From: Scenedesmus sp. PABB004
Lineage: Eukaryota
Direction of reading: 5' to 3'
DNA: 64,000 nt
NCBI GenBank assembly: GCA_014905635.1
Contig: JABVCE010000005.1
Location: 682,001 to 746,000, forward strand
Shown: positions 1-64,000 of the stretch, piece by piece
How the letters are laid out: each line of letters opens with the position of its first letter
Position numbering within the stretch: position 1 is the first letter of the stretch
The notes under the pieces: model-generated
What the model was told of the DNA's origin: nothing
The model's input: the letters and a program-made list of their open reading frames with translations, nothing else
The model's database searches: none
Translations under genes and position numbers: made by a program

Positions 1-19
1 AGCTGCGGCGCCGCTGTCA

Positions 20-2579
<2,560 letters not shown>

Positions 2580-2824
2580 CGTGAATTGAGTGCGAAGCCG
2601 GCGAAAGGGGCCGAGCCGCCGCGCCGGCAGCTCACCCGCCGCCGCGCGTTGACGCGCGCCGCGCCTCTGGGTCTGCCGCTGCCGCGGCGAGCACCGGCAG
2701 CGAGGTGCCACCCTGGCCAGCACAGGCGCGCAGCGTGGACCGCGGCACGGCGTGCGCGAGGGAGCAGCGGCTGGCCAGCGCCGCGCTGCCAGCGCAGCGC
2801 CGCGCCTCGCCGCGCGAGCCTGCC

Positions 2825-5287
2825 ATGGCGGCCGCCCGGCTGGCCGCGTCCACTGCGCCCGGCGCCCGGCGCTGGGTGCGGCTGGGTGGCGCGCGGCGCG
2901 CGGCGACGGCCGCCGGCGCCGGCGGCGAACGCGCAGCGGCGAGCCTCACCGGGCCCACCTCTGCATGTGAGCGCGCCGCATGCGGGGCACAGCCCTGGGG
3001 CCCGCCCTGCGTGCCTCTGCACCGCCGGCCGCGCTGCCGCGCCGCCGCCGCGGTGGCCGCTGCCGCGCCGGCGGCCGGCGCCGACGTCGCCGCCTCTGCT
3101 GCCGCCGCTGCTGGCGCCGGGGCCGCCGCAGACGTGCACCTGCCGTTCTGCAAGCGCAAGTGCTTCTACTGCGACTTTCCGGTCGAGGCGGTGGGGCTGG
3201 AGGGCGCCGAAAAGCCACGTGCGCAGCCGGAGGCTGCCGCGCGCCGGCCCGGGGCGTGCGCGCGGCGGCTCGGTGCGCGCCGCGGCGCCAGCGAGCCGCT
3301 GACCGCCCGCGCGCCTCGCCGCTGCGTGCCGCAGGCACGCGCGACCGCATGGCGGCTTACGTCGACCTGGTGGTGCGGGAGATCCGTGCCACGGCGCCGC
3401 TCGGCGGCGCGCCGCTGGAGACGGTCTCGTTCGGCGGCGGGGTGCGGCGGCGGCTGCGGGCGCCCGCCGCTGCCGGCGCCGGCGGCGCGCCCTGGGGGCG
3501 GCGGGGCCCGCGCCGACGCGCCGCGCGCCCGCAGACGCCGTCGCTGGTGCCGCCGGCGCTGCTGGAGGAGCTGCTGGGCGCGCTGCGGGCGCAGTTTGGC
3601 ATCGCGCCGGGCGCCGAGGTGTCGCTCGAGGCAGACCCGGGCACGTTTGACGCCGCGCAGCTCGCAGCGTACAGGGCCCTCGGCGTCACGCGGCTCAGCA
3701 TCGGCGTGCAAAGCTTCCAGCAGGTGCGGATTGGCAACGGCAACCGCGGCGGCGCCGGCGCGCGTGCCTGCGCGCCCGCGGCGCGCGCGCCCGCGCCCGC
3801 GCTGCCGCCCACGCCCCCCCTCCCCTCCGGCGCCGCCGCGCCGCCGCCAGGACCTGCTCGCGGCGTGCGGGCGCAGCCACTCGCTCGCGGACGTGCGCGC
3901 CGCGGTCGAGGCCGTGCGCGGCGCGGGGCTGCCCAGCTGGTCCCTCGACCTCATCTCTGGCCTGCCGGGGCTGGACCTCGCCGGCTGGCGGCACTCGCTC
4001 GAGCAGGCCATCGCGGCGGGGCCGGACCACGTGTCAGTCTACGACCTCCAGGCGCGGCCGGCGCGCGGGCGGGGCGCGGGCGGGGAGGCGGGCGGGCCGC
4101 CAGCGCCGCGCAGCGCCGCGCGCCGCGCGCCGCGCGCCGGCGGCCCCGAGTGCCGCGCGGGCTGCGCCGGGCGGGCCGCCGACGGCCCGGCCGCGTGCCC
4201 CGCATCGCCACGCGCCGGCAGGTCGAGGAGGGCACGCCGTTTGACCGCTGGTACGGCAGCGGTGGGCGCGGGCGCGGACGCGGGCGCGGCGGCGGCGGGG
4301 GCGCGCTGCCCGAGGAGCCCGAGGCGGCGGCGATGTTTGAGCTCGCGTCGTCCCTGCTGACCGCGGCCGGCTACGAACACTACGAGGCGCGGCGCGCGAC
4401 CGCGGCGGCAGCGCCGCTGCAGGGCAGGGCGCTGCGCTGCGCGCGGGGCCGGCGCCGCGGCGGCGCGCCCGCCGCCCCCCGGGGAGGACCCGAGGCGGGC
4501 ACCGGACGACAGAGAAAACTGACGCGCGCCGCCGCCCGGCGCGCGCGCGCAGATCAGCAACTACGCGCGCCCGGGGCACCGCTCGCGGCACAACCAGGTC
4601 TACTGGGCCTGCCGGCCCTACCACGCGTTTGGGCTCGGCGCGGCGTCGTACACGGGCGGGCGCCGCCTCTCGCGGCCACGCGGCATGGCCGCGTACGCGG
4701 CCTGGGTCGAGGCCTTTGCGGCGCGCGGCGGCGGCTGCCCCGCGGCGCACCTGCCCGCGGAGAGCGTGGTGCGCGGCTGCGCGCGCGAGAAAGAGAGAGA
4801 GAGAGAGAGACAGAGGGGCGGCGCGCCCGCGCCGGCCCGCGCGCGCCGGCCGCCCGGCGCCGACGCCCTGCGCGCCGCCCGGCGCCGACGCCCCGCGCGC
4901 CGCCGCCCCGCGCCGCCGCGGGGCTCCCGCTCGCAGGAGGAGCGGCTGCTCGATCACGTCATGCTGAGCCTGCGGCTGAGCGACGGACTCGACCTATGCG
5001 CGCTGCAGCGCGAGCACGGCGCGGCCGTGGTGCGCGCGCTGCTGCCGGCGGCGGAGCGCGCCATGGCGGCGGGGCTCATGCGCCTCGCGCCGCCGGCGCC
5101 GGGCGCGCCGCTGCCGCCAGCGGCGGCGGCCGCCGCCGCGGCGGGGCCGGGCGCCGCGTGCGCGTGGTTGCGCGGCGCGCTGTCAGTGGGCGAGGCGTGC
5201 GGCGTGCGGCTGAGCGACCCGGCGGGGTTTATGCTCTCAAACGCCGTCATCTCAGACCTCTTTGCCGCGCTCGACCCGTCTGCCTGA
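2825..5287 (+). CDS. hemW: Radical SAM HemN-like protein, HemW/RSAD1 heme-chaperone type
   Basis: VHLPFCKRKCFYCDF (CX3CX2C), FGGG-TPS, EADPGTF, RLSIGVQSF, SLDLISGLPG, HYE-ISNYA and HNQVYW (the HNxxYW motif typical of HemW). Confidence 0.88.
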
Positions 5288-5866
5288 CGTGATGATGTGA
5301 GTGAAGCAGCAGTGTCATTGCTGCGACGCCGCGGCGCCTGGCCGGGCCGTGGACGCCGCGCGGCCCGCGGCGGCGCGGCGAGCTCGATGTGCTCGCGAGG
5401 GGGGAGGGGGGCCGTGGCGCGCAGAGAGGGAACGTGTGGTTACAGGGAAGGGGCTGCGGCGCGCTGCGACACGCGCGCTGCGTCGATGCCGCAGCCGTGC
5501 GCGGCGCGGGAGCTCGCCGTAACCGCGGCACACGTTACATGTCCATGTAGAAGGGAGAGCCGCAGGCGCAGGCTCTCCACAGGCTCTCCACAGCACGCCT
5601 AGCTACATGCCGGGCCAGTCACGGGGCACACAGACACGCTAGAGAGGGGGAGCTAGGTCAGATGAAGGTCAAAGCTACAAGAATCAAGGTGATGATGACG
5701 AATCGATGCCATAGGTACAGCACACCCTGCTCACCCACCAGCGCACAAAACAGGCGCGCCCCCTTTATTGTTGCTGCCTTTATTTAGCTTTCAGGCCTGC
5801 CGAATCACACCACCACCATGCTGTGCAGCAGCCGCTGCACACCGCACGCAGCCGGCGCCTCGGACC

Positions 5867-6493
5867 TCACCCGGCGCGGCGCGGCGCCAGCCACGCGCCG
5901 CCCGCGCCCGGCGTGGCCGCGGCGGGGGCGGCGTGCACGGCCTGGATGCCCTGCCAGAGGGTGCGGCCGACCGCCTTGAACGCGCGCGCGGCGGCGGCGC
6001 GGCGGCTGCGGCGCGGGGCCTGCGCCTCGTGCGAGGCAAAGGGGCTCGCGCACGGCCGCGCCGCCACCGCGGCGCCCGCCGCGGCCGGCGCTGCGGCGAC
6101 CACGGCGGCCGGTGCCGCCGCCGGCGGCGTGTGCGGCACCACCACAGCCTGGTCGTGCTGCCACGCCGCACCCGCGTCGTCGCAGGCCAGCGAAAGAGTG
6201 GCGGCACCGGCGTCACCGCTGGCGGGACGAGCGCTGTCGACCAGTGCGGCGCCGCCGGCCGCGTCGCGCGCGGCCGGCTTTGCGCGCGGCGTGTCGCCCG
6301 CTGCACCGCCGTGGCAGGAGCGCCGACGCGGCGCGCGCTTGGCCGGCGAGGGACAGAGCCCGGCAGAGGGCGTGCTCGGCGCCTTCCCGGCGCGCGCCGG
6401 GCCCGCCGGCGACCGCGAGACCTGGACGAAGGCCTCGGCCCAGGCGTCGCCGCCGGCGGGCACGTCCACCGTCAGCTGCTGCTGCGCGCGCAT
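5867..6493 (-). CDS. Hypothetical protein (start uncertain)
   Basis: Frame MRAQQQLTVDVPAGGDAWAEAFVQ...AFKAVGRTLWQGIQAVH has coding-like composition. Minus-strand TGTAA signals lie downstream near 5440 and 5535. No family recognised. Confidence 0.4.
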   Translation of the reverse strand: MRAQQQLTVDVPAGGDAWAEAFVQVSRSPAGPARAGKAPSTPSAGLCPSPAKRAPRRRSCHGGAAGDTPRAKPAARDAAGGAALVDSARPASGDAGAATLSLACDDAGAAWQHDQAVVVPHTPPAAAPAAVVAAAPAAAGAAVAARPCASPFASHEAQAPRRSRRAAAARAFKAVGRTLWQGIQAVHAAPAAATPGAGGAWLAPRRAG

Positions 6494-6800
6494 CGCGCCG
6501 GGCGGGCTGTACACTACTCCGCTTGGGCCAAGCGGTGTGCTGCTTGGCGTGTGCTCGTGTGCGTGAGCCGGAAGTGTGGGTGCGGCGTTGGGCGCGGCGC
6601 GGCTGCGGCTTTGTCGCGGCCGCGCAGGTGTGAGGAAGGCGCGCGGGCTTGACAAACCGCGCGCCCGGGCCCCCTTTAGGCAGCCGCGCTCGCTGTCACG
6701 CTCCACAGAGAGACTTGAACGAGGGCGTGCGCGCCAAGCACAGCGCTCGGACACCCGGTCACAGCAGCATCGACTCACCCGCCGCCAGTGCCACCCCCGA

Positions 6801-7393
6801 TGATGGCCCTGGCGATGCAGCGGCAGCGGTCCGCGAGCGGCCACACCTGGCTCGCAGCGCTGTGGCGCTCACTGTCGGCACCCAGCCTCCTGCGGCGCTG
6901 CGGCTGCTCCAGCCTGCTGGCACGGCTCGTCGCGCCGCAGCCGGCGGCCCCGCCCGCGCCCAGCAGCCTGCTGTGGCCCGGCGCCAGCACGGCGGCGCGT
7001 CAGCGGCGGCGCGCTGCGCCGCCGCCGCACGCGTTTGCTCCGAGCCTTCGCGAGTGCAAGTGCGGGCGGGCGTGCCTGCGCGCGGTCCTGACGCAGCAGG
7101 TCGGGTCTGTCGACCGCTACAAGATGCTCGAGCTGGCCGAGCGGCTGCACGAGGAGGGCCTGCGCCAGCTTGAGACGACGGCAAGCGTCGAGGCGTGCGC
7201 CACGGCCAGCGGCGCCGCGGCCGAGCCCGCGTGGGACGACGACTTTGGGAAGCTGACGCAGAGCTTTGCGGCGCGCGCGCGCCAGCGCATCTTCTGGACG
7301 CACGGCGAGCTCGCGCGCCTGGCACGCCAGGCGACGGGCGGCGCGGAGCTGGAGCCCGCGGCGGCGGCGGCGGCGGCGGCGCCGGCGTGCTGA
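6801..7393 (+). CDS. Hypothetical protein
   Basis: Single ORF with coding-like core CLRAVLTQQVGSVDRYKMLELAERLHEEGLRQLE...FGKLTQSFAARARQRIFWTHGELARL. Confidence 0.55.
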
Positions 7394-8828
7394 GAGAGAG
7401 TTCTGCGAGCGCGCGGGGAGCGTGCGCGAGCAGCCGAGTCGGTTGCGAGTTGGGGCGCGAGCCGGGGCCGGGGCAGCGCCGGCACTGCTGCCAGCAATAA
7501 TCCGCGGACCGCAGGCGCGCCGCAAGGCGCGCTGCGCGCGGCTGTACTCTCTGATCCTCCTCCCCTTTTCCGCTGTATTCTGGTTGCTGATCTCTTGTTG
7601 CTTTGGCCTGGCGTGCCGACCATCTGTCGACCGTCGCTGGCCGCGGCTTGCAACACAGCCCAATATCCGTGACCGTCGACGCCGCAGCCCGCGCTGCAGC
7701 CAGCTCGCCAGCCGCAAATCGCAGCCCCATTGGCGCCTAGGCGCCGCCCGGTGCCGGTGCAGCTCTGCGCCGCGTGGCGGCCAGCCCGCGCTTGGTCCAG
7801 CCCGCCAGTGCCGCACGAGCGAGCTGTTGTGCTAGGCTGCGCCTGCCTCGGGCAGGCCAGACCGCGGCGCCGGGCGCCGCCCCGGCGGCCTGCAGCCCGT
7901 GGGCGCCCTCTTGCGTGCGCGCGCAGAGCGGCTGGGAAGCCTGCGCCGGGGGGCTGCAGCTGCCCATGGGCAGCCGGCGCTGGCCAGCGCCGGCTCGGGC
8001 TGCGACTGTCGTGGCGGCGAGGTCAAGCAGGGCGGCAACGGCGGCCGGGGGCGGGACCGGGGGATGCGGCGGCGGCCGAACCAATCGGTTCGCGAGCGGG
8101 CGCGGTGACGCGCGGCCGGAGCTGCAGCTCCGGCCCACACCAGCTGGTGTGGGCCGCGCCGCACGAGATCGACGGCCGGCCCGTCACGCGCAGCGGCGCG
8201 CGCGCGCGGTGTGGTCAAGGCGGCCAGGTCAACCGCAGCATTTTGCACCGTGATCTAAGCGCGCCGACATGGGTTGCGCGGCAGAAGCCCCGTGAATCAG
8301 TTTGACGCCCCGCTGGTCGCCGTCAGGGGTGAGCGCCGAGGCCGGAGCATCACACACCGCGGCAGGGCAAAACGTTTGGCAGGGCAGACCTCGTACTCAG
8401 AGGCAGGGCAGAGCTGTTGGGCGAACCCACAACTCTTGTGCGTGCGCAGGCAGTTCAGGGTGAGTGGTCACGCTGTCAACAAAGCGGTGCTCAGCCGGGA
8501 GCACAGTGTTGGTGTCGGAAGCACAGTGTGGTCTCCGGCTGCGCGTCAGCCACCTCCATGCGATGTTTTGGCCGCCTCACGCACCGGAAACCAACCATGA
8601 AACCAACCATGAAATGAACCCAGGCAAGGCCAGCAGCAGCCGCCTTGCTGCGTGTTAATCGCCGTTAATCGCCGTGTTAATCGCCCGCTGCTGCCGGTGA
8701 CGGCGTCAGCTGCAGGGGCGCGCATGTGTGCGTTGCGTTGATATCTCCGTGTCCATGCACATGCACAGCTGCCCGCCACGTTTGAGGGCTGGCAGTGAAC
8801 TGTCAAGAGGGGGGGCGCGACCTCGCTT

Positions 8829-11800
8829 TCAGATGGTCTCCTCCGGGAAGCCCTCTTCGAAGATCAACCCGAGGCCAGCGGCGAGGTGCCAGTCGATGTG
8901 GCTGAGGGCGTGAGCGCGCGGGGCGGGGCGGGGCGTGCGCGCGCGGGGCGGGGCGTGAGCGCGCGGGGCTGCGCGCGGCCGAGGCGGCGCGGCGCGTCGC
9001 GAGCTCCCGCCGGGGCGGGCGGGCGCACCAGTGGAAGATCTGCATGCCAGGGTTGTTGGCGATGTAGCGCAGCACGATGAAGCTCTTGCGCGCGACCGTC
9101 ACCTGCGGGCGGCACACGTGGCATGCCGCACGGCGGCGGTCAGCGCGCGCGCGACGGGGCGAGGGCAGCGCAGCGCGGCGGCGCGGCGGCGCGGCGCAGC
9201 GCGCGCCGTGTCGCGGACGATGCCGGGCACGAGCTTGATGTCGGAGGGCGCCTCGCCCGCGTCGGGCGCGCCGAAGCTCATAACGGTGAACCAGTGACCG
9301 TGCAGGTGGAGCGGATGCTCGCCCGTGTCGCGGTTGACGATGTAGATGTCGATTACCTCGCCGCGCTTGACCGGCACGGTGTGGAAGCCGAGCCCGCCGG
9401 GCGGGACGGCCGGGTTGGACGGCGGGCCGATGCCGAGCGGGTTGTTGGAGTAGCGCTCGAGCAGGCTGGGCACCTCGGGCTTGAGCGAGAGCGCGATCTG
9501 ATTGAAGTGCGCGTACCTGCGAGCGCGCGGGGGTCGTGTGCTTGCGCGGCGCGCGGGGGTCGTGTGCTTGCGCGGGGCGCGCGCGCGCGCCCGGCGGCGC
9601 GCGGCGCCGCGGCCGCGGCGGACGCGGCGCGCACTGCGTCGCGTTGGTGGCGTTGCGGGGCTCGTTGTAAAAGTCGATGACCTGCTCGAGGCGCCGCGTC
9701 GCGTCGGGCGGCGTGGGATTGCCGAGCGGGCGCAGGGAGTAGGGGTTGATTACGCCCGGCCCCGGCGGCGCCGAGGGCGTGAGCTTGGGCGGGAGGTACG
9801 TCGCGTTGGTGGTCGGCAGGGTCGTCGGCGGCGTGTCGGTGAAGTAGAGGACGCCGAGGGACTGGTTCCACGCGCTGCCGCGGCGGCGCGGCGCAACCGG
9901 GCAGGGTGGGCCGCGGCGGGGCGTGGCGTGAGGCGCGGCGCGTGAGCCAGGCTTGCGGCGGAGCGCGTGGGGCTTGCGGCAACGGCGTGCGTGGCGGCGG
10001 GGTGCGTGGCGGCGGGGTGCGTGGCGGCGGGGTGCGTGGCGGCGCACCTGTCTGACTGGAAGTCGCGGTCGAGCATGACCGCCCGAATCCACACCGGCTC
10101 CATGCTCAGCGGCGCGCCCGCCGACTGGCAGGGCAGCACGTCGTAGCGCTGCCCGCTGCGCGGGCGCGCGCGCGGGCGCGGCGCCGCCGGCGTGAGCGGC
10201 GCCGCGCCGCGGGAGCTGCGCTGCGCTGCGCTGCACAGCGCTGCGCTGCGCTGCGCCGCGCTGCGCTGCACAGCGCGGAGGGGCGCGGCAGGGCGCGCGC
10301 GCTCACTTGTTAATCTGCAGCGACCCGACCTCCACGGGGTCGACCTCGACGCCGTCCTCCGCAATGACCAGCATCCTGGGGTTTAGGGTTTGGCAGGTTG
10401 GCGGCAGGGTGGCGGGCAGGCAGGCGGGCACGCAGGCGGGTCGGCCGGCGGGCGGGGTTTGGGGGCGGTTTAGTCTAGGAGGTCGTGCGGCCGGCCGCGC
10501 GCGCACCTGTGGGCGTCGATGGAGACGTTGAAGACGGCAAAGCTGCCGGCGTTGACCAGGCGCAGCCGGGTCTTGGGCGAGGCGCACGACGACGCGATCG
10601 CGCGCGTGTAGGAGTAGCCGCACCCCGTGGCGCCGCCGGCCTCGCACGCGCCCTGCGCCCCGCCGCGCGGCGGCGTGGGCGGCGGCGGCGGCGGCCGCGG
10701 CGGCGGGCGCGGCGGCGGCGGCGGCGGCGCGGGGTGCGCCCGCGCGGCGTCGGCGGCGGCAGCGCGCGCGCCTGGCCGACGCCGTTGAGCAGCGCGGTGT
10801 AGGGCGTGGGCTCGTTGCCGCCCGAGGCGGGGCTCAGGTAGTAACGGGTCAGCTCCGCGGCCGGCTCGTGGTACCTGCGCAGGCGGGGCGCGGGGCGCGC
10901 GGGGCGCGCGTGTGACGCGCCGGCCCCCGCAGGCCGCGCGCGCCTGCGCACGGGCGCGCGCTGCGCCGCAGGCCGCGCGCGCGCGGCGCAGCGCTGGCGG
11001 CGTGGGCGCGGGCGGGCGCACCAGTCGTTCATCGTGACCACCGCGTCGACCTCAAACTGGGGGCGCGTGGGGTCGAGGATGACGAGCGCGCCCCACAGCC
11101 CGTCCACGTACTGCGTGCTGTAGTGGCTGTGCCACCTGCGGCGCGGCGCGCGCGCGCACGCGGCGGCGGCGGCGTGCGTCACGGCGGCGGCCCACGCACG
11201 CCGCCGCGGCCCGGGCGCGCAGTGGCGCGTGTGCGCGCGGCCGCACCAGAAGGTTCCGGCCGTGTATGCGATGAAGTTGTATGTGAACGTCTCGCCCGGC
11301 TGCACGGGGCGCTGCGTGCCGGTGGACACGCCGTCCATGATGTTAGTGTCGAGCTGCAGCATGCCGTGCCAGTGGATGGTCAGCGCCTCGCGCGGCTCGG
11401 TGAGGCCATTGAGGACGGTGATGATGATGCGGTCGCCGACGTTGGCCGCGAGCGTGACAAAGGGCGCCCCGTTGACGACCGTCACCTGGCGGCGCCGCGG
11501 CGGGGGCGCGGCGCGCGGCGGCGCGTGAGCGGCGGCGCGTGAGCGGCGGCGGCGTGGAGCGGCCGGAGCGCCGCCTGGCCGCCGCGCCCGCGCCGGCCTG
11601 ACAGCCCCCGCGCCGGGCCGTCGCGTGCGCGCCGGCCGGCCGCGCCCGCGCGGTGGCGGCGCACCGGGCGCGTGAAGCCATCGGGCGCGAGGGCGCGGCG
11701 CGTGATGAGCCAGTTGTGCCTGACCGTGCGCGTCGTGTGCACGCCCTTGCGGCAGCGCCGCGAGCCAGGGCTGCAGGACGACCGGCACGAGGCGCTGCCG

Positions 11801-12446
11801 CAGTACATGCTGCCGTCGGCAACGCAGTACCCAAACTGGCTGCGCGGCGCCGGCGGCGTCGGGCGGGCCGCGCAAGGGCGGCAGCTCGCCGCACGGCGAG
11901 CGCGTGCGCACGCACGGCGAGCCGCGCGGCGCACCTGCAGCACTGGCCGTCGGGGCAGACCGCTACGTAGTCGCCGCACACGCCGCCCGGCGGCGCGGTC
12001 GGGAGGCGGCGGGGCTTGGCAAAGGGGTAGCTGCCCTTGCACGCGCTGCCGACGCCGCTCCACGCGCACTGGCAGGTGCCGTCGCAGCTGTCGGGGTCCG
12101 CGCTGCAGACGCCGGCCTGGCTGCAGCAGAGGCTGTCGGCGCAGACGGCAATGTCTGCGCCGCAGAACTCGCGGGCGCCCGCGGTGCGCGGCGCGCGGCA
12201 CGCGCGCGGCGTGCGGTGGCGGCCCCACGACGCGGGCGTCGTGCCGCTCGCCGCCGCCGAGACGGTCGCGGAGCCGTTTGCCAGCGGCAGGGGGGCAGGG
12301 TCGGCGCAGGAGCAGGAGGCCCGGGGGGCGGGCGGCCTGCGCCCGAAGTGCGCCGGCTGCGCGGCAGCGGCCGGCTCCTGCGCCGCCACGCCGGCGAGCA
12401 GGATCGCCAGCGCTGCCGTGAGGAGGCTGGCACGAGGCGCTGTCAT
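8829..12446 (-). CDS. Secreted three-domain multicopper oxidase (laccase/ferroxidase-like) with two N-terminal hevein-like (CBM18-like) Cys-rich domains
   Basis: Signal peptide MTAPRASLLTAALAILLAGVAAQ. Cys repeats CGADIAVCADSLCCSQAGVC and CGDYVAVCPDGQCCSQFGYC. Cu motifs TIHWHG, WWHSH, HPLHLHGH and FHCHIDWHLAAGL, assembled across introns. Confidence 0.93.
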
Positions 12447-13024
12447 GGCGGACAGACCTCGGCGGCCTGCGAGCGCGGCGGGGCGCGACAGGACGGGGCG
12501 GCGGAGATTGTCACCGGGCGAGCACTCGGGGGCGCGGTGGCCGGAGGCCCGAGTACCGCGGCCAGGTGCCGCCGACACGTCCGCGAAGCTCGCCACCAAT
12601 GCGGCGCCGCGAATGTGTCGCGCACCTGGGCGCGCGCAGCCCGGCGGGAGCACCTGGATGCTCGCGCAACACAGTGGAAGCGCGCCTGTGCGGTGCCGCG
12701 GACGGAGCACCGATCACCGACGAGCGCCAGCCGGGCAGGCGGGCTGAAGCACAGCGGCAGGGCTTTTCACCTGACGCCGCCGCTCCGCCGCGCTGCACGA
12801 CGCCGGTGCCGCTCGCCCTCCCAGCGCGCGGCCTACCCCGTCGCAGCAGCCCGACACCTCTCTCAACGACTGGCGGTGCAGGCAGCCAGGCCCGTCGCCG
12901 GCGCCGAGCGCGCTGCGCGATCGCCGCCGCTGCTGCGGCGGCCCACCCCAGGCCGTGCGCAGCGGCCGGGGACTGAAGATCGTCGTTGCTGTTCGGGGAG
13001 GGGCGCGCCGCGACCGGCGGCGGC

Positions 13025-13681
13025 ATGCTGCTGGCCTGGAGCGGCGGCGCGGGCTCACCGCTGCTGCCGACCGCGCCCCAGCGCCCCCCGGCGCGCGGGC
13101 TGAGCAGCGCCGCGGACGCGGGGCCCCCTGATGGCCCCGCTGGCGGCCAGCCGGCGCCCGGCGGCGGCCGCGCGCTGAGCAGCGTGGCGGCGGAGCGCGA
13201 GGCGTGGCGCCAACTGCTCGACGCCTTTCGCCGCGACTCGGCGACCGCGGCGCGGCTCGTGCACAACCTCGACGACGACGCCCGGCGCGAGCTGACGGCA
13301 GCGCTGGAGCGCGCGCAAGCCCGGCCGGAGCTGTCGAGGTGCGCGGCGGTTGCGGTGGGACGCAGCAGCGGCGGCAGCGGCGCGCAGCGGCAGCGGCGCC
13401 GAGCCGCCCCGCGCCCCGCGGCGGCGCGCCGCAGGGCGACCGTGATCGGGGGCCTGCCCGGCCCGCTGGACCTGGCGGCGACGCAGCGCGCGGCGGCAGC
13501 GGCGGTCGCGGCAGCAGCGACGGCGGACGTGGTCGCGGCGGCAGCGGCGGCGGCGGCCGAGCCGCCGGCGCCGACGCTGCAGCAGCTGCTGCGCGTGGGC
13601 GTCACGCGGGGCATCCCGTTTGTGGCGTTCGGATTTTTCGACAACATGATCATGGCGAGTCAGTTCTCTGGCTCAGCCTCG

Positions 13682-13719
<38 letters not shown>

Positions 13720-14238
13720 GCTGAGCGCCGCCGCCGCCCGCCGCGGCCGCCGCCCGCGCCGGCGCGCCAGATCACGGCGGGGGAGCAGATCGACCTCATG
13801 TTTGGCGCCAAGCTCGGCCTCTCGTCGATGGCCGCGGCGGGGCTGGGCAACACGGTGGCCGACGTGGTCGGCATCAACATCAGCCACTCCATCGAGTCGC
13901 GATTCAAGCACATGAAGAGCATGGCGCCGCAGCTCACCAAGGCGCAGATGAAGCTGCCGCAGGCCAAGCGTGAGCGGCGCGGCGCGGCAGGAGCGGGAGG
14001 GGCGGCCACGAGCGCGCGCCCGCGCACGCGCATGCGCGCGCCGCCGCCGACGCGTCCCGCACCGCCCGCCCCGCCCCGCCGGCACGCAGGCGCGGCGTGG
14101 CTGGGCTGCGCCGTGGGCATGGCGGTCGGCTGCCTCCTCGGCCTCACGCCCCTGCTGTTCTATGAGACGCCTCCGCCGCCGCAGCCGCAGCAGCAGCAGT
14201 CGGATCCGGGCGGCGGCGCGCCAGCGGGCGCCAGCTGA
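13025..14238 (+). CDS. TMEM65-like membrane protein
   Basis: GIPFVAFGFFDNMIM-ITAGEQIDLMFGAKLGLSSMAAAGLGNTVADVVGI...GCAVGMAVGCLLGLTPLLF matches the TMEM65 family pattern. Confidence 0.85.
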
Positions 14239-14629
14239 TGGCGCGTGCGGGCGGCAGACGAACTGAACTTCATTGATCGGGTGCCGCAAGCGTGATCTGT
14301 GTTTGCCGGGCGCGCGGGGCGGTCCCTCTGCGGCGCTCCGGCGCGCAGCAGCCGCCCGCCGCCCGGGCCGGGGTGGGGCTCTCGCGCGCGGGCTTGCGTT
14401 TGTTCGCGCGGCGCCGAGCGGCGGCGTGTCTGCCGCAATGCACGCGGCACGCGTTAACGCCGTGGCCGCGCCCCCTGCCGCCCCGTGCGCCCGGCGGCCG
14501 CCCTCGCCCCAAAACTGGCAACGCCGGCCCGGCACGCAGCAGTCGTGTCTGCCAAAGGAATGCCCCGCTGCTGCCGCCGCAGCCGCCACGTGCACTGCCG
14601 CTGCCGCCGCCGCCGCTGGGTCTGACGGG

Positions 14630-15611
14630 TCAGTCGTCGATGATGCAGCTCGCGATGTGGCGTTCGATGTCCTTGTACCGCTCGAGCCCGGTCAGCTCCA
14701 GCCTGCGCGCAGCAGCCCCCCGGGGTGACCAGCGGCTCGCGGCGCGCGGCGGCGCAGCGCGCGGGGCGCGGCCGGCCGGCGCCGCGCGCGTGTGCGCCGC
14801 GCCTGCTGCCGTCCTTGAGGAAGATCACGCAGTCCCCCCACAGGCCAAAGGCGCGCGGCGCGGTGCGCACCTCGGCGATGTTGCGGTACGCGACCTCCGT
14901 CTGGCGGCGCGGCGGCGGCGGCGGCAGCGTTGGTCGGGCGCTCCGCACCGGCGGCGCGCGGCGCGGCGCGGGTGCGCGCGCGGACGCACCGTGCGCGCGA
15001 AGAGGGGGCTGGTGTTGATGATGGTCACGCGCTTGTTGGTGAAGCGGTAGGTGAACCAGAGGCGCTTGCCGATGATGGCGATGGTAATTGGCAGGTAGAC
15101 CTGAACATGTGCAGCGAATGCGGCGGCCGGCGGCAGCGCGCGCCACTGGTCAACGCGCACCATTGCCGCGCCGGCCGTGCCCCCCTGCGCGCCGCAGGCC
15201 CTCGGCGGCGGCTGCGGCGGCGGCGCGCACCAGGGTCGCGCCGAGCAGGAGGCTGATGAGCAGCTCGGCGTTGGAGGCGCTGCCCTCATAGAAGACCTGC
15301 TCAAGGATCGCGTCGTTGACCGCCGCCGGCCCGCCGCGGCCGCCGCGGCTCGGCGCCGCGGCGGGCGCCGAGGGGCTCGCGCCGGCGGCGGTGTCGGCGT
15401 CTGCGGCGCGGCGCGGGCGCGCTGAGCGCGGGGGCACCAATGTGTGGCGGCGGCAGCAGCTGGGGCGGCGGGGCCACGCACCGCCGGACGCGCGCGCGAT
15501 GGCGCGCCGCCGATGCCGCTGCAGCTGAGGCCACGCCAGCGCTGCTGCTGCCCGGGTGCGCTGCGCCGTGCACAGCCCGCCGGCCGTGGGGCCGGCGCGT
15601 GCGAGGAGCAT
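14630..15611 (-). CDS. Plastid-targeted bacterial-type PH domain (bPH_2) membrane protein, cyanobacterial-like
   Basis: EQVFYEG...LLLGATLVYLPITIAIIGKRLWFTYRFTNKRVTI...EVAYRNIAEVRTAPRAFGLWGDCVIFLKDGSRLEL, preceded by a transit-peptide-like N-terminus. Confidence 0.75.
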
Positions 15612-16141
15612 CACGCGCTGCTGCCGCGCCGCTGCCGCCGCTGCAGAGCACCTGAAGGCCTGAGGACCACCCGGCGGCGCGGGGAGCTCTGAGGTGTGGG
15701 GGCGCGCCAGCGGGTCAGGGGGAGTGGCGGCGGCGGTGCGGCGGGCTCGCTGCTGGCGTGGCGGGGTCTTGCACACCGCCCGGGACCTGGAGTCCAGGCC
15801 GGCAGCACCAGGGCTGCGTGCCCAGCCCGATCAAGCACGCGCGAGCAGCGAACTGCAGGGCTGCTCTGCCTCCCGTTCTCCGCCGCCGCTCCATCAGCAG
15901 CGCGCCACGCCGCACGCTGCACGCCGTAGGCCCCGCAGATCGCTTCCCCGTGACTCCTGAACTCCAGGCGTCCCTTCCCAGCTGCGCTCGGCGGCTGGCC
16001 CGGCCACGCGCGGGCGCGGGCACCGGCGCAGCAGCGGTTGGCGCCGCGCCGTGCGTCGGGCGGTGCGGTGGGATGTGAGCGCCTGCAGCTGGGGAGCGCG
16101 CACCCAGGCGGCAGCGCCGGACGGAACGACGGTCCGCCGGC

Positions 16142-18446
16142 ATGGCGCTGTACCTGCAGGAGGCCGCGGGCGGCGGCGGCAGCGAGGAGGCCAACATCCG
16201 CCCGCTCGTCGAAAACTGCGCGCACAACGACGACATCACGCCCCTCGTGCGGCTCGTGTTTGAGGCGCAGAGCCTCGCCGAGTCGCCCGACACGATCGCG
16301 GGTGCGCGCGGCGGCGGCACGCGGCACGCAGCGCGCAGCGCGTGCCGTGGGGGGCGCGCGGCCGACCCGCCGCCGCGTGTGCGCGCCCGCGCCGCCGCGC
16401 CCCGCCCGCCGCAGCGGACGGGCAGCGCATGGTGGCCATCATCGGCGGCGCGCTGCGCGCGGTCGCGGCGGACCAGGGCGCGGCGGTGCGCGAGGTCTGC
16501 GCGTCCAACGCGGCCGCGATCGCGGCGACGGTCGGCGAGCTCGAGGCGATGGCCGCGGGCGTGGCCGAGGTGCGCGCGCTGCTCGTCGGCGGCAATGCCG
16601 CGATGCAGGCCGCCGGCGGCGCGCTCGTGGCGACGACCGACGGCGTGACGAAGCTCGCCGAGGTGCAGCGCAACCTCGCGGCCGCGGCGGGCGCGGTCAG
16701 CGCGGCGCAGGCGGTGCTGGAGCAGTGCCTCGCGGCGGGGCAGCTCATCGACGAGCACCAGCTCTACGCTGCCCTCTGCCTGCTGGACAAGATCCGCCGC
16801 CAGCACCTCGGTGAGAGGGAGGGAGAGAGAGGGAGAGAGAGAGGGAGGGAGGGAGGGACAAAGAAAGAGCGAGAGAGAGAGAGACGGAGAGGCTTGCTGG
16901 GGCGCAGGGAGGGCGGTTGACAGGCGGGGGCGGCCGCGGGGGCGGGGCGGCGGCGACCGGGGCGGCGCCCGGCGCAGCCGCCAGCCGCTGACACCCCGCC
17001 GCCTGCCACCTGCCGCAGCGTCGCTGCTGGGCATGCTTTCCAGCAAGGGCGGCGCGCCCGAGCCGGTGGCGGCGGCGGCGGCGGCGGGCGGCGGCGGCGG
17101 CGCGCCGCGGGGCCTCGCGGGGCGCGACCTCGAGCACCTGTCGACGCTGCACGCCTTCTTCAGCGGCCTCGTCGACGACCTCACCTCGGCCGTGCAGCGC
17201 CTCGCGCTGCAGGGCTTCAACCAGTGGCTCGTGGCGATGCGCGCCGCCGCGCGGGAGCTGGGCATGGCCGCGATACAGGCCGCCGCCGTGGAGCGCAGCC
17301 TCGACGAAGACCTCGCCACGGAGCGCCGCGCGCTGCTCGCCGCGCTCGCGGGCGGCGCCAAGCAGGGCGTGCGCGAGATCGCCGCGGGTGCGCAGCGGGG
17401 CGCGTTGCTCTGCAGCCGCCGTGCGCAGCCGCGCCGCCCCGCCTCACCCGGCCGCCGCCTTGCGCCGCCGCCCAGAGTTTGCGTCGGCGCCGTTCCGGCA
17501 GGCGCTGCTCAAGGACGCGGCGGGCCACACCGCCGCCACGCAGCCGGTGGAGGAGGAGGAGGGGCCGGAGCAGCGCGGCGGAAGCATCACCCTCAGCACC
17601 GCCGCGGGGCTGCGCGAGCTGCTGGGGTGCGCGCTGCGCTGCGGCCGTGCTGCGCTGCGGCGCGCCGGCTGGCGCGCCCGCCGGCCGCACGCGCAGCGCA
17701 CCGCGCCGCCGACCGCCGCGCCGCGCCGCGCCGCGCCCGGCTCCGCCCCGCAGCCGGCGGCCGAGCAAGAAGGGCTTCCCTATCCCCACCTCGGCCGCGG
17801 CGGCGGCGGCCGTGGCGGCGGCGGAGGCCGAGCGCGCGGCCGCGGAGCCCGCCGAGCTGCCCGACCTGGAGGAGCTCTTTCCGGGCGAGCCGCACCGCGC
17901 CATCCGCGCGCTCGTGCAGCAGCAGAAGCAGCGCTCCGGCACGGGCGGCGGCGCGCCCGGCGGTGAGCGCGCGCGAGGGCGCGGGCGCGGGCGCAGCCAT
18001 GCCGCGCGCCGCGCGCCGCCCCGCATGCCCGCCCGCCCTCAGCCGTGCCCGCCCGCCGCGCGCAGGCGGCGGCGCCGGCGGCGCGAGCGGCGCCGGCGCG
18101 GCACCCGGCGCCGCGCCCGGCGGCGCCGGCGGCGCCGGCGGGCGGCGCACGCTCTTCTCGCGCCTGCGCGCCTCGCAGGACGGCCCGCCGCCGGCGGCGG
18201 CGCCGCCGCCGCCGCCGCCGCGCGCCGTGGGCAGCCTGCCGGAGCTGGACATGTCGGGCCTGTTTGGCGCGGTGCACGTCGCGCGCAGCCTGGGGCAGCT
18301 CGACGCGTTTCGGGCGCACTACCTGTCGCAGCGGGCGCTGCAGATCGCGGCCGACCTGCAGCCGCGGGGCAACTTCATGGAGACGCACCAGGCCTACCTC
18401 GCGCAGGCGCGGCGGCGGGCGCAGCAGGGGGCGCGGCCGGCGGCGC

Positions 18447-18490
<44 letters not shown>

Positions 18491-21156
18491 GCAGCAGCAA
18501 CGAGGGCGGCGCAGCCGCGGCACGGCCGGCCGGCCGCCGCGCGCGGCGGCGCGGGCCCGCGCCCGCGTGTTTCAAATTCAAATTCAAATTGCGGTCCAAA
18601 AGAAGCCGCCGCGCGTGTGGTGCGCCGCGCAGGTGACCGGGTTCTTCGTGGTCGAGTCGTACGTGCAGCGCGTCAGCGGCGGGCTCGTGGGCGCGCCCGA
18701 GGGCGCCGCGCTCTGGGGCGGCGCGCTGCCGGGGCTGCGCGCGGCGCTGTCGGCCGCGCTCGAGGGCCTCGGCTCCGCGCCGCTGCTGCTCATGGTGAAA
18801 GACTTTGTCGCGCTCGCCGCGGTCGCGCTCGAGCGCGCCGGCTACCAGGCGCGCCACGCGCCGCGCCGCGCCGCGCCGCGCCGCGGCGGGACGCTCGCGG
18901 CGGCGCGCGCCGCGCACGCCGCGCGTGCGCCTCGCGTCATCGCCGCGCGCGCCGCAGGTCGCGCCGGTGACGGAGGTGATGCTGGCGGGCCAGGCGCGGT
19001 ACCACCAGCTGCTGGCCGCGACGCTGCAGGCGCAGCTGTCGGCCGTGGTCGAGGCGGACGTGCTGGCCGAGCTCGAGATCACGATCGAGGCGCAGCACGC
19101 CGCGCTCGTCGCGGAGTGGGGCCTGCCGGCGCAGCTGGAGGGCGCGGGTGCGCGCGCGCGCGCTCGGCGCGCGCTCTGCGGCGTCACCGCCGCCGCCGCC
19201 GCCGCCGCCAACCCGCGCTCGCGCGGCGCCGGCCCGCCACGCACGCGCTCGCGCGCGCCGCAGCCCCGCCGCGCAAGGGCGCAGCCGCGCCGAGCGTCAA
19301 CGGCGTGCCGCCGCTGCCGTACGTCGCGCCGTTCACCGCCTGCGTGCCAGAGGTGCGCGCGGTGGCCGTGCTGGCGCGCGTGCGTGCACGTGCGCGTGCC
19401 ACAGGGAGGGCGCGGCGCGGCGCTCGCCAGCTGCGCCACTCGCCCGCCCAGGCGCGCCGCCGTCGCGGCGCAGGCGCTGCGCCTGGTGCGGCGCTTTGTG
19501 GCCGACTCTGTGGCCTACCTGCGCGGCCTGACCAGCCCCGGCGAGCTGCTGCCGGCGGTGCTGCACCAGCGCGACCGCATGATGGCCAAGGCGCGGCGCG
19601 GGGGCGCGGGGGGGGGGGGGCAGCGTGCCCAGCGCGGCGGCGCGGGCGCCAGCACATTCAGCATCGCCAGCGGCGCGCTGACGCGCGCGCGGCGGTGGCG
19701 GCGCAGGTCCTGGTGGAGGTGCTCTCGTCCAAGGCGCGGTCGGTGGCAAACGCGGAGATGCTGCGCGAGTCGATGAAGGCGGCGGCCAACGCGTGGGCGA
19801 TTGGAGAGGCGCTCGACGCGCTCGACGACTGGACCATCGCCGCGGCGCGGCCCGACGCGGGCGGCGCGCCGCCCGGCCCGGCGGCGTCGCGGCTGAGCCG
19901 CGCGCGCAACCGCAAGGCCGCGCTCGCGTCGGGCGCGCTCAGCGGCACGGTGCAGGCGGCGCTGCGCGCGCTGCAGGACTCGTCTGAGCGCGACGTGCTG
20001 CGCAGCCTGGCGGGGCGCATCGAGCAGCTGCTCGAGGGCAGCCGCCGCGGCGACTGGACGCCGCCGGAGCCGCTGCCCATGGGGCAGAGCCCCTGGGTGG
20101 ACGCGCTGCTGTCCTTCCTGCAGGCGCGCCGCATGGTTCTGCGCACGGCGGGCGGGCGGGGCTGCGCGTCCGGTGCAGCCCTGACCGCGCGGCGGCGCGC
20201 ATGCGCTCGCACACACCCCGCCGCCGCAGGAGACGTTTGACGCGGGCCTGAAGCTGCTGCCGCGGCCGAGCATGGTGCGTCTCATGCGCCGCGCGCTCGC
20301 GGCGACGGGCGCGGCCGCGGTGCGCGCGTTTGGGCCCGACGGCGGCGTGCGGGCCTTCAACCTCTACGCGGTCGAGAAGCTCGCGGCCAACGTGGCCCAC
20401 ATACAGCGCTTCGCCGGCAGGCGCGCGCGCGCGCGCGCGCGCTTCGCGAAGGGGACGGCGGCGCGGCGGCGGCGCGCGCGCCCGCGCGCACCGCCGGCGC
20501 CGGCCGACCTGCTGCGTGCCGGCGGCGCGGCCGCAGGTGGGGCGTCGACGCGCTCGGCGACGAGCTCGCGGAGCCGACGCAGCTCTGCACGCTGCTGCTC
20601 TCGGGCAAGGTGCGCCGCGCACCGTCTCTGCCCACGTGCCACGCCTGCGCGCGCCGCGCCGGCGCACGGGCAGATGCCGATCCAGCCAGCCCCAGGCCGG
20701 CTCACGCGCGCCACGCCGCACCGTGCCGCCGCCGCCGCCGCCGCCGCCGCCCCGCCGCCGCCGCCGCCCCCGCCGCCGCCGCCGCGCCGCACGCGCAGCT
20801 GGAGGACTTTGTGTCGCCTGACGTGCGGCGGCAGCGCTACGCCGCGCTGGAGCCGGGGCTCGTCGCGAGCGCGCTGGACCGCTACAAGGAGGTGCGTGTG
20901 TGTGCGTGGTGGTGGTGGTGGTGGTGGGGGGGGGCTGGCTGACGGCGCGGCGGCCGGGCGGGGAATGGTCGGAGCGAGGCGGCGGCGCGCGGCCGGGCGT
21001 GTCACACGCGCGCCGCCGCCCGCGCCGCAGACGCCGCAGCAGGCCAAGCGCCACCCGCAGTGGCCCAGCAAGAAGGCGGCCGAGGCGGTCGCGCGCCATC
21101 TGCGCGCGCCGCCGCCGGCGGCCGGCGCCGCCGCGGCGCCGCGCGCCGACGCGTAG
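16142..21156 (+). CDS. SEC15: Exocyst complex component Sec15/EXOC6
   Basis: NDDITPLVRLVF, N-terminal coiled coil, LYAALCLLDKI, FNQWLVAMR, LGQLDAFRAHYLSQRALQ, VTGFFVVESYVQR, PYVAPFTACVPE, DWTPPEP, VRAFNLYAVEKLAANV, FVSPDVRRQRYAAL. Confidence 0.85.
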
Positions 21157-21207
21157 GGCCAGCTGCGCTGAGGGCGCGGCGCGCGGGGTCCGGGAGTGAA
21201 AATGCCA

Positions 21208-22846
21208 TCAGTCGAACGTCGCCCAGCCCTCCTCGCTCGCAGCGACGGTGACCGCCGGCGGCGGCGGCGCGGCTGCGGCTGCCGCGGCTGCTGGCTGCAG
21301 CGGCGGCACCGCTGGCGGCGGCGCCAGGGTCCCAGCAGGCGGCGGCGGCAGCAGCACCTGCAGCGCGCCGCCGGCAGAGGGGGCACGTCGTCAGCTGCGC
21401 AGGCGCGCTGCGCTGCATGCGCCGTGCCCACGCGTGCCCGGCCCGCCCCGCGAGCGCACCTTGCCGGTGCCGTCCGCCGACAGCCGCCCCGCCAGCGTCG
21501 CCGCGCCGGCGCGCGAGAGGAAGCCGCCGCCCTGCCTGGCGCCGGCGACGCTGCGGTGCACGTCGATCCTGCGGCAGCGGCGGCGGCGGCGGCGGCGCGC
21601 GCACGTCGGGCCCGGCCGGCGCCCCGCCCGCCCTGTCGCGGCGCCCCGCCCGCCCTGCGCGGCCCCGCCGCGCCCGCCCTGTCGCGGCGCCCCGCCCGCC
21701 CTGCCCGGCCCCGCCCGCCCTGTCGCGGCGCCCCGCCCGCCCTGCCCGGCCCCGCCGCCTGGCCCCGCCGCGCCCGCCCTGCCCGGCCTCGCCCTGCGCG
21801 GCCCCGCCGCGCCCGCCCTGCCGGGCCCCGCCCTGCGCGGCCCCGCCGCGCCCGCCCTGTCGCGGCGCCCCGCCCGCCCTGCGCGGCCCCGCCGCGCCCG
21901 CCCTGTCGCGGCGCCCCGCCCGCCCTGCCCGGCCCCGCCCGCCCTGTCGCGGCGCCCCGCCCGCCCTGCCCGGCCCCGCCGCCTGGCCCCGCCGCGCCCG
22001 CCCTGCCCGGCCCCGCCCTGCGCGGCCCCGCCGCGCCCGCCCTGCCGGGCCCCGCCCTGCGCGGCCCCGCCGCGCCCGCCCTGTCGCGGCGCCCCGCCCG
22101 CCCTGCGCGGCCCCGCCGCGCCCGCCCTGTCGCGGCGCCCCGCCCGCCCTGCCCGGCCCCGCCCGCCCTGTCGCGGCGCCCCGCCCGCCCTGCCCGGCCC
22201 CGCCGCCTGGCCCCGCCGCGCCCGCCCTGCCCGGCCCCGCCCTGCGCGGCCCCGCCGCGCCCGCCCTGCCGGGCCCCGCCCTGCGCGGCCCCGCCGCGCC
22301 CGCCCTGTCGCGGCGCCCCGCCCGCCCTGCGCGGCCCCGCCGCGCCCGCCCTGTCGCGGCGCCCCGCCCGCCCTGCCCGGCCCCGCCCTGCGCGGCCCCG
22401 CCGCGCCCGCCCTGCCGGGCCCCGCCCTGCGCGGCCCCGCCGCGCCCGCCCTGTCGCGGCGCCCCGCCCGCCCTGCGCGGCCCCGCCGCGCCCGCCCTGT
22501 CGCGGCGCCCCGCCCGCCCTGCCCGGCCCCGCCCGCCCTGTCGCGGCGCCCCGCCCGCCCTGCCCGGCCCCGCCGCCTGGCCCCGCCGCGCCCGCCCTGC
22601 CCGGCCTCGCCCTGCGCGGCCCCGCCGCGCCCGCCCTGCCCGGCCCCGCCCTGCGCGGCCCCGCCGCGCCCGCCCTGTCGCGGCGCCCCGCCCGCCCTGC
22701 GCGGCCCGCCGCCCGGCCCCGCCGCGCCCGCGCCTCATCGTCTCGCCCTCTTTGAGCGACAGGTCGCCGGGGTCCTTGTACAGCCCCGACAGCGGCGCCA
22801 GCGCGTCGCCGCGCCCGGCCGCCGCCGGCGCGGGCGCGCCGCCTCC

Positions 22847-22880
<34 letters not shown>

Positions 22881-23484
22881 GCGCGCTCGCGCCGGCACTG
22901 CCGCGCGTGGTCCGCGATCGCGGCGCTGAAGTCAAAGGCTTCGCCGCGTTCCGAAAACCCGAGCCCCAGGAACGCGTGCCGGTGCGTCGAGGGGTCCTCG
23001 ACGCGCAGCACAAAGTATCGACTGCTGTCGGCCGCCGGCTCCACCGCGGCGGCCTGGCTGTCCGGCGTGTAAGGGCAGACCGCGAACAGCTCCCCGCTGC
23101 GGCGTGCGGCGGGCCAGCGGCGGCGGCGGTGAGGGCGCAGCGCGGGGGCGCGCCGCGCCGGCGGGCAGCTGCCGGCCGTGCGCACGTGGCGGGCTCCTCC
23201 AGCCGGACCTCCACGCGCTCCCCGCACGCGACCACGCGCAGCCGGCCTGCGCCGCGCCGGGCGGCGGCGCCGTGCGGCGCTCACGCAGGGCGCGCGGGCG
23301 CGCGCGGGCGGCCGCGCCAGTGCTGCTGCCGGCGCCGCGCACCCGTCCAGAGCTGGTCCGCGACCAGCCAGTCGCCGCTGCGGTGCCCGCCTGCGTTGGG
23401 GCGCGCCGGGATGCGGTAGACCTTGACCTGCCGGTTCACGTGCAGCGTGATCTCCAGCGCCTGCTCCGCAGCGTCGCCCTCCAT
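21208..23484 (-). CDS. NECAP: Adaptin ear-binding coat-associated protein (NECAP/DUF1681)
   Basis: VKVYRIPAR...GHRSGDW...WTGRLRVV...GELFAVCPY...VEPAADSSRYFVLRVED...HAFLGLGFSERGEAFDF, DLSLKEGETM and a C-terminal WxxF-acidic motif (GWATFD*). Confidence 0.93.
21617..22725. repeat. About 1.1 kb modular GC minisatellite inside a NECAP intron (21569-22733)
   Basis: Shuffled units of about 17-24 bp, all built on CCGCCCTG (ccgccctgtcgcggcgccccgc, ccgccctgcgcggccccgccgcgc, ccgccctgcccggccccg). Confidence 0.95.
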
Positions 23485-24634
23485 CGCGCGCGCCCGCCGG
23501 CGCAGCTCCCACGAGGCCGGCGCGAGCCTGCTGGTGCTGGCGCTGCTGCTGCGCGGCCGGCGCCGGCTGCTGCGGCTGCTGCTGCCGCTGCGACCGCTGC
23601 GAGCGCTCGAGGCGCTTTCAGGGGAGAGATGACGCCCAGGGCGCGGCTGGCCACAGGCTGTGGCGCCCTGGCCGCTGCGCGCCGTGCGGCGGCAGACGCT
23701 CGGCGCTCGGCGCTGTCGCCCGCGCGGCGGGGCCGTGTGTGACGGCGGTGGGTTGTGCGCAGTGCGGGGGACGGAGTGGAAGGTCTGCGACGGCGGGGGC
23801 GCCCAGGGGACCGGGCGCGGCGCTGTCGCTGGCGCGGCGGCGCAGGTCTTCTGCTGCTCGTCGCCGTGTTGGGCTCGGTGGCGCGCCCCGACACCGCGCC
23901 CGACACGCAGTCCCTCACGATCGACCTCGACCCGCCTCCCTCGCGCCCGCAGCGCTCCGTTGCCGCCCTCGTCCCGGGACGCTTATCCGCCACGCACGGG
24001 CGTCCCCAGGCCCTGCGCGGCCGCCTGGCAATGCGGCTGGCATGAGGCCGGCCGCCTCCCGGCAGACGAGCGCTCGTAGTAGCCTGACGGCGGCGCGGCC
24101 GCTGGCCATCGCGCCCGCGCCGACCTCCCGGCGCGCCGTGGGCCTCGCCGGCGCGGCCCTGGTGCTGGTGTCGACAGCCGCAGCAGCCCACAGTCTCGGT
24201 GAGCGCCCCTCGGGGCGCAGATGTTTGTGAGCGCGGCGGCGCAGACGCGCGGCAGCGGCAGCGGCGCGTGCGCGCGCAGGGGCGGCCGGCGGCGCGGCAG
24301 CGGCAACGGCGGCAGCGGCGGCGGCGGCCCGCGCACGGACAGCCCGGACAGCCGCGGCGCCGGCACGCGGCGCGCGCCAGCACCGCCGGCGGAGGTCGGC
24401 GGCCTCCTCCGCAGCGCGCGGCGAGGCGCGGCGGCGCAGCCGATAGCGATCCCGCTGCAGCGCCCGCACACCGCCCCTCGCGCCCCGCGCGCCCCGTACG
24501 CGGCAGCAGGTGCCTGCGGGCCGGCCGTGGCGGCGGCGCAGCCGCAGCGGGCCGGCGGCGCGCCTGCGGCGCCGCCCGCGCCGGCGGCGCGCGCGCGCGG
24601 CGCGCCCGGCGCCGCGCCCCCGCCGGGCAGCAGC

Positions 24635-24873
24635 ATGGGCACCGTGAGCAAGATCGTGGGCGGAGTGCGCAGCAGCCAGGCGGAGCTGGTGGACCACCTC
24701 ATTCGCAACAAGCTGGTCAAGACCCAGCGCGTCGCTGATGCGATGCGCGGCGTCGACCGCGCAGCGTACGTCAACCCCTCGCTCGCGACGCGCGCCGACG
24801 CCTACGCGGTGCGCGGCCGCCGCGCACGCGACCGCGCGGGCACGGGCGCGAGTGCGGCGGCCGCCGCCGCCGC

Positions 24874-24915
<42 letters not shown>

Positions 24916-25860
24916 TCCCCCTGACGCCGCCCCGGGCGCCGCCGCGGCCGCCGCGGCCGCCGCAGGACCACCCGCTCGCGATCGGCGAGGGCCAGACCAT
25001 CAGCGCGCCGCACATGCACGCGATCTGCCTGGAGCTGCTCGAGCGTCACCTCGTCCCCGGCGCGCGCGTGCTCGACGTCGGCTCGGGTGCGCCGCGCCCC
25101 GCTGCGCCCCGCCCCGCCCCGCCGCGCCCCGCCGCGCCCCGCGCCCACGCCGCCCCGCCCGCGCGCCCCGCCCCGCGCGCGCCGCAGGCTCCGGCTACCT
25201 CTCCGCCTGCATGGCGCGCCTCGTGTCGCCAGGCGGCAGCGTGCTGGGCGTGGACAAGGTGCCCGAGCTCGTCGTGCGCTCGCGCGCGGCGATCGGCGCC
25301 GCCAACCCGGAGCTGCTCGCGCCGCCGCCGGCGCCGGGCGGGCGGCGGCGGCGGCCCCGAGCTGCTGCGCATCGTGCACGGCAACGCGCTCAGCGGTGCG
25401 CGGCGCGCCCGCACGCGGCGCGGCGGGCGCGGGGCAGGCGCGGCGCCCGCGCGGCAGCGCGCGAGCTCCCCCCGCGCCCGGCCGCGCGCGCAGATCTGCT
25501 GCTGGCGGAGGCGCCCTTCAACGCCATCCACGTCGGCGCCGCCGCGGACGAGCTGCATCAGGTCTTGCTCGACCGCCTGGCGCCAGGCGGGCGCATGGTC
25601 ATCCCCGTGGGCCCCCACTACAGCTACCAGGTACTACCAGGCGCGCCGCCCTTGGCGCCCCCGGCGCGTGCCGCCGCGCCTGCGCCGCCCGCCAGGAGCG
25701 CGCGCCGACGCGCCCTCCCCGCCCGCGCCCCCGCCCCCGCCAGGTGCTGATGGCGGTCGACAAGGACGCCGAGGGGCACGTGACGAGCGAGGCGCTGATG
25801 GACGTCGGCTACGTGCCGCTCACGCGCCCGAGCGACTACGAGGACGGCGCCCTGCCGTGA
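24635..25860 (+). CDS. pcm: Protein-L-isoaspartate O-methyltransferase (PIMT); possible upstream in-frame start at 24221
   Basis: [77 protein letters not shown]. Apparent 1-nt frame problem near 25340. Confidence 0.93.
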
Positions 25861-26487
25861 CGGGCGGCGGGCGCGATGGGGGGGGGGGGACGGCTGGCAG
25901 CACGCGGGAGGGCGGGAGGAGCGGCGGCGGCGGCCACCGCGCCCCAGCAGCAGCGACGCCCCGGAACGGCGCGCGGGGCGCGCGCGGGGGAGACCGAGCA
26001 GCAAGCGCGCAGCGCCTTGCAGAGTTGACGGCAGCAGGTGTGTATAACAGAGCGCCCTGCCCGGCGTGGGTGGGCGGCGCCGTGGTTTTGCGACGTGGAG
26101 ACGCGTGCGCGGCGTCCTTTTCTTTTTGTTGTTGGTCATCTGTGCACGCAGCGGCTGAGCTGAGTTGAGGCGTGGAGCGCGCGGCTGCGTCTCGCCCGCG
26201 CCTGATCGCGGCGGCGGCGACCCCGAGGCCGCGCGCGCTGCTCCCGCGCTCGACGGGCCTGACGCCGGGCGCGGGCGAGCGTGTGTGGCACAGTGCATGA
26301 AAATGCATGTAAACTGAGGTTGAGAGAGAGCCCTCGCTTCGCTATCGCTATGAGCCCCGCGCGCGGCAGCAGGCCGCCGTCGACGCTGCGAGCGGGGCAG
26401 ATGGCCCCGCGCGCCGCCGCCGCCCCCGCGCCGCCCGCTGCATGCAAAGTGGGAGACCGCCGCCGCCGCGGCCGCGTCCTCGGCCCG

Positions 26488-27168
26488 TTACGCGCCCGCG
26501 CGGCCCTTGAGGCACTCTGACGTGCAGCGCTTGATGCAGGAGTCGTTCCAGGCCGGCACCTGGTGCGGCACGGAACACACCGCGCGCTGGCACGCGTCCG
26601 TGCAGGCGTCGTGGGCTGCGCGCGGCAGCGGCGGGCGGGGCGGGGTTTGTGAGAGAGAGAGAGATCTGGGCGCCGCGCCTGCCGCACACGTGCGCGGTCC
26701 AGCGCCAGCTGCCGTCGGCGCGGCACCCCGCGCCGCGCTCACCCGACACCCCGCACACGGTCACGCACGTGTCCCGTGTCGGCTCCTGCGGGCGGCGGCG
26801 CGCGGCGCGGGCGCTGGGCGCTGGCGCTGGCGCTGGCGTGCGCCCGCCTGCTTCGCACGAGCCTCCTCGCGCCGCCGCTGCAAGGCAGCGGCACCTTGGC
26901 GAGGCTGCCCAGCTTCTTCAGCAGCCGGTCCGACGTGCACACGCGCTCGCAGACAAAGGGCGAGTCCTCCTCCCTGCGCGGCGCGGCGGTGGGCGCACCA
27001 CGCGGGAAGGCCGGCGCGCCCGGCCGCGCCGCTGCTGCTGCCGGCTCGCCGCGCGCCGCACCGCTCGCTCTCGCTGCCGTCCCGCGCCGGCCTCGAGCGC
27101 GCGGAGAGGATGCCCTTGGTGACCACCACGGGGACAGCGACCGCGGCCGCCCACCAGGGCTGCACCAT
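26488..27168 (-). CDS. Conserved green-lineage Cys-rich protein (At5g64816-like)
   Basis: Spliced: PWWAAAVAVPVV...FVCERVCTSDRLLKKLGSLAK-EPTRDTCVTVCGVS...DACTDACQRAVCSVPHQVPAWNDSCIKRCTSECLK. Matches my recollection of this plant family. Confidence 0.8.
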
Positions 27169-29588
27169 GCGGCCCGCAGCGGCGGCGGGCGCTGCTGCTG
27201 TCGCGGTGCGGCGGCGGCGGCGGCGGCTGTGCCTGCGCGTCGTGCCGTATAAGAGAGGCGACCGCCAGCACAAGTGGCCGCATCCATCGCTTTGTTAATT
27301 ACCCTGTGCACGGGTCATTGGGGGGCGCAACCTACACCCTACTCCGCGCCGCCAACACCGCCGCAACTCCGCCTCACCCGCGATGTTGCGCGCCCACCGC
27401 CACCGCCACCAGGCGCTGTTTCACGGGCGCTGCCGGCAGCGGGGGGAGGTGATCCCAGAGAATGCTGGGTCGCGGCGTGCCAGGCACGCCTTCGCCTACC
27501 CCCAAGCCAGGCAGCCAGCCCGCGCGAGCGCCGCGTTTCCGCTCCCGCAGCCGCAGCAACAGTGCGCGAACACGCGGGCCGGCCGCCGGCGGCGAGGCCG
27601 GCGGCCGTGCACTGCCGGGGGCTGCTCATCATCTGAGCATGGGCCTTGGCGAGGCCCCCCGAGTCAGCGCAGCGGTCCTGGACGTACTGGCTCCCCACGA
27701 CGGCGGCAGCAGCGCTCGTCGGGGCCTGCGCGGCGGCGCGGGGCGCGGGGCAGGGCGGTGGGGATGGCGCCGCGCGGCGTCGTCGCGGCGCGGGCGCTTG
27801 GCGGGCTGCGCGCTCCCGCTCCCCGTGCCGCACCCAGCCTCGACCATGCCCCGGGCGCGGCTGCGGCGCGGCGCGTTGCCGGCCGCCCCCGCGCGGGCGT
27901 GGCGCCAAGTCCTGCAGTCAACCCTGCGGCCGCCGGCGGGCGCGGGCGGGGGCGTCGCTCAGCGGGGGCGGGCCGAAGGCCCGCGACCGCCCACGCGGCG
28001 CGCGGGCTCGCTGACAGCCGCTGCGCGCGAGGGTGGCCGCTGGCGCACCGCGCATGCGCCCCCCGCGCCCCGGCCGCGCGCGGGCCCGCCCGCGTCCGGC
28101 GCGCACCTCCAAGCCTGCCCAGCATCTCGTCGATCCCCGGAGGACGATGAGAGCCCCGGCGGGCGGCCAGGCCGATCCGGGGGGGGAGGGGGGGGGGCGC
28201 GAAGCGTCGCTCTGGCGCGGCCTGCGGGGCGCGCCGACGGACGTGCGGGATGGTGGGCGTGAGTCCGGCGGGCGGCGCGGTGCGCGGCGGGCGCCCTGGT
28301 CGCGATGATGCTTCGCGAAGGGCGGGAAAGCGCCGCCCCCACCGCGGCGCGCCGCGCGTGGCGCCGCGCGCGCCGTCCCGACGTCGGGACGGCGCCCGCC
28401 GGGAGGCGGGCGCCCTCGCCGCGTCGCCTGGGGGGCGCGTGGGGTCGCCCAGCGGGCGGGGAGGCGTGCGGGCCGGGGAGAGAGAGAGAGGAGCGCAGAG
28501 CGACGGCGGATTTATTGGGCGAGAGAGCGAAAAATCGGCGAGGTCTGCGCTGAACCCCTGCCCTAAATATTTTTGCAGAAGGCTCCGGCTCGGCCCGCCC
28601 AGCCGCTGCAGAGCCTTCGGTGACCGCTGGCAAGCCGCTGAGGTGCGCCCCGGGCACGGGCGGGGAGGGCAGGGGGGCGCTTGGGGGGGAGGGCCTGCTC
28701 TAGCCCCCCGCGGCCGCCCGGGCGCCCAGCGGCTGCCAGATTCCCCGTGCCGCCATGGTCGGTGTCATACCGCCATGATCACGCCCGCCCGCCGCCCGCC
28801 GGCGCCCGCAGGAGCGACAGCAGCGGTGAGCGTGGACCGGCCTTCCCCGCGCGCCCCGCTCGCCACACGCCCCGTCAGAGCCGCCTGGTCTGCGGGTCAG
28901 ACGTAATCAAGCACTGGCAGCGGCGGCCGGGTGCGGCGGGCTTCCGTGCGGCTGGGGCAGGGGCGCGGCGGCGGTGGCGCCGCGCCGCCGTGCACCCGCG
29001 CACCCGCACGCGCCACGCCGCGCGTCCCGCAGGACCGAGCAGCACCCAGCGGCGCGCCCCCCGCGGCACGCGGCCGCGCGGGCACGATGCTGCTGCAGAG
29101 GTGCGGGCCGGGCACGGGCCTGCGTGGCAGTGGTCGGCGGCGGGCCGTTGCACGAGAGCGTCTCACGCCCCGTCCGCACCTGCCCGCAGCTCGATGCCCC
29201 GGCGCGTGCGCCTCAAGCCGGCGAGCCTCGCGGGCCGGCCCACCACCGCGACGCGCAGGCCGCTGGGCTGGCCTGGTACACCACCCGGCCGGCCGCCGGG
29301 GACCGCGGCGCGGCGGCCCTGGCAGACATGGGCCTCGTCGCGCACAGCCCGTCCGGCGATGTTAATGACAATCGACCTCGCTTGAATTCTGCGCGCCCAC
29401 AGTCGCCGAGGCCCGGCTGGTCTGCACTTGCCGGCAGCCACCATCAGGGGGGACCGCGTGCCGCGCAAAACAGCGGGCCCAGGCCACGCACCGCCTCGTC
29501 CGCGCTCTCCCGGGGCGCCCAGCTCGCGGCCCGCCCTCCCGAGAGCTCCAGACCGCCGCAGTCCAGACGCCTGGCAGCGTGCGCCCGG

Positions 29589-32500
29589 ATGGCGGCGCCG
29601 CGCAGCGGCGACGGCCGCCTCGCGTCGATTTCCGCGGCGTGCGACGACCTCGACAGCATCAGCGGGCAGCGCCGGGACGTTCTGGCGTCCATCTCGGCGC
29701 TGCTGGCCAGCGTGAAGAGCCTGCAGGACGCGCACGAGGTGGGTGGGTGGGGCTGCGCGCTGCTGCGCGCCCGCAGCTGCTGCAGCGCGCGCTGACGCCC
29801 CCGCCCGCGCGCGGTCGCGCAGGGCGGCTTTGCCGCGGAACAGCCGCAGGGGGAAGCCGCGGCGCAGCGCGCGGCGAGCTGCCCGCTGCCGCCGGAGCGC
29901 GCCGCGCCCGGTGCGCCGCATGGCGCGGGCAGCTGGCCGCAGGCGGCGCTCGCGCAGCTGCTGGAGCACGCTGCCGGCAGCGACGGCAATGCTGGCGCCG
30001 CGCTGCGCGGCGGTGGCGGCGGCGGCGGCAGCAGCACCTGCAGCAGCGCGCCGGGCAGCCCGCCGCCGGCGCCGCCGCCGCTGGGGGGTGCGCGCGGGCC
30101 GGCCCGCGCGCCGCGCTCGCGCGCGCCGTCGCTGAGCAGCAGCGAGGACTCGCTGGCGCGCGGGCGCCGCGGCGCGGCGCTGAGCCGCTTCTCGTTCCCG
30201 GCGGCCGGCGCGCCAAAGTACGTGACGCCCAGCAAGATACCGCACCCGTGCGGCCGGCGGCGGCGCCGCGCCGCCGGCGCGGCCGGAGGCAGCAGCGAAG
30301 GCAGCGACGGCAGCGCCGCCGCCAGCAACGGCGGCGGCAGCAGCAGCGGGCGCGGCAGCTACGCGGGCGCGTGGCCCGCGCGGCGCCGGCGCGCGCCGGG
30401 CGCCGCCGCGAGCCCGCAGCCGGGCACGGCGCCGCCGCTGGGCGCCAGCGCGCCGCCGAGCCCGGGCCGCAGCGGCCGCTGCCCGCGCCGGGCAGCAGCA
30501 TGAGCAGCGAGGCCGCCGCGCTCATGCTGGCGCTGCGCGCGGCTGCGCAGCAGCGCGAGGTCGCCGCCGGCGTGCTGCAGGCGCGGTCGTCGCTGCGCTG
30601 CTCGACGCCGGGCGGCGCGTCGGCGGTGTCGAGCGGGCGCGGCGCGCTGTGCGCCGCACCGGGCGAGCCGGCGGATGCGGCGGCGGGCGGGCGCTGCCAG
30701 CAGCCCCAGCCCGCGCTGCCGCCGCCGCCGTGCGCGGGCGGCCCGGCGTCGCAGCCGTCGGTGGAGGGGCCGGCGATGCGCGGCGCGCATGGCAGCAGCG
30801 GCGACGCCAGCGGCGACGCCAGCGTGCGCCGCAGCCGGCGCGCGGCGGCGGAGCAGCTGCTGCACGACGCGCTGGACAGCAGCAGCTACTCGAGCCTGCT
30901 GGCGCTCGTGGACGGCAGCAGGGCGGCCAGCGACGAGGAGGGCGAGGAGGTGGAGCAGGCGCAGCGGTGCAGCGCGGCGCAACCGGCGCCGGGCCCGGCC
31001 GAGGCGCCGGCCGAGGCGGCCCCGGGCCAGCCGGCGGCAGAGGCGCCGGCGTCCGCGGCGCCTCCGGAGGCGACCTGGGGCAGCTCGGGCAGCGCGCCGG
31101 CGGCCGGCAGCAGCGCCGGCAGCTGCGGCGGCGGCGGCGGCGCGCCCCGCGCGCCAGCCGCGCAGCAGGCGCCGCCGGCCAGCGGCGTCACGCCGCCGGA
31201 GTCGCCCCGGCCCGAGCCTGCGCTCGAGCCGCTGCCGGCTGAGCCGCCGGCGCTGACGCGGCGGCAGCAGTACCTGCACCTCTCCGCTGCCAGCTCGGCG
31301 CTGTCGGGCTGCGCGTCGGAGCTCGAGTTTGATGCGCTGAGCGTCGAGCTCGAGCACCTGGCGGCGCAGGTCGAGGCGGAGCGGGGGGCGCTGCAGGCGC
31401 TGCAGGAGCAGCGCGCGCAGCTGGAGCAGGAGCTCTCGCGGCCGCGGGAGCCGCAGCAGCAGGCGCCGGGGGAGGCGCGGCCGCGGCAGCTGCGGGCCAG
31501 CCTCAGGCGCAGCCGCTCGTGCGGCGACCTGGCGGGCCGGAGCGCCGACCCTGGCGGCTGGCCCAGCCAGGCGGCGCAGCCGGCGGAGGCAGCGGCGGCG
31601 GCGCGCCTGGCTGCTGATGCAGCCGCCCACGTCGGGCCTGGCGCCGCTGCGGCAGGCACGCTGAGCGCGCTGCGCGGCGCCGATGCCGCCTGCCAGGCGG
31701 CGCTGCTGCACGCGGCCGGCCTTCCGCTGGTGGGCCCGCCGCCGCCGTGCCGCGCCTGCCCTGCGGCAGCGCAGCAGCTGCGCGAGCTGCAGCAGCGCCT
31801 GGCGCGCGCGCAGGAGGCCCAGGCGGCCGCGGCGCTCGCGGCGGAGCAGCAGCGCTGCGCCGCCGCGTCGGCAGAGGCGGCGCTCGCGCTCTCGCGCCAG
31901 AAGCTGCGCGGCGTTCTGGCGGCGGGCGCGCGGCCGCTGGCCATGTCTGGCTGGGAAGATCTCATCGAGGAGGCCGCGGCCGACCTGGAGCGCCTGGAGG
32001 GCCACGTCGCGTTGGCGGCTGAGCGGCTCAACGCGCTGCAGGTGCGCGCGGCGAGCTCGCCGAGGGGGGCGGCGCGGCCGAGGGCAGCCGCGTCTGCGGC
32101 CGACCGACGCGCGCTGCTGACGCCCCGCGCGCCCGCAGTCCGGCGCCGCCTCGGCGGCAGAGGGCCTGGCGGCGTCGCAGCGCGAGGCGGAGCGCCAGCA
32201 GGCCGCGGCCGCGGCGGCGGCGCTTCGCGTCGAGGTGTGTGCCCATGCCGCAGCGGCGTGCACAGCTGGGGAGCGGGGAGGGCAGGGTGGGGGCCGTGCG
32301 CTGCCCACCCACCCCTGCTGCCCGCCCGCGGCGCGCCGCGCAGGAGCTGCAGCAGCAGGCCGAGGGCCTCGTCGCGGCCGTGTGCGCCAACGAGGAGGCG
32401 CAGCGCGCCTCTCGCGCGGCGACGGCGGCGCTGGAGCAGGCCCTGCAGCAGCGCGAGGGCGCGGTGGCCGCCGCGGACGCCGAGGCGCGCGCGCTCACGG

Positions 32501-35500
32501 AGCGCGTGGCGCAGCTGCAGCAGGCGGTCGCGGCGGCGGCGCAGCAGCTCGCGGAGCGCGACGCAGCGGGCCGGGCCGCGGCGGCGGAGCTGTCGGAGCG
32601 GCAGCACGCGCTGCAGCTCACGCGCGGTGAGTGCGCGGGCGCGCAGGACAAGCTGACGCAGGTGCAGACGGCACTGATCGACGGCCGCCGCACGCTGGAG
32701 GCGCTGCAGCAGCAGACGGTCGCGGCGCAGCGCCAGGCGGAGGAGGCGCAGCGCGCGCTGGACGCGCTCCAGGGCGCGCGCGGCGCGGCGTCGGCCGAGC
32801 TGGCCGGCGCGCAGCAGGAGCTGGCGCGCGTGCTGCGCGAGCTGGAGGCCTGCCAGCAGGAGGTGCACGCGAGCGAGCTGCAGCAGGCAGAGCTCGACGA
32901 GGCGGCGGCGGCGCACCAGGAGCAGCGCGCGCAGCACCAGCGCGCGGCCGCGGCGGCGGCGGCGGAGCGCGAGGAGGCGGAGGCCGAGCTCGCCAGCGCG
33001 CAGCGGCGGCTGGCGCAGCTGCAGCAGCAGATCAAGGCCGCCCAGGACGAGGCAGACCTGTGCACGCGCGCCGCGGCCGCCGCGGACCGGCGGCTGGCGC
33101 AGGTCCAGCAGCACCTCGCGGCGCTGCAGGCGGGCACCGCGCCGGGCATGGCGCTGGCGGGCCCGGGCGGCGCGGCGCGAAGCTCGGACGCCTCGGCCGC
33201 CGCGGCGGCCGCGGCGGCGGCGACCGCGCACGCGGCGGAGGCCGCGCAGCTGCAGGTCAAGCTCGCGGCTGCCGAGTCGCGGCGCCAGCTGGCGGAGGAG
33301 CGCGGCGACGAGGCGGAGCGCAAGCTCGCGACGCTGCGCGCCGAGCTCTCGGCGGCGCGCGACGCCGCGGACGCGGGCGAGCGCCAGGCGCGCGCCGCGG
33401 CCGACCGGGCGGAGCGCCTGCAGGACAGGCTCGCGGAGCGCGGCGAGGCGCTCGCGGCGGCGCAGGAGCAGCTGCGCGGCGCGCAGGCGCAGCTGGCGGA
33501 CGCCTCGGCGGCGCGCGCGCAGCTGCACGCGGCGGAGGCGCAGCTGGCGCAGGCGCGGCAGCAGCTCACGGAGCCGCCGCGCGCGCCGGCCGGCGCCTGC
33601 CCGCAGCAGCAGGGCGGCGCCGCGGCGTCGGCGGAGCACGTGCACATGGCGGTGCGCGGCAGCCTCGCGGGCCTGCACGAGCTGCTGCAGTCGCAGGCCG
33701 CGCTGCAGGCGGCGCAGCTCGCGGCCGAGGTGGCGCGGCAGCAGGCGGCGGAGCTGCAGGCGGAGCGCAAGCAGCTGCAGAGGAAGGTGGCCAACTACCG
33801 GCAGCTCCTGGCCGAGGCGCGCGCGGCGCTCGAGCAGCGCGGCGCCCCGCTGGCGCTGACGCAGGGCGCGGACGCGGAGGCCGCCGCCGCGGCCGCAGGC
33901 GCGGCCGCGGGCGAGGCGGCAGCCCTGCGCGAGCGCGCGCGCGAGCTGCAGGCGCAGCTGGACGCCGCGCGCGGCGAGGCCGCCAGCGCCGGCGCGCAGC
34001 TGGAGTGGGGCGCGCGCGAGGCGGCGCACCTGCAGCAGCTGCTTGCGCAGCAGCGCGAGATCAGCGAGCAGCTCCGCGGCGAGGTGCAGCGGCTGCAGCG
34101 CGGCGCGGCGCTGCGCGTCGGGCGCAGCGCGGACGCCGGCATCCAGGCCGCAATTGAGGCGGAGGAGGGCGACCTGCGGCTGCGCGAGGCGCGCGCCGGC
34201 GCGGCGGCGGCGGCCCAGCGCCAGCTGGTGCTGCAGCGGCAGCTCGAGGAGGCGCTCCGCCTGCAGGAGCGCCAGGCAACGGAGCTGGCCGCCGCGACGG
34301 CGGCGGCAGCCTCCGCCGACGGCGTGGCCGCGGCCGCCACGCAGCTGAGGCGCGACGCCGAGCGCGAGCTGGGGGCGGCCCAGGCGGAGCTCGCCGCCTG
34401 CCGCGCCGACCTGGCGGCGAGCCAGGCGGCGGTGCAGGCGCTGCAACAGGCCGGCGCCGCGCTGGAGCAGCAGCTTGCGGCCGCAGTGGCGAGCGTGCAG
34501 CAACAGGAGCAGCACCAGCAGCAGCAGCAGCAGCAGTCGGGCGGTGGCGGCGGCACCGCGGCGCCGCCTGCGGCGGCGCCCTCGCACGCCCTGCACAAGG
34601 CGGTGCTGCTGACGCAGCAGCTTGCGGCGGTCTGCTCGGCGGCGCAGCAGGCGCGGGACGAGCTGCGCGGCGCGGCCGCAGCGCACAGCCAGCAGCTGCA
34701 GCACATGCTGTCGGCGCTGGAGGCGAGCGAGCTGCGGCGCCAGCAGGCCGAGCTGGCGGCGCTGCGGCTGGAGCAGGAGGGCGCGCTGCTGCGCCTGCGT
34801 GGCAGCCAGCAGGCGCCGGGCCGGGGCTCACTGGGCGGCGTGCTGCAGAGCATGGCGGCGCTGCATGCTTCGATGCAGTCGCCGCTGCGGCCGCCCGGCA
34901 GCACGGCCGGCAGCGCGGCGGGCGGGGCTGTGACGCCGGCGGCCACGCTGCAGCAGTCGCTGGACGGGGCCGGCCTGGCCGCACAGGGCCTCGCGCCGCC
35001 CACGGCCTGCCTGTCACCCCAGATCAGCGGCAGCGGCGGCGCGGCGCGAGAGCTGTACCGGGGGGCTCCGGGAAGCCCCGCGTCCGGCCAGGCGGGCGAG
35101 GCGGTGGCGGCGCTGCGGCACCGGCTGGAGCGGCTCAGCGCCGACGTCGCGGCGGCCGCGCGGGGATGCGCGTCGAGCGGCGGGCAGCGCCCCGAGGCGG
35201 CCGGCGCTGGCGGCAGCGGCACGGCCGCTGACTGCGCGCAGCAGCGCTCGCCGCTCGCTGCGAGCGGGCCGCTGCCGCTGCTGGGCGACGGCCCGCTGCA
35301 GCGCAGCTGGCTCTGGCTGCAGGAGCAGGCGGCGGGGCACGACCGCCTGCTGCAGCACATGCGGGCGATGTGGTCGCAGGTGCGCGCCGCCGGCGGGTCG
35401 CGCCCACGGGGCGCGCGGGCGTCTCGCCCCGCTGCGCCGCCCACGTGCGCGCCCGCCCGCGGCCCGCGCGACCGCTGCGCAGGCGTCCGGCCTGACGGAG

Positions 35501-36493
35501 CAGTGCGCCCTGGCGCAGGCCGCCGCGGCCGCTGCCGCGCAGCCTCGCGGCGAGGCGGGCGCGGAGCAGCCGCCGCAGGACGCGCACGCCGCCCGAGACC
35601 AGGCGGCGCGGCCACGCGCGCAGGCGGCGCCGGCGCCACCGGCCGGCGAGTGCGGCGCGGCTGCAGCAGCCGCGCAGGTGCTGCTGCCGCTGGCGCAGGC
35701 GCTGCAGCGCGACGTGGGCAGCCTGGCGGAGGCCAACGCGCGCCTGCTCGACGCGGCGAGGCGGCTGTGCAGCAGCTTCCGGTCAGGCGGGCGCGCGGTG
35801 CGCGTGCGCGCGCTGGCGCTCAAGCTGGAGCTGCAGCGCCAGGGCGTGCCCGCGGCCGCCGCTGGCGGCGCGGCGGCGCCGCCGGCAGCCGCGGCGGCGC
35901 TGCCCGCGGACGTCGCGGCGAGCGTCGTGCAGCACTGGAACGAGGTCGAGACGCTGCTGGCGGAGCTCCACCAGGCGGCGGAGGCGCTGCTGCTGTCGCC
36001 CGCATCGGCGGGCGCTGGCGAGGCCGGCGGCGCCCGCGCCGGCTCGCCGCGCCGGCACGCGCTGCGGCGGTGCCACAAGTTGCAGGCAGGGCTGCAGGAG
36101 CTTGCAGGGCTCTGCCGGGCGCGGGGCCAGGCGACGGGCAGCCCCGCGGCCAAGGCCCGGCGCAGCCCGGCGCGGCGCGAGGCGGCCGCCGCAGCGCGGC
36201 CGCGCTCGCCGGCGCCCCGCGGCAGTGGCCCGTCGGGCAGCGGTGGCGCGGGCTCGAGCACCTGCAGCAGCGAGGGCCTGGGCGCGCTGCTGGCGGCCGT
36301 GCAGAGCAGGCTGGCGGGGCCCGGCGGCGGCGCTGCCGCCGCGCCACCGCCGCCGCGCCAGCAGCAGCGCAGCCACGCTGAGGCGCCGGCGGCGCTCTCC
36401 GCCGGCGGCGGCGGCGCGGGCGCGCGGCGCGCGGAGCGCGCCGCGCTGCTGCAGCGCGTGCGCCTGCTGGAGGCGGCGGCGTCGCAGGGCTGA
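29589..36493 (+). CDS. Large Ala/Gln/Glu-rich coiled-coil protein of unknown function
   Basis: Long heptad-like exons (32344-35379, etc.) with GT-AG introns. Unexplained frame change near 30470-30500. Confidence 0.75.
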
Positions 36494-36641
36494 CGCGTTG
36501 CGGTTGGCGGTCGCCGGCGACGAGGGGGGCGCGGCGCGGCGCGGCGGGCTTACGATTCCCTGTGCAGCGTGCGCCGCGCGCCGGCAACTGGACGCGCAGC
36601 CGGCCCGCGACCAGTGCTCCCCAACAGACGGCTGGGGCGGC

Positions 36642-36972
36642 TCAGTGCAGCGTCTGCAGCCCCAGGTCACCCCACCGCTCCTTCTGCGCGGCAGGCGGGC
36701 GCGGCTGCTGCTCCTGCAGCTCGTCCAGGTCCTGGCCCGCGCCCTGCACGCCGGGCGGCAGCGGGATGCCTGCGGCGACGTCGTCGGAGGCCAGCGGGCG
36801 TGAGCCGGCGGCGAGCGCAGCAAGAGCAGCTCGAGCAGCGGCGTGCGTGCGCCGCGCGGCGCCGCGCACTGTCGTCCTCCAGCCGGTCCCGTGCCCAGGC
36901 CTCGTCCACGACGTCCAGCAGCTCCGGCTCGGAGATCTGGGCGTAGTGCACCCCGCCCGGGCCCGCCGCCAT
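36642..36972 (-). CDS. APC13: Anaphase-promoting complex subunit 13
   Basis: Two exons: ELLDVVDEAWARDRLEDD / IPLPP...ERWGDLGL. Matches the Apc13 pattern LxDxVDxxWxxDxLxDD...WxDLxL. Confidence 0.82.
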
Positions 36973-37285
36973 GCTCGGCGCCGCTGCGCCGGGGTTGCCG
37001 CTGCTCGCTGCGCACGCCGGCCGCGGCGGCAGGCGCTGGGCCGGCTGCTGTTGTAGCTGCGACTCCTGCGTGCCGGGGCGTGTGGTGAGGGCCGCAGCGG
37101 GCGCTGGGGGGCTGTGTTCAGGTCCCGGCGCCCGGCGCGGTTTTTGAAAAAGCCACCGCCCTGCCCGCTCGTCCCGCAGCGCCCCCGCCACCGCCGCGAT
37201 TGCCCGCGAGCCGATCGACTCGCCCCGCCGCCCGCACGGCCTGCACGCGCCCGCCGCGCGCCGCCAGCCCACCGCCGCGCGCCAC

Positions 37286-38399
37286 ATGGAGGCGCCGCTC
37301 ACCATGAGCGTGGGAGAGCTGGAGGCCCTGCTGCGGCCGCTGCTGGAGGCCGCGTTGGCGCCGGCCGGCGGCGACGGCGGTGGCGACGCCGGCGCCGCCG
37401 CGGCGCCAACCGACGCCGTCGAGTCGGCGCTGGGCAGCCTGCGCAAGCTGGTGGAGAGCCACGCCCGCAGGTGTGGGGGGCGGCCCGGCAAGGGGAGCAC
37501 CGGCCGGCCGCGCCAGCAGCAGCGCAGACGCGCGCGTCGCTGCTCAACGCCCACCGTCGCCCTGCCGCGCGGCCGCGCGCAGCACGCAAGGCCTGGAGTC
37601 GGCGGGCGTGCCGCTGAGCGAGGTGGACCAGCAGCTCGCGCCGCTGCAGCAGGAGGTGCGCGCGGCGGGCGCCCGGACGCAGCCCCCGCCCGCCGCCGCC
37701 CGCGCCGGCGCCCGCCGAGCGCGCCGTCGCGCGCCCGCGCGCCGCGCGCAGGTCGACGCGGTGCTGCAGCGGCTGGCGGGGCCCGAGGGCGCGCGCACGG
37801 CCGTGCCCGCGCTCATGGCGGCGGCGCTGGAGCAGCAGCTCAAGACGCTGCGGCCGGCGGGCGACGACGACGCGCAGCAGCGCCGCGGCGCGGGTGCACC
37901 GCGGCGCCGGCGTGCCGCGGCCGCCCGCGGCACGCGGCGCGCCCGCTCACGTGCGGCGGCCGCCCGCGCCGCGCGCCCCGTGCAGACCAGCAGGCGGGCG
38001 GCGGCGACGATTCGGAGCTCGAGGCGGCGGCCAGGCTCCACCAAAAGGTCAAGGCCGCGCTCACGGGCTCCCTCAGCCTCAGGTGCGCCGCCCCGCCGCG
38101 CGACCGCGCGGCCGAGCGTGCACGGAGCGGCCGCGGCGCGGCGCCAGCAGCAGAGCCTTTCCCAGCTCAAAGCACGCGCAGCCACGGCGCGCCGCCCGCC
38201 GGCCGCGCCGCCTGCGCGCCCCACCCCGCGCCGCTGCCGCCGCCGGCGCCGCCCGCCGCCGGCCAGGGCGCGCCTGGAGGAGATGGAGGGCCGGCTGTCG
38301 CGCAACATCGCGGCCGTGGACAGCGTCGCGGCGGGCGGCGGCCAGCCGCCGGCGACAGTCGAGCGCGTGCTGCGCGGCGTCGCGGCGCGCGGCCTGTGA
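37286..38399 (+). CDS. Hypothetical helical/coiled-coil protein
   Basis: Multi-exon, MEAPLTMSVGELEALLRPLL...RARLEEMEGRLSRNIAAV...VAARGL*. TGTAA at 38478. Confidence 0.65.
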
Positions 38400-38767
38400 C
38401 GCGCCGCCGCATATGTACCACCAGGGCCGCTCGCGAGCTGCTTCGGCTGGCGAGCAGGCCGTTGCTGGGAGAGGGGCTGTAAACTGCTGACGCTGGCGAC
38501 GTTGAATGGCGGCGCCGCGGCGTGTCACACCGTCCGGTTCTGATGTTCCCGCCAAAACGTCGCGGCGCCGCCGCTGCAGCCCGCCGCCTCGCCCCGCCCC
38601 GCCGAGGATCCCTGCGCCCCGCCAAGCACAGCGCCCGGTCTTGCCTGCCGCCGCTGCTCGCTCAGCCTGCGCGCACCCGCGCCAGCACGGGCCGCGCGCG
38701 CTCACACCGCCGACCCGAAAAACGCCAGAACGCTGCCCCAAAAACTGCCGCGGCCCGGTGCTGCCGC

Positions 38768-39677
38768 TCACAGGGACGCCTGGATGCGCGCCGCGATCGC
38801 GGACAGCGACTCTACGCCGTCAGCGGAGGACGCGACCTGCGCGCGCGCGCGCGGCGACGGCGGTGTTGCGGCGGCGGAGGGCGGCGCTGTGCTGCGCGCC
38901 GCGCGCCGCTGTGCACGCTGCGCGCAGCTGTGCATGCTGCGCGGGGGTCACCTTCTGCAGCGTCTCCGGGCCGGGGCCCTTGGCGCCGAAGAAGGTCACC
39001 AGCGCGACAAAGCCAATGACAAAACCCACGACCAGCCCGCCTGGCGGGAAGGCGGGGAGGCGGCCGGGCGGCGGCGCGGGCAAGCGGCGGCGGCGTGGGC
39101 AGGCGGCGGCGGCGTGGGCAGGCTGCGGCCGCGGGGGCGGCGCGCGTGGCCGCGGGGGCGGCGCGCGTGGCCGCGGGTGTTGCGCGGTGGCGGGCGCGGC
39201 GCACCCTGGATGCCGCCGAGGCCCTGGCGCGCGGCGGCGTCGCTCGTGCTGCTGTTGATGTAGGCCTGCTGCTTGGTGGGGAAGATGTTGGCGCGGCCGC
39301 TGTTGTCCTCCGCGACGTAGCCCGTGGCGCGGTCCATCTGCACCGGCTCCCTGCCGCGCGGCGACGGGCCGAGCAGCGCGCGCGCGTGAGCAGCAGCGGC
39401 AGGCGCGCCGCCGCCCGCCCGCCGCTCGCTCGCCATCTGGCGCTGTCCGCGGCGTGTATTGCCCGCGCCCCCAATGCGCCTCACTTGCTGGCCCGGGCGG
39501 CCACCGCGAGGCGGGGGGCAGCAGGGACAGCCACCTGCGGCGGCGGCGCGCCTGCAGCTCAGCCGCCGCTCGCGCTGCCGCGCCGGCGCGCGCGGCCGCT
39601 CCAGAGCGCCCCGAACGCACCCTGGGACCGGCGACCCGGGCGCCCACGCTGCTCTGCGCGCGGCTGAGGAGCGCCAT
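38768..39677 (-). CDS. Small plastid-targeted single-TM protein
   Basis: Transit peptide MALLSRAQSSVGARVAG, then DRATGYVAEDNSGRANIFPTKQQAY, TM GGLVVGFVIGFVALVTFFG, ending VESLSAIAARIQASL*. Confidence 0.7.
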
Positions 39678-39858
39678 CGTGCGCGTGGTCGTGGTGGGCG
39701 TGCGGCGACAGCGCAGGAGGGACGGGTGCGTGGAGAGGGAGCGCCAGGCCCGGAGCGGCGAGCGTGCTCGCTCGGGCCCGGGGCTCACGGTCGACGAACA
39801 ACCTCCGGGGCGCCCTCGTGCCCCCCGGCCGGCCGGCGGCCACTCCCCCCGCCACCGC

Positions 39859-41614
39859 ATGGCCCAGGGCTCCTGCAGCGGCGGCTCACGGGCGCGGCTG
39901 CTGGTCCCGCCCTGCCTGGCGGCGGCGGCGCTGCTCCTCGCCGTCTCGCTTGTCATGCCGCCGGCGCTCTCGCGCATCACCACGCGCCTGCCGTCTGCCA
40001 GCAACGCCACCGCCGCCGTGGCGAGCCGGATCGCCGCACCGACCGCCGCCGCCCGACCGCGCGCAGCGGCGCCGCCGCCGACGACTGGCGCGCCGCGCGG
40101 CCCAGCCGCGCCGCGCGCCTTTGCCAGCGGCGCGGGCGGCATGGCGTCGCAGGCGCTCAAGTACCGCGAGCCGATCGTGTTCAACGCGCGCGACAAGCAC
40201 ACCGGTGCGCGTTGCCAGCGGCAGTTGGCGCTGGCGGCCGCCCGCGCGAGTCGGTGCCCGCCGCCCGGCCCCGCCCGCCCGCCCGCGCGCCCGCCCCTCC
40301 CAGCCCCGCGCCCCGCCCGCCCCTCCGGCCAGGCACCGTGATCATGCTGCACGGCCTGGGCGACTCGGGCGACGGCTGGGCGCCGGTGGGCGCCGAGTGG
40401 GCGCCCGACCTGCGGCACGTCAAGTTCATCTTCCCGCACGCACCAAACGTGAGCCCGCGTCGTCACCGCCGCAGCGGCGGCTGGGGCGGCAGGCGCGGCG
40501 GCTGGGGTGGCAGGCGCGGCGCCGTGCCGGCGCGCGCCGTGCCGGCGCGGACGCACGCCCTCCGCGCCCTAAACCCTTTTTCACCCGCGTGCTGCCGCAG
40601 CGCCCGGTCAGCGTCAACTTTGGCATGATGATGCCCTCCTGGTACGACATTGTGAGCCTGGAGGACATCGACCAGCGCGAGGACAAGGCGGGCCTGCTGG
40701 AGAGCAAGCGGTGCGCGCGGGCGGCGGCTCGGCGCGGCGCAGCGCGGCGCGCGCCCGCGGCGGCAGCGGTGGCGGCGGGCGAGAGCTACGCCTGTTCGGC
40801 CGCCGGCGGCGGCGGCGGCCGTGCCGCGCCGACGCGGACGCGCCCCGCGCGCCCGCGTGCAGCTACGTGGAGAGCCTGGTCGAGGCGGAGGTCGCGGGCG
40901 GCGTGCCGAGCGAGCGCGTCGTCGTCGCGGGCTTCAGCCAGGGCGGCGCCGTCGCGCTCATGGCGCTGCGCTCGGAGCACAAGCTCGCCGGCGTCGTCGG
41001 TGCGCGCGCGCGCGGGCGCGCGCCGGCTGTGCGGCAGCGCTGCCCCGTCGTCGCGCGCTCGCGCCGCGGGCCTCGGCTCACGCTGCCGCGGCGCGCAGGG
41101 CTGTCGACGTACCTGCCGCTGCGCAAGGAGCCGCCGCTCGTGTCGGCCGCCAATGCGCGCACGCCGATCTTCCAGGCGCACGGCGACGCCGACTACACGG
41201 TGCGGCGGCGGCGGCCGCCGCCGCCGCGCGCCGCCACGGCGGCACCCCGCCGCCCAGCGCGGCGCCTGCTGGGCGGGCCTCGCGCGCGCGCGCCGCGTGC
41301 GCCGTCGCCTGCGCGTGCGCGCGCGCGCCCGACGGCGCCGGCGGCCGCCCGGCGCGCGCAGGTGGCGTACAAGTTTGGCGTCAACACGCACAACATGCTC
41401 AAGGAGGCCGGCGCAGACGTGACGTTCAAGACGTACAACGGCATGGCCCACGGGGTGCGCCGCGGCGGCGCGACGCGCCCCGCGCTGCGACGCGGGCGCC
41501 GCCGCGCACGCGCCCGTTGCCCTCACACGCGCCCGCCGCGCCGCCCCGCAGGCGTGCCCGCAGGAGATCGCCGACGTCGGCGCCTTCCTCAAGCGCGTGC
41601 TGCCGCCCGTGTGA
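39859..41614 (+). CDS. Acyl-protein thioesterase / phospholipase-carboxylesterase (APT1/LYPLA-like)
   Basis: VIMLHGLGDSGDGW, KFIFPHAP, MPSWYDI, VVAGFSQGGA, IFQAHGDADYTV, TYNGMAHG. Alternative start at 40141. Confidence 0.92.
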
Positions 41615-41962
41615 TCGCCGCGCCGCCGGCTCGCACGCCGCCGAGCTCCTCCGGACCACCAGAAGGTGACAGGGGTGGGTGCGGGGGCCCTGTAATAACC
41701 GGTCGCCCGGGGGGGCCGCCGCGCGCGGGGAGGGGGGGGGGCGGCGCCGGCGGCCGTTGCGTCACCGGCTGCGTGCTGTCAGTTCCAAAATGGAACGCCC
41801 CCGGACGCGCGGTGGTCGCGCTGGCGGCCGCGCCGTCTCGTGCAGTTGCAGCGCCACACCAGCACGCTCAAGCGCGACCGGGCGCCCCCGCGGCAGCGCG
41901 CTTTCGACCATACGCCCAGCTGCGCGCCGCCTCACTCGCCGCGCCGCGCACGGTGCCGCGGG

Positions 41963-44662
41963 ATGAAAGAGGACTCCGGGGACCTCAAGATCGTGGTGGA
42001 AGACAGCCACGCGCGCCGCACGGCGAGCTGGTGCGCGCGCCGGGAGGGGCGAGCGACGATTGCGCGGCCATGCCGCGCCCGCCACCGCCCGGGAACGCCC
42101 TGCCGCGACCGCGCCCCCGGGCGCCGCGCGCTCTATGCAACGGAAACGTCCGGCCGGGCCGCGCCGCGCGGCTGCTGGGCGCATGGCCGGCTGCCGCCGG
42201 CGGCGCCTTGCTCGCCCCGCGCCGCGCGCCAGCCCTGCGCCGCCGCCTCGCCTGCCGCGCCGCGCAGGCTCGATGTCGCCTACCACTCCGTCACCGCGAT
42301 GTGAGTAGCGCTCACGCCGCGCGCGTTCGTGGCGTTGCCGGCCCGCGGGCGCGCGCGCGCCCGGCTGACCCCGCGCGCCCCATGCAGGGTCGGCGCGGGC
42401 GTGCTGGGCCTGCCCGCTGTCGTCAGTCACCTGGGCTGGGCGGGCGGCGCGATAATGCTGCTTTTCTCCTTCTGGGTCAGGCACGTGGAGCGCGCGCGGC
42501 GTGCGCGCCGGCGGGCGCACACCGCTCAGGCTGCGGCCTCTCGGCCCGCCCGCCCGCGCCGCAGCTGGTACACATACCGGCAGCTCGTCTACATGCACGA
42601 GGTGCCCGACCTGACCTGCAGGGAGGGCGCCGGCGTGCGTCGGCTTGACCGGTACGACGAGCTGGCTGCCTACGTGCTTGGTGCGTGCGGCGCGCGGCAG
42701 GCCGGCGCCGACGTGACCGCGCCGCGCGCGACCCAGCCGCATCGCGCGCGCGCGCGCCGCGCCGCTCAACGCACCGCCCCCGCGCGGCCCCGCGCAGGCG
42801 AGCGGCGTGGCAGGGCGCTGTTGATGCCCTTCCAGCTCGCGGTGCTGGTCGGCCTGGCCATCACCTACACAGTCGTCGGCGGCGACAGGTGCGCCCCGCG
42901 CGCGGCACGTGTGCCGCCCGCGCCGCGCGCGACCTGCCGCCCACATGCTCGCGCCGCGCCGTGCCGCGCACGCCACAGCCTCCACGCGTTTGCGGTGTCC
43001 GTGGCGCCAAACGGCGCCGCCGCGGCGATCGGGAAGTGGCCGTACTACGTCATGTTTGGCGGGCTGCAGCTGCTGCTTTCCCTGGTGCGCTGTGGCTGGC
43101 TCGAGCGCGGCGCGCGGCGTGCAAGGCTGCTGAGGCAGCAGCAGCGCTCGGCCCCGCGTAACCCCTCCCTGCACGCCCTGCCTCGCCGCGCCACTCACCC
43201 GCAGCTGCCGAGCTTCAACGAGCTCAGCCTCGTCTCGCTGCTTGGGGCGCTTGTGTCGCTCGGCTACTGCACCATCGCGGTCGCCATGTCCGCCACGGTC
43301 AACCCGCCGCGGGGGTCGGTCAACTACGACCCCGCGGCCGTCCCGCGGTCAGACCTGTCGCGCGTCATGGGCATATTCAACGCGATCACCAGTGTGTTGT
43401 TTGCGTACGGGGGGCACAACGTGGCGCTCGAGATCCAGGCGCGCGCGGCGCCTGGCGGCAGCCGGCAGACGCGTGAGCGCGCAGGCGCGCGGACGGCGGC
43501 TGACGCCGCCACGCGCCGCCGCGCGCGCCCCCCAGGCGACCATCCCGATCGGCGGCAAGCACGCGGCGAGCAGCGTGCCCACGATGATGCGCGGTGCGCC
43601 CTCTCCCTCCCTCTCGCGCTCTCGCACACGCACGCTGTGCTGCGCGGCGATCGCCTCGCCGGACCTCGCGAGGTCCGAGACGCGCCGCCGCGCCCCTCAC
43701 GCGCCCCGGCCGCGCCCCGGCCGCCCAGGCGTCAACGTGACGTTTGTGCTGACCGGCCTCGCATACTTCTCCGTCTCCCTCGTCGGCTTCTGGGTGCGCC
43801 CGCGGCTGCACTCGCAGCCCGCAGCCCCGCGAGCCCCGCCCCGCGCCGGCCGCGGCTGCCGCGCCGCGTGCCGGCCGCACCCCCTGGGCTGACCGGCTGC
43901 ACGGCCGCCCGCCGCGCACTGCGCCGCCGCCCCGCGCCGCGCTGCGCCGCGTCCAGGCGTTTGGCACGGCCGTGACTGACAACGTGCTCATGGCCTTCAC
44001 GCACGGCCGCACGAGCTGGGTCGTCGCGATGGCCGGTGCGGCGCCGCGCGCGCGAGGGCACGGTCCCAGCCCGGCTGGCTGGCGCGCACGCGTTCGCCGC
44101 GGCCGCCCGTCCCAAACCGCTCAACGAGCCACTCACGCGAGCGCTGTGTCGCCGCCCCCGCCGCCGCCGCCGCCGCACCACCACCCCTGAACCCTGAAAC
44201 CTAGACATGTTTGTCGTCGTCCACGTCGCCGCGGCGTACCAGGTCTACACGCAGCCCGTCTTCCAGCTTATAGAGCGCCGCATCGCGCTCAAGAGGTGCG
44301 CCAGTGACCGTGGCAGGGCCACGGCTGGCATGGGTTCACGGGCAGGGCTCACGGTCCGCGCGCGGGCGGTGCGGGCGGCGTGGGCCCGCGGCGCGGCGCG
44401 CGCGCGGCTGACGCGCCCTGCTGCGCGCCGTGCTCCGCGCCGTGCTCCGCGCCGCGCCGCAGCGGCGCGCGCGTCAACCCGCTGCTGGGCAACGCGATCC
44501 GGCTCACCTACGTCGCCGCGATCACCGCGGTCGGCATCGTGGTGAGCACGGCGCGGGGCTCAGCACGCGCGCGCGCGCCGGCGCTGCGCTCGCGCTCGCG
44601 CAGCCCTCGCGGCCCCGGCCGCCCACGCTGAGCCACTGCTGCGCCCCCCCCCCCCCCCAACC

Positions 44663-44722
<60 letters not shown>

Positions 44723-44966
44723 ACCCCCAAAGGTGCCGTTCTTCTCGAGCCTCATGGGCCTCGTCGGCGCGATCGCGGTCACGCCGACCACGTTCCTGCT
44801 GCCGCCGCTCTTCTGGCTTTTGTACAAGCGGCCGCGCCGATTTGGGCTGGAGTGGGCGGTGAACGTCTTCCTCGTCGGCGTCACCGCCCTCATCGGCGTG
44901 CTCGGCACGATCGGCTCGGTGTACAGCATCATCGAGGCGTGGGGCACGTTCAAGGTCTTTGCGTGA
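41963..44966 (+). CDS. Amino acid/auxin permease (AAAP) family transporter, LHT-like
   Basis: ASWLDVAYHSVTAMVGAGVLGLP, QLVYMHE, RLDRYDELA, FAYGGHNVALEIQATIP, FWAFG, YQVYTQPVF, PFFSSLMGLVGA. Confidence 0.93.
44659..44721 (+). repeat. Telomere-like (AACCCTC)9 tract inside an intron
   Basis: Nine perfect AACCCTC units directly before the 3' splice site at about 44732. One base differs from the AACCCTA (TTTAGGG) repeat. Confidence 0.95.
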
Positions 44967-45701
44967 GCCGCCGACGACCGCGGCGAGCGGGCGGCGTTGT
45001 TTGTTAGTTCTGGGGTTTGACCGCGGCGCGCGCCTTCAACCGCAGAGACGTGCACTGGCCCTGCTTGCGTGATCCCTGCGGCGCTGCTTGCGACGCGTGG
45101 CCGCGCCATACCTGCAACCAAATTCAGCTCAAAAGCTTGCATTCCTGCATGTCACATGTAGACGTTATTGACTCCGCGGCTCAGCCGCGCGCGGTTGGGG
45201 TGCACCGACGCGTGGGCGGGGGACGGGCTCGGGGCGCCGCCGAGATGCTTGCAATCACTGCCATGGCGCCGCCGCGGCCAGCTCGCCCGTGAGATTGAGC
45301 GGTGAGCTTGCACACCCCTCGCCGCAGCGCCTGCGTCGGCAGCAGCGCGCCACGCACAGCCGCCGCCGCCGCAGACACGGCGCCGGTCACAGCAGCCGCA
45401 ACACCAGATAGCGCGTCGCCGGGCGGTGCAGTCGTCCGAGCGCGGCAGCGGCACCAGCCGCGGCGGCGGCGGCAGCAGCAGCGGCGACCGCTCCTGCGGC
45501 CGGCGTGCGCCGCCCGGCGACCGGCGGCCGACGGCGGGCGCCCCCGCGGCCACCCATCGCCCTCCGCGCGCCTCTGCCGCGCATCGCTGAGCAGCTACGT
45601 GTGCAAACAGTATGGCTGGCCACTCAGCTGCTGGTGACCGGCGACCGGCGGCCATGGGCGAGCGCGGCGGCCCTGCCATGGGCGAGCGCGGCGGCCCTGC
45701 C

Positions 45702-46294
45702 ATGGTCGAGGCGAAGTTTTTTTACTTCTTCTTCTTCGGCTCAATGGTCTGCGCGCTCCCGTACTCCAATCTCGTCTATCGCAGCGCCGGCCTCAACGAC
45801 GCGCAGGCGCGGCGGCGGCGGCTGACGACCGGGCAGCTGCGGCGCTGAGCCAGGCGGCGGCGCTGCGCCAGCAGCACCCCACCCTTGCCGCTGCCGCCGC
45901 CGCCGCCGCCGCCGCCGCGGTCCAGGTCGGCGTGCTCGCGGCGATAAAGCCCTGGTGCTCCGCGCCGGCCAGCTTCATCTGGAGCGCGCTAGCGGACCGC
46001 ACGGGGCGCCACCGGTCAATCCTGCTGGCCACGTTTGTCGCGTCGACGCTCGTGCGAGTGGCGGTCGTGGCGGTGCGCGGCGGCGGCAGCGCCTTTGCGG
46101 CGTTCCTGGCCCTCGCGGTCGTCGGAGAGGTGCTCGCCGCGCCGGTGGGCGTGATCGCCGACGCCGCCGTGGTCAGCGCGTGCGCCAAGGTGCGCGCGCC
46201 CCGCGGCGCGGCGGCGCGCCCGCCTGGCCGGACAGGCCCGCGCGCCGCGCGCCAGGGCACTCCGCCACGGCTGCAGCCGTCCCAAGCCTGCCGC

Positions 46295-46341
<47 letters not shown>

Positions 46342-46430
46342 CGGCGCGCAGGACACCGACTATGGCAAGCAGCGCCTGTGGTGAGGCCGGCGCGCGGCAG
46401 CCGCGGGGCTCAGGCGGGCTCACAGCAGCT

Positions 46431-46465
<35 letters not shown>

Positions 46466-47882
46466 CCCGGTCGGCGCTGACGCGCCGCCACCGCCGCCGC
46501 CGCCGCCGCCAGGGGCGCGGTGGGGTGGGGCGTGCTCTCTGCATTTGCAGGAGAGCTCGTGTCGCGGTACGGGCTGGCCTCTGGTTTTGCCGCATTTGCG
46601 CTGCTCTCGGTGCCAGCGGTCGGCTGCGCCGCGCGCATGGACTACAGCCGCCTCGGCGGCGGCGCGGCGCAGCCAGCAGCGGCGGCGCCGGCAGCGCCGG
46701 CGGGGCGGCAGCGGGGCGCGGAGCCGCAGCCGCCGCATGGCGAGGCGAGGTGCGAGCAGCAGGCGCTGCTCGCACCCGCGCCCGACATGCCAACGGGCAG
46801 CCTCGGCGACGGCGCTGACGCGACCGTGCTGCTCGTGTGCGACGGCTCGCGGCACGGCACGCCCGCGCAGCAGCCGGAGCCGGCGCAGCAGCAGCCGCTG
46901 CAGCCGCTGCAGCCGCAGCCGGTGCAGCCGGGCGGCGCCGACGCGGCGCCTGGCTGCACCGGCGCCGGCGCGGCGCCGCCGCCCTTCTGGTCACGCGTCG
47001 GCGCGCTGCTGTCGCGGCGCGCGGTGCTGGTGCTGCTGGCCATGGCCACCGTGATGGGCTTCGGCATCGGAGTGATCGGCGGTGCGCGCGGCGTGGGCGC
47101 TGCACAGCGCGCGCGCTGCAGCGCGCTGGCGGGCGCTGGCGGGCGGCTGCGCGCGCGGGGGCGCGCAGCGCGGGCGGAGCTGGGCGGCCGCCAAACCCTC
47201 GCGCCGCCGCCGCCGCCCGCGCGCGGCGCGCGCGGCGCGCCCAGAGTTTCTCTTCCTCCACCTCGCCGACCTCGGCGGCGGCGCGGCGCTCATGGGCCTG
47301 ACGCTCACGGTGACGTGCATGGCCGAGGTGCCGGTTTTCCATCTCTCGGGCGCCCTGCTCGCGCGCGTGCGCCCGCAGGTGGTGCTGCACGCTGTTGTCG
47401 CGACCTACGCGCTGCGCCTCGGCCTCTACGCGCTGCTGTCGTCGCGTCACGTGCTGCTCGTGCTGCTGATCGAGCCGCTGCACGGCATCACGTTTGGCGC
47501 CGGCTGGGGCGCCGGCACGGTGCTCGCGAAGCGTGTCGCGCCGCCCGGGCTCGAAGCGACGTGCCTGTCGCTGTTTCAGTCGTCCTACTTTGGCGTCGGC
47601 TCCGGCCTCGGCGCGCTCGTCGGCGGCCTGCTCAAGCGCCGCCTCGGAGGCCGCGCGATGTTTGCCGCCTCCGCCGCGCTTGTCACGGCTGGCTGGGCTG
47701 TGTGCGGGGCGGCCGAGCTCGCGTGTCGCACGTGCGCGGCGGGGCGCGAGGCGCCCGCCGCCGAGCGGCTGGCCAAGTACGCCGAGCTGGCGAGCAAGGA
47801 CAGCGGCCCGGACCTGGCGGCGCTGCGAGACGACACGGCGCCGCTGCGCGACGGGCGCGCGCGGCGGCCCAGCGCGGGGTGA
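45702..47882 (+). CDS. Major facilitator superfamily transporter (MFSD6/MFS_1-like)
   Basis: KFFYFFFFGS...IWSALADRTGRHR, DYGKQRLWGAVGWG, FLFLHLADLGG, AEVPVF, LIEPLHGITFG, YFGVGSGLGALVGG. Confidence 0.9.
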
Positions 47883-48014
47883 GCCCCGCGCGCTTTAAAA
47901 CCTTCACGGTTGTTTGAAGGTCGTCCGCCCTGACAACGCGATCGCCGTGTTGCGCTGCGCCGATCCCGCGCCGATCCAGCGCCCTGCGCCGCCGCCGCGA
48001 CCGCGCCGGGAGAG

Positions 48015-49059
48015 ATGGCGCGCCGCAACCGCCTGCTGCTCCTGGCGGCGTGGGCGGGCCTGGCCGCCACCGCGGGCGCTTGGCGCATGGACGAGTCGCT
48101 GGTGTCGCAGGTGGAGGCGGCTCTGGGCCTGGAGGCGGGCGGCCTGGCGCCGCACGCTGCGCCGAGCTGGGCGCCGCTGCTCGAGCTCAACCGCCGCCTC
48201 GCGGGCGCCGGCTTCCACCGAACGCTGGAGCTGGAGCTGGCGCTGCGACAGACGGGCGACCCGGGCAGCCCGGCGGGCGAAGCCTTCCCGGCGGCGGGGT
48301 GCCGGCTGGGCGTGCTGCAGCCGCTGCCGAGCAGCCTGTTTGCCGACCCCTTCCAGCTCGCCGACCTCGCGCGCAGCAGCTGCGGCGCGCTCGAGTTCGA
48401 GCTGGCGGGCCCGCTGGACCTGGAGCTGTGCGCCGCGCCGCGCCGCTCCGCGCCAGCCGGCCGCGCCGCTCCGCGACCAACGCGCGCGCCGCGCGCTGCG
48501 CCGCAGGCCGGCGCCGGCGTGCAACGCGACGGCGCTCGTGGCGTGGTGGCAGCGGCGCCCGCAGGGCCCGGCACCCGCGCGCCTGGCGGTGCCGCTGCAT
48601 GCCAAGTACCCGGAGCCGCGCGCGTTTGGCTTCACGGGCTGGCGCGCGCTGACCACGGGTGTGGCGCGCGCGGTGGCAGCAGCCACGCTGCCGGCAGGCC
48701 CCGGCCCCTCAGGCGCGCGCCCACGCGCGCGCGCAGGGCACGTGGACGTGACGGTGCCGCGGCCGTGGCTGCTGGAGGACTGCCGCGCGGCGGGCGGCCC
48801 GCTGCGCGCGCTGCGCCCGCCGCGGCGGGGCGAAGCGGCCGACGGCGGCGGCGGCGGCGGCGCCGACGGCACGTGCAGCAGCAGCGCGGGCGGCGGCGGC
48901 GGCTGCGGCGGGCCGGCGCAGGGCGGCGAGGCGCTGCTGTGGCGCGTGCCCGCGGGCAACCTCGACCACCTGCCGCTGGTGTCGTGGGGCACCGTGCTCG
49001 TCACGGCGGCGTGCTGCGGCGCGCTGAGCGCGCGCGCGCTGCTCGCGGCGGCGTGGTGA
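48015..49059 (+). CDS. PIGX: PIG-X/PBN1-like GPI-mannosyltransferase I subunit
   Basis: Signal peptide, RRLAGAGFHRTL, CRLGVLQPLPSSLFADPFQL, DLELPA, VPLHAKYP, WRVPAGNLDH and a C-terminal TM helix. Confidence 0.8.
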
Positions 49060-49524
49060 CCCCGGTGCCGCTGGGCGCGGCGGCGGGGCGTGCAACCGCG
49101 CGCGTGACGGGAAGCCGGGCAGGCGGCGCGCGGGCGGCGGCGGTGCTGCGGCGGAGGGAGGCGGCGCGCCGCCGACGCAGCGCGGCCGCACTCTCCCCGC
49201 CGCCCGACGCCGCAGCCGACCGCGCCGCCGACCGCGCCGCGCCGCCGAGCAGCAGCAGCAACATGGCCTCGACGCAGGTCGCCCACGCCCGCGCGTCGTC
49301 TCACATGGCCTCCGCTGGTGGGTTGCCCAGCCGCGCGCCCAGGCGGCGCCAGGGCAGCCTCGGGCTGCCAGCCCGGGTCGGCGCGAGCGTTGGGGCGCGC
49401 TGCCGCGCCCTGCGCGCGCCTCGAATTGCGGTCGGCCGCCCATTGGCGCGACCGATCCGCGCGCCCGCCAAAGCGCGTGCCTGCGGGCCGGCGCGGGCAG
49501 CGAGCGCGGCGCAGTGCCCCGGTG

Positions 49525-51565
49525 ATGGCCGGGGCGTGCGCTGACGAGCTGTCGCGCCACGCCGGCCGCGGCGCAAGCGCGGCCGAGCCGCCGTGCAGCG
49601 CTCTCGAGAGCGGCGTGCCGCCGCACCACCGCGCCGACGCCGTGCGCCGCGCGCCGCCGCCGCCGCTGCCGCGCGCCGCTGCTGCCGCTGCCGCAGGCGC
49701 CCGCTCCGTGCGCGCCGTGCGCGTGGCCTTCAGGGCGCAGAGCCGGCGCCAGATGAGCGTGGTGGCGGCCGCGGAGGGTGAGCCGGCCGGCGTCGCGCGC
49801 CGCCCGGCGCGGGGCGGCACCGCGCCGCGCCCCCGGGGACTGGGCCGGCGCCCCCGTGCTGACCGCCGCGCGCCGCAGGCCCCGTGTGCATCGTCACGGG
49901 CGGCTCGCGCGGCATCGGCCGCGCCATCGCGCTGGCGCTGGGCGAGAAGGGCTGCAGGGTGCGCCGCGGCGCGGCGCGGCGCGGGCAGCGGCTTCGGCAG
50001 CTGCTGCGGATCGCTGGCCCGCTCCCGCGGCGCGCGGCCGACGTGCCCCCGCCTTTGCCCCCGCCCCCCGCCGCTGCTCAAGGTCGCGGTCAACTACGCG
50101 TCCAGCCCCGACAAGGCTGAGGAGGTGGCGGCCGAGATCATCAAGGCCGGCGGCGACGCGTTCACTGTCGGCTGCAACGTCGCGAAGCGCGACGAGCTCG
50201 ACAAGATGTTTGCCGCCGTCACCGACAAGTGGGGCGGCGTCGACGTGCTCGTCAACAACGCCGGTGCGGCGGCGGCGCCGGCGGCAGCAGGGCGCCGCTG
50301 GGCTGCGGCTGCTGCCTGGGCTGGGGCTGCTGGACGCGCCCCTGGGCTGCGGCTGCTGGCGGTGGCAGGGGCTGGGCTCGGCGCCGCGCGCGGCCCAGCC
50401 TCCCGCGCCGCGCGCGGCCCCGCCCGCCCGGCTGACGCGCCGCGTCTCGCCCCGCGCCGCCGTGTCTCGTGCCGTGCGTGTGTGTGCCCCGTGGCAGGCA
50501 TCACGCGCGACAGCCTGATGATGCGCATGAAGCCGGAGCAGTGGAGCGACGTCATCGACACAAACCTGTCGTCCGTCTTCTTCGCCACGCAGGTGGGGGG
50601 AGGGGGCGGGTGGTTGAGGGGGCGGGTGGCGGCGGCAGGCGGGACGCGGGGGCGCGGGTGGCAGGGGCGGCGGGGGCGGGCTGAGCGCGGCGGCGGGGAG
50701 GCGGCGAGCAGCGCGCGCTCTCGGGATGCGCCCGGCCCACGCCGCTCGCCGCCGTCGCCGCCGCCCCCGCGCCGTGCCCCGCCGCGCCAGGCCGCGACCA
50801 AGCTGATGTCCAAGGCCAAGAAGGGCCGCATCATCAACATCACCTCCGTCGTTGGCCTCGTCGGCAACGCCGGCCAGGCCAACTACAGCGCTGCAAAGGC
50901 CGGTGCGCTTCGCGGCGCCCGCCCCTGCGCGCCGCGCGCCCGCACCGCGCACCGCGCGCCCGCGCCGGCACGCCCCCGCGGCGGCACGCCCCCGCGACGG
51001 CACGCCCCCGCGGCGGCCCTGCCGCCCTCCGACGCGCCTGCACGCCCTCTGACGCGCCTGCACGCCTGCGCCGCCGCCGCCGCCGCCGCCAGGCGTGATC
51101 GGCCTGACCAAGACGACCGCGCGCGAGTGGGCGAGCCGCGGCATCACGGCCAACGCCGTCGCGCCGGGGTTCATCGCCAGCGACATGACCAGCGCCATCC
51201 CCGAGAAGTACGAGGCCCAGATCCTGGCAGGCATCCCCCTGGGTGCGCGCCGGCCGCCTGCGCGGCGCGCGTGCGGGGCCGGCGAGCAGCGAGCGCGCGC
51301 GGCCGTGGAGAGGGCTCCGGGGTCTCTGGGGCCGGGTGCCGCCCCGCCGCGCCGCGCCGCGCCGCCGCGCTCACCGCTCACCGCTCGCCGGCCCCGCCCC
51401 CGTCCCGCCGCGCCGCCGCCGCCGCCGCGGCGCGCGCGCGGTGCAGCGCGGTACGGCAAGCCCGAGGAGGTCGCGGGCCTGGTGCGCTTCCTGGCGCTCG
51501 ACCCCGCGGCCGCCTACATCACGGGCCAGGTGCTCAACGTCGACGGCGGCATGGTCATGTGCTGA
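49525..51565 (+). CDS. fabG: 3-oxoacyl-ACP reductase (plastid KAR); start uncertain
   Basis: [81 protein letters not shown]. Confidence 0.95.
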
Positions 51566-51980
51566 TCAGCAGCGGGGCGCCGCCAGGGGGCGCCGCGAGG
51601 GGGGCACGGCGGCGGGGGCGGCCGGCCGCTGCGGGGCGGCGGCGGCGGCGCTGTGTCGCGCGCGGGTGCGCGGGCGGCGCGCGTTTTGTCGCGGGCTGAA
51701 GCTGGCAGACGCCTGCGCGGTGCAACTCAACGCCCGGCCGCTTGCGCTGCCCGGCTCGAGCGCCGCTGACGCGTGCCAGACAGCGCGGCTGCGCAGGCCA
51801 GCGATGCGGCGGGCCCAGGCGTGGGCGCGCAGGTGGGCGGCGGACCGTGGCGGCGCGGCGCTCGGCGCTCGGCGCTCGCGCGTGCGCCACGCGGCGGCCG
51901 CCCGGTCGCTTGCCCTGTCGTTCTCGGTCGACGCCCGCGGCCGCGATCTCCACGGTGACACGGCGGGGCCCGGGACGCTT

Positions 51981-52926
51981 GTCGTTGTTGTTGGTTACGG
52001 CGGCGCCCGGTACGCTCCGGGCGGTTGAGCGTCCCACATCGGAACGCCTGGCGGGCCAAACCAACTCCCAAATGCGACCAACCGAGCAGCCCGCAAGCGG
52101 GGCCGCATGCTGGCAAGCCGGCGCAGGGCATGTAGCGAGCATGGCGCGGCCCAGACGCGCGCAACCCACCAGCAAAACCACCTGCATGCCGCCCTCTGGT
52201 CTTGATCGCGCGCCGGACCGTGGCACAAGGCAGAAGGCCCGCTGCGAGGACCAACCCCCGCGCGCCCCCGCCCCGCCGCCGCCCCCCGCGACCGACGCCC
52301 CCTTCTCCCCCCACCCCGGCCGCACGCACGCCCAGCCCGGCGGTGCCCCGGGACTCCACATACACCGGCCTACAGAACTGGCAGCGGGGCCGCACCAAAC
52401 ACACACGCCCGCACACACCCAAAGAGCCTCATGCACCGGCCTGCAGCCAGATGCGCGGCGCCGCCCGTGGGTCGGCGTCGTCCGGCACGGTGCAGAGGAA
52501 GGGGTGCTGCGCAGGGACCTGCGCAGACCACTGTCGCGGGGCCGCACGGCACGCAACAAAGTCCGCCAGCCAGGCCCAGAACGACGCCACCGCCGCTTGC
52601 TGGGCCTGCTGCAGCCGCTGCGCGCGCTCGCTCTCGGCCGCCGCCGCTTGTCGCTGCTGCTGCGCCTCGGGGGGAGGCGCAGCGGGCAGCATGCTGGAGA
52701 TGAGGCGCTGGCCCGCAGCCGCGGCGCGCTCAGCACGCCGGGCATGCGCGGCCGCCCGCGCTTGGCCTGGAGGGCCGCGAGGTTGGCGGCGCGCCGGCCG
52801 GTGTCCATGGCCGCGATCGCGGCCAGACACACCACGCGCCACACGCCCGAGTGCATCCGGGGCCCGGTACGCTCCGGGCGGTTGAGCGTCCCACATCGGA
52901 ACGCCTGGCGGGCCTGACCAACTCCC
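51981..52926 (-). mobile_element. 5'-truncated non-LTR retrotransposon remnant (L1/Tx1-like ORF2 C-terminus, 3' UTR, (CAA)n tail) with duplicated 3' end
   Basis: Minus-strand peptide VWRVVCLAAIAAMDTGRR...AVASFWAWLADFVA...HPFL resembles VWDMVCIAAIHACERGRR...AVSAFWEALADFAA...QPFL at 55285-55520. Ends in a hairpin plus GTAAC-CAACAACAAC. 65-bp direct repeat at 52005-52069 and 52862-52926. Confidence 0.75.
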
Positions 52927-53119
52927 TCCCCGCCACCGCACGTGTCTGGAGCTGTGGCACCAAAAACGGAGCTGCGGCACCAAAAACACGTTTGGTTCCG
53001 ACATTTTTGCGTAACAAAACAATCAATAAAATATTATTTTACAATTATCCGGCATTAAAAACGCATATTTGACATTTGCCTATTATATGCAGCATAATTG
53101 CGCCAAATTCGTTGGATGA

Positions 53120-53193
53120 ACCCATGTAGCTCAATCGGATAGAGCGGTTGACTTCTAATCAACAGGTCGCGGGATCGAGGCCCGCCATGGGTG
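53120..53193 (+). tRNA. trnR: tRNA-Arg(UCU), intronless
   Basis: Acceptor ACCCATG/CATGGGT+G, D arm GCTC...GAGC, anticodon arm GTTGA-CTTCTAA-TCAAC, T arm GCGGG-ATCGAGG-CCCGC. AT-rich/TATA-like upstream region and TTTT terminator at 53201-53204. Confidence 0.93.
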
Positions 53194-53230
53194 CGGAGTA
53201 TTTTGGCACGATTTCCAGCCATTTTGCCTT

Positions 53231-55858
53231 ACCTGTTTGTGGGGCAGGCGCTCCTGTGCCACCTCCGTGCGTGTGGGGTAGGGCTGGCTGCAGCGGGCAC
53301 CCAGGTGGTGGCGGCGCAGTACGCGGATGACGCGGAGCCGTTCATCACCTCGCTGCAGGGCGTCCCCCACTTTTGCGGGTGCATGAATGACTTTGCAGCG
53401 GCGTCGGGGCAACGCCTCAACCTCACCAAAACCAAGCTGCTGCCCATTGGGCTGCAGGCGGCGGCGGCGGGGAGCGGCGGCCAGCCCCAGGCGGTGCACG
53501 GCATGCCCGTCGTGCACACTGCTGCAGCGTTGGGGATTGTGTTTGACGGTCGGGGCGGCAGCGACGCTGATTGGGAGACGCGTATGACACACGTGCGGCG
53601 CGCGCTGCGGCGTGTGTCGATGCTCCCGCGCATGTCGTCGTTTGGCCGCGCCTTTGCGGCCAACGCGTACGCGCTGGCCACGGTGCTCTACGCGGGCCAG
53701 TTTGGGGGTGGCTTGACGGAGCAGCATCTCACTGACATCCTAAAGTGGTGCGGAGGGCTGGTGGACGCAGGGTTGGACCCTGAGGGCGACCTGCGCCGCC
53801 CGCCCGGCATCCCCAAGGCATGCATGGCTGCGCATCCGAGGGAGGGAGGCATGGGGCTGCTGCCGGTGCGCGAACACCTGCATGCGCGCTGGGCGATGGA
53901 GGGCGCGGAGCTCATCACGGGGCAGGGGGCCGCGGGTGCAGTGCCCTGGGCGGCGGTGTGTGGGGAACTTTGGCGCGTGTGGGCAGATCGCGTGCGCCCC
54001 GATGCGGGCGCGTGCGGAGACACGGTGTGGGGATTAATGTTGTGCGACAAACGCCTTCTTTTTGACAGCGGGCGCCAGCGGCTGCCGCAGCCCCTGCGCT
54101 CGTTCGCGCTCGGGCTGCGCGCGCTGCCGCCGCTGGAGTGGCTGGGGCCGGGCGAGTATGACTGGCGGGCCCACAGCTGGGATGCCCCCCTGTGGGGCAA
54201 CCCGCTGCTCACGGTGCGGCAGCAGTGGCGCTGGCCGGCCCAGCCGGGGGAGGAGTGTGTGCGTGATGTGGCAGTGGGCTTGGAATGTGTGGCGGCCCCG
54301 GGCTTGCGCGGGCTGCCCTGCCTGCAGACGGTGGGCCAGGCGGTCACGCTGCTGGCCGTTATTGAATCGGATCGGTTGACTCCGCCTCGTTGGGGCCTTG
54401 GGTTGGCGGAACACATGAATTACCTGGCTGCAGTCTGGGTGCCATGCCTGGCTTCCCGGCAGTGTTACCATGCAGGTAGGCAGCGTGCACTCGATGACGT
54501 GCGCGCGCTGGTTGACAGGCTGCCGCCATCCTGGGTGGCGGCGGCGCGAGCTCGGCTGGCGGCGGCGGCGCGCGCGGGCCAGCCCGTGAGCGCCCCGGCG
54601 CCGGTACAGCCAGCAGCGTTGGCGGCGGCGCGTGCGGCGCGTGCGGCGATTGCGGTTGGCCTGGGCTGGCCGCTTGTGGGTCGGCCGGTGCAGCCTGGTT
54701 GCCGGCCGGGGATACGGCTGGGGCAGCTCACGGTGGCGCTGGCCACGCGGCTGCAGGCGCTGCCGGCGCGCGCGGAGCTGCATGCCCGCCACCACCGCCA
54801 CTGTCTGACGGTTTCTGAGTTTGATGGTTTGCAGCACATTGGAGGTGATGAGCTTGCGATGCGCACGCGCCACGCCACGGTGTGCCAAGCCCTGGCGCGC
54901 TGGTGGCAGCTCAAGGTGCCCAACACGTACAAGGAGGCGGCCTGGCGGCTCACGCTGCAGGCCTTTCCGACTGCCAGCCGCATGCAGCCGGGGCCGGGCA
55001 TGGTGGACTATTGTGTCTACTGCTGCCCAGGGCCGCCGGAGGCGCCGGAGCCAGCGGAGGCGTCCGGACTGGGCGGCGCGCTGCACCCGAGCGAGGCGCA
55101 CCATTTCTGGCGGTGCCCGGTGGCAGGCGAGGTGTGGGGTGAGATCGAGAAGCAGCTGGCTGCTTTTTTTTTTTTGTGTAACTATCTTTATCTTTATCTT
55201 TTTTTGACTGGTGGCCGGACGGCGCGCGCTTGCACTGCAGGCACATCTGGCTGGGGTGCCGGCCTCGGGAGCAGCTATCCCAGATGGTCTGGGACATGGT
55301 CTGCATCGCTGCAATTCACGCGTGCGAACGCGGCCGGCGCGTGGCCTGGATTTTCCTGCAAGTGCGGGAGCGTGCCTTGCCCTTTGACGTGGCCCGAGAC
55401 ATAGTCAGGCGGGCGGCAGTGAGTGCGTTTTGGGAGGCGCTGGCCGACTTTGCGGCGACCGCTTACGTGCCCCGCGCTGCCCGTACGCCCGACCTGACGG
55501 GCCAGCCCTTTCTGGCTTGGTGCACTCCCCGCGTCGCGGGGAGTGGCTTGGTTGTTATTCGGCGATGAGGATGGTGGCATTCTCCCAGCACTCCCGCGCG
55601 CGCGGGTTGCGCGCTCGCGGGCACGCGCGACCCGCGGTCACCGGCTGCCGCCGACACTGAAATACTGCTACTGCCCAGCAGCGAGCGATCGGTCAAGGTG
55701 TGTGCGCGGAGACAGCACTGAGTGTGTGCAGGTGACGCTTTTGGGCGTGAGCGTGGCCACGGGCGGCAGCTGCGCGTGAGTGACTGACTATACCAAAGTG
55801 ATGGGGTCCGTGTTTGCGCCGTAGGCGCTTGTTCACCCCTGGTAACGCCCTTCTTTTT
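53231..55858 (+). mobile_element. 5'-truncated L1/Tx1-like non-LTR retrotransposon (C-terminal RT, zf-RVT-like CCHC region, 3' UTR, (TTC)n tail)
   Basis: YLFVGQALL, QYADDA, FAAASGQRLNLTKTKLLPIG, LGI, HPREGGMGL, WWQLKVPNTYKEAAWRL, CVYC...HHFWRCPVA. ORF ends at 55568 and is interrupted by a short insertion near 55165-55205. Confidence 0.92.
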
Positions 55859-55871
55859 GCCATTTTGCCTT

Positions 55872-56374
55872 TGACGCTTCAACCGTCAGGGATGGTGGCA
55901 TTCTCCCAGCACTCCCGCGCGCGCGGGTTGCGCGCTCGCGGGCACGCGCGACCCGCGGTCACCGGCTGCCGCCGACACAGAAATACTGCTACTGCCCAGC
56001 AGCGAGCGATCGGTCAAGGTGTGTGCGCGGAGACAGCACTGAGTGTGTGCAGGTGACGCTTTTGGGCGTGAGCGTGGCCACGGGCGGCAGCTGCGCGTGA
56101 GTGACTGACTATACCAAAGTGATGGGGTCCGTGTTTGCGCCGTAGGCGCTTGTTCACCCCTGGTAACGCCCTTCTTCTTCTTCCATTTTGCCTTGGGCGG
56201 CAGCTGCGCGTGAGTGACTGACTATACCAAAGTGATGGGGTCCGTGTTTGCGCCGTAGGCGCTTGTTCACCCCTGGTAACGCCCTTCTTCTCCGCCATTT
56301 TGCCTTTGACGCTTCAACCGTCAGGGTCCCGGCGCCGTAGGCGCATGATTCACCCTGTGTAACTCCCTTCTTCT
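55872..56374 (+). mobile_element. Three further head-to-tail 3'-end copies of the same element (55872-56182, 56195-56293, 56307-56374)
   Basis: Near-identical 3' UTR sequence ending GCGCCGTAGGCGC...GTAACGCCC(TTC)n, each followed by (G)CCATTTTGCCTT. The last copy is diverged. Confidence 0.88.
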
Positions 56375-56556
56375 GCCATTTTGCCTTCCACGGAGGTGCC
56401 GGGGGTGTCTGGGGTGCCTGGCTGTCACCTGGGGGGGCCGCCGGGGCGGGCCAGCGAGCAGCGCGCGCTGGCGGCCTCAGCCGCGCCGATCGGGCGGTGG
56501 CGCTGAACTGGAATGGAAAACCTTTGCCCCTGCCCCCTCCCGCCCCGCGCCCCGCC

Positions 56557-56727
56557 CTGCTCCTCGCCCGCCGACGCCACCATGGCGGCGCCGTCCCCGC
56601 CCCCGTCCGCGGCGCCGGCGCCGCGGCGCCGGCGCCGCCGGCCACGCCCAGCAGCATCTCCAGCAGCTCCGCGTCATACGCACTGCCGCCGGCGCCGCGC
56701 GCGCCATCGACACCGGGCGGCGTCGCC
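56557..56727 (-). pseudogene. Inverted duplicated exon fragment of the 58401 gene (source about 60523-60681)
   Basis: Reverse complement encodes TPPGVDGARGAGGSAYDAELLEMLLGVAGGAG versus TPPGVDGAPGAGGSAFDAELLEMLGVAGGAG in the source, with indels. Confidence 0.85.
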
Positions 56728-56766
56728 GCCCGCGCCGGCGCGCCGCGCGCCCGCCCGCTGCCGCAC

Positions 56767-57231
56767 CTGCGTGCGGCTGGTGTTGAGATGGCGGCTAGCG
56801 GCAGCCAGGAGCTGGAGGCTGGAGCTGGCGGCGGCGGCAGCGGCAGCGTCAGCGACCCCGGCGTCGTGGCTAGCGCGGCGGCCCCTCGGGCTGCTGACGC
56901 AGGCGCGGCGGTCAGCATCAGCGATAGCGGCGTCACGGCTGATACGGCGGCCCCTCGGGCTGATGATGTCAGCGCGGCGGTCAGCGTCAGCAGCGTCTCT
57001 GCTGGTGCGGCGGCCCCTCGGGCTGCCGTTACCGGCGCGGCGAGTCGGTGTGCAGCACTGGAGCAGGCTCGGCGTTATTTGCTTGGTGACCTGCTGCAGG
57101 ATCAGCTTGCTGTTCACTCTGTGGCAGATTATGTGATGGACATCTGGAAGATGCGGGACACCGTCCTTAAGGGGCGCGGGACCAATGGGCGCGAGCCTGT
57201 GGTGTAACTATCTTTATCTTTATCTTTATCT
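56767..57231 (+). mobile_element. Probable 5'-truncated LINE of another family (RTE/RTEX-like?) with (TATCTT)n tail; left boundary approximate
   Basis: Lower-GC ORF end LEQARRYLLGDLLQDQLAVHSVADYVMDIWKMRDTVLKGRGTNGREPVV* running into GTGTAAC(TATCTT)4. The same tail recurs at 55176-55200. Confidence 0.6.
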
Positions 57232-58400
57232 TGCCGCGGCGCTGCCCCGCGCCCGCCCCGCGCGCAGCGAGCGCAGCGCCCAAGAGCAAGGTCACCACGC
57301 GCGCGCTGCTGCTGGCCGCCCCGCCTCCCTCGACCCGCCGGCACCCCGGGGTCAGCAGCTGCTGACGGCGCCTGCAGGCGCCGCCTAGGCGTCGCTCGTG
57401 CCGGCTCGTGCCGGCGTCGCCGCCTTGGCCTCGGGCCCGCGCGGGCGGCCGACGTCGGCCGCGGGGTCATCGCTGTCGTCATCGCCGTCGTCTTGGCGGT
57501 CGTCGTGGGCGTAAGCGGCGTCAGCGGCGTCGGCGTCGTCGCAGAGAGCCGGTTTGACTGTGGTCGATCTGCTCCTGCTGCGGGTCCGCGGCCGCGGCGG
57601 GGGCTGGCGACCCCTCGCCGGCCGCCTGGGCCGGCAGGGGCGGCCCCGCCTCCATGGGAGGCGCGGCGCGGCGCGGCGCGCGTGCGGCGCTGCGCGGCGC
57701 GGCGCGACGCAGCCGCGGCGCTTGCTGCCCGGCGCCCTGAACGTGGCGCGGGGCGTGGGCGTGGGCCAGGGGCCCGGGCGGGGCCAGGGGCGGTCTGTCG
57801 CAGAGCGGGGAAGCCTCTAGGGGGAGGGGCAGGCGGCGGCGGGCTTGGAACGACCGTCGCGTTGACCGCGACCGCGGCTCCGCCTCCACCACGCCGGGCA
57901 GCCCAGCTGCTCTGCGGCAGCCCGTCGCGCGCGCGAGGCGCGTGGCCGCCGGGGCCCTGCCGCGGCGCCGCAGCAGCGGCACCGCTGCCACGTGGCTCGC
58001 TCAAGCGGTCGGGACGGGACGGCGGCTCTGCGCTATGCGGCCGGTGGTACGGAGTATTTTGCCGCCCCCCAGACCGCACAACGGCCCTCCCGAGCCGCCA
58101 GGCGCCTCGCCGGGCGCCGCCGGGCGCCGCCGGGCGCCGCCGGGGCGGGCAGCGCGCCCCAGGGCACGGCGGCCTGAACCACGCTGCGCCGCTCTCACAG
58201 CGGTGGCCCCCATTCCGATCAGCACTGGGCGGGGCACCGCGCGCCGCAGCCCGCGCCCGCAGCCGAGCGCGCAGGGGGGGCGCGCGAGCAGCAGAGCAGC
58301 GGCGGCGTGCTGCGCCCGGCGCGGCCCGCAGCGCTCGCGCGGCGCCGCGTGCGACGGCCAGGCGCAGCAGCCCGTCCCGCCGCCCCGCACCGCGGCGCCC

Positions 58401-61400
58401 ATGGCGGCGGCGGGGCGCCTGCAGACGGTCGAGCATGTGGCAACAGAGGACGACGATGGCCCGGACGCCAGCAGCAGCGACGGCCCGCCCCCGCTAATGG
58501 ACGACGACGGCGGCCTCAGCGACGCCGGGGGTGACGACGACGACCTGCCCAGCCTGGCGGGCTCGTCAGACACGGAGGAGGGCGGGAGCTGCCCCCCCCC
58601 CCTGGATGACCCCGACTCGGTGCGCTGGAGCTCACGTGAGGGCTCCCCGCCCCTCCCAACGCGGCGCCGAGGGGGGCATCTAGGCCTTGGCGCCCAGCGC
58701 CGCGCGCGCCGGGGCGTGCTGCCCCGCCGCGCGCGTGCTGCTGCTGCTGCGCTGCGCGGGGCGCGGGCGCCGCCGCCCGACGGCCGCCGCCCGCGCCGCG
58801 CCGCGCGCCGCCGCCGCAGGACGACAGCGACGCGGCGAGCCTCGCCGACTCTGCGGCGAGCGCCGACGACAGGGACGACATGCCGGACCTGGAGCAGAGC
58901 GCGAGCGGCTCCGGCAGCGACGACGACGAAGAGAGCGACGGCGGCGGCGCGCACTTTGGCAGCGGCCTGCCCAAGGGTGCGCGCGGCACGCGCGAGCGGC
59001 AGCGGCACACGCGGCAGCGGAGTGTGCCGCGTGCGAGCACAGGGCGCCTCGTGCGTGCCCCCCCCCTTCACAACACACCAAAGCGAGCGCGCGCTCGCCC
59101 CCCCCCCCCCCCGCGCCGCCAGGCTTCCTCGGCAGCCGCGCCAAGGGCGGCGCCGCCGCGGGGCCGTCGGCGGGCTACAGCGGCGCGGGCGTGGGGCAGC
59201 GCGAGGAGCCAAGGCCCCGCGCCGCCGGCGCCAGCAAGGCCAAGGCCGACGCGGCGGCGGGGCGGCGCCCGGGGTCGGCCCAGGAGAAGCGCTGGCAGGG
59301 CGCGGAGAAGCGGCGCACGCCGCGCGAGCCGCCGCCACCGGCGGCGCCGCTCGCGCCGGCGGAGGTCGTGAAGCGCGACGAGGCGATGCGGGAGCTGGAG
59401 CGCGAGCGCATGGACATGCGCCGCCGCCTGCAGGTGCGCGCCGCCGCCGCAGCCGCGCCGGCGGCCGCGCGGCCGCGCCCGCCGCGGGCGCCGCCGCGCC
59501 GACCGCGCCCGGGCTGGCCGCGCTGCCGCCGCGCCGCGGCGCCGCAGATGGTGCAGGAGGTGGGCCGCGCCGCGCCGCAGCCGCTCGGGCGCTGCTGCCT
59601 CAACCGCGGCCTCGCCGGCGCGGTGCACCACTGCAAGCTGGACGCCCGGACCGCGCTGGTGCGTGGCGCGCGGCCCGGCGCGCCGCGTGCGCCGCGTGCG
59701 CCGCCGCCCGGCGGCCCCGCGGCTCCCCCCCCCCCCCCAGGTTCCCCCACCCACCCGCCACCCACACCCACCCACCCGCCGGCGCCGCCGCCGCCGGCGC
59801 CGCCGCGCGCGTGCAGGTGTGGCCGAGCGAGAAGCGCATGGACCTGCGCTGCAGCGCGGGCTGCGCGCTGCTGTGGCACCAGCAGTGCTGGCGGACCTTC
59901 CAAGAAGAGTACGAGGCGGAGACCCGGACCAACCTCACAGCGGTGCGCCGCGCCGCGCCGCGAGGGCCCCTGCGCCGCGCGGGCCTCGTTGCGGCGCCGC
60001 ATCGAGCCGCGCCTGCCGCCCACCTCGCCCGCCCGCCCCCGCGCGCGCCGCCGCGCGCCGCAGGCGCTCAAGGTGCGCGACAAGGCGCGCCCGCCGGTCG
60101 TGCGCTGCGTGACGCCGGGGTGCTACGGGCACGTGACCTACCTGGGCAGCTTCGAGGGCCCCCCCGGGCAGGAGACCTTCAAGAGCATGCAGTTCCTGCC
60201 CACGCAGGTGCGGGGCAGGCGCGGGGAGGCGCCGCGCTGCGCGCGGGGCCGTCGCGGGGCAGCGCCGCGACTCCCTTTGCGCCGCGACCCCCTAACCCCT
60301 CCCCCCTTGCGCCGGCAGGACAACCTGGCGGCGATCAAGGAGTCCGAGGCGGCGGAGCGCGCGGCGGCGGCGGCGGAGCGCGCGGCGGCGGCGGCGGCGC
60401 GCGCCGAGGCGCGCGCGGCGGCCAAGGCCGCCGCCGACGCGGCGGCGCTCGCGCGCTGGCGCGCGCGCACGGGCTGGGTGCCGGCGGGGCCCAAGAAGCC
60501 GCGCGGCAAGGCGCCGCGCGCGCCGACGCCGCCCGGTGTCGACGGCGCGCCCGGCGCCGGCGGCAGTGCGTTTGACGCGGAGCTGCTGGAGATGCTGGGC
60601 GTGGCCGGCGGCGCCGGCGCCGGCGCCGCGGACGGGGGCGGGGACGGCGCCGCCGTGGTGGCGTCGGTGGGCGAGGAGCAGCAGCCCAAGAGTAAGGGCA
60701 TCCAGATCCGCGTGCGCGCGGAGGTGCAGCCCGTCGCGCTCGTGCGGCGCGCCGAGGAGGACGCGCGCGCGCACACGCCCAAGGGTGAGTGTTGAGGGGG
60801 GGGGGGGGGGGCAGCGCACGTCGCGCTGCTGCGCGCCGCGCCGTGCCGCGGCTCACTGCGCCGCTCACCCGCGCCGCCGGCGCAGGCGCCTCGGCGGCGG
60901 CACCACCGGCGGAGCGCGAGGTTGGCCTGGATGAGCTCCGGGCGCTGGGCGCGGCGGGCGGCGGCAAGGGGGGCAAGAAGAAGGGCCGCGGCATCAAGCT
61001 GCACATCTCAGAGCTGCAGGTCACGCAGGCACGGCGCGGTGCTGCGCCGCGGCCGGGGCGCGAGCGCGGGAGGGCGGCGGCGGCCGGGCGCGGGCGCGGG
61101 GCGGCGGCCGCGGCGCGCGTGCGCGCTCGCCCGCGCCCACGCGCCCCCTGCGCCCCGCGCCGCGCAGGAGGCCGGGGCGCCGCCGGCGCACGCGTCGCCG
61201 TCGTCGCCGGCGGCGCGCGGGTCGTCGGCGCGGCGCGGCGGCGGCGCCGGGCCCAGCCCGGCGGCGCCGCTCAGCGCTGGCGACTTTCCCAGCCTCGACC
61301 AGGCCGCGGCGCTGGGGCGCGACGAGGGCGTGGCGGAGACCGACCACCTGGCAGTCGCGCTGGCGCGGCTCAAGCTCGGTGCGCGCCGGGGCGCTGCGCG

Positions 61401-62053
61401 GGCGCCGCGGCGCTTGGTCGGGCGCGGGCCCCGCGCGGCGCGCCGACGCGCGGCGCCGCGTCCCGCGGCGCAGGCGTGAGCGAGACGAGCACGACCGCGG
61501 TGGTGCTGCTGGAGTGCGTGGACTTTTACATGCTCGACAAGCGCGACGAGGACCCCGAGGCGACGCTGTCGGCGCTCGCGCAGGCCAAGAGCGGCGAGGC
61601 ACCGCTGATGGTCTGGATCTTCAGGCCGCAGGAGGCCGCCGCGCTGCTCATGCCGTCGCAGGCGGCGGCTGACCTCGTCTAGTGAGCCGCGGCGGCGGCG
61701 GCGCGGCGGGGCTGCGGAGCGCGGGCTGCAGAGGGCGGGCTACAGGGCGCGCGCCGGCGAGAGCGCCTCGCCGTGCCGTGCCGCCGAGCCGCCGCCGCGC
61801 GCCGCGCGCGCCGCGCCGCGCGCGCCGCAGCATGTACTGCCACCGCCACCAGCTGCACCGCAAGCAGCTGCAGCCGGCGTACCTGCGCGAGCCGCCGGAG
61901 CCCGACGTGCTGCACGAGGCGTGCCCGCAGTACGTCCCGCCCGGCTACGAGGCGCAGGTCGAGATGCACCAGGCGCTGCAGGAGCAGCAGGCGCGCGCGG
62001 CGGGCGCTGCGCGCGCGCGCGGGGCGGCGCGGCCGCGGCCCGCTGCTGCCGAC

Positions 62054-62086
<33 letters not shown>

Positions 62087-62505
62087 TGTGCGCGGCCGCA
62101 GACGCTCGGCGAGACCACCGGCGGCGGGCTGCCACAGGCGGAGCTGGATGACCTCGCGCGGCAGGTGCGCGAGGGCACGCTGTCGAACGAGGAGCTCATG
62201 CGGCGCCTCGCCCCCGAGGGCAGCAGCGCCCAGGGCGGCGACGACACCAGCAGCGCCGGCGGAGCCGGCGGCGCGCAGCGGCCGCGCAGCGGCGCCAGCG
62301 CGCAGCCGCCGGCCAGCGGCGCCAGCGCGCAGCGGCCGGCCAGCGGCGCCAGCACGGAGCGGCCGGGCAGCGGCGCGGCCTCTGGCAGCAAGCAGCACGC
62401 TGCGATGCGCGTGCTGCAGGGCGCGGCGGCGCTGCAGCGGCAGCCGGTGCCGCCGCCGCAGCCGCCGCAGCCGCCGCGGCCGCGGCAGCCGGTGCCGCCG
62501 CCGCA

Positions 62506-62549
<44 letters not shown>

Positions 62550-64000
62550 TGCGGCCGAGCGTGGCGGGCGTGGCGGGCGTGGCGCCTGGCCACCACCTCG
62601 CCCAGCCCCAGACCGCTACCGTCCAGCGGGTGCCGGTGGTGTTGCACGGTGGCATGCACGTGCAGTTCGCTGGTATGACCAGGCAGCAGCAGCAGGCTGC
62701 CGCGGCGGCGCTGCAGCACCACCCGCAGCACTACGCCGCGCAGCAGCAGCTCTTCTCTGCACAGTGGCAGTCCCCCCACCAGGCGCAGCCGCACCCCGGC
62801 CTGAACTGGCAGCAGCAGCAGCAGCAGCTCTTCTATGCGCAGCAGCAGCAGCAGCACGCGCAGCAGCAGCAGCACGCGACGGGCGAGCACGACGGCGACT
62901 GGCAGGGCGAGGCGGGCTTTGAGGAGGAGCCCGGCGGCGGCGACGGCGACGCGGCGCTGGCCGAGCAGGAGCAGCAGCAGAAGCAGGCGGAGCTGGAGGA
63001 GCCGGCCGCAGCGCGCGGCCGCCCGGGGCTCGCGGCGGCCGGCGGCGGCGCCGCGGCGCGCAGCGTGTCGGGCTCGCCCGGCTCCAAGGTAGGCGCACGC
63101 GCCCGCGCTCGGCTGCCCGGCGCGATCGCAGCCCGGACCGCGCCCGCCCTCAGACCAGCGCGCATGCTGGCGCGCCGAGTGCACGTCGCCTCACTGCCTC
63201 ACTGCCTGCCCTGTCCTCCCGCCTGCCCTGTGTGCCCCACCTCTGCAGCTCAACCACCTGGCCAAGGAGTTCAAGTTGGTCGACAAGGAGTTCAAGCTGG
63301 GCGAGCTCAACCACCTGGCCAAGGAGTTCAAGGTGGGCAGCAGCCTCGCTGGCGCCAGCGGCGGCGGCAGCAGCATCCTGCAGGGCGCCGGCGGCAGCGC
63401 GCCGGCAGGCGGCAGCGGCGGCGCCGCCGCCGTTCCGGCCCCGGCAGCGGCTGCCGCTGCTGGCACGGCCCCAGCAGCGGCGGCGGCCGCTGCCGCTGCG
63501 GCCCCGGCAGCGGCGGCCGCTGCTGGCGGCAGCAGCGGCATCGCCGCCACCGCGGCCCCGGGCGCGGCGGCCAGCACGGCACCTGCTGCGACGAGCAGCG
63601 GTGCAGCGCTGCAGCCGGCGCCGCGGCAGCAGCCCGCGGTGCAGCAGCCCGCGGCAGCGCCGCCGCAGCCGCAGCCGCAGCAGGAGCAGCAGCCGCAGCA
63701 GGAGCCGCAGCAGCCGCCGCCCGCGCCCGTCGGGGGCGCTGCCGGCGGCGGGCTGCCGGCGAACCACGTGTTTGATGCGGTGCACCTCGCGGGCGCCGAC
63801 AACGCGACGCTGGCGCAGGTCTACCGCAACCCCAGCGTGCGCGGGTGCGCCGGCGGCTGCCGCTCCCGCCCCGGGGCCCTCGCCGCGCGCCCTGCCGCTC
63901 GCCCTGCCTGCCTGTGTGTCGTTGTTCTTGCCGCCGTGTCTCTCTCCTCGCTCGGCTCGGCGCCCACCCCACTGCCGCGCCGTGCCACGCCGCGCCGCGC
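58401..64000 (+). CDS. Large multi-exon protein (3' partial) with acidic N-terminus, TTC3/DZIP3-like Cys/His domain, possible RRM-like segment, PAM2-like motifs and Q/P-rich tracts
   Basis: Spliced RCSAGCALLWHQQCWRTF...VRCVTPGCYGHVTYL; AVVLLECVDF...AAALLMPSQAAADLVY...QLQPAYL; LNHLAKEFK twice. Confidence 0.7.

Follow-up and report, generated by a model that had tools for sequence, protein, structure and literature searches.

Four co-oriented LINE copies stand behind the tRNA-Arg gene of the window (the 64-kb stretch of DNA analyzed here, with a GC content of 78%), and the array is likely to have been built by repeated target-primed reverse transcription (TPRT) at one site by two subfamilies of an APE-type L1-like LINE. 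The copies, E1 to E4, are the only insertions of their LINE family in the 64 kb. The 12-nt motif that separates them is a duplication of the target site, and three of the insertion events can be placed in order. We infer that a site preference of the element is the cause of the re-use.

Layout of the array

The motif CCATTTTGCCTT is present in five exact copies on the plus strand (M1 to M5, Table 1), compared with a mean of 0.03 matches in shuffled sequences; five or more were reached in 0/100 shuffles. A G precedes four of the five copies, and a T precedes the copy at 56183. The motif copies bracket E1 to E4, which all point in the same direction, are 5'-truncated at different points, and end in variable pyrimidine tails that abut the motif. 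The first-pass annotation had described a five-fold motif around four co-oriented copies, which the shuffles bear out, and tails abutting the motif behind differing truncation points, which are found in all four copies. Two partial motif matches in the window, CCATTTTGG at 41786 (minus strand) and ATTTTGCC at 58056, carry no insertion.

The tRNA-Arg(TCT) gene was confirmed as genuine by ARAGORN (53120-53194) and Rfam (RF00005, 65.9 bits, 53120-53193), and it is the only real tRNA gene in the 64-kb window. The TTTT run behind it is presumably its Pol III terminator. GCCATTTTGCCTT begins 25 nt past the discriminator base of the tRNA (53193), beyond the TTTT run, so the earlier placement of the first motif agrees with the sequence and with both programs. 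A SINE, with a tRNA head and a LINE tail as a single unit, was considered and rejected because the tRNA scores as a full gene; its own terminator and the AT-rich upstream region also count against a SINE. Upstream of the gene only ACATTTGCCT, at 53071, resembles the motif, and it stands 38 nt ahead of the tRNA. Other Pfam matches in the window are to ordinary host genes only (HemN_C, MFS_1_like, adh_short, and Aa_trans).

Table 1. Positions of the tRNA gene, motif copies, and LINE copies in the window, and of the stacked 3' ends in two relatives
Feature	Position	Strand	Evidence or remark
tRNA-Arg (anticodon TCT) gene	53120..53193	+	ARAGORN, Rfam; sits in one of the window's few AT-rich islands
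TTTT run	53201..53204	+	Sequence; 8 nt past the tRNA
M1, the native 12-nt target CCATTTTGCCTT; duplicate on the upstream side of E1	53219..53230	+	Native tRNA flank before M1, no element tail
E1, 5'-truncated subfamily-A copy, 2629 nt	53231..55859	+	ORF; alignment to ~1400-aa relatives; tail CTTCTTTTTG
38-nt T-rich insertion in E1, breaks the reading frame	55164..55201	+	Missing from other copies
33-nt exact duplicate, upstream copy: G + M2 (55860-55871) + first 18 nt of E4 + GG	55859..55891	+	
E2, subfamily-A copy, 293 nt (311 nt with the preceding 18 nt)	55890..56182	+	Tail CTTCTTCTTCTT
M3, duplication copy between E2 and E3, without preceding G	56183..56194	+	
E3, subfamily-A copy, 100 nt	56195..56294	+	Tail CTTCTTCTCCG
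M4, duplication copy; with the next 21 nt, downstream copy of the 33-nt duplicate	56295..56306	+	
E4, subfamily-B copy, 69 nt	56307..56375	+	Tail CTTCTTCTG
M5, last duplication copy, then native flank CCACGGAGG	56376..56387	+	
L001 stacked 3' ends	6496-6558 vs 6652-6714		
L002 stacked 3' ends	6991-7198, 7202-7409, 8071-8168		

Structure of the four copies

E1 starts inside the RT domain (..LFVGQALLC..QYADD..), passes through the CCHC region, and ends at a TGA stop codon (55566-55568), which is followed by a 291-nt 3'UTR and the tail. A metagenome contig extends upstream of 53230 with ..RQGCPLAPLL coding sequence. The 38-nt insertion in E1 is skipped by a joint from 55163 to 55202 in contigs of X1 (1110 nt) and X3 (830 nt), and 26 nt of it are identical to 57202-57227. 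E2 is truncated at the first base of the 3'UTR, with a 5' limit that is ambiguous by 2-3 nt (GG microhomology). It is identical to the 3'UTR of E1 at 289/293 aligned positions, the differences being one substitution and the tail. E3 matches the 3' ends of both E1 and E2 identically, the tail excepted.

E4 is about 86% identical to subfamily A. The earlier remark that the most diverged copy lies farthest from the tRNA is correct as to divergence, but E4 is not an old, decayed copy: a 527-nt metagenome contig (X3 contig 13) matches 56309-56374 with 0 differences, and its upstream continuation is 3'UTR-like. E4 is divergent because it belongs to a second subfamily (B), not through decay.

A stem-loop at the 3' end was not supported by single-sequence folds, which did not outperform shuffled sequences (z -0.5 to -1.9). 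Because the GCGCCGTAGGCGC hairpin does not vary among four sequences, it offers no covariation, and conservation alone is claimed for it.

The motif as a target-site duplication

The 3' flanks of two other copies are readable, over 30 nt each, in metagenome contigs. X8 contig 27 matches 55497-55855 with 0 differences and then enters CGATTTTTGGTGCCC..., and X3 contig 13 has a longer CTT tail and then enters GGGCCCGACCC.... Both enter sequence different from the motif, which is therefore not part of the element. Neither 30-nt flank was found within the window. In this very small sample CCATTTTGCCTT stands behind the tail in 0/2 copies, and one of them, a subfamily-A copy with the flank CGATTTTTGGTGCC, has a core, CGATTTTTGG, that resembles the motif core CCATTTTGCC. 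The proposal that the motif is a repeatedly regenerated target-site duplication is upheld by the different flanks behind 2/2 of these tails. Target-site specificity in the Tx1/R1 sense, also proposed at first, is not supported, as both readable flanks lie outside the motif, though the core CGATTTTTGG is similar. Insertion preferences were judged here from the array locus, the two metagenome contigs, and distant relatives.

Order of the insertion events

The segments 55859-55891 and 56294-56326 are identical over 33/33 nt, and the identity ends on both sides. On its sequence, this duplicate is best read as a long target-site duplication made by the insertion of E2. It takes in the first 21 nt of E4, and the order E4, E2, E3 follows, in which E4 is the earliest of the three. 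An arrival of E4 before the other copies had been suggested; for E2 and E3 this is shown by the 33-nt duplication, and the divergence of E4 does not serve as evidence for it. E1 may have come first or last in the series, and later events may accordingly have followed either a tail already in place (Zepp-like) or the motif itself. M1, in the native tRNA flank, stands before E1, a copy truncated inside the RT domain.

The 5' truncation points and the tails, which differ in all four copies, speak for separate events, not segmental duplication. Target-site duplications (12 nt and 33 nt) and variable 5' truncation, with four different 5' ends, are hallmarks of TPRT, and the first-pass view of the copies as TPRT products is supported by them. 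We propose that two subfamilies of one APE-type L1-like LINE carried out at least four separate TPRT events. A single bottom-strand nick position would have served for all four; it lies at the left edge of CCATTTTGCCTT, 25 nt past the tRNA-Arg gene, and each event would duplicate the 12 nt between staggered nicks and so rebuild the site for the next event. In the E2 event the second nick would have fallen about 20 nt further on, giving the 33-nt duplication that includes the start of the resident E4. Re-use of the site may reflect a preference of the machinery for this kind of junction. The preferred feature could be a T-run-containing sequence, which is rare in a 78% GC genome, or, as in nested arrays of the Zepp type, the junction that follows a resident copy.

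Element type and relatives

The window copy is truncated downstream of the endonuclease domain, and the endonuclease was therefore typed on full-length relatives, which are proteins of about 1400 aa in which both Exo_endo_phos and RVT_1 domains occur. PF03372 is present in relatives at 45-49% identity (P0002, E 3.3e-10; L002 ORF2, E 1.1e-09), and relatives also have PF00078. What E1 itself retains of the RT is its C-terminal portion, whose QYADD falls in an invariant column of alignment A1; P0028, at 98% identity, reaches further into the RT. The zinc-knuckle columns C..C..H..C (C594, C597, H623, and C628) are invariant in alignment A1; the zf-RVT match falls under the Pfam cutoff in the window copy (E 0.031) and in P0002 (E 2.5e-4). 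The best solved-structure match of P0002 is human L1 ORF2p (8sxt_A, E 4e-41), spanning the endonuclease and the RT, whereas R2 reached only E 7e-13. These matches support classification as a putative APE-type LINE, closest to L1 among solved structures, and they agree with the L1-like part of the earlier L1/Tx1-like description.

Further copies were found at seven loci in the metagenome contig collection, all of them distant relatives, and at two loci inside one MAG in the genome contig collection. This MAG contained no further copy of the L009 3'UTR, and the viral contig collection gave no copy, either by protein search or by the 3'UTR pattern.

Human LINE-1 is similar in its 5' truncation, target-site duplications, and 5'-junction microhomology, but it ends in poly(A) and has a loose nick consensus. 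This consensus, TTTT/AA, is found genome-wide, and exact re-use of a site by L1 is rare. The element described here is a new L1-like family with known behavior (TPRT and Zepp-like stacking) and unusually clean re-use of a site.

Stacking of copies and comparison with Zepp

A second copy lies directly behind the first in four of the seven places with a readable 3' end and flank, namely the window array, L001, L002, and X3 contig 13, which holds two subfamily-B 3' ends. Stacking was not seen in L009, in L005, or within the 30-nt flank of X8 contig 27. The L001 and L002 stacks were read without their 5' flanks, which fall off the contigs, and the third L002 copy shows no extension towards the 5S gene beyond 8071. 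Since the relatives stack at unrelated sequences, stacking looks like a Zepp-like habit of the family and not a property of the tRNA flank.

Zepp clusters are described as forming by nested insertion into existing copies, which gives tandem arrays of 3' ends (PMC8226300). In the published accounts, Zepp and ZeppL of Chlorella/Coccomyxa and Chlamydomonas are APE-type L1-clade LINEs in head-to-tail arrays of mostly 5'-truncated 3' ends (PMC8226300, PMC3446292), and head-to-tail arrays of this kind, by insertion at existing copies, are found in the window and in the three other stacked places. Zepp ends in poly(A) according to the description in PMC3747384, whereas the window copies have a short (CTT)n-G against the target and no poly(A); in two relatives, L001 and L009, CTTCTTTTG is followed by an A-rich run. 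Zepp clusters measure 1.5-42 kb, with one per chromosome at putative centromeres, whereas the array here measures 3.2 kb and lies in a gene-rich region behind a tRNA gene. An intact 12-nt duplication separates every copy here, and the likeness to Zepp is drawn from published descriptions.

Alternative explanations

The repeated use of one nick might instead mean that the endonuclease or RNP recognizes CCATTTTGCCTT, or its core C-S-ATTTT-G, and nicks the left edge, in the way that elements of the Tx1, R1, and NeSL types treat their targets, with the tRNA being incidental or supplying the sequence from its flank. In any order of events, the nick for E1 had native flank upstream of it and the nick for E3 had the tail of E2, so that the motif downstream is the only sequence that the two have in common. 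The same nick was also used by two subfamilies, and the flank CGATTTTTGGTGCC of the other subfamily-A copy has a similar core. However, GGGCCCGACCC, behind the other subfamily-B copy, is unlike the motif, the partial matches CCATTTTGG and ATTTTGCC in the window are empty, and relatives stack at unrelated junctions. If E1 is the founder, the motif is simply what E1 duplicated, and specificity becomes unnecessary. We therefore regard such a sequence-specific LINE as possible though rather unlikely. Elements of the Tx1 group, which are APE LINEs, are comparable in that their 3' junctions are precise, their tails are non-poly(A) or microsatellite, and one target is used repeatedly, but their copies share the target sequence genome-wide, whereas here 2/2 other readable flanks lie elsewhere. 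Kojima and Fujiwara reportedly described in 2004 the Keno, Mutsu, Dewa, Koshi, and Kibi elements, whose targets are said to include Pol III genes and tRNA arrays. Tx1 itself is presented in PMC3747384 as target-specific and within the L1 group. A very improbable origin is that the motif was carried by the RNA (3' transduction or read-through), with the array arising from one event of RNA-to-RNA template jumping or from unequal recombination between motifs. The five motif copies are all identical, and template jumping is known for LINE reverse transcriptases. Nevertheless, other copies have no motif behind their tails, a jump would leave out the part of E4 that the 33-nt duplicate contains, and the same 12 nt would have to be transduced in two subfamilies; for recombination, a 12-nt repeat is too short and would not yield four different 5' ends and tails. 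Mis-joining of repeats in the assembly is similarly hard to credit, although among the contigs of four freshwater-metagenome runs none crosses the array or a junction between motif and element, and none therefore confirms its assembly independently. X3 contig 8 extends over the tRNA and into its flank, though no farther than 53226; the bins 55948-56201 are uncovered in all four runs, and the repeats fit two places. The empty site (53230 joined to 56388) was not found among the same contigs, which is uninformative either way. The junctions and tails all differ, whereas an artefactual expansion repeats identical units, and the internal logic of the 33-nt duplication would be difficult to obtain by mis-assembly.

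Direction to Pol III genes, in which tethering of the RNP to TFIIIB/TFIIIC, or its reading of terminator-proximal DNA, makes copies gather just downstream of these genes, appears improbable, though less so than an RNA-borne motif or an assembly artefact. It would fit the only insertions of the family in 64 kb lying 25 nt behind the only real tRNA gene, past the terminator and with the gene spared. A distant relative, L002, also has a 5S rRNA gene (110 bits) between its stacked copies; the distance is 302 nt from the copy ahead of it and 239 nt to the copy that follows. However, this is one locus, and 8/53 native A/T runs of the 78% GC window fall within 150 bp of the tRNA; by chance alone, an element that prefers T-runs would insert near it in about 15% of cases. 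A tRNA is present in 0/9 of the relatives' loci and a 5S rRNA gene in one, and the 30-nt flanks of the two other copies are without a tRNA, though too short to judge. The E3 nick lies at least 350 nt from the tRNA, yet at the same motif base, whereas tethered elements scatter. TRE3 of Dictyostelium, for example, is found at distances of 14-305 bp from the tRNA genes it targets (PMC5006619, Table 1). It resembles the present element, as far as described there, in an ORF2 with APE, RT, and zinc finger, in having two ORFs, and in harmless insertion downstream of tRNA genes; it differs in its variable positions, poly(A) end, and many copies sharing a position, in contrast to the one locus here, which is single-nucleotide-precise and without poly(A) (PMC5006619). 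In the same account, an element counts as tRNA-targeted when several of its copies lie about equally far from tRNA genes (PMC5006619), and here there is one tRNA-linked locus. Of the first-pass label "tRNA-associated", the position of the array 25 nt behind the tRNA-Arg gene stands, and a general association is weakened by the single locus, the T-runs concentrated around the tRNA, and the loci of the relatives. The locus, a record of one insertion site being used again and again, can be explained without directed targeting of tRNA genes, and on its own it does not show that the element seeks them out.

Implications

As it stands, the element is well documented but ordinary in kind. Under repeated TPRT at one site, the process has left an unusually legible natural record at this locus, with four events, two subfamilies, and one first-strand nick, in which the position of the second nick varied and the 33-nt duplication time-stamps the order of events. 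It suggests how Zepp-type LINE stacks may start, with a regenerated duplication being used again. It also points to a possible way for a retrotransposon to persist in a gene-dense genome of 78% GC, by re-using the few permissive T-run sites beside a Pol III gene. A further-reaching picture, which we consider improbable, is an L1-like LINE lineage of very GC-rich freshwater algae that is directed to terminator-proximal Pol III flanks (tRNA; 5S in the relative). By nicking again exactly at the edge of the target-site duplication that it has made itself, it would form small Zepp-like stacks in safe places. Were the Pol III link general, tRNA-gene targeting, known from yeasts and dictyostelids, would extend to green algae. 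If direction to Pol III genes were true, this would be the first non-LTR retrotransposon targeting such genes in the green lineage, and its stacks might represent a precursor state of the centromeric Zepp clusters.

A 12-mer repeated behind a tRNA gene brackets four copies of one element

Five copies of the 12-mer CCATTTTGCCTT are present in the 64-kb window, all exact and on the plus strand, compared with a mean of 0.03 matches in dinucleotide-preserving shuffles, in which five copies were reached in 0 of 100. Four co-oriented pieces of one element (E1 to E4, 5' to 3') are situated between these motifs (M1 to M5). Counted from the G in front of it, the first motif begins 25 nt past the discriminator base of a tRNA-Arg gene, and a TTTT lies between the two at 53201-53204. 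The motif positions, ARAGORN and Rfam therefore agree with the first-pass annotation, which had described this arrangement from the sequence alone.

Coordinates of the tRNA gene, the motif copies and the element copies in the window
Feature	Position	Strand or length	Remark
tRNA-Arg(TCT)	53120-53194		ARAGORN
tRNA	53120-53193		Rfam, 65.9 bits
Motif copies M1-M5	53219, 55860, 56183, 56295, 56376	+	exact match to CCATTTTGCCTT
E1	53231-55859	2629 nt	tail against motif CTTCTTTTTG
E2	55890-56182	293 nt	tail against motif CTTCTTCTTCTT
E3	56195-56294	100 nt	tail against motif CTTCTTCTCCG
E4	56307-56375	69 nt	tail against motif CTTCTTCTG

A tandem 20-mer, AGCTG[T/C]GGCACCAAAAAC, occupies 52949-52990, just upstream of the AT-rich island of the tRNA. 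Contigs of two metagenome runs diverge from the window at 52948, so strains differ structurally at this point; the reverse complement of the 20-mer, TTTTTGGTGCC, is also present in the flank of another element copy in freshwater-metagenome run X8. An ARAGORN tRNA-Leu at 10174-10270 was rejected as a false positive, as it lies inside a GCTGCG-rich (GC-rich) repeat and Rfam does not match it. At 10380-10395, GGGTTTAGGGTTTGG consists of two interstitial units of the plant-type telomere repeat.

E1 carries a single long frame that begins within the reverse transcriptase (RT; ..LFVGQALLC..QYADD..), passes a Cys/His region and stops at 55566-55568, followed by a 291-nt 3'UTR. The frame is broken by a 38-nt T-rich insertion (55164-55201) that is skipped by the matching contigs of two metagenome runs and is thus private to E1. 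The site hit by this insertion is TTTT. The insertion shares 26 identical nt (GTGTAACTATCTTTATCTTTATCTTT) with 57202-57231, 2 kb downstream, and at both places the GTGTAAC 3' box of the family is followed by (ATCTTT)n. The two sites may represent a third subfamily present as tail-only copies; templated repair may also explain the insertion.

The motif as a target-site duplication

The motif arose by target-site duplication, and the element does not carry it. M1 lies within the native tRNA flank, ahead of a copy truncated in the middle of the RT, and a metagenome contig matching E1 from 53230 has element coding sequence upstream (..RQGCPLAPLL), not the motif. Two element copies elsewhere were legible past their tails, both from freshwater metagenomes (Logan contigs): X8 contig 27 equals 55497-55855 without difference and continues into CGATTTTTGGTGCCC..., and X3 contig 13 equals E4 (56309-56374) without difference, its CTT tail being longer, and continues into GGGCCCGACCC.... 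The alternative that the motif follows every tail as part of the element is therefore improbable, because both copies run from the tail into different sequence. In addition, 55859-55891 and 56294-56326 are identical at 33 of 33 nt, with the identity ending at both sides. These observations uphold the earlier proposal of a regenerated duplication. The divergence of E4 does not reflect age: E4 is approximately 86% identical to the other copies, and its identity with X3 contig 13 indicates that it belongs to a second subfamily (B, with E1 to E3 forming subfamily A) rather than being aged.

The 18 nt after M2, TGACGCTTCAACCGTCAG, are the first 18 nt of E4, so their reading as filler ahead of E2 was rejected. 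The match of X3 contig 13 to E4 starts inside these 18 nt, and its upstream sequence resembles the subfamily-A 3'UTR. On the simplest reading, E2 inserted while the motif directly preceded E4, with the first nick in its normal position and the second displaced by about 20 nt from its own normal position to one further on, which would duplicate the motif, the 18 nt and GG. E4 would then precede E2, because the E2 duplication took in the start of E4, and E3 would follow E2, because it separates the E2 tail from the downstream copy of the 33-nt duplication; E1 is unconstrained in order. The four different 5' ends, the four different tails and the microhomology of 0-2 nt at the 5' joints fit independent target-primed reverse transcription (TPRT) events. 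Segmental duplication, recombination between the 12-nt repeats and a single template-jumping event do not fit such differing ends and tails. In the contigs of the four metagenome runs, neither an array-spanning contig nor an empty site was seen.

Identity of the element

Among longer proteins, a search gave 27 relatives; the best of them are about 1400 aa long and 43-46% identical, with Exo_endo_phos and RVT_1 domains; a Pfam scan confirmed both domains in the relative protein P0002 and in ORF2 of the relative on contig L002. The best solved-structure match of P0002 was human LINE-1 ORF2p (E 4e-41, with endonuclease and RT both covered), with R2 proteins scoring far below. The full-length relatives on L001 and L002 have an additional upstream ORF of 637-665 aa, for which Pfam gave no match. 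From these features the family is classed as a two-ORF, L1-like LINE of APE type, with the endonuclease typed on relatives, since the window copy does not have it. Protein P0028, 98% identical to E1, extends further upstream into the RT than the truncated E1 does, so copies longer than E1 must occur somewhere.

All relatives carry a GT(G)TAAC box some 10 nt short of the 3' end, and GCGCCGTAGGCGC is invariant among the closer ones (alignment A2 of 3' ends). L001 and L009 have an A-rich run after the conserved end CTTCTTTTG, and the window copies have none. A relative at 45% protein identity (L001 6496-6714; L009 5170-5250) keeps GCGCCGTAGGCGC..TGTAAC..CTTCTTTTG with an A-rich tail added. L008 and L009 are eukaryote-type LINE contigs within a metagenome-assembled genome titled cyanobacterium, probably through bin contamination.

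Re-use of the nick and the role of the tRNA gene

Whatever the order, the nick had the native flank (..TTTCCAG) upstream in the E1 event and the E2 tail in the E3 event. Only the downstream motif is common to both, which favours an element drawn to the motif or to its T-run core, and a similar core, CGATTTTTGG, stands in the flank of one other subfamily-A copy. The counter-argument takes E1 as the founder: the motif would be whatever E1 duplicated, and later events would have entered the junction behind an existing tail. Stacks are also present at unrelated junction sequences in L001, L002 and X3 contig 13, which with the window make 4 of the 7 places with a legible 3' end and flank. The L002 stack has three copies with (TAAG)n tails, and in L001 an A-rich run and about 11 nt, 27 nt in all, separate the conserved 3' end from a second truncated copy behind it. 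No stack was found in L009, where the flank covers 159 nt, in L005, with about 95 nt behind a 3' end placed solely by the conserved box, or in X8 contig 27, with 30 nt visible. Strict sequence specificity for the motif is possible but less probable.

Targeting of the tRNA, as suggested in the first-pass annotation, was not borne out. The window has a G+C content of 78% (68% in the 2-kb bins 52001-56000, where the tRNA lies together with most of the array), and two of its approximately 15 short islands below 50% flank the tRNA. With the array excluded, the window has 53 native runs of at least four A or T, eight of them no more than 150 bp from the tRNA, so an element requiring a T-run would arrive there by chance in about 15% of cases. 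None of nine relatives' loci has a tRNA. PMC5006619 takes several copies at similar distance as the criterion for tRNA targeting and lists TRE3 at 14-305 bp from its tRNA genes (Table 1); such Pol III-tethered elements scatter, whereas the E3 event, at least 350 nt from the tRNA, hit the same motif base. Nevertheless, L002 has a 5S rRNA gene (7713-7831, Rfam 110 bits) flanked by stacked copies of a distant relative, the preceding one 302 nt and the following one 239 nt away. This is a single case suggestive of a Pol III link, and directed tRNA or Pol III targeting has a low probability. No tRNA-targeted LINE in green algae was among the full-text literature matches listed, and the word 'tRNA' is absent from the main text of PMC8226300 and PMC11005252.

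Among the 15 green-algal L1-clade families in Table 3 of PMC3747384, tails are (A)n in 2, other repeats in 8 and none in 5, so non-poly(A) tails were already known in this group. According to PMC8226300, Zepp clusters grow as new copies insert into older ones and leave tandem arrays of 3' ends, and the element behaves like Zepp in stacking copies behind copies. It is a new family within a known kind, the L1-like LINEs, and the array is a real, unusually clean stack, most probably built as TPRT struck again and again at a single regenerated duplication behind a tRNA gene.
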